A DNA stretch of 54,283 bases, filler included, from Sphacelaria rigidula (taxonomy: Eukaryota): assembly GCA_964200075.2 (NCBI GenBank). It is 5 parts of 5 records of this genome, joined end to end, with 100 filler letters (N's around TTAATTAATTAA, not from the genome) between each part and the next. Parts side by side here need not be neighbours in the genome. Positions count along the whole stretch, not along the records: positions 43,508 to 54,283 come from CAXNAA020005934.1; 4 more parts are not named here. One strand, written 5' to 3'. Shown here in pieces: positions 1-54,283 of the stretch. The number at the start of each line of letters is the position of its first letter. Position 1 is the first letter of the stretch. A program made the translations under genes and the position numbers. The notes beneath the pieces were generated by a model that worked only from the letters and a program-made list of their open reading frames with translations, was not told where the DNA came from and did not search any database.

Positions 1-272
1 TTCGTACCTTTCCTAGGCAAAAAACGAGAAGGTATACCTTTTCTAGGCCATTGCCCCAAAAATAATGGCTTGTAGGACAGGGTATGCACGAGTCATGAGT
101 CGCCGCTGCAAACCTAAAACCAGTGCTTAGCTCTGTCAAAAGTGAATGCATCAAGAGCAGTCCCTCGACAGGTGTGTGTCGTAAAAGTCAACGGTACAAC
201 ATGGAAGCGCATGCAACAAAACAATCGGCATTCGCCCTGTCTATTTCTGTATTCGTTCACCCCAAATCCCAG

Positions 273-464
273 GGCATGCTGAGAATGCGGGGAGAATATG
301 CACTCATGGCCGATGCCGACGCTGCAACAGACATTTCAGACTTCGACCGCTTGTTCGCCCGAATGAAGGAGATCGAACGCACCGGTGATTCCCCGAACGG
401 CCCGACCAATCACGCCATGGTGGTCGGTAGCAGGGCACACATGGAGGGTGAAGCGGTGGCGAAG
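273..464 (+). CDS. ALG5: ALG5 dolichyl-phosphate beta-glucosyltransferase (GT2), internal exon; 5' part of gene lies outside the contig
   Basis: AG acceptor 271-272, GTAACT donor at 465. Translates GMLRMRGEYALMADADAATDISDFDRL...VVGSRAHMEGEAVAK, with the DAD motif and GSRAH typical of ALG5. Phase 0/0. Confidence 0.92.
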
Positions 465-1104
465 GTAACTAAGTGTACAGTTTGAGACAAAAGAGTATCA
501 CATGCTTACTAGACGAATATATTCATACGCATTTAGATAGATGGATGTATATATATATAGATATAGATATATGGATAGATGAGAACGTTTTTGTTGGCAC
601 CCACATGATGACGAACGTATCCCGGCGCGAAAACGGAGAGGTAGGTACATAGCACCCTCGGAAGTGGGGCAGTCAGTGGATTATGATCTGTGCTTGGGAG
701 CCCGAGTGAGTTGTGACGTCGCTGCAGTTTGTGGCCGACCTGTAGTTTGCCCGTGAATTTTTTACTCTGCCCCCTGCCTGCAGATGGATTGCCGTATGCT
801 GCATCATGTGGAAACAGGAGGGTACCCATCCACTCGTTACAGCGTACAGTATATACCGGGTGTCATCGTGGGAATCGTAGGGTGACATGGATGAAAGACA
901 CGCTCCGATTGGAAAGTTTCCATGATTATAGTCCCGCGCGCCGCTTCGGCATTCTGCAAGATGGCATATTGACGGTGGGCTGAGTAGCCCCCCTGCTGTC
1001 CTATTTTGACACACTTTTTGTTGCATGTCTTTTTTTTTTCATTTCCTCTCTTTGCCGTGCCCTTGTGTTTGCGCGCGTGCCGTCATGTATTGATGTATTG
1101 ACAG

Positions 1105-1192
1105 CGAGCGTGGCATCGGACGGTACTCATGTACGTGTTCCACTGGTGCGTGTCTATCCTGTGCACCAGACAGATCCGAGACACACAGTGCG
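1105..1192 (+). CDS. ALG5: ALG5 internal exon
   Basis: ACAG acceptor, GTGAGT donor at 1193. RAWHRTVLMYVFHWCVSILCTRQIRDTQC(G) supplies the DTQCG motif. Phase 0/1 fits both neighbours. Confidence 0.9.
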
Positions 1193-1923
1193 GTGAGTAT
1201 ATTCTTCAAGGAAAAGGACGCTTGGTTATTCATTCGTCATGCATCAAATGGAGAATGTCGGGTCTATGGGCTTGACAGTGCGCGACAGCACTCTAAAACT
1301 GGGTTTGTTTCTGGTCGTACTTTCGAACCCCGCCCCCTCTTCTGGATTAATCCATGGTCTCAACGAATCAAGTTGTTTCTGCCGCGGTACCTCTCTCGGA
1401 CTTTGTCAGCTAACATTGGATGATGACCACGCCCGCAGCCCGTCGATGCTTCACCGAATCTCCGATGGGGTTCGAAGCCACTTGATCATAACCCAAGGTA
1501 GCGGTGCTGTACTACCTTGACCAAGGGGTGTTTCGGGACATATGTAGACCCGAGAGAACACGAATGTAGGATATGGTTCGTGGGATATGGTGCGTACGAT
1601 ATGTTGCTCGCTTTTCTAGAGTATGACATAGCCATCTACATCTACGTGGCCGCAGCTTTGGAAAGCCAGTACAGTAAGCTCGGCTACTCAAGTGCATACA
1701 TGGAAAAAGTGAAGAAGCGATAGGATTCGTACAAAGGACACCGCTGCTTTTCACCCGTTTCGAGGACACGAACGTTGCTCATCTATCGCGTGCTTTACTC
1801 TGCACAAACGGAGCATTTATTTGCATCTGAGGAAAGGTGCTGCGCGTATGGATATGACACAGTATTTGATTGTTCATTATGTGTGCGTGTTGTGTGTGAT
1901 TTTTTTTTCACTGTATCTGCCAG

Positions 1924-2042
1924 GGTTCAAGTTGTTCACTAGGGATACCGCTATGTCAATATTTGGATCTTTACATCTTCACCGGTGGGCTTTTGATACG
2001 GAGCTGGTGTACCTCTGCCAGCTGCTCGGAATACCGATGTCG
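1924..2042 (+). CDS. ALG5: ALG5 internal exon
   Basis: CCAG acceptor, GTGAGT donor at 2043. GFKLFTRDTAMSIFGSLHLHRWAFDTELVYLCQLLGIPMS carries the GFKLFTR and RWAFD.E motifs. Phase 1/0. Confidence 0.92.
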
Positions 2043-3699
2043 GTGAGTCGGACGTGGTTGCCTGCTCAGCTCCGTTCGGTCCGGTGTTGCACTCACTCGA
2101 GGCCGATCTAATCCTCGCTCAAGACTTTGGAAAACGATTATTTATCATGAGCGTGAAGTCTGTTTGATCATTGGTTATGTTTCTACTGTTGAGCATGTCT
2201 CCGTGCAACCCTCTCAGCTTCTGCTGTGTGGCACTGTACAATAATGCGACGGTGCTCGGAATAAGGTGAAATCCGAGTACGAGTAACTTGGGGGTTCGAT
2301 ACTCAAGGAACCGCGGCTTCCCCGTCCCCCCGTCAGGTATGAAATAAGGATGACAGAGTTTTTGGGAGAGCATGTAACGCCCACGGGGGGAACACAGAGT
2401 GTCTCGTGTATGAAAATCCCCGTTTTCCTACCTGCAAACAGTTTTATGCCCATTGCTTTCTAATAAGAACGTTAAATGGTCGATTTGTGTTCGGTACTGT
2501 ACTGATTGGCGGATGCCACTGCCAACAAAGTTTGTTGGTGCTGTTCGACAGTTTCTTCGAACGTTTGACCGGACCCAAAGCGGACACGTTCCCTCGGGTA
2601 AGAAGAGCCATATCAATCATCTCGACGTAGTTTCGAAAACCGAACTGTTTTGTTTCCGTACAGTAGCTGTTCCGAATTTGGGTACATATTGACATTTTGT
2701 TATCGTGTGTGGCCTCTTGGCATACGCTCTGCAGACGGAAGTTAGTAGAGTAGAGCAACGAAAGCTCCAGATTGCAGCTGACGCATTCCTCTGCACCACG
2801 CTAGCAACAGTTAGGTCACCACCACAGGTATCTTTCTTCACTCCGCATGTCAAGAAGGTCTCCACAAGTTTTTGATCTCTCTCTCTCACACACCCCTACT
2901 GGCCTGTGGCAGGCTCTTGTGGTCGGGCGCCCGGATGGACAGATACGTCATGTCGGCTAAAATCAACGACGAATAACACCCCCCCCCCCCCCCCCCCCCC
3001 CCCCGCAGCCTTCTTTAATTTGTTTGTTCTCCGCCCCTCGCCCCCGCCCGGTGTGTTCGGAAGGTGAGGGGTCANNNNNNNNNNCGGTCTCTTTAGGGTG
3101 GGGCCCCGGTTGGCAAATCACTTGCTTTCGCTTAAAATAAACGATAAAAACCCCCCCCCCCCCCCCCCCAAGTTCAAATTTGATTATCTGTTATTGTTGC
3201 CCCAGCGCACCGTCCTTGCTGGCATGTGTGTGACAGAGAACAGTAGCAGCGGTGACCGGAACATTGCCCTGTTTTTCAGCGCACAGAGGCGCATCCTGTC
3301 CAAAAAGAGAGGCAGAGAGAAATCGATCTTCGCATTGGTTACCCTCAGAGAAAAGAAGAGACGAAATCTTCCCGCAGCCCGATGTTCTACGGGGATACCT
3401 ACCGGCACATGATAAATTCGGCACGTGCTGGTAACATGCATGGTGCCAGTCTCTCGAGCGATTGGCAATCGCCCAGCGAGGGCACACAAAGGACACGGGC
3501 GAGGAGCTTCCTCTCTGTCGTTGCTTCTCTCTCTGGTGATATCGTCATCGACACGCGTGTACACCGCAGTCGTTCGGTGCATTCAGCCACAACTGATGAT
3601 TCACAGTTGCAGAGTATTGGGGGGAGAGATGGTTTTGCTCTGTGTTACTGTTTCGCATCGCCCCTGCAAATAAGATATGCCACGTGAACCTCACTTTTG

Positions 3700-4050
3700 A
3701 GATCGACCCCATTTTTCAGGATCCGCTGTTACTCGAGGTAATCTGGGGCATTCAGTACTCTCTGCAGACGAGTACTCGAGGTGTTCTGGAATCTCAGTAT
3801 TCTCGGCAGTCGAGTACTCCAGGTACTCTAGAATACCCAGTATTTTCGGTAGTCGGTTACTTCAGGTATTCACTCTGAGATACACCGCATTTTGAAGGAG
3901 CCAGTACTCTGGGTGCTCTGGAACTCGGTGTTTCCGACAGGCGACTGCTGGAGGTACTCCAGTATCCGCAGTATGGCATTCGGTACTTCAGTTATTACGT
4001 AGTACCGAGTGCTGAAAATACACTGAAAGTCCAGAACTGCATCCTTTGCA
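3700..4050. repeat. Degenerate ~35-40 bp minisatellite family (GGTACCCTGGAATACTCGGTATTTTC-like), in an ALG5 intron
   Basis: Repeated GAGTACTC/GGAATACTC/GTATTTTCGG units; the same family occurs at about 38400-38945, 39120-39145 and 42290-42420. Confidence 0.6.
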
Positions 4051-5147
4051 CATTTCAATAATGTGTACTAACTGTTGTACAGTCCAGTCCAGTATGAAGT
4101 GCGTTGCTGAGTGAATCCTGTTGGGCCAAGTCTATGCTGTCCGCGCCAGACCTGCGCAGCGATGGATAGCAATGACCCTGTGGGCTGTAGTGCAGTACAG
4201 ACAAAGCAGTCCAGTACCTCTCTCGTCCAGTGTACCTGGATGCAGCAGACAACAACCCGAGCTCAGACAGTAGCCCCCACGAAAGGGTTCCACGCCAGGT
4301 CAGCTACAATACGAAACATTAGTAAGAGGACAAGCAGAATCGTATTCTACAATAACAGACCCAGCTAGACCCTCGGAGAGCAGTAAACATCTGTTTGAAA
4401 AAATATGACGTGGACTCGTGCGATCGATGAAATCCGGCCACTAGAAGCCGGGGCCGGGCTTGCGCGGACTTGAGAGCTATGCTGCGCGTAGAGCATTATA
4501 GGGAAAGTAGGTGCTTTTAGTGCGCTGATTGATGCAACTGCGTGAACCAGCTTCACACACGGTTCGGAGGACAGGACCTTAGTTTCCGAAGGATCAAGGG
4601 TGTGAGATGTTGCCCGCGCTGTCTGCAAATCGTTGGAGGTATTGAATGTCGCTGAGATGACCCTACCTCTGGCATCCCTTGCCCTAGTGTATGGTGGTGA
4701 TGGCTCGGGTTATTCACGGTATTATTGAGCTGCGTTGTCACATCAAGTGCAGCATCAAGTCACGATATTTCGTGTGGCGTCGTTGATCTTCCCGCCTGGA
4801 AAAATACCAGTTTTGCAGGGTCTTTCGGCCAGGGCGTGCATCGTCTGGTCTCGTGCGAATTGCGACATTACTGGAATTTCTATCGGGGAGGGGGGCGGGT
4901 AGAGGGTACAGGCCATCTTTCTGCGTCTGGGGACTTTCATGTCATTTCGATCCTGGTGAGGTAGCTGAACCGCCCGAGGTTAGTGTGGTGTTGGTCGAAA
5001 CACTTTCGGTCCTCTCCGTCGCTGCAAGGCCGATGCTTTGAGCGTACCTGTTGTTCCGATTCTTCTGTCATTTCGATAGACGGACCAGTCATTCACAGTC
5101 ACTTTGTTTTTCTGTTGGAAACATGTTCTGTTGATCGAATCACGCAG

Positions 5148-5396
5148 GAAGTACCGGTGAACTGGCACGAGGTGGAGGGTTCTAAACTGATCCGATCGAA
5201 ACTGGACATCATCACCACATCCGCTGCGATGCTGAGAGATATGCTTTGCGTGAAAGTTTGCTATCTTCTGGGGGTGTGGAAGACAGCATCAGACGCAGTT
5301 GGCTCGTCATCGTGGGGAGCACGTTCGGGTGCATCGCAGAGTACGCCGGAAGAAGGGATGGATCATGGTACCGAGGAGGACAAGAGCACTGGATGA
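5148..5396 (+). CDS. ALG5: ALG5 terminal exon
   Basis: GCAG acceptor. EVPVNWHEVEGSKL...MLRDMLCVKVCYLLGVW matches the ALG5 C-terminus; stop TGA 5394-5396. Confidence 0.92.
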   Translation, partial: EVPVNWHEVEGSKLIRSKLDIITTSAAMLRDMLCVKVCYLLGVWKTASDAVGSSSWGARSGASQSTPEEGMDHGTEEDKSTG

Positions 5397-6766
5397 TGAC
5401 AATCTGTAGATTCTGGTTTGGGAGCATCTGGGTTGGAAGTTCGTCATTTTTTTCACACATGTGTATAGCGAGGCAGAATATAGTGAGCTAGGTTCTACTA
5501 TTGTATAGTGCTGTGTAAGGCATATATAGAGGGAACGGCGGGCTAGCATGTACGTTGAATTTCAAGTCTGTGCTGTGTGCGTTTGTTTTGAAATACCGTG
5601 TACGTGAAGACTACTCGAAAGTGAGTGGCCACAAGTTACCTATAGAGAAAGAAAAGTACTCTTCGAACATCGGCGGCAGCAAGAGATAACTGTAATTGCT
5701 CGGTGATCACAGGGTCCCGCCTCCATCACCACGACAAAAAGGAAACACCGAAGACGAACCCACGAAAAATAAAGCGGGGAACGGAGGTCGAAAAATGGCA
5801 GAGGGGCAGCAACAAGCCTCGGGTGGTGACCCGGATCACCGAAGACAGGGATGAGACTGTGTAATATTGTCTTCAATCGCTAGCCGGCGAAAAAGGCGAC
5901 CACTAGACTCTTCCTGGTATATATACTGACCGTCGTCCAGCGTTAGGATAGCGGGACTGAGGGGGTGAGGGGCGGGGGCGAGGGCGGAGGCGGGGGGGGG
6001 ATGGGGAGTATATCAAGACTACCTGTACGGACATACAGCGCGACAAACGTCAGTAGGGTATGGCCAATGTCGGTAGAGAGCGAAGCATTCTTTGCACGAT
6101 CATATAATCCACGGCTGTACTCTTAATTCGTTCTGGAAGAATGAAGCACCCCCCACGGTACATCGCCGCATGGCCTGCTTCCAAACTACAGTATACGGGT
6201 ATTTACCGGTAACAAGTCGGCGCTTAACGCTTCCACTTCGACGGTGAACTCGTACACTTTCGTCTCTTCAGCCTTGTCAATCCGACGAATTTCGTCTGCT
6301 TTGCTAATCCCAAGCTACATTTGTTTTTGTTATTTTGCTGTAGAAAGAAATGAGACCAACTCTTATGGGAACCGTTCAAAGTTGAAATCGCGCCCGATTT
6401 TGAACGAAATGTGAGGAAATACACTTTGTGGAACAAAATCAATGATGAATTTGAAAAAAAACGCCCGATTTTGAGTTTAGCTCAGCGGGCGGGTTCCTGA
6501 TTAGGATGAATGAAGTACACCCATTTTGAACGCATGACCAACATTCAGAAGCTGTTCAAAATTGGGTGAAGAACTTAGTTATGAGATATATCAGGTTTTC
6601 GCCTCTGTGGCACGAGCACACTCACGCCCTGTCTTGTGCTGTAACTGTCACTGTACTGTAGTGTCTTGAGAACTTGCCAGGGCGATTTGGCCTCTCCGCT
6701 GGGATCGCCTGGGCTGCTCTACCGTTGTTGTGTTCCGCTCTATACAACTTAATTGTAATCGGAACG

Positions 6767-7200
6767 TGTGCAGATTATGCGTTGGGCATAGATCTCATAC
6801 ATGGGTTCTCCGGCATGTAGTCAACCAGCCTGGTAGGAGCCAGTACGGTTCAGTACAAAGTACGAACTGAAACAGTCGGGGAACCGGCACTACTGTAGCC
6901 AGTTTTCAGCAGAGCCAAAACGACTCAGCAGCTCTACAGTATATTGCAAGCTGTATAACTGGGGCTTGGGACTGGGATTGAGAGAGAGGGGGTTCAGATA
7001 GAGCTGTACACAAGCGGGTGACACCCGAATGAATAACGAAAAGCACGGCGATGCAGCGCCCCACTCGGGTCCGTCGTCTGCACAACCCATCAAGTTATCT
7101 CGTGACAATTGCCTTGCTCCACTATAAAACGGTGCACTACGAGGAGGCGCGAGGAGGCGCGCCACGGCCACATTAAACACCTCACAAGTGTACCTGTACA
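6767..7200 (+). repeat. 5' LTR of the Copia-like element
   Basis: Colinear with 9619-10026 along its whole length; TATAAAA and ATTAAA-like motifs near the 3' end. Confidence 0.75.
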
Positions 7201-7759
7201 GGTTTGTGAGCCTCGAGGAGTATGGAGAGAGACCCACGCACGTTGCCAATCTGAACGGGCGCTCGTGAGCACTCGCGAGAAACAGGGGACGCATGGAGAC
7301 GCTCCATCGCTGGACACGCAGGGGGGAAGGGACTGTACCCCCGGCGGCGACCGGATTACAACACACCGGCCGTTCCGACAGCGACCACAACCCTCAACCA
7401 GCGTAGGGCATACGAAACGTACTAACGCAATATACAGTCATTGTGGTTCCTCCTGTCACAGGCTACGAAAGGGTCAGCCGCAGCCATCGTCGCATGATGC
7501 GAGCACGGCGGCAACCCTATCGACAGGCAAGTCTGGCTGAAGATAGCACGGATCTATACGGAGGACGTGCACAGGACGAGCGGCCAGTGCAACTACTTGC
7601 ATTGATTGGAACGAAGACTACGGGATCTCCAATGCAATTCTGCAGAAGAATCAGAAGATTTTATGGTGAAGCTGGACGCCATCTGGGGGGAATTTGAAGC
7701 GCTTGGAAACGTCGAAGCCGAGGAGACTAAGGATCGTTATCATCGACACAGTTTTTTCT

Positions 7760-8440
7760 GAGATCGCCATCATTTTGGGCGTTTTCGCACCTGGTGCTTG
7801 GCGTTCTCCGAAAATGAAGTGGCTAAATTTTTTCGCCGAGCCTCCACGTTGGGCAATATACATAAAGGGGGTACACCCTGTTGCTTTTGGAACAAAAGAG
7901 GGCAACGCATTTTTCGCTTTGGGGCGCGGCGCTGCACGCGGGCTGAACACCTCGAAAACACGTTATAGCGTCTCAGCCCCACGCCCAAGGTGTCTGGGCA
8001 GCATGCCCGACCATGTTTTTCATTTTCATAAGTGTTACTAGCCTGAAATATGGCATCGAAAATGAGAGCCTGTGAGAGTACCCTTTTTTGTAAACAAACC
8101 AGGAGGGTACACCCTGCCTTCTGCTCAAAATTATCTCTTTCCCCTTTTTTGTTCACCTGTTGACCCTTTTTTGTGAAGTGGTGACCGTACAGCTGGCTTA
8201 GAAGAAGATACGCCGAGCAGTCACAACCATAGCCATTTTGATTAAATTACCCTTTCACCAGAAAAGGCCGAAACCCACCGACCAAGAGATTGTAGCCCCC
8301 TGCTATAGTTGGCCCGAGGACCCAAAAGATCCAATGATGCATACAGGGCGCTTGTGTGCCGGAGCTCCCAAAGATCCAACGAACATGTGTGAACATCTTC
8401 CCGGCACACACGCTCACACGGCGTCACGTGGTGATAAGGT
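7760..8440 (+). mobile_element. Dispersed non-coding repeat family A (non-autonomous DNA transposon-like), inserted in the Copia relic
   Basis: Shares blocks (GGGTACACCC, GCGGCGCTGCAC...GAACACCTC, CCCAAGGTG.CTGGGCAGCATGCCC, GTGGTGACCGTAC) with about 10880-10990 (-), 22140-22720, 26345-26910, 27260-27790 (-), 47255-47590 and 48515-48780. Boundaries approximate. Confidence 0.65.
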
Positions 8441-9618
8441 CAGACTGTTGCGGGATCTGCGATTCGCGGCTCGGGAACAAGGATGGGCACCGACCGGATT
8501 CCGGATCGGAGGAAGAACGCGTGAATCGAATGACGTAAACTGTACAATCGTACAACACATCATGTTTGAACCAGAGGCCAAAATCCTAGACATCGTGGCG
8601 GAGCTGAAGGCTGTCGGACTGGGAGGCGACGAGGACGGCCCATCGGAAGAAGAGAACGCAGCACCAATCGACGGCGATGATGGCCCGGGTGGACAGCCAC
8701 CATAGGGCCCGACATCATTGAAGCGCAATTCTCCGGAGAGTGGACTGCGCAGGTCCAGTCGACTGGCGCAACGGCATCGGGGGGACAACGCACAGCAACG
8801 CTTCAGGAGTTCTGACGACAGCAGTTTTGATGACGGAAATTGCCTCGCCACCCTTCTACAAGATCAGGACAAATGCGCATTCTGCATGCATGCTCGGGGG
8901 CAGAATCTTCACTGGGCCACAGGAACCGTCGACAGCGCAAAAAGCACTGGGAGGGCTTGGTGCTGACAGACGAAACGTGACCATGGAAGAGGAAATCCAA
9001 CGGAAGGACAATGGGCCCCAGAGCCCAGAGGTCGGTTAACCGAGAGGCCGGTGAATTGCTGGGACCACGGGTGCCACCGGCGGCGCCTGTAACTCGTGCG
9101 AGCCCAAACGCGGACGAGCGCTCCGAAAGCCCAAAGACGGAGGCACCGCGAACAAGAAAGGAGCAATAGATCGGACTAGTGGATTGCGTCTTCTCGAACG
9201 GAGATGGCCATGAACAGGGTCGAGTCACCGAACCAACGGAGACACTGGGCGATAACCGAGGGGCGAAGCTCGAGAATAAATGCGCGCCGAGCGGGGACGA
9301 TTCCACCCTTGACCAAGGAGCAAAGGGAACAGCCCGCGGCAAAGAAACCGGTGAAGGCGGTGGAGGGGCCACCGGAAGGTGCGGGATGCATGCCACTAAA
9401 GGACACTCTCGCACAAAGCCAACCAACGTTAGAGGCAATGTTCTCGACGGAAGATGTCAAAACGCAAACTGTGACGGAAGTCGGGACGAGTCCGGAGGAT
9501 CCAGGTTTATACGTGACTTCAATGACATTCGATGGAGGGATTCATTTGTCTCGTATCGAGCACGTTGTGTGTGATCGTATCAGCTCTCTGATGTTACCGT
9601 TGTACGGTCATAGAGGGT

Positions 9619-10026
9619 TGTGCAGATTATGTATTGGACATGGATCTCATACCTAGATTCTCCGGCATGTGGTCAACCAACCGGGTAGGAGCCAGTACGG
9701 TTCAGTCCCAAGTACCAACTGGAACAGTCCGGAAACCGGCACTGTAGCCACTTTTCAGCAGAGCCAGAACGGCTCCGCAGCTCTGTATTGTGAGCTTTAT
9801 AGTTGAGGCTTAGGGCTGGGATTGAGAGAGAGGAGGTTCAGATAGAGCTGTACACAAGCGGGTGGCATGCGAATGAATAACAAAAAGCACGGCGATGCAG
9901 CGCCCCACTCGAGCCCGTCGTCTGCTCAACCCATCAAGATATATCGTGACAATTGCCTTGCTCCGCTATAAAATAGTGCACTACGAGGAAGCGCGCAACG
10001 GCCACATTAAACACCTTACAAGTGCA
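9619..10026 (+). repeat. 3' LTR of the Copia-like element
   Basis: Direct repeat of 6767-7190, preceded by a short purine tract. Confidence 0.75.
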
Positions 10027-10778
10027 CGGAATTTAGTACTGCCTTGTAAAAGTTGCTACCGCCGTGAGTTGCTTCTTGGATGCTGTGTCTTCCGGTGTTG
10101 TAGCTGACACTGAAGTGTGGTGCGTTTGAACCTTTCGAAGGCGGTTTGATCTGCGATAGGGATTGTATTGCAATGTTGTTGTGTCCTGGGCGGTAAGAAA
10201 AATACAGTCGACACGCAGTCCTCTTTGAGCAACGCTGAAAACGCCACGGTGTGTTGGCTGTTGGGTCCTCTATGTAAAACGAACAAGGTGCTCCGTGACC
10301 ACACCGATCTTTCCTATGCTGTAGCTGTCCCTGTACTGCGGTACATTTGAGCCCTACGAACAAAATTTGACCTGTGCCGAACATTGCCTGAGCTGCTCTA
10401 CTGTACTGCTGCTGTGTCTGGTCCGTAAAAACTTGAGGTGGAAGAACAGCGCAGTCTATCTGCACATGGTTAAAAATATCAGATGATGACTGTGCAGCTG
10501 TTGTGTCTTTCGATGCTGTTGTCGAGGTGTAAAATTCCTCGTTTCCGATTTTGTGCCGTAAGACCCACTTTTATGGCAAGCGCGGATCTTGATTTTGTCA
10601 AAATCGGGGGGACAAAAAGTCGGGGAACGCATTTTATGAACATGGATTTGGACCAAGTCGGGGTCGAAAAAATCTGGAGAGTCACGATCGCGGAACGGTT
10701 TTCCCCGATTTTTCGAAAAAATCGGGGGATAAGACCCACTTTTATGGCAAACGAATCCCGATTTTTTTGGACCCTGAT

Positions 10779-10878
10779 NNNNNNNNNNNNNNNNNNNNNN
10801 NNNNNNNNNNNNNNNNNNNNNNTTAATTAATTAANNNNNNNNNNNNNNNNNNNNNNNNNNNNNNNNNNNNNNNNNNNN
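10779..10878. other. Artificial contig linker N44-TTAATTAATTAA-N44
   Basis: Six-frame stop linker in a 100-nt gap, repeated identically four times in the window. Confidence 0.97.
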
Positions 10879-11004
10879 GTGTTTTCGAGGTGTTCAGCCA
10901 GCTTGCAGCGCCGCGCCCCAAAGCAAACAATGCGCCACCCTTTTTTGCTCCAAAAGCATAAGGGTGTACCCTTTTTTGTATATCGCCCTTGTTTATTTGT
11001 AGAT

Positions 11005-11480
11005 AATAAGGCTACTCCTTATGTATAATAAAAAGAATGTTAAAAAGTGCATTTTTGGACCTTCTCCGTCGTTTTTTCCCCGAAAAGAGGGCTAAGCGGC
11101 TATTGACACCTGGGGATGTCTTGCTCTACTCGCTGAGACCGTGCCAGAGCACACATACGTTCCCGTAGGTTACGGTTTCGTTTTTGGTCAAACTTGAATT
11201 TTCAATAACAAACGGTCGGGTTACCGAAAAAATGTGAGTCTTCCCCCTGTTTTTAGATGACTGGACCGTTTGTTATTGAAAATGTAACTTTGGCCAAAAA
11301 CGGAAGTGTCACCTACGGGAAACGCATGTGCGCTCTGGAACCGTCTCAGCGAGTAGAGCAAGTAATTCCAAGGTGTCAACAGCTGCCTAGCCCTCTTCTC
11401 GGGGGAAAAACGACGGAGAAGCGAAAAAAAATGCACTTTTCAACAAATTTTACTTCTTGATAGATAAGAAGTAGCCTAAA
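11005..11480. mobile_element. Palindromic MITE family B (~450 bp foldback)
   Basis: Left arm (AGGCTACT...GACACCT.GG.ATG.CTTGCTCTACTCGCTGAGAC) is the reverse complement of the right arm (GTCTCAGCGAGTAGAGCAAG...CCAAGGTGTCAAC...AGTAGCCT). Other copies at about 11540-11919, 32728-33185 and 39480-39960. Confidence 0.75.
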
Positions 11481-11539
11481 CGACGGAGAAGGGTGAAAAA
11501 TGCACTTTTCAAGTTTTCTATTTTGATACATAAGAAGTA

Positions 11540-11919
11540 GCCTTATGTATAAAAAAATAAAAGTTGCTGAAAAGTGCACTTTTGGCCCTTCTCCGTCGTT
11601 TTCCCCCCGAAAAGAGGGCTAGGCGGCTGTCGACACCTAGGAATGACTTGCTCTACTCGCCGAGACGGTTTCTGAGCACCTTTGTGTTTGCCGTAGGTCA
11701 CGCTTCCATTTTAGGCCAAACTTGCATTTTCAATAACAAAAGGTCAAATGACCGAAAAAATGTCAGTTTCCCCCCTGTTTTTAGATAACTCGACCGTTTG
11801 TTATTGAAATTGCAAGTTTGGCCAAAAACGAAACCGTGACCTACGGGAAACGCAAATGTGCTCTGGGACCGTCTCAGCGAGTAGAGCAAGTCATTCCAAG
11901 GTGTCAACACCCGCCTAGT
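11540..11919. mobile_element. MITE family B copy interrupted by the Gypsy LTR insertion
   Basis: The right arm stops at CCAAGGTGTCAACACCCGCCTAG, where other copies continue CCCTCTT; TGTCATG (LTR start) follows. Confidence 0.7.
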
Positions 11920-12495
11920 TGTCATGAGGAAGGAAAAGAGAGAGGCGTTATTTGTTCCCACAGACAACTTTGGGCACGTTGGCTCACAGATCACTCGATC
12001 TGTCCACGGGAATGCTCCCATAGCTCTAGAGAAGGTCGATGTACAAACTACGTTCTGGGAAGATTGGTGTACAGACTGGTGTACCCTAGCTGGGGAAGAG
12101 TAGTGTACAGATTGGTGTGCCCTAGTCCCGGGGAGGCGATACGCCTTTCCGGGCCGAGTTCAAGAATAGGTTGCGCTACTGTGTCTCATGCACACTGGCT
12201 CACACTCTTGAGCTGCCCTCCGAGCCGGACATCTGCTTCTACTATTTACCTTTGGTGAGAACAGTGTGCTAGGCGAGCAAGAAAATAATAAGTGAGAGTT
12301 ACAAGATATCAAGCCTTCGAGCTCCTTGGTTTGTTTGCTACTGTGACCAACAGTCGCGTGAACCTGTGTGTGAGACACACATCTGCAGCTTGTTCTACCC
12401 GGGCATATTGCACCTCGTGCATCTTACCAAGCTTGCAGTGCGTTGAATCTATCAAGGAAGGTGTGTGGAACCTGTCCATATCTATCCATGTTACA
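11920..12495 (+). repeat. 5' LTR (576 bp) of the Gypsy element
   Basis: TGT...ACA termini, starts exactly where a MITE is interrupted, and is followed 1 nt later by a TGG-initiated PBS. No second copy available to confirm. Confidence 0.7.
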
Positions 12496-12496
12496 C

Positions 12497-12508
12497 TGGC
12501 GTCGACGG
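12497..12508 (+). promoter_or_regulatory. Primer binding site, 5' part (TGGCGTCGACGG), tRNA-Ser-like; remainder CAGG on the minus strand at 18965-18968
   Basis: The joined sequence TGGCGTCGACGGCAGG is complementary to a tRNA 3' end CCTGCCGTCGACG-CCA, resembling eukaryotic tRNA-Ser acceptor ends. Confidence 0.7.
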
Positions 12509-13760
12509 TAACCTTCGCTAGTTATTCGAGAGCTCCGTGATCGGTATAGATGTGGAAAGGCACGTGGAACAAGTCCTGTCCAACCCTTTTAATAGCCCAA
12601 GTTATGCCTCCGCCTTCGAGTTCAAGGGAACTCCAGTTTACCTCGTTTGGGAGGGTTGCGCGGCTGATGTATAAAATAGGTCGGACAGAGCCATCCAGCT
12701 GAGGCTGATTCAAAACGGCGCCGAACCCATCTGTGCTAGCATCGGTGTGTAGTTGGAAAATACGTGAGCCGTCTTGTACCGCATCCCAATCCGGAAAACA
12801 AAGAACCGGTTTTTCGGTCAATATTTTGAGCAGTTCGCGGGCGGTGGCTTCCATTTCGTTAATGAAGACAAACGGGACGTTTTTCTTCAATAAATCTGTG
12901 ATGGGCCGGATCCGCTTGGGCAAGTTGGGCAAAAACTTGCGATAGTATGAAAGTCCACCCAACAGCGAGCGAAGCTGCGAAATATTGGTGGGCATGGGCA
13001 TATCAGTCACAGCCTTGACCTTGTTCGTGTCTGGGTGCGATCCAGCAGGAGAAATAGAGTGTCCCAAGAAATCCAATTCAGTGGCTCCGAGTCGAGCTTT
13101 GGATGGAGACAATTTTAAGCCGTGTGTACGCAAGCGGGAGAGAAATTCCCGTAGAGTTCGAACATGCGCCTTGGGGGGGGCATCAAAAGCGATATCATCG
13201 TCTAGATACATGATAACATGCTCGAGACCGTCAGTAACGCGTTGCATTAGGCGTTGAAAGCAGCCAGGTGCGGTGGCAGCGCCTTGTGGCATAGGACACC
13301 ATTCAAAAAGCCCTGAAGATGTACAGAACCCTGTCAAGGGGATTGTATCTGGATGGATTGCATTTTGGAAAAATCCAGATGCCAGATCAGAAGTGCTGAA
13401 TATTTTTCCTTCGCCGAGAGAGTCGAAGACTTCGTCGATGCGAGGTATGGGGAGTTTTTCTACGACAGTGACGCGATTCAGCCGTTTGTAGTTCACGGTG
13501 ACGCGGATGTTGCCATCTTTTTTGGGGACGACCGCGAAGGGTGAGGCCCATGGCGAAGACGAGGGTTGAATCAGACCAGCTCCTGAGTATGCATCTAAAG
13601 TAGCATTGACTTTTTGGTGAGGAGGGGATTCGTTCGATACGGTCGAGATGAGATCGGCGAAACGCCAGGTTGCAGGGTTATCTGGAATGGCAATGTTTTA
13701 CAATGCCCGAGATCCGTCTTGGATCGGAAAAACCTGTCCTGATATTCCAGGAGAACATCG
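12509..13760 (-). pseudogene. Gypsy reverse transcriptase and RNase H (3' end of RNase H missing)
   Basis: SRPYR; VNYKRLN; LPIPRIDE; DLASGFFQ; MPQGA; YLDD; FLGH; LRSLLGGLSYYRKF; TDAS..GFGAVL; ELE; YTDH. Stop after HGALE and truncated at LAKV. Confidence 0.95.
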
Positions 13761-15674
13761 TGTAACTCCTGGATGACGGCGGGCTCCCAGCCCGGACCAT
13801 GTAGGCCATTTATGAATATCACGCAAATGAGGTGGAAGTTGGTGCCACATTTGCAAGAAATGCTCTCGAGACTCGACCGATAAGCGTTGAAGCACTTCAT
13901 CAGGAGGTTCAGTAGGGGGTCTGTCGGGTCCCACCGCAGAAATCTGAGTCGGGGGTGAGGCGGAGAGATTGAAGTATGGCTCATCGACGCAGTGATCAAA
14001 ACGATCAGTCGGCGGCCTGGAATCAGGCGCCGGAGGGTCGGCGACACAGGTATCCAGAGGAATGTGCATCAGAGGAGCCGCGGCGATGCCCAAGACATCG
14101 CTAGATTCCAAATTAGCATGGCTTGTGAGAGGCAAGGGTTGCTCGCCGTCCGAGACAAAATGCTCAGTGCCAGCGGGCGCACCAACTCCAGGCTGCAATT
14201 CCGCAAGGTAGTGGCCGGTGAGGGCAGGCATACCGTTGCGGCGAACAAGCAAAACTTCCAAGAGTTGATGCTCGTCGGAAAGGGTGATGCCAGAACTGCC
14301 ATTGTACCGAAGATGGTAAGCCGCTCCGGTAGCTTGTTCATTCTTTTTGTAGGCTAAGGCACCATTGAGGGCACCAAAGTGTTCTAGTTGGAGTTCTCTA
14401 CGAGGCGCCGACTGAGGCGATAAGGGCGGGAGGGTGCGGTACGTACGTTGGTCGAACCGCATGTAGCTATCTCTGCCAAGAAGGAGAGCATGATGCATGG
14501 TGCTATCAGGGACGAGGAAAGCCCAGACTGCGAGACTAGCCGAACGTGTATCATTGTGGAAAAATTGTACACTGAGACGAACAGAATTTCGTGTTGTCAA
14601 GGGTATTTTGGAGTCGCCGAAACCGCCCCACATGCGAGGTTGGGTGGTGATTTCGCAGACATCGGAAGCAGCGCTAGTCTGCTTCATAATACGATTCCAC
14701 ATAGACTCTTTGATGAATGTCTGGGGACTACCGCTGTCTAGCAACGAGACGCATTTGGCGCGCGTGGTGGCGTTAGGGCCGCAGTGTAATGCTACACGGA
14801 TAGTGAAGGTGGCAGGATCAATGGACACTTTACCACCGACGAGGTCAGGGCCATGTTCAGATAACGTGAATTGGTCAGGATGAGTCGGACTGACCGTGAA
14901 AACGGACGGCGGGTGATCCGCGGGAAGTTCGAAGGTATTGGTAGACAGCGTGGGGGTCTGATCCGATCGTGAAGGACATCGTGAATCAGGATTTTGATCA
15001 ATCTCGTAGATCACTGACTCGGAAGTACAAGCGTCATCTAATAGAGATCGCTGCGAAGTGCGACTGGGGTCATCGGTGGAGGATGCGGTACCGTCTGAAA
15101 GGTCCGATTTGGATTCCTCTTGGATGCCTGGCGATGTCATCGAGCTCAAAGACGCCGCTTTTTGGGGAGAATGAGGTCGAAATTTTACTCTGACGGGAGG
15201 GGGGCGTGTCAATGCTCGCGCTTCCTTGGGGGCATGACGACGAGGCTTCCTCTCGTGCCGTGACAAATGACTGGGAACTTCCAAGACTTCTGGGGAAATT
15301 GCAACTGCGTCCAGTTGAGGTGATGTTGTCAGCATCGGGGCATGCTCGGCCGAAACTTGTGGACTGTCCGCTGGCAAGCTCGGTACAAAGGGCACTACTA
15401 AATGTGAAAGGGGACGAGTGTTGTCCGCTGTATGTCGGGGTAGTTTTGAAGCAGAAGAGTGGCGCGAAAAACGACTACGATCAGGCTGGGTAGGAGTCGA
15501 AGGGTTTGAAGTGGACAGTTTTGAACCATCAACACCACAACCAGGTGAAGGAAGTCTGCAACCACCGGTGCGTGTGGTCGTTGAGGGAAGCCTGTGCCTC
15601 AAGGGCCCGCGATCGGTCTTCCCACACCTCAGATGTATACTTAGTTCCGGAGGACCAAGTCCGGAGCCAAGCAT
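13761..15674 (-). pseudogene. Gypsy pol N-terminal region with aspartic protease
   Basis: CVSLLDSGSPQTFI (D-S-G active site, about 14710-14752) and LLLGRDSY downstream, within ORF 13698-15674. Confidence 0.85.
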
Positions 15675-15849
15675 AGAGCTGGGTTGTGAGTCAACGCAAC
15701 GGTTACGCTATGTGTATGAAGGGAAAGACGGGGGTCGAGAAGAGCAGCCATCATTAGATCTCCTACATAGTGTTGGGCGAGAACGTTTTGTCACCCGAGC
15801 GGTGGTGTGTGTTGGATGAGTCTTCAATTCTGCTATCGGCGGCGCCGAA

Positions 15850-18800
15850 GACTTCACGCCGTCGTCGGCGTGTCATGGGTCGTTGCGATCCGTCACGACA
15901 GAACCAGGGTTTCTGGCATTGGGATTTGAATTGTCGTGAGTCGGCCCTGTTCGCTGGTAATGACCATGCGGAGATTGGGAAGGGCGGAAATAACTATCTC
16001 TATGGCGACTACCTGAGACGGTGTTGGTGGTGTGGCGGCGGTCGCGATTTGAGCGAGAGTCGCTATGATTGTGGTAAGGCTGGCGATGGTGGCGAGAAGG
16101 TGGGCGATACTCGCGCATGCGCTTTTGCCATCGGCGCCACGCCTGCCTGTTGCTCTAAAGTTCAGGATTCATGAGCGAAAAAGTATTGATGCAAGGTTCA
16201 GGGTAGTCACGCATACTGTGGCCCAGTACCATTGCAGTTGATGTATGTGTTAGCATGGCGACGAAAAGCATCCTTGCGAGCCGAAGGCGAAAGCAAAGGG
16301 GTCCACAAATGTGGGTCATCGGTGATGAAAGCAGTTGTGGAAACGATATAAACGTCATCAAAAGTGTCTGCCGAAAAAGGCCAAGCGTCGAAGCTTGCTT
16401 GGAACGGGTCTTTTTTGCTACTAACAGACATGACCGATCCACCGACAGAGTTGGGTGTCCAAGTATTTCTGGACAAAATCTGAGTGCGTTCACGAGACCC
16501 GGAGGTACTCGTGGATGCGGTACGCAGGGTCTGCGAAGACCCAGAAGAACACTGTATGCCACGGATGGCAGGCGTCAAATTATGTTCTTGATCTACGAAC
16601 GCAGTCCACATCGCGTCTATGGAGGCGTAAGACACCTCTTTGTGCGTCAAGGCGTCTGAAACAAAGACGGCATCAGCGTCGTAAATTGCTGAGCGGTACT
16701 ATTGCGAACGTATGTCTGACACATAGCATCACTAGGGTCATTCTGTCGCCCGTTACCAGTCACACTTGAAACCAAAAGCGTGAATTCGCGGAGGTAGTCA
16801 GCAAAGGGCACGTCTGTTGCCACGGCGAAGGAACTGAGGCACTTGATGGCGCCTGCCTGATCAGACTTATCAAAATAGCCTATGAAACGCCTTTCCAAAT
16901 TGCTGAATAATAGCGGCGCTGGTTGCCCGCCGGCACAATCTTGATCCATGTCGGCGAAGAAGGAGTCAAGAATCTGCGTCAAAGAAGCAACAACGTCAGG
17001 GGAGCGACGGCTGATTGAGCGGTGCAAAGCCTTATGCAGCGGTGTTTTCCATCCATCAATCCAGTCAGAGTCTTCGAAACGTTGTTGACCAGTTGCATCG
17101 GCCAATTCAAGGATGTTGCGCATCGTTCGACGCATTGAGGGAATGAGAGCTGACGTAAACTAACCAGAGTCTTCATTGTCTGCAGCAGGCATGGTTTTGA
17201 TATGCCAGAGTTTCTTCACATCCATCTGTAAGTACTCTCGTTTGATGGCAGCGACACGAGACGCTTCTCTACGAGTATCAGAAGCGACTTTATCAGCGGC
17301 AGCTTGTTGTTTGGCTGCAGTGGCGGCAGCTAGCGACCGAGCCGAGTTTGAAGACAGTGGGCGAGACGAATTGTCACTATCACTATCCGTGAGACCTAAA
17401 AGGCGAGCAGACGCAGCTGCTAAAGGAGGCGTTACTTGCCTGACGGCCGGTAAGGGCCGCATAGATCGCGTCGAGGTATGCTGACAGTGTCTAGAAGTCG
17501 ATGAACTGGAAGACTGGTGATCAGATCGTTTATGGCTGCCTCCGGTTGTACAGCGACCGTTGTTTGTGTTGCGGTGGGCCCCGTGACCACGGCGTGGTGC
17601 GGCGCCGGGTTGGTCGTCGTCAGAGTCGTCATCACCACGACGGTGGCGAGGGGGGTGAGGCGTGATCCAGGCCCCATCATCGTCCGGCGGCAGCGTGTTG
17701 TGAGCTGTCCACATAACAGCGAAGAGGGCGGCGACGGCGGTCTCGTAAGCGGGGCGACTGTCCCCGGTACCAATCGTTAGGTAGAGCACGATTCGTTCGA
17801 TGGTGAGAGCTCCTGGGTCGTTGTGCGGGAGCTGTCCTCCTTGCTGAAGGAAGGGGACGATCACACTGTTGACGGGCAGAGTTAGTGAGCGCCAAGCCTG
17901 CTCAGAGGCGCGGAGAACGTTGTTGCGGTTATACTTCCCTGAACGTTGGCGTAGCGTCCAAGGAAGCCAACAGCGTTCGCTGCTCTGAAGGCGCAGCCCA
18001 GGTGTGGGAGCAGGGGACGCCGAAGCCCGAGGGACCTGCGGTGGGGCAGGCGAGGTGCGCGTAGGCGAAGCCGTAGAAGCCGCGGCAGCAGTGTGTAGGC
18101 GCGAGGGCTGGCGTTCTTCCGTTGAGCCGGAAATGACGGCAGAGGGTGCAGGCGCGGGCTCGCTTGGCGTGGTCTTCAGAAGAGGAAGGTGTTGCTCCTG
18201 TTCGAGGGAAGGTAAAGCCGTGGTCGCAGTCTCTGTTGCGGTAGTGCATTGACGCAAGCGACGTTTATTGCGTCGAATGGAGTCACGCATCTGGTCGAAC
18301 GCAGCAAGGCGTTCAGTGAGAGTGCGTTGAGCCGCCCGCTGACGGCTTGTTGCCGAATCGACTGCCTGGCGTTGGTGCGTCAATCGTGCCGTGAAGTCGT
18401 CATGAAGGAGACGGTGGGTAGCGTCGATCGCCGTTTGGCGGGGCGAAGGTGGCGCAGGGGACGTGTCCGGTTGAAATGCCTGGTACTCCGCAAGAATTTG
18501 TTCTTGTTCCGACCGTAGACCACGACACCAGAGCCGGGGCGGAAGGCCCGGCGGGCAATGCTCGACGCCCAACAGGGGGCGGTCGTCCGTGATAGACCCA
18601 GGGGCATGCGCCGGAGCCAAGCCCGTGGCAGTAGGAGCCTGCGGCGAAGTGGCCGATTCCTCATCAGTGGCGGTGATGGGGGTATCATCCACGGCCGCCG
18701 CGGCGGGAGCGACAGTCGCCGCCGCGCTGGGGGCGTGGAGCGTGACACGGGTGCTTTCCGCATCTGTGTCGATGTCGGTGGCTGCAGGAACTGGAGCGGC

Positions 18801-18959
18801 CGCGATAGGAGCGGTGGTCGACGGAGCCTGAGTGTGAGCCATGGTTGAAGCAGATCGCAGGTATCGACGGAGATCTGCAATTTGTCGTTCCACCGCACGT
18901 TCCGTGGCAGCATCAGGGTAGGGCGGAAGGGCACGGTTAGTGCTGCGCCGGTCTCGCAA
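15850..18959 (-). pseudogene. Gypsy gag: long low-complexity/coiled-coil N-terminus, capsid-like region, degenerate zinc knuckle
   Basis: ORFs 17160-18959, 16647-17135 (VPFADYLREF...) and 16207-16650 are chained by stops and frameshifts; a YINCNGT-GHSMRDYP knuckle relic lies near 16190-16250; position between PBS remnant and protease. Confidence 0.7.
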
Positions 18960-18968
18960 AAATGCCTG

Positions 18969-21099
18969 CCTGCCCCACCCCTTTCCCGGCTGAGATCCTG
19001 ACCCCCGTGGGCACTCTACCCGCCCCCGCTGCCTCTAAAGTGCTCGAGCTGGCACTCAAAGGTACCGTCTTCACGACTGACGAGGACGTTCATCTGCTTG
19101 TCCGCCGATCCAAATCCCATTTGGGCACGGCTGCCGCAGTAACAACTGCCACGTCGGCACTTCTTCGTCATGACGTCTCTCTCCGCATCTACGTCCCTAT
19201 CATGATGCGTCCGTGGGTCATGAAGGGCTGTCACTCTGATTTGTCCTGCCACTTAGGCGTCACGCGCACGTTAGCGCTCCTTGAACGCTTTTATTGGTGG
19301 ATCGGCATGGAAGCATCCACGCGTTTTTGGATCCGACGATATTCCAAATGTCAGGCTCGCAAAACCTCTCGCCAGACTGTACGATGGCCGTTGATCTCCA
19401 TGTAGATTCCAAACGCTCCTGGTCACTTCGTATCGTTCGACTACTTCGGTCCTTTACCCCCAACTGACCGTGGTAATACCTACATTCTACTTTTCACCGA
19501 CCGCTTCAACCGTCACGCGGCTATGTATGCCGTAACTGCTAGCGATTTCACTGCTGCTGGCACACCAGACATTCTCGTCCATGACTACATTAAGCACTAT
19601 GGCTGCCCGAAACGGCTCCTCTCCGACAATGGTCAACAATTTTGCTCCGAACTCTCGGATGCTTTGTACAAGCTCCTCGGCATTCGCAAAATTGCCACGA
19701 GCACCTACCACCTTAACGGTAACGGTGGAACTGAACGTGTGAACCACACGATGGCTCAAATGCTATCCATGGTCGTGAACGACCGCCAGAATGACTGGGA
19801 CCTTCATCTTTCGCATGTCATGCTGTCTTACAACAATTCGGTTAACGCAGCTACGGGCCTCTCGTCCACCGAGCTGCATCTTGGACGCTACCCTCGTCTG
19901 CCCATCACCGTTTTTCGAAAGACATACCTTCGATGGCCACCAAGGTCTGGAACAGGATCAGATGTCCTACCACGACCTCGCCAGGGTTCGTCAGCGCAAA
20001 GCTTTCATCTTGGTGCGCGAACAACACGCTATCAACGCCTCACGCCTTGAAAGATCAATACCGCCCTCTACAACTTGATGCACAGACGCCCTACTTGGAA
20101 GATCGGTGATTGGATCTGGATCTACAACGGTTTGTCCACCGTCCGTCAAGGCGCTGACCGCGCTGCCCAGGCAACAGCCTTCAAGACCAAACCGTCCGTC
20201 AAGTGGACGGGTTCGTTCAAAATTCTCATGGTCGGACCCTCGCCGACATCTCCTGACGGCAAGCCCGTTGGCGACAAACTCCTCTACCTCGATTTACGTC
20301 GTGACCTCCAGGGGCACGACGCTAAATCTCGCGTCTCTGTGCATCGTTGCAAGCCCTGCACGAACCCGCGTGGCACCACGGATATGCCTCAATACCTGCC
20401 CGCAGGTCTCACCCAATATGTGCTTAACAGCTACTCAACAAAATCTCCACTGTACCACGTTACCACCGATGACGTGACTGAACAACCTCTTCGCTTGGCC
20501 GTGCCCCACATTTCCGTCCAACAAATCACTCGAGGCCCTGGCGGCAAAATTGCTGTCATGTACAAGACATACTGGCAAGGTCTTCGGCGTGCGTCTTGGG
20601 AACGCGAGTCCGACCTTCAACTGCACCGTCGTGCCATCCTTCTCTACCGGACACAATCCCCACAGCAATAGCTCACTGACGACAAGGGATATCGCAACAT
20701 GAGACGCGGTGCTGCAGCCCGTGAACTCCACCGCGACAAAGGACTACGTTTTGTCGCCGACGGTTACGAACTCGTACCCACCAAATAATGGGACGAAAAG
20801 ATTCGCGCTAAACAACAACCGCTCCCTAAAGGTGCCTACTTGTGGTATAAGGGCAGCGATTACCTCTGGTGGCTAGGTCAGATCCACTCCGTCGATGCCC
20901 TCGCGGCCGACACGTACATCGTGCGTTTCCTCGACGACCCTGGGCCCGTTCAGCTCAAGCTTCGCCCTGATTTTTATACACGACTAACCCCTTCGCACCC
21001 CGCCGTTCCTGGTGCCTACAACGCTTCAAGTCACACGGCTTACGCCGAGGTCTTCAGCGCAATATCGATCGTACACACGACATCAACGCACCATCTTGA
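18969..21099 (+). pseudogene. Gypsy integrase (H2C2 zinc finger, DDE core, GPY/F) with C-terminal chromodomain-like and Tudor-like modules
   Basis: CHSDLSCHLGVTRT...YWW...KCQARK; VSFDYFGPLP; LLSDNGQQF; YHLNGNGGTERVNHTM; KWTGSFKI; YKTYWQGLRRASWERESDL; WYKGSDYLWWLGQI...YIVRFLDD. Stop at 19403 plus later stops and frameshifts. Confidence 0.92.
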
Positions 21100-21296
21100 G
21101 TTCTATCTCTTCGCACTCCCTTTATCGCGCTTTTTATCTTCCCTACCAGTTTGGTTCTGGTACTTCCTTCGTCCCCTCCCAGGTACGCTCTACTCTTCAC
21201 TGCTTCACCTACGATGAATCTCCTCTCGCGACTCATCCCTGCTCTCATCAACCCCTTCGACGACTTTTTCTGGAGCCCCTTCGCCCCCTTCCATTG

Positions 21297-21345
21297 CATG
21301 GTCGATGGTCAAACGACTAAGGCAAGCAACAAATGAGTACGCCCC
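21297..21345 (+). mobile_element. Extremely 5'-truncated LINE 3'-end insertion with TSD
   Basis: CATGGTCGATGGTCAAACGACTAAGGCAAGCAACAAATGAGTACGCCCC, flanked by duplicated CGCCCC(C)TTCCATTG at 21282-21296 and 21340-21353. Same 3' end as the LINE copy ending at 52300. Confidence 0.85.
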
Positions 21346-21655
21346 TTCCATTGGCCTCTACGCTGCCGCCACTTTGTCTGGCTGGCACTCGACCCTATTC
21401 GGGTCCTTGAGTTTTTGTATTTCTGCTTGAGATTGCCACTGTGTCCTTTGCGAGGTTTTCCTTTGCTTTTTATCTAGCTAGCGCTTCAAAGTATTGTGTG
21501 CTTTTTCCGTTTGTTCGCTAGCTCGCAGCAGAATTGTGTGCTCCTGCGCGGTCAACCGCAATTAACAGTAGTTTCGTGAGATTGAGAGTGGATGGTGCGA
21601 TTGAGAGTAGGCTTTTCGAGGCTCTCTGCGGCGGGTTGTGCCTGCATTAATGGAC

Positions 21656-21755
21656 NNNNNNNNNNNNNNNNNNNNNNNNNNNNNNNNNNNNNNNNNNNNT
21701 TAATTAATTAANNNNNNNNNNNNNNNNNNNNNNNNNNNNNNNNNNNNNNNNNNNN
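21656..21755. other. Artificial contig linker
   Basis: N44-TTAATTAATTAA-N44. Confidence 0.97.
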
Positions 21756-24700
21756 CTCGGTCCCGGCTTTGTAGGGATCCGAGGTCAATAGTCTCATGAC
21801 TATGGCATGCATGATCATGAGTACTCCCCCTCTGCCCTCGGGACGAGTCCGCGGCTTCGAATTCTCGACACATCTCTTCGAATGTCGCACATGATTACAC
21901 TGTTCCGCTCACGAATTATGGCGGAGTTACACAATTTCAGGAGTATGTACTGCCTATACGCAGAGTAACATGATAAAGGGAAATACTCGCCTACGGGAAA
22001 CTCGAGTAAAGGGAAGAAATACGAACGAAAGAAAAGCAACAACAGCAGAGAGCATTGGAGAGAAGAGCTTTGACGAGAGTAATACGATGAAAAATAAATG
22101 GGAATATAGGAAATCGGGTATATGCCGTGGTTTCAGGAACAAAAAAGGGTAGGACACTTGTCCGTTCGGGGCCCAGCGCCGCACGCTGGCTGAGCACCTC
22201 TAAAGCACGTACCAGCGTCTCAGCCCCACGACTAGCGTGCGTGGGCAGCATGCCCAACTCCGTCTTTTTGAAACATGGCAACAGACTCCGCTAAGGCGCA
22301 TAAATGGCGAGCTTATACGAGCAGCCTATTTTGTCCATGAATCAGCAGGGCATACCCGACTCTCAACTTGAAGGTCGTATGGTACCCCTATTTTGTTTAT
22401 TTGGGTACCGTTTTCTGGTGACGTGCATACCCCCCTTTTATTCAGTGGTGACCATACCGCGCACTGTGCAGAGGACACGCCGAACAGTCCCGACCATACC
22501 CCCATTTTGTCTATTTTCACGTTTCCGAAAAGCCCGAAGAACCCAGTGTCCAAGATATTATGGCCTGCTGCTGGCTTCTCCGCAGTCCTGAAAGACCCGA
22601 AGATGTGTGCAGGGAGCGAACGCTCATGTTCGATAGGTCACAAAAATCCAAAGTATATGTGAACAGTCTTGCCGTCACACACGCCTGCGCAACGGCATAT
22701 GATGTGGTGGGTCAGAGCGCAGCGGGATCGGAAGTTTTAGATCGAGACAAATCTTCACCATATGCAACTGTTGTCGGCGACCGGACTGCAGAAGAGTGTG
22801 AATCGGATGACGTTTAATCGGATGTACTACTGAGGAAGTGTGACACTAATATTTCAGATCATCGGAAGGAGCAAGACGCGACGTTCCCCCACCGCAGTGG
22901 AACCATATGGGTGCCGCTTACGAACGATATTTGGCAGCTGCGCGGCACCCCCGCTGGCCCTTGAAAAAAACACGATTTATTCACCCCGGTCAGCCCTCAA
23001 AAAATAGGTGCACGGGTGGAAGCTGGTACACGTCATCCGCATTTTAGAGCATATCGAAGTTATAGTGCATCATGGATGGGTTGAACGATGTGCGTAAGGA
23101 ACAAAATCGGGTTGTGAGTGTACGCGTTGTCGCGTCGTGTAGCCAGTGTATACCCCACCGATGTCAGGAGGCTACATGGAGTCTCGATAAATGGCTATGG
23201 CGGCCCAGAAAGGTAGGAGGGTTTATCCCAGTTCTCTCTATGATGGGCACGTTGACGGGATAGTGCTAACGCTATTGCTAACCCTAACCCCAACTGAAGG
23301 CATGCAGAGAGCCCTCGGGTGAGGGATAGCAAAGGGTGTCGTAGGCAAAGTGAGCGTTGGCAGACGAAGAACGCCTTCAGCAAACGGTTGGAAGCACTTG
23401 GAGTTGCCAGCGCCACCGAAGATCCGGATCTCGGTGTTTGTGCTCGAATCAATCAAGTATATCAACCACGGATAGAATGACTCCGAACTGGGACACACTC
23501 TGCTGCACAAAGCACTATTATAGTTGCGCGTTGACCCGAGAGAGGAACGGTCACAAAAATTGGAACACAGGGAAGCAACCATAGCCAGAGACGAGAAAAA
23601 AATGATGAAAATAACGTATTTTCAACGCGACGCAGTCGGTAACGGTAGACATAGCGCGGCGCCTTCACCTGTTACGTGTGCTCGACGTTCCTGAAACGCC
23701 AATAATTGTTCAAGTAAGTGCCTCATGCCCTGCAGCCAGGAAACTCTGTGACTTCACAGGGTAGTACCGTACAGTGAGACGAGGGAAGCAAGCAGAGCCT
23801 ACGGAGTAACTGGAAGCATGCGTCACAACCGGAAATGTTCGTCGCGAGCCACGTCTAGTTGCCTGAAGAACAGAGACGTGCGAACGGATAGACACGCCTC
23901 TGAGATGGAATGGTAGCCTGCCAGCAGCCCAGGGAATTTCCCTGCTGAATTCTCGGAGATGGTGTGAATGATGTCTTCTATATATGGTACAATTTCAAGA
24001 TGGCAATACATGGCCTATAGGATGATGATGATACTCGTGAATTGACTTGCAATCCTGGACGAGCCAGTGGTTACCTTTTTTGCGACATTTACGTTTTTTT
24101 TTATTTGATACCGCCGTTTTTTTAATTGATTGTTGCACTTTAACTGACCCCCCAGGGGTCCAGCGTGGTCTCATGATAGACGTACGTACCCAAGACAAAA
24201 CAAAACTGAAACACTCGCCGAAGAAAAGAAAAATCAGAAAAAAAAGAAGTCGAACAGAACGACACAGTAGACCAAAACCTGAAGAAATAAAAATAATATT
24301 GGGGAGAAAAACGTCAACGAAAGCGAAGCACAGAAAAAAATGGCCGACCTAACACAAAAAAAGGATAGAAAGAGGAAAGTAAAGAGCTAATAAGATATAG
24401 TAAAATAATATGACGACCAAAGAAAAAAAAATCCATGTAGTATATTTACAGGTGCGCCTACGAGTCTTTCTTTTATTCAGCGTAAATACGACGCTGCACG
24501 AGTACATCAGGCTGCACGAGTACATCAGACGTTACCAGCTCGATTTTTTTATTCTACCATACCTTCAGCCCCTCGCGTTCCTCGGAACGATTCTGCGGTC
24601 TTGGGGCATCGACCTACGTCCCCCTTCCCGACGGTACCCAACTTACATTTAGATGTGGCAGACTAGACCAGCACTTCCGCACCGCATCGACTCTAGTCAC

Positions 24701-37380: not shown

Positions 37381-38151
37381 TCATCAGCCGCGCAAAGGAG
37401 AAATCGTAGTACTACGTAGTGTGTTTAAATGGTGAGACACCCATGAGGCAGTCTGTAAGCCGCTGCTGTCTCTGGAAGTGGCGATACGCAGAAAATAAAG
37501 CAGCTCATTGGAGGCTATCATCCAAATGCAAGATAATCAGTACGCTTCGGGCGGAACAATCTTGGCAGGATGCAGCTTCACCCTTCACGCGACTCGCCGA
37601 ACACACCACGGCGCCTCGCGCTTGGTGATTTGATTGCGAGCCTGGTCCGGCGAAAACCCGGCGTGGTCCGTCCCGGCTTTGTAGGGATGGGAGGTCAATG
37701 GTCTCATGACTACGGCACGCAAGACCATGAGTACTTACTGACGGTGGAAGGCGAGTTCCACAGCCGTATATCATGGGGCTCGCCATATAAGACAAGCTCC
37801 TCAACGAACGTGGGGCATCACTGTACCACAAAATAATAGCTGAAAGCGTTGCGAATCTAACTACGATGCGCTTCAATTTCGGCGAAGCATATTGACTGTG
37901 GAGCTTGATTATTTGTGCTTCGTTATTTCAATACATAGCTTGTGTTGCAGGTCGACGACAACGCGGAAACTTTATCGCCTGACTGTCATGCTTTTTCCTT
38001 CTTTTGTCCTTTATCCCTGTGACCCTTCATCCCTGTGACCCTTCATCCCTGTGACCCTTTATCCAAGTGACCCTATATTCGGTTACCCTTTATCCACTTA
38101 CCCTTCATCTCGTTGCCCTTATTACCGTGACCCGTGCGTGCCGTTGAGCAG

Positions 38152-38250
38152 AGGGAAGAAGTTCAATTCGCTGAAGGAAGATTGCATCGGAGAGGACTAC
38201 CTGAGCATCAAGAGGTTCCGCTTCTACATCAAATGCGTCATCTGCAGCCA
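38152..38250 (+). CDS. YJU2: YJU2/CCDC94 (Cwf16) splicing factor, single internal exon (possibly a pseudo-exon)
   Basis: GCAG acceptor, GTAAGT donor at 38251. [34 protein letters not shown] matches YJU2 GKKFNARKE....E.YLG..IFRFYIKC..C. Confidence 0.85.
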
Positions 38251-38399
38251 GTAAGTTTTGTCCACAGGTTGGGTTGATTTTTGACGATGGCTTCGAGAGA
38301 AATGTTAACTTCACGGGGGCAGTAGGGGGTCTGGAAAGCGGGGGGTTGCATGGATAGCTTCAAAGGTAGCTGGGATAGGATACGGTAGAGTCCAGGGTA

Positions 38400-38945
38400 T
38401 GGTAGTTTGGGGTGTCAACATCCCAGGGACTCTGGAATACGCCGTATTTTCATATATCGCCAACCCAGATACCCTGGAGTACTCGTCTTTTGTGGTAGTT
38501 GATGACTCGGGTAACCTGGAACACTCCGTATCATCTGTAATCAATAACCCAGGTACGCTCGGATACTCGGTATTCTCAATAACCCTGGAATACTCGATAT
38601 TTTCGGCAATGGATAACCCGGGTGCCCTGGAGTACTAGATCATTTCGATAACCCAGATATCCTAGGATACTCGTTATTCTCGATAACCCTCGAATCGGCT
38701 ATAATTTTAGAAATCGGTAACCGAGATACCTTTGAATACTTGGCATTTTTCGTCAATCGATAACCCGGATATCCTACAATACTCGGTATTCTCAATGGTC
38801 CTGCAACACTCGTTTTATCGTTAATCGATAACCCGGTTACCCTGGAGTACTCCGCGCTACAGTAGTCCCGACAACCGTGGAATACTCGATATTTTCATGA
38901 ATCAATAACCCGGGCACCCTGGAATACTCAGTATTTTCCGTTGAT
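38400..38945. repeat. Degenerate minisatellite (ATAACCCGGGTACCCTGGAATACTCGGTATTTTC-like units)
   Basis: More than 10 diverged units; same family as 3700-4050. Confidence 0.8.
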
Positions 38946-39479
38946 TCACAGCCCATGTGTGTGTGTGTTGTCGTCCCATCTATTCTGGACGCCGGTCTAC
39001 ACCTTTCGGCATATATGGGCACCAGCCGGGGTCACACAGGAGGAGGGTCAACACAGGAGCCTTTTTTTTTTATTTGTTTTTAGTACCCCACCTTCCTTCT
39101 GCGGTGCACTCTACGACATTCGATATTTTCGGTAACCCTGGAATAGTCAGTCCTGCCGGTAATCGAAAACCAAGGTGCCGCCACGCCCCGGTGGTTTAAT
39201 ATTATTAGCACAGCTGATACCATCAGGGTGAAGAGAACGCGGATTTGATTCCTGCCAGATCCCTCTGAGGTTATTTCTTGGCGAGTATATTTATTATTTA
39301 TTACCCTCGTCGAAAGCGTCAGGACGTACGTGAGTGATTTGCTTGACTGGCGCACTTCGACTGACCCCCAGGAATCCAGCCGTGGTCGCATGATGGAAGT
39401 ACCCGAGGTAAAACAAAACTGAAACACTCGCTGAAAAAATACAAAGCAGAAAACCTAGAACAGTACAACACAGTAGACT

Positions 39480-39960
39480 AAGACCGACTCTTATGGGAGC
39501 CGTTCAAAATTCCTACTCAAAACTGCCTTTTTGGCCCTTCTCCGTCGTTTTACGCGTGTAAAGAGGGCCAGGCGGGTGTTGACGCCTCGGAATAACTTGC
39601 TCTACTCATTGAGGCCGTTCCAGGGCAACCTTGCATTTCCCGCTGGCCGCACTTTCAATTTTGGCCAAACACGGATTTCCAACAAAAATGGTATAACAAT
39701 CAGGAAGCAGGGGAAAATTTTCATTACCTGACCGTTTTTTACTGAAAATCCGTGCCTCGCCTCATTTGGCCAGAAACAAAAGTGCGGCCAGCGGGAAATG
39801 CAAAGTTGCCCTAGAACAGCCTCAACGAGTAGAGCAAGTCATTCCAAGGCGTCAACGTCCGCCTAGCCCTCTTTTCGGGTGTAAATCGACGGAGAAGGGC
39901 CAAGAAGGCAGTTTTGAACAGGAATTTTGAACGGCTGCCATTATAGTTGAGTTGGCCTAA
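39480..39960. mobile_element. Palindromic MITE family B copy
   Basis: GAGCCGTTCAAAATTCC...GGAATTTTGAACGGCTGCC outer inverted repeats and inverted internal arms. Confidence 0.75.
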
Positions 39961-41654
39961 GACGTGAAAAAAAGAAGAAAGAAAAAAACGTGAGTAGCAA
40001 AATAGTTTGTGTCGACTGAATTTGTTTGGCGACAGTCGACGCGGTGAAGGAGTGCTGATGGTCATGATCTAATCCACGAGGCGAAAATTGCAAGGCGTGT
40101 ACAAGGAGAGGAGGGATGGGTTGAATCCTCGAGATGGAAAGTGTGGCTTGAAGAAAAAAAAAAGATACCCTGGCATGGTCGATGCTTTCGGTGCACTATT
40201 AACAGTTACCGCTCGAATGAAATTAACTCGATCGAGAATTTGTCGCGGGCTGTTGGATCATTACTCTTTGAAAGTCCTCCCATCGATGATCGTTGAGAAG
40301 AAAGGAGCAGGTCGTTCTGGGGTAATACTTGCCAACTTGTCTTGTTACTGTCAGGGCAATACGGGCTAGAATTCCGTTTTGTAGATGGGGATGTTATTAG
40401 CCGTATTTTGTTCCACCCCACACACTGTTTCGGCGATAGCGCAAACACATAGCTGGAAATTACATTGACGACTGTTCTCGAGATCGATCGGGATTGATTC
40501 GATGTTGATACTGGTTCAGCCAGAACCTGAGGCTGTGTACTTGCAGGACCCTCGACGACCGGTTAGCCTGTAATTCATTTCAAATTTTATTGCTGAAAAC
40601 TATCGTCCTTTCGAAAAAAAAAAATCGGGCACTAATATTCTTCTCCATCCGCAATTTCTTGTGAGCCATGGTGAGCGAAAAATGTCGGAGAAATCGATTT
40701 GTACTGAAATTGGTCGTTCGAGTGTGTTGTGTTGTGTGTGTTGTCGTCCCATCTACTGTGGATGCCGGTATATGTAGGCGCACCGGCCGGGGTCACACAG
40801 GAGGAAGGCCAACACAGGAGGTTTCATATTTTCTTTGTTTCAGTTCTCCACCTTCCTTCTGCGGTGCTTGCCTTTTATTTTTCATCGCGAGAGGGATTCA
40901 GCAGTCCCATTCTCTCGTCAATCGTTGAGTCAAATTACATGTACCCACGAGATAGTCGCTCGTCTCTGTTATGGTGGTGAATGCAGGCCAAAAATCTGTT
41001 GTCAATATATATATGTATATATAAACGCGGAGGGGTGTTGAAGAAGTATTGAAGACGTCATTGACACCTGTGCCGAAGCTCTGCCGAACAGAACACAGGC
41101 TCCATCCGACGTTACCTAGGTTTAGAATACAACAGTTGTATTTTTTCATCGTATAGTTCTCGAGACAGGAAGCAAACCGGCCTGTGGCACTTGACAGCTT
41201 CCCGCACACATACTAGATCTATTCAGCGCCGCGGCGGATTTGCTCAATTCGCCACAGCGGATGCGAAAAGCCCCCGAACGTCGAAGAAAACGCGTTCTTG
41301 AGTACATTTTGGCGGTTTGCAAAGTGCTGCGGGCTCCGCGGCACGCGTTACGGAAAGCCGCCGCGCTACTGAATAGTTCTGGTGTGTGGGAAGCGTACGC
41401 ATCAAACCGCAGTCCAATCCTCTGCTTCGTTGCCGATATACCTGCGTTGGAAGATGAGCACAACAACATTCTGCAACAAGAAGGGCACAACAACAACACG
41501 AGCAGCAGCAGCTCCTGTCCTCCTGTTGTAACCCTGTGCACAGGTGTACAACAATGTCAGTCACACGGTTGTTGTAGAATGTACTATAGCATTAGTATAT
41601 TTTGTACGAGCGCCGTCGTCATTTCGAGTGACGCGTGTACTAGTGATTGACACT

Positions 41655-42018
41655 GTGTGTGTGTATTTTATCGTCCCATCTATTCTGGACGCCGGTCTAC
41701 ACCTTTCGGTACATGCGGGCGCACCAGCCGGGGTCACACAGGAGGACGGTCAACACAAGTTTTTTTTCTTTTTTGTTCATGTTTAGTGCTCCGTCTTCCT
41801 TCTACGGTGCTTGCTTTTATTTTTAACGCGAGAGGGTATAGCAGTCCCTTTTCCTCGTCAACCGTCTAGTCGAATGTTGTGTACCCACGACATACTGTAG
41901 TCTCTCTCCACTGTTGGGAATGGTGTCGGAAAAAATCCCACATCACTCCGAGATTTGAACCCACGACCCTACCGTCAGAAGGTCCCGAATTTACCGACTG
42001 AGCCGCCGGGACGACCGG
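41655..42018 (-). mobile_element. Near full-length tRNA-derived SINE (family C) with (AC)n tail
   Basis: Minus strand begins CCGGTCGTCCCGGCGGCTCAGTCGGTAA (A-box-like) ... GGGTTCAAATCTC (B-box-like), then the shared body and an ACACACAC tail. A second head copy lies at about 42150-42240. Confidence 0.75.
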
Positions 42019-43305
42019 TGCACTGAGTGGCCAATTTAGGGGGTTTTTTCTCCATACAGCTGGCTGTGTAGTTGGTCGGTTCATTTTCCCTGTGTAAAGT
42101 GCCCAAAATCGGGCCCCATTCACCCCCATAACTGTTGAGCGTGGTGTGAGTAAAAATCACAGATCGCTCCGAGAGTTGTACCCACGATCCAACCGCCGGA
42201 GGGTATCGAAGTTACCAACTGAGCAACCGGGGCGATCGGGGTTGTAATTCGAGTAGTAGCTCCTAATGTTATCGTCGGATCCACTCTGTACCCTGTAATA
42301 CTCGATTTTTGGGTAACCGATACCTCAGGTACGGTGGAATAACCCGGTATTTTTCTCGTGGTCAACAACTCAGGTACCCTGAAATAGTCGGTAGTGCAAC
42401 AGCGCTGGAAATCCAGGGTCCCTGAGAGCAGCACTCATATCACAACCAACTTCGGGTCGTTTTAGTCCCGCTGTAGTATCCCTTGAGCAGAGAGCCAAGA
42501 TCGAAGCGACCCTGGCAGAGCTGCGTCTTCGCCCGAAGCATTTCATTTGGCCGGCGTTACGCACATGTACTTGTTTCTCCAAACCTCTATGGTCCTGAAT
42601 CGGTTCATGAGCGATCATGTGGGATTTTTGTCGGCAGATGTGAGCGTGTGCACATTTGTACTCGCCGGACACAATGTGGTCAATACTTGCAGTAGGACTG
42701 TACTTTACGCAGTACGTTTGTTTTGTTGCAACTATTGACCACATGTTGTTCTGAGTGTGACATATTCTCACTTGCCGGACTGGGTCGATGCCACGGCGCT
42801 GTTGATTGTCGGCGCACGAAATAACTTTTTGTCGACTTACGCACACTTTGCAGAGACACAGAGATATGCCGTTAACGACAGGGGTGACATTGTTGCTGTT
42901 TTCGCATGGTTTTCCGGGATATGTCAGCTGTGGTTCAGGGTACTGGGGGTATTGAGCATATTGTCTTTCCCTTGCCCTAAAAATAAAATAAAATAAACAA
43001 GCATCCAACCATCAACCAACCAATTGATTAATTAAATCATTAATTATTACTATTATGTGCACCACTTAGTTGACCCATGACGTAGACGATATTACGTGTC
43101 GTTTCGCTGTTCAACAATTTGGTTAGTCTAAGGTTGTGTTCGATTGGAATATGACGATTTTAATTTTTGCCATTTGGTGGAAGATATTAGTCATGTGTCG
43201 TACACAGACAGCGAATGTGTCGAACCAGGCATCCTGCGGCTGTTGGTGTCCTCACCAAAACTCACGGCGTCATGAGCCTCACCCACGATCGGGATGGGGG
43301 GGGGG

Positions 43306-43338
43306 CGTACTCATTTGTTCCTTGCCTTAGTCGTTTGA
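43306..43338 (-). mobile_element. ~33-bp LINE 3'-end insertion inside a poly-G tract
   Basis: Reverse complement TCAAACGACTAAGGCAAGGAACAAATGAGTACG, between G10 (43296-43305) and G23 (43341-43363). Confidence 0.8.
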
Positions 43339-43407
43339 GAGGGGGGGGGGGGGGGGGGGGGGGAAGACGGGTGATGCGGGCCATAGTGGGGGGACGAGGG
43401 TAATGCC

Positions 43408-43507
43408 NNNNNNNNNNNNNNNNNNNNNNNNNNNNNNNNNNNNNNNNNNNNTTAATTAATTAANNNNNNNNNNNNNNNNNNNNNNNNNNNNNNNNNNNNN
43501 NNNNNNN
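43408..43507. other. Artificial contig linker
   Basis: N44-TTAATTAATTAA-N44. Confidence 0.97.
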
Positions 43508-44045
43508 AAATTTGGACAGTCTTTGAGAAACTAAGAAATTACGGATTCTGCATACTTCTTACGCTGACTACTGTATGTCGGATTTGACAAGCAGAGGCTG
43601 TCCGCAAGTCCGCCTTTTTCCCAATTCAGGATAAATTGGCGGGAAAAACGAGGACTTTTGAGAAGCTTCTGCTGCTCAAAGTCTATACGCCAGTGTATGG
43701 GACTTGGAAAGCGAAGGCTGCTTGAAATAAGTAATCGTTTTGCTCAATTTGGAAATAAATTGGGCAAAGCGAGGATTTTTTTCCAACAGCCTCTGCTGTA
43801 CAAATTCCAAATGCCACTTTCTACGATGGCCCCCCTTCAAAAAGTGGCTGGTTTGGGGACGCAAAACCTACACGTGAATCGAAACGAAAAAGGCCGAGCA
43901 CAACGAGCAGCTGGAAATTCCAACGCTTGGGTTCGTTTTCGCCAATGTTGCCTATACGAGGCGCTTCATGCAGCCTGAAAGCAAACATGAGGCGCTGTAT
44001 TAACATTCTCTTCGTGACAGTTTTGGGCTGTTTTTTGGGGGGGGG

Positions 44046-44111
44046 CGCCCTCATTTGTTGCTTGCCTTGGTCGTTTACCTATTGGCCACGCATCCCTGTC
44101 GAGACGGAGCA
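44046..44111 (-). mobile_element. ~66-bp LINE 3'-end insertion with G-rich TSD
   Basis: Reverse complement matches 52236-52300; flanked by TTTTGGGGGGG and TTTTGGAGGGG. Confidence 0.75.
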
Positions 44112-45221
44112 ATTATTTTGGAGGGGTCTATTGTAGAAAGTGTCAAATATGCTGTAACACGTATAGATAGGATTTCCACAGCATGAGTGCCTTCAGCAAA
44201 AATCCAGGGGACCTCGATCTCAACACAAACCCTCAGGAGAGACCCCAACGTTGAAATCCGCTAGAAAATTGCAATACCGAAGATAAGGTCCGACCCTCTA
44301 TTGGGACACCCTCTACTATGTGCACGACTCCGAAGGTACCATCTCATGTACCCTTCGGCGAAAGCAAAGTGTCCACTTGTGCATGACGCTCAAACGCTTC
44401 CTGGATTTCTCCTTATTGGTTCGCAATTTCTTGCTGCTGAAATTTGACAATCCTGTTGACTGCGTTGCTCGGGATGGTTGATAATCGAAAACATTCTGCG
44501 GTTGTACCTCTTCTATTTTAGGTACAGTTGTATCATTATTACTGTTTATGCACCTAGGTGATTGTACCGATTTACTGTTCAGGTATAATACAGGTGACAC
44601 AATCCATCTGAATTGTTCGGGTATGTATGCAGGTGCTTGAACTGATTTTTCTCACTACTTGTCTAATGTGGAACCTGTTTGCCTATAGTGATGGATCTAC
44701 ACTCTTGGCTCCCTGTGCTCCTTCAATGTACGCTTCCTTGGGTCGTAAAGATGACTGATGCTGTCGCTGCTTCTTACTGTGCTGACGAGAAATATTACTT
44801 TTCAAACTTGTAGATGTGCATCTACTCTTCTTCTGATCTGCTGTCTCAGACTTAATCGATGCCATCTTATTTTTATCTCTCTTCTTCTGGTTCCCACTTG
44901 AAAAAACAAATATTCGTCTCCTTCTGCTCTCCTATTGACCAACAGAGCTGTGCCAACGCCTTCGATTTTCCTGACACTAGTAACACCCAATAAAAAAAGT
45001 TGAGGATGTCGCATTTCATTGATACGATTTTCATGAACGCGATCCCATCCAAGTTGATAGTCCACCAGGGACGGCCGGCAACGGTTCATACCAAACATCC
45101 TCTCTTCCTTCCGTGGGTTGCTATAACCGTGAGCAAAATGAGTTTGTGTTGCACCCGAGAAAATACGTCCGCTGTCTCTCAATCTCACGAAAACGTTTAA
45201 TGCAAGCAACGAATATGTACG

Positions 45222-45875
45222 CCCCCCCCATATGTTCCAACTCGTCTCGAAGTTGATACACTCGTGTCGAAAATATATCGGGATCTTCACCCTGCGACAT
45301 AATTAGGTTGTCTAACTGCCTTGTTAAAATGCATCGCGTTTGCCTGGCCGAGTTCTGATATTATTTCGTAACTAAGCTATCCCAAGCTTTTTTCCATTGG
45401 GTCTTTGTGAGGTGTTTAGTTCGAATAGTAGAATATAACTTGCTGCGGGACCGGTTGTAGTCAGGTACAACATATGAAACACCACTTCATTATTGCGATG
45501 GAAATCAGCTGTTTCTTGCGCGTTACGGACTACTCTTACATGGATGTCAGTCCTATCTGCTCTAACTGTGAGATCCCGAGTTGATTAGATAGCCACTCCT
45601 ACTGCCGACTCTCTTCTGAAGACGGTTTTGTTCCTGCTTCCGTTGGAAGGCTTCTAGAACGTGCAGCTATAGGGCTTACCCTTGACGTACTTCTAGCACT
45701 GGACTGTGAAATTTATAAATCCTATCGCAGCCTAAGGTCATAAATTTCCCCGGGATAATTTCCGCCGTTAATAATTTTTGAAATGCCCGGGTGTGTTGGT
45801 AAAACTACACCCGAACGGACTGTTTTCACTGGAGGAAGTCTGTCCCGTTAAACGTACTGAGACTCCGTATCACTT
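45222..45875 (-). pseudogene. Ty1/Copia gag relic
   Basis: SLSTFNGTDFLQ*K ... VFHMLYLTTTGPAAS ... KKAWDSLVTK*YQNSARQTRCILTRQLDNLIMSQGEDPDIFSTRVYQLRDELEHMG, a UBN2/Retrotran_gag_2-like pattern with stops and a frameshift. Confidence 0.65.
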
Positions 45876-47589
45876 CAGTAACAGATGGCTCTCCAGATAA
45901 ATTCATCCGTTACAATCCGTGTTAGATTTTTTTGCACCTCGACTTTTGTTCGTCTCAAATCTCTTCTTCGTCTTCTTGACGGAACTATGCTATTCACACC
46001 TCAACTCTTCTCTTGACGCCCTCGCTGGTAGGTGGGACGACCACGCTCTTTCCTCGTTGCAGCTGAACGTCCTTGATGGGACGTCCTTCTCGCTGGTGCT
46101 GACTACAGTACTCTACCGAGTCGTGTTGGCTACTTACAGACTGTATTCGCGAGTCGTAATGTGTGGTCGCAGCATGAAGATGCTCTCACTGATATTCACT
46201 TACAAAACGGCGATCTGAAAAACACCAACTGTATCCAGCAGTCATGGTGTTCCAGAAATTGCTGTGCGCCGGCGGGGTGCTGCCTCACGCAAGATCTGAC
46301 GCATGCTTGTGCGACGGACGACGTGTGCTACGATGATGCGTCTCGTTTTGTATGCTGTTGCGACGCCATGTACTACGCAGATCGTGGAGCAAGCCAAGAC
46401 GAGCTTCGTTCCCAGGACTCACGCGGCTAAGGCATTCGGCATCGTGTATGGGATGTGTCATGTCGGCACGTATCTTAAGGAATCCATGCTCCATTTCCTG
46501 CCGGTCGAAAAGGTGAAGCAACCCCCACGACGTACAGTACGTGTACCGGTAAAAGCAGTATCGACAACGGAACGCTTTGTGTTTTACATCATCACTCGTC
46601 GATCACGATGTATTTGATACGGTGAATCAGCTTCAAATATTATCGCCGTTGTTCATTGCAAGGTTCAGAGTTTAACCGTCGGCGAGGTGCATGCCGCTTC
46701 TACGGTTTCAGTGTTTCGCATAATACGGCGGCGTAGCTCCGGCAGTATTCCATGCTAAATAGAAATCAATATCACCAACAAACACCTTATTTTCAAGACG
46801 GATTAACATTAAAATGAAAACATTAACATGAAGTTCAACCTCTATACAGCGCTTTTCCCTGATCTGAAGCTATGAAAACGACCTTCATATCGATGGCCTC
46901 ATGCCCCCCGACCTTCCTGGAACAAATTTTGAGGGTTTTCCGTCTTTCGTTCCCCCAAAGGGCATATGCGAAAGCACCTTTTTGCGTCGATTTCAGCGTG
47001 AAAAAAGGGACGCTTTTTAGCCCGAATATCGCGCTTTCGTACATACGCTGGTAGAACGGAGACGGGAAACCCCCAAAATATTGTTTCAGGGAGGTCGGGG
47101 GGCATGGAGCGTCCATGTGGGAATCATTTGTAGTGACTTTTGTTCAGGAAAAGCACTGTTTTGGAGTTGAACCTCACTTTAATGTTTAACATCATTTTCG
47201 GATATAATATGTTAACGGCTCATGGCTTTCCACGATCTCAATGAGTTTTGTGGGTAATATACAAAAAAGGGTATACCCTGTGATTTTTAAAAGAAAAATA
47301 GGTTGGTGCGCTTTTCGGTTTGGGACGCGGCGCTGCACACGGGCTGGGCACATCAAAAACACGTTCGGGCGCCTCATCGCTACGCCCAAGGTGCCTGGGC
47401 AGCACGCCCAACCTTTTCTTTTAACACAGGACATTAGGCTCAGCTACGGCGCGGAAAAGGAGAGCCTATTAGGACACCCTTTTTTGTCAAGAAACCAGCA
47501 GGGTACACCCGACTCTCAGCTTTCAAGTTATATCATACCTTTTTTCGTTCATCTGTGTACCCCTTTATGCTCACGTGGTTACCCTTCGA

Positions 47590-48515
47590 CGATTCGACTT
47601 ATATTCCACACTTGTAGGGATCACTCATACGGTTCGTACAAAACTTGTGATTCATACATGTTTTGGGTTCGTGATTCGTGCGGTACACCAACAAACGTAC
47701 CCGTTTTCTAACTTTCATTCGTATGGTATGAAACAGGGGTAAATGTTTCCCAATTTCCATTCATGCAGCGTGAATCATAGGCCCACGTTCTCCACCTTCC
47801 ATCCATGCGTCATGAAGGACACACCCCGGAAGCGCCCACTACAGTCAATGGGTAGTACAGTACAGTGCAGTACAGTAAAGTTCAGCACGGTATGGTACTG
47901 TACAACTTGTACTGCGGACAATACAACAGTAGCACGAAATATCAAACCTGCCATTCATCCGGCATAAATGAATCATGGGTGCATACTGTGTTTCTCTCCT
48001 CGATTCAAGCAGCATGAATCACGTGACTCATGTACATGTTTTCCATCTTGCATCGTGCATAATGAATCATGGGTATATGTTTCCCACCTTCCATTCATAC
48101 GAGGTGAATCAAGCGTATGTGTATATTCCACTTTACTCATGCAGCGTGAATCATACGTAAATACTCTCGCCCCTTCCATCTATACGAGGTGAATCAAGCG
48201 TGCATGTTTCCCATTTTCCATTTATGCAGCATGATTCATACGCACATTTTCCCCACTTTCGATTCGTATGAGATGACTAAAGCGTACATATTTTCCACCA
48301 AAGACTCATCAAGGAATTGTGATTCGTACATATTTTGCACTCTTGAATCATGTGACACTGCTGGGTGTGTACACATTTTCAGTTCGTGATTCGTGCAGTA
48401 TGACCTTGAATGTACAACTTCGTCATCCATGATTGATACCGCATGACTCTTTGGCACATGGTTCGCATTCAACATTTATGGGGAGCCAACCCGTATGAAC
48501 TCTGACTCGTCCGAA
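47590..48515. repeat. Degenerate ~39-bp tandem repeat array (GTGAATCA...ATGTTTCCCACCTTCCATTCATGC) inserted into a family-A element
   Basis: Recurring ATGAATCA/GTGAATCA and CCATTCAT units. The family-A sequence GTGTACCCCTTTATGC appears on both sides (about 47555 and 48518). Confidence 0.65.
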
Positions 48516-51500
48516 CCGTGTACCCCTTTATGCGAAGTAATGACCGTACCGTAGGCTTAGCAGACAAAATACCGAACAGGGACAAGAGTACCCTTTTTCG
48601 TCAAACTACAACTCGCCAAAAAAGCGGAAGTCCAACGACAAAGAAAAAATTGTAGCCGACTGCTGGTCGCCCCGTAGATCCACAAGACCCGGCGATGCAT
48701 TTAGGGCGTAAACGCTTGTGTGCGATATATTGCGAAGATCCGAACATAGGTGAAAAGTATTGTCGGCACACGCCCGAATGGCATCTGCGATTTGCTAATT
48801 GCTTAATTTGAGTGTAGACACAGGTATTCGGAACGGGTTGACAGTCCCGAGTGCTTCGTGCACTTCTGGCGACGAACAGGTCGCGTACGGCACTGTTTGC
48901 ACCCCTCTTGCCCGTGGGTTCTCGGTATGCACTGAGTTGCTGTTGTCAGCATGCTTGGCCGCTATCGTACAGCGTGAACCGGGTTGTAAAACACATGCAC
49001 GACTATAGAGTCGAGTTTGCACTGTTTACACAATCACAGTGTCTCCTAGAGAATAGGGTTCAACATTGAAATGAGGTTCAAACTCTCTTCGAATTTTCCG
49101 CATTCTTGTCCAAACGAAATGAATTTGGGACAGTTTGTTCCTGTTAAGAGCGAAGCAGATGTGTCTCTGGGTATTATCCCAAGTACCATTATGTACAACT
49201 GGTTGCTGGCCGGACAACGGTACAGATTTCGCGTGCGGCCATGTCGTATAGAAGGCAGACACATAGAGGCGCTCTTGGCATGCCTCGTGAAACAAGAAAC
49301 CTCTGGCAGTGGCTTAGCTGCTGCTAGCGTAGCTCACAGTCGGGCTGGCATACGGTACCCTGTGAGCTGCGGTGCGCTGTCTCTGATGTACAGGCAACGC
49401 GCACTGGGAACAGGAGACGTATCTTTTCCTCCTGTCGACGGTCAAAAACTATGCAAATAACACCAGACGCTTTGGTCTGACGCAAGAGGTGCTTCCGTGA
49501 CGAGCAAGGGCGTTCTCGTAGCACATGGACTGCTCACTGCTTCATTTGTAGCTCACGCCGTCGAGCCCTCACCAAAACGTTCTTGTGTAAGATAGCCCAT
49601 GTCATGTTTCAAGGATCGCAGCTGAGAGACATGCCCAAGGAACGTTAGCAACCTTAGGGCAACAGAAAGTATGAGGAAATGCGCGGGGTATGTCACAAGC
49701 GCCGACAAGTCGTGGCTATATTGTCCACACACAACTGCTACCGGACGAGTATCGTGACATACATTTGTGATGCTTGGATGACCGTGTTGTCGCGCGCTTT
49801 AACAAGTTGCCACGCCCGGAGCTGCAGCTCAGTCGTACTTTCCCTTTCCTTATTGCGCATTCTGTAGCTACCGTCTCTAAAGGCCATACGATGAATCAAT
49901 TACGACTGACTATAGGCAAATTCATTTAGACATGGTATTTCTTTGTTACGCAGCACCTAACCCTAGGAATATACTGATATTTATCTCCTCTGGTAGATTT
50001 GAAACGGCTGTGTCTAGGTGCGGGGAGTCACTGTCATCGGCTTTCCTCAACTTCAAAGAAAATTATGCCAAAGGTTTTCGAACATCTCTGGAAATGATGA
50101 AGAAGGAACACTACTTATGAGAAGTAGAGGAAGTGCAGCCGTTCGTGTCTCGGGAAAGAAATTCCTCTGCTGGAAGCGCTTTACAGATGAAACAATTGGA
50201 ATTTTCATTGGTGGAAAACTCCCTCCCCTTTGCGAATTGGGACATCTTGTTCATGAACTCACTTATTCTACGTATCCTCTCAACCCTTGGACCGCGAGGG
50301 TAGTCTATCTGGACCACGCATAACTTTTTCAAGTAAAGTTGATGCCGATTCGACAGGTGACCTACTTTCGTCGTCGAAGAGTTAACAAGCGTGTTGAAGG
50401 TATCCCCCAGACGTGGAGGGTTTGCTGGTTCTTGGGGTATGTCCCCCCCCCCCCCCGCAACGACAGCAAGAACAGCCGGTGAACACCACAAGCGCCACCA
50501 GCCCAGGCCACAAATAAANNNNNNNNNNCGAAAAGGTAACAAGCGTGTTTAAGGGGTCCCCCAGACGTGGGCGGGTTGCTTGTTCTTTGGGCATTTCCCC
50601 CCCCCCCCCCCGCACAGGATAAATAACTACGCCATCCCCCCCCACACAGGATAAGGCTCAAGTGCAAGAGCAGTGAAACGAACCGTCATGTCACATTGTC
50701 GTCAGGGAGCGGGCATCTCCCCCCCCCCCCCCTGAGATACGCAAGATATTTATCGAGTAAAACTACGGTAGGATGCGCAATGGATCTATTCATTATTACA
50801 TATATTGAGTATCTCTTGCAGGGAGGAATGTGCTATAGCTAGAAACGAGGTGAAAAAATGGTGGACAAGAAAAGTAACGGGATGCGGGAAGACGTTGATA
50901 AAACAAATAAGGATTTTGTTGGCGGGATGAAACAAATGTGGGTAGGGATAAAGGGTATTCTCGGCAACCGGGCAGGAGAGGCATACGAGGGGGTAACCAC
51001 CCTAAGGGCACAGATCGATGAAATGGTTAGTAGTTCGAAGGGGAGGGGAGAAACTCTAGCAGAGCATTGCAGACAACTAAGGAAAGCAACAAGTAACAAG
51101 CTGTTTAACGCGGAATTCGAGAAAGAAATCAATACGTGGGTACAGGCAAATGTGGACGGGTTCAAAAGGGAAGCTAATGACTCGAAATAATTGCAAGGAG
51201 AAGTTGCAAGATAAGACATGAAGGAGTATGTAGCTAAACTCGCGAACAGGAAGGCAGTAGGGGCAGACGAAATATTGCATGTATTTTTCAAGTGCGGAAG
51301 AGAGGGAATGATTACCATTATTATGGTTATACTATATATTTGGATGTGGGAAAGCGACTAGACACCCAACCAAGAGGTGAAGAGAAGGGGTACTAGTGAG
51401 CCTTTTCAAGAAAGCAGACAAGACTGACCCGGGGAATTATAGAGGGATACCGCCACTGAACACCGTAAGGGTAACGTTCAGTAAGATTCTGAAGGATAGA

Positions 51501-51596
51501 ATGGGAACGGCCCTAGAGAAGGAAAACATTCAGCGGGGTTTGATCTGATTGATGGATTGTCGCACTTTAATTGACCCCCCCCCAAAGATTTAGCGG

Positions 51597-52322
51597 GGGA
51601 CTGAAAGAGGGGATAGGGATGAAAACATGAAATTTTTGCATGGCCCAATGGGCGTGGCGAAATATTTGCAACTACGATTTCGGGTGGGGGACCTGCACCT
51701 GCAAGAGAAAAGAAAGAGATTTTCCAACAGACGAGAGGAGGAGGAAGTAGATGCACAGAACTGTCCCTGTGGCAAAGCAATAGAGAGCAGAACCCATAAA
51801 GTTGCAGAATCTGAACTATACAAGGAGGAACGGGACATGCTAGAGGAGGGAATGCGGAACGTGAACGAAGGTGGCGTAAAATCGTTTGATGCATGGGACA
51901 GCAGCGAAATAACGATGGCTATACTAGGAGATAAATGGTGGCCACAGACGGCGAAACAGAACGGGAATATGATGTCTAAAATGTTTTTGTGTGATGTATG
52001 CAAGAAACTTAATGAAGACCTACATGTTGAAGGCGTCTCTATCACACCCTGGACAATATGTGGTCAATACTTGCAATACACAATAAACGTACTGCATAAA
52101 GTATAGGCCTATTGCAAGTATTGTCGGCCGGCAATACTTGCAATAGGCCTATACTTCATGCAGTACGTTTATTGTGTATTGCAAGTATTGACCACATATT
52201 GTCCAGGGTGTGGTCTCTATCAGGAGTAGGAGCGATGCTCCGTCTCGAAAGGGGTACGTGGTCAATGGTCAAACGACTATGGCAGGCAACAAATCAGTAC
52301 CCCCCCTCCCCCCCCCCCCCCC
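51597..52322 (+). mobile_element. 5'-truncated LINE copy of the same family, with intact 3' end, C tract and ~20-bp TSD
   Basis: Encodes LRFRVGDL...QNCPCGKAIESRTH...ILGDKWWPQ. Ends AAATCAGTAC + C run. Flanked by C9-AAAGATTTAGCGG (51575-51596) and Cn-AAGGATCTAGCCG (to 52335). Confidence 0.85.
52043..52212. mobile_element. 170-bp spacerless palindromic MITE with 8-bp TSD GTCTCTAT
   Basis: CACACCCTGGACAAT...ATTGTCCAGGGTGTG, centre CGG|CCG. TSD at 52035-52042 and 52213-52220. A degenerate relative lies at about 42665-42750. Confidence 0.9.
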
Positions 52323-52642
52323 AAGGATCTAGCCGTGATCACATCATAGTTTTTTTTCGAGATGAAAAAATCTGAAGCACTCTCCGAAAAAAGCACGAGA
52401 AACATAAAACATAAAACTAAATAGTTGAGTAGAATACGAAGAAATATGAACATGGATGAGGGGGTGAGTAGGTTTGAGACCAAATCCTAGTTGCTCGGAC
52501 CATGTGTACACTTCAGGTGAGGTTTTTCAAGGTAGGAAGTACACCGGGCTAACAGCGTACTGTTACTTTCTAGACATACAAAAGGCCTATGGCACAGTAT
52601 GGAGAAACAGGCTGTGGAAAAAGATGTGGCAAACTGAGATAG

Positions 52643-52939
52643 ACAACGTTTTCCTGAGATTGAGAGTAGAGCGCTGATTGAGAGTGGTTTTGATCATTCG
52701 CTTTAACTTGGTCAATTTTTCATTCTGGGTGTGCTTGTCTTTGCCTCCATCACTGGCGTGTGCTCACAAGTACAAGTCGATATCCTACTCAGGGACATCA
52801 AGAGTCTCAGTGGCAAGCTACTACAGAAAACATGTCGGGCCTCGTGGAGGGGAATTTCGGAACTGAAACGATTTATTCACTATTTGACCGCTTTTCACTC
52901 TCAATCGTACCCTCTACTCTCAATCTCACGGAAACGTTG
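52643..52939. mobile_element. ~300-bp MITE with ~28-bp TIRs inserted in the LINE RT
   Basis: CAACGTTTTCCTGAGATTGAGAGTAGAG ... CTCTACTCTCAATCTCACGGAAACGTTG, with GATAGA repeated on both flanks. The same TIR motif occurs near 21571 and 45176. Confidence 0.7.
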
Positions 52940-54283
52940 TTGATAGAGGAAATATGTGAAGAATGGAAGAGATGACAAAGTGTGCGACAAGTGCTATGGT
53001 GCTAGACGGGAAAATATCGAAATAGTTTGATGTTTTGCAAGAACTTGCACAATGATGTACGCTATTGCTTTGTTCAGTCAAGGTAATTCTTGAATGACCT
53101 GATGAGAGCAACAGGGGCAGCAAGCAAGGAGTCAGCGTGGGAAAATATGCGATATGGGGATTGATGTTCGCGAATGATTTCGTGCGGATATCAGAAACAT
53201 GAGAAGGATTGCAGAACAAATAGAGAAGGGGCTAGGGTACACTAGGAAGAGGAGAGGGACAGCGAACGTGAACAAAAGCGCGGTACTTGCGTGTAACGAG
53301 GATAACGAAAACCCTGCCGAGTTCAAATGGAAGTGGGAGAAGAGGAACTACCAGTCGTAGATCAGTATACATACCTTGGCGTGAAGATATAAAAAGGCTG
53401 CTTTTGGGATGCAAATATAAATTGAGTGATAAAAAAGGGTGAGGCAGAGATAGGCGAGGTGAACGTGATCCTAAGAGACTCGCACCTGAGTACTAAGAGT
53501 GAGATATTTGTTTTGATGAATGTAATTCTACCGAAGCTGGAATGTGCAGGGGAAGTTGTGGAGGGGAACGCGAAGTTGGTGAAGAAGTTGGAAACGGTAC
53601 TGTACAAAAATTTACCGGATGCTCGAAAACGACGAGTAACACAGCATTGAGAGCAGAGATGGGAATGTACCCACGTAAACACATGAAGGCATGCAGAATT
53701 TGAAAGGATAGTTTAGAGTAGCGAACGTGCCACCAAAGAGATTGCCCGCCATAGTTGGCAGCGCCGTACGGAAGAAAATGACGAGAGGGCAGGCTAGAAT
53801 ATTAGCGTCGTCGAGAAAGCGTGGAAGAAGATAGGGGAAAACCAAGACAAGATGATGTCCGCAGGTGATGTGGCAGGTACGAGGGAATAGTAAGAGACAC
53901 GATAGAAATGGGAGAAAATAAGCGCCGAGACGGAAAGTAGACGAGGAAGAGCACCTGAAGATATACGTGGGTTGATAGGGGGGATAGGGATGATAACATA
54001 CACGCATGATCCAATGAACTACTCGACAGAAATTATACTGCGATTTCGGGTGGGGGACGTGTACCTGCCGAAAAGAAAAATGAGGTATACCAGTCGTCGA
54101 GTGGAGGAGGAAGTAGATGCACAGAATTGCCCCTGTGGCAACGCAATAGATAGCAGCACTCATATAGTGAGAGAATGGGGACTATACAAGGAGGAACGGG
54201 GCGTGCTGGAGAGGGAAATTTGGAAAGTAAACCGCTCTGGCATGAAATCGTTCACGGTTAGAACAAATCACCACGACTCAAAA

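Follow-up and report, generated by a model that had tools for sequence, protein, structure and literature searches.

A very abundant LINE family with an oligo-C 3′ end found at C/G homopolymers in Sphacelaria rigidula

The element described here is an APE-type non-LTR retrotransposon of a very abundant family, whose copies are mostly 5′-truncated. Its 3′ end is oligo-C and not poly-A, as seen in six of seven copies in the window, in four of four contigs from outside it and in Logan contigs, and the insertions sit at pre-existing C runs, which is supported by all six readable 5′ junctions and by a paralogue with C6. The best reading of these sequences would be TPRT primed by a G run that anneals to the oligo-C end of the element RNA, and we consider it likely that the explanation as a whole, an abundant APE-type LINE with matching of C tail and C-run target and with array building, is correct.

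The window, meaning the whole stretch of 54,283 nt that was analyzed, is made of five pieces of ~10.8 kb separated by spacers of the form N44-TTAATTAATTAA-N44. The first-pass annotation had listed five 3′ ends of one LINE, spread over three of the five pieces, and all five are real. The 41-nt 3′ motif had three matches in the window at no more than three mismatches (expected 0, from 100 shuffles), and its last 15 nt had five matches at no more than two mismatches, at 21326, 37347, 43307 (minus), 44047 (minus) and 52286, versus 0.15 expected. More copies were found, as BLAST of the window with the near-full-length relative L002 returned, besides one long older copy, six that are short or truncated, and a further diverged 3′ end at ~45180-45221 (c6) was spotted by eye. 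The window copies retain 13, 33, 47, at least 49, 66, ~530 and ~2,500 nt of the 3′ region, showing variable 5′ truncation with a common 3′ end. The assignment to LINEs also held, given these truncated copies and the presence of APE endonuclease and RT in relatives.

The sequence after ...GTAC(G) is C4 in c1, C5TC6TTC4 in c2, C10 in c3, C9 in c4, C7TC15 in c5 (which is copy B, by its tail) and C8 in c6; c7 is the exception, with TTACTGACGG after GTAC(G) and no C run. At least four C therefore follow the 3′ end in six of the seven copies and poly-A in none. The copies c2 (37314..37385, plus strand; 3′ end of at least 49 nt, 5′ boundary uncertain) and c7 (37683..37734, plus; diverged, 79% identical to L002) form one subfamily, and c6 (45180..45229, plus; ending in ...GCAAGCAACGAATATGTACG) is old and diverged; like those two (c7 included), it has an uncertain 5′ boundary. 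Outside the window, GTACG is followed by C8, C10, CCTC7TCCTCCC or C13 in the four independent contigs, which come from marine metagenomes and one mis-binned MAG. The MAG carrying L004 has a single copy of the element, and the viral contig collection gave no match to the 3′ motif. Tail length ranges from C4 to C23 with frequent T interruptions, and in the near-identical relative P0164 the reading frame continues past the 3′ end into ...MGTFFFLFVFG, meaning that a T/C-rich sequence, not a pure C run, follows GTAC there. Logan contigs extend beyond the 10-C tail of L002, where the best-supported loose ends numbered 3,025, 2,819, 2,781 and 1,815 in four runs, and their consensus past the tail runs on for another 13-20 G on the plus strand (C in the orientation of the element). 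These four public runs represent three samples from two studies, one sample possibly being the window's own source.

Some sequencing chemistries are known to produce homopolymeric C/G runs as an artefact, and poly-G no-signal reads, for example, could create such runs during sequencing or assembly. We give this explanation practically no weight, as the runs are internal, have unique flanks and duplications, and recur in four independent assemblies of other origin and in contigs of three samples.

The six insertions whose 5′ junction can be read (c1, c3, c4, B, A and c8) all have a C run upstream, its end 1-13 nt from the junction; the baseline is 310 of 107,662 strand-specific window positions (0.29%) lying directly after a run of at least four C. 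Together with the C6 in the paralogue of the site of B, this bears out the earlier proposal of insertion at C/G tracts. Duplications that start within the C run are clear for c1, c4 and c8 and ambiguous for B. The 47-nt 3′ end of c1 (21295-21341, within 21282..21353, plus) lies between CGCCCCCTTCCATTG (21282-21296) and CGCCCCTTCCATTG (21340-21353), a duplication with 12-15 nt exact whose two flanks had been quoted correctly at 21282/21340; the target CGCCCCC agrees with the element's own end, ACGCCCC. For c4 (44031..44126, minus), the 66-nt 3′ end at 44046-44111 is flanked on the element strand by CCCCTCCAAAATAAT (44112-44126) and CCCCCCCCCAAAAAA (44031-44045), with about 12 of 14 positions matching, and this is the duplication that had been reported near 44033/44116. 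The 33-nt 3′ end of c3 (43306-43338, within 43296..43363, minus) also has the G runs noted on both its sides: its C10 tail is G10 at 43296-43305, and a C23, 2 nt upstream on the element strand, is G23 at 43341-43363. A 13-nt element at 50597..50654 (plus) is probably a further copy, c8, in the order C15, GCACAGGATAA, ATAACTACGCCAT, C8, ACACAGGATAA; its duplication is 10/11 identical, with a C run before each of the two copies. A scan for duplications of the type "C run + 10-mer" at all C runs of at least 8 returned B and c8 only. Since all bases of the C run are alike, the sequence fits both a duplication that includes the run and one that merely adjoins it.

The same junctions bear on whether the endonuclease alone sets the site. 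Sequence-specific endonucleases are established in other LINE clades, and one that nicks G/C homopolymers would leave a downstream C run that is mostly duplicated target, making RNA-target pairing irrelevant. At c1 the downstream C4 is no longer than the upstream C5, so an element-derived tail is not needed there, and at c3 the downstream C10 is shorter than the upstream C23. However, outside copies with unrelated flanks all have C8-C13 directly after GTACG, and the tail of copy B spans 23 nt versus C6-C9 at its site, which fits a variable tail borne by the element. We regard target choice by the endonuclease alone as unlikely, and the two models are not mutually exclusive.

Copy B lies in a nested locus, inside repeat X, which is itself inside the older LINE copy A. 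A C14 run (50719..50732, plus) lies just ahead of copy A, with 6 nt between its end and the 5′ junction; this copy is 5′-truncated at ORF residue ~546. Its first part (50739..51536, plus) runs through RT motifs 1-2, and its second part (52461..54283, plus) starts from RT motif 2a, is frameshifted, has a ~308-bp homology gap at 52637-52944 and continues off the end of the piece; RT motifs are legible in this copy. The copy at 51597-52322 had been described as RT-linked, which was incorrect, as the RT fragment at 50739-51536 belongs to copy A, resuming at 52461. Copy B (51597..52299, plus) holds the ~530 nt of the LINE 3′ region that encode ORF residues ~1205-1376, ends in ...AAATCAGTAC and is split by a 168-bp palindromic insertion at 52045-52212; its tail, C7 T C15, occupies 52300..52322 (plus). 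Directly upstream is the target C9 run (51575..51583, plus), possibly part of the duplication of B, followed by the 13-mer AAAGATTTAGCGG (51584..51596, plus), and the downstream copy of the duplication, AAGGATCTAGCCG (52323..52335, plus), is homologous to repeat X. The flanks reported for this copy, C9 plus AAAGATTTAGCGG and C7TC15 plus AAGGATCTAGCCG, are present and match at 10 of 13 positions, but they are not a clean duplication, because the 13-mer also aligns with the LINE-internal AAGATATACGG in L002 and L001; it would be either a duplication overlapping 5′ microhomology or simply LINE sequence. A paralogue of repeat X without the LINE, at 24118..24310 (plus), reads ...CACTTTAACTGA C6 AGGGGTCCAGCG... 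and serves as an "empty site" for copy B, with C6 at the insertion point.

This uninterrupted site also speaks to the idea that the C run consists of non-templated nucleotides added by the RT at the nick, absent from both RNA and target. Reverse transcriptases are generally known to add nucleotides without a template, and a tail varying from 4 to 23 would suit it. Addition at the 3′ junction explains neither the C runs upstream of the 5′ junction in six of six cases nor the C6 already present in the paralogue, making this origin of the tail most improbable.

The full element is ~5 kb or more and has a single ORF of 1,376 aa, comprising an N-terminal region of ~185 aa, an APE endonuclease, an RT and a C-terminal CCHC motif, CX1CX8HX4C, where CPCGKAIESRIHIVGEC near the C-terminus is the Cys/His motif. 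Both full-length relatives, P0157 and P0164, have RT, Exo_endo_phos and Exo_endo_phos_2 domains; in P0157 the RT matches PF00078 (E 4e-32), and the endonuclease, N-terminal to it at residues 187-431, matches PF03372 (E 7e-11) and PF14529 (E 3e-7). In L002 the ORF ends in ...NGQ(M/T)TKASNK, followed by TGA, GTACG and the C run. The TGA stop lies inside ...AAATGAGTACG, only 5 nt before the tail, so there is almost no 3′ UTR. No second ORF was found (>150 aa on L002; >120 aa on L001, L002 and L006), and no LTR-like repeat was seen in the L002 and L006 sequences, which stop short of the true 5′ end; LINE homology extends to the very start of L002, so its 5′ end is not reached. The N-terminal 186-207 aa had no Pfam match at E<=10 except a meaningless DUF4834 and no detectable counterpart among 170 other proteins compared. 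Searched at the gathering threshold, the window contains 0 Rfam matches, and no tRNA-like gene was detected by ARAGORN on L001, L002, L003 or L006. When the final ~100 nt of five copies were folded, z-scores lay between +0.3 and -1.6, with no structure standing out. A search of the ESM Atlas returned generic EN-RT clusters only, and the names of protein clusters pointed to no clade. Among named proteins, the closest are entries labelled "unnamed product" from Ectocarpus sp. CCAP 1310/34, with 57-68% identity to P0002 and 42-71% to residues 640-1376 of P0157.

Between 50,050 and 113,204 Logan contigs per run matched the 3′ end of L002 in the four runs, and summed word depth in X1, which is not copy number, reached 26.9 million in element bins versus 77-638 in flank bins. 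Among the joints listed, 48-119 contigs per run pass from element position ~66 straight back into the tail and 3′ end, and a G26-like consensus (C on the element strand) stands upstream of position ~66 in 327-407 contigs per run. The 66-nt units in contigs are flanked by C runs on both sides. The head-to-tail joints have a fixed unit of ~72-79 nt with a sharp start 66 nt from the 3′ end, and simple random truncation does not explain this start. The joints, the fixed unit and the sharp start are what would be expected if recombination had spread a tandem repeat or satellite, or if the units were template-jump chimeras, in place of serial insertions. Dispersed single copies truncated to 13, 33, 47, 66, ~530 and ~2,500 nt, which lie in unrelated sequence with their own flanking duplications, argue against such an origin, and we judge it very unlikely for the short units and C runs in general, although template jumps could explain some arrays.

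Under the favored reading, TPRT with tail-target pairing, the endonuclease would nick the G-rich strand within a G/C homopolymer or next to one, and the exposed 3′ G run would pair with the oligo-C end of the element RNA, itself transcribed from the C run of the source copy. The paired G run would then prime reverse transcription, and a second-strand cut 0-13 nt beyond the run would explain why duplications begin in the C run and why 5′ joints often have microhomology. Every new copy would add a C run, leading to insertion into the tails of older copies and to head-to-tail arrays, and the family would thereby seed C/G homopolymers across the genome. Within this scheme, two points are our inference: the C tract would be part of the RNA, and the target would be set by annealing and not by the specificity of the endonuclease.

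A more extended reading, tentative and in our view rather doubtful as a whole, is that the oligo-C tail and the 66 nt with which the coding sequence ends form a self-sufficient retrotransposition cassette, in which the terminal coding stretch may double as an RNA element recognized by the RT. As support we count the translation of this stretch, ...G-x-V-V-N-G..., which is kept at the extreme C-terminus of relatives that are only ~40% identical; P0182-P0194, for instance, have a C-terminus of the form ...VVNG...AMA. The 66-nt units would then be perhaps the smallest non-autonomous retroposons known, forming arrays via serial C-tail insertion, and the window's other families of C-tailed repeats (2940-3004, 3110-3169, 50383-50456 and 50537-50611) would be mobilized in trans. 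For these other repeats, the scan of C runs of at least 8 found no "C run + 10-mer" duplication, and tblastn detected no LINE homology in front of the C26 run at 2979 or the C19 run at 3151. If true, this would be the C-tailed counterpart of L1/Alu, and C/G homopolymers in these genomes would come mainly from it.

L1 elements of mammals and plants have a poly(A) tail and an A/T-rich nick site, TTTT/AA. The present family resembles L1-type LINEs in combining an APE endonuclease, an RT and a C-terminal Cys/His motif, in frequent 5′ truncation, in duplications and a homopolymer tail that both vary in length, and in the agreement between that homopolymer and the first bases of the duplication; passages of PMC3747384 deal with what poly(A) does in L1 and Alu. 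It differs from the L1 clade in having C runs (6/7 window and 4/4 outside copies) in place of a poly(A) tail, one 1,376-aa ORF in place of a separate ORF1 upstream of ORF2, and a 3′ UTR of only 5 nt. As a PDB search placed the RT about equally near L1 ORF2p (3e-21) and R2 (6e-20), without separating the two, we do not claim membership in the L1 clade. Passages of PMC3747384 also describe the tails of the I factor (TAA repeats) and UnaL2 (TGTAA repeats) as non-poly(A) and variable in length, with the 3′ end of such LINEs probably recognized by the RT. The present element shares a length-variable, non-poly(A) tail and a 3′ end that is probably RT-recognized, but those tails are 3-5-nt repeats after a structured 3′ UTR, whereas here a homopolymer directly follows the coding sequence and, unlike in those elements, the target carries the tail's own homopolymer.

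Simple-repeat- or telomere-repeat-specific LINEs include Waldo, Mino, Kibi, Koshi, Dong, TRAS and SART, and LINEs that target simple repeats are known from the R1 and R4 clades. As in these elements, insertion here is into a simple repeat matching the element's 3′ end, at six of six readable sites. Those elements insert into telomere arrays or into repeats with units of two to five nucleotides, and none is known to target a C/G homopolymer. Zepp and Zepp-like elements of green algae have a poly(A) tail, and their copies insert into the tails of older copies, producing nested head-to-tail clusters; similar clusters form here, but via C tails. The RTE clade has a compact EN-RT protein of ~1,000 aa without a C-terminal Cys/His motif, and the present family has the single ORF, very short 3′ UTR and non-A tail of RTE but a protein of 1,376 aa with such a motif. 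Catalogued brown-algal LINEs share the host group of this family: in Saccharina japonica, Jockey, RTE, L1 and CRE classes are reported, and the relevant passages of PMC4421812 give classes and ages without tails or targets. PMC12592211 contains nothing on LINE classes. A search of open-licence PMC papers and bioRxiv, with Repbase and Dfam outside its scope, found no description of a C-tailed or C/G-tract-targeting LINE.

For L1, it is still debated how far the target is chosen by the endonuclease and how far by pairing of the A tail with the nicked T-rich strand. A LINE with C in place of A that inserts at C/G runs provides an independent example, from nature, of the L1 rule of tail-target matching, and swaps of tails or endonucleases between the systems make the question of target choice testable. 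Among window runs of at least 8, C/G (15) and A/T (20) are nearly equal in number and 7 of the 15 C/G runs adjoin the LINE family, which accounts for the unusual abundance of long C/G homopolymers. Such runs can form G-quadruplexes and i-motifs and disturb sequencing and assembly, and in brown algae and their relatives a family of this abundance, at more than 50,000 contigs per run, probably shapes the genome.

In the window, whose five ~10.8-kb pieces are separated by N44-TTAATTAATTAA-N44, the 41-nt motif of the 3′ end matched three times at no more than three mismatches, where none was expected, and its last 15 nt matched five times at no more than two mismatches, against 0.15 expected. The five copies of one 3′ end claimed by the first-pass annotation were all found where it had placed them. 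BLAST with L002, a near-full-length relative on an outside contig, located the window copies c1 (21295-21341), c2 (37314-37362), c7 (37683-37734), c3 (43306-43338, minus strand), c4 (44050-44111, minus strand), copy B (51585-52040 and 52213-52300) and the long, older copy A (50821-51524, 52461-52636 and 52945-54252); one more end, the diverged c6, sits at ~45180-45221. After GTAC(G), these ends continue as C4 (c1), C5TC6TTC4 (c2), C10 (c3), C9 (c4), C7TC15 (B) and C8 (c6), the sole exception among the seven being c7, which has TTACTGACGG and no C run. A C run thus follows six of the seven ends and poly(A) none, in line with the claim that these ends are followed by C runs and never by poly(A); as a baseline, 0.29% of strand-specific window positions lie directly after a run of at least four C. 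Homopolymers of at least 8 nt in the whole window comprise 9 C, 6 G, 9 A and 11 T; C/G runs are the longest of all (C26, G23 and C19). Copies c2 and c7 (37180-37362 and 37540-37734) have a common upstream variant, ...GCGAAA(A)CCCGGC...CCCGGCTTTGTA[CG]GGATG..., unlike L001-L004 (relatives on outside contigs), and make up a separate subfamily; GGTCTCATG is common to c7 and L003.

The 5′ junction was readable in six copies (c1, c3, c4, A, c8 and B). The 47-nt copy c1 lies between CGCCCCCTTCCATTG and (A)CGCCCCTTCCATTG, with a repeat exact for 12-15 nt, and its target CGCCCCC is the same as the end of the element, ACGCCCC. For c3 the order is C23, 2 nt, the 33-nt copy and C10, and for c4 it is CCCCTCCAAAATAAT, the 66-nt copy and C9 AAAAAA, with ~12 of 14 positions matching. 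Copy A is preceded by C14 and TGAGAT at the junction at 50739, its 3′ end being beyond the piece. At c8, C15 GCACAGGATAA is followed by the insert ATAACTACGCCAT C8 and then by ACACAGGATAA; the duplication itself is clear, and the 13-nt insert, ~11/16 alike to the element's last bases, is probably a LINE copy. Copy B is flanked by C9 AAAGATTTAGCGG and C7TC15 AAGGATCTAGCCG, but 51584-51596 can also be aligned, allowing one mismatch and one gap, with AAGATATACGG from the LINE itself, so this 13-mer may be no more than LINE sequence, or the 5′ joint may have arisen at a microhomology. Each of the six 5′ junctions has a C run whose end lies 1-13 nt upstream of it; such runs end at ~0.3% of positions, from which the probability of six by chance is roughly estimated at ~1e-8. 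Because the run is a homopolymer, a run that is itself duplicated and one that lies next to the duplicated bases look the same in sequence.

Copy B lies within a ~190-nt repeat (51537-51583 and 52323-52477) with an internal C6-C9 run. This repeat, itself flanked by a duplication (GGTTTGA, 51537-51543 and 52471-52477), is inserted in copy A, where it separates RT motif 2 from motif 2a. A paralogue of this repeat at ~24118-24310, without the LINE, reads ...CACTTTAACTGA C6 AGGGGTCCAGCG..., so the C run is older than the insertion of copy B. Within copy B, a near-perfect 168-bp palindrome (52045-52212; 85-nt arms with 98% complementarity and no spacer between them) is bordered by the 10-nt direct repeat GTCTCTATCA (52035-52044 and 52213-52222), and L002 is uninterrupted there; the palindrome resembles a foldback or MITE-like insertion. 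Compared with L001 and L002, copy A has a 46-bp insertion at 50775-50820 and ~308 bp without LINE homology at 52637-52944, which may be further nested insertions.

Copies beyond the window end in the same way. Scanning for a 21-nt part of the motif matched three metagenome contigs and, in a prokaryote genome collection, one contig in a mis-binned MAG; all four read ...AAATGAGTACG followed by C8, C10, CCTCCCCCCCTCCTCCC or C13, with unrelated flanks. Logan contigs from four public runs (X1-X4; three samples from two studies, of which one may be the source of the window itself) were aligned at a likeness of at least 80% to L002:1-720, where 1-103 is flank, 104-113 is tail and the reverse-complemented element starts at 114. 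Per run, 50,050-113,204 contigs matched; summed word depth in X1, which is not a copy number, ranged over 77-638 in flank bins and reached 26.9 million in element bins. The best-supported loose ends fell just before places 104-107 (3,025, 2,819, 2,781 and 1,815 contigs in X1-X4), and their consensus added 13-20 further G on the plus strand, so the C run is longer than the ten of the reference. No T-run (poly-A) consensus occurred among the rows listed, beside which stand 3,283 further rows.

The ORF fragment of copy B matched relatives at 61-67% identity, and their 90% cluster includes the full-length proteins P0157 (1,376 aa) and P0164. P0157 has Exo_endo_phos/Exo_endo_phos_2 at residues 187-431, RVT_1 at 757-1006 and a CPCGKAIESRIHIVGEC motif near its C-terminus, which ends ...VVNGQMTKASNK; no family match was found for its N-terminal ~185 aa. 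In L002, ACT AAG GCA AGC AAC AAA TGA is followed by GTACG and C10, so the conserved 3′ end is where the coding sequence stops, leaving a 3′ UTR of 5 nt. Upstream of the main ORF there is no second long one, and at least 1.1 kb of 5′ sequence is common to L002 and L006 (81% identity), giving an element of ~5 kb or more. The N-terminal coding region contains a sense-strand G run (G10 at L001:4141-4150, G8 at L002:3888-3895), a C run on the other strand and a possible self-target in antisense orientation. The PDB search scored L1 ORF2p at 3e-21 and an R2 protein at 6e-20, which does not separate clades. Among named proteins the closest come from Ectocarpus sp. CCAP 1310/34, where they are listed as unnamed products, at 57-68% identity to the protein P0002 and 42-71% to P0157 residues 640-1376; together with an 'algae metagenome' label on one of the runs that contain the stretch, they point to a brown alga or a relative as the probable source. 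The element is a LINE by every feature tested, with a placement that stops short of the L1, RTE or repeat-specific clades.

Other C-ended repeats occur in the window. Two related ends, ...GCTAAAATCAACGACGAATAACA with C26 (2940-3004) and ...GCTTAAAATAAACGATAAAAA with C19 (3110-3169), read in one frame as ...MSAKINDE* and ...LSLKINDK; P0157 detected no LINE homology upstream of them, and they may represent a second C-tailed retroposon family. Just upstream of copy A cluster a pair of ~51-nt units that are 86% identical and end in C14 or C15 (50383-50456 and 50537-50611), and an unrelated stretch also ending in C14 (50644-50732). LTR retrotransposon ORFs lie at 12525-13697 (minus; RVT_1, E 1e-22; RT_RNaseH, E 2e-19) and, on the opposite strand, at 19406-20047 (plus; integrase core, E 2e-7, narrowly missing the Pfam cut-off).

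The public runs also revealed a truncation pattern and arrays. In each run, 327-407 contigs diverge at place 179, 66 nt before the 3′ end, into a ~26-G consensus; on the element strand this places a C run ahead of a 66-nt unit. Joints from 177-182 to 104-108, found in 48-119 contigs per run among the joints listed, mark head-to-tail units, each made of the tail and 66 nt, and summed depth is ~four- to seven-fold lower in the part of the element more than ~70-80 nt from its 3′ end. Copy c4 begins exactly at the start of this unit, which coincides with the start of a C-terminal protein motif, typically ...G[SA]AHxxGCVVNGxxAMAAx*, at the very C-terminus after a variable region. Among the relatives listed, 15 of 113 carry ...V[VA][NDY]G... 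among their final 22 residues, compared with 0.25% of other 22-residue windows; the stated range for these 15 is 39% to 91% identity, with ten put at 37-42% (~40%). Bearers of the motif include P0177-P0204 and others. This conservation hints that the terminal coding stretch may be kept for an RNA-level role; folding of the 3′ ends gave no significant structure, and Rfam and ARAGORN gave no supporting match.

According to the passages cited from PMC3747384, L1 and Alu require a 3′ poly(A) ("relaxed" recognition), many LINEs require their own 3′ end ("stringent" recognition), and the tails other than poly(A) include those of I factor (TAA repeats) and UnaL2 (TGTAA repeats); those cited from PMC4421812 list Jockey, RTE, L1 and CRE in kelp and do not mention tails. 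The literature searched contained no LINE with a C tail or C/G-tract targeting; the family may already be catalogued. Simple or telomeric repeats are targets of Waldo, Mino, Kibi, Koshi, Dong, TRAS and SART, and Zepp inserts into the poly(A) tails of its older copies. The nick site of L1 is TTTT/AA; the priming proposed here would be the G/C parallel of its use of T and A.

The tails and sites uphold the first-pass interpretation as to tail and target, while its pairing step is an inferred one. The simplest account is that the 3′ G run of the nicked strand would pair with an oligo-C RNA end and prime reverse transcription at the target. Against it stand copy c7, which has no C run, and P0164, which reads past the 3′ end into ...MGTFFFLFVFG, where a pure C run is impossible; the account also leaves the sharp start of the 66-nt unit unaccounted for. 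Under pairing, the element RNA would carry the C run, pairing instead of or besides the endonuclease would set the site, and the arrays would arise by serial insertion into older tails.
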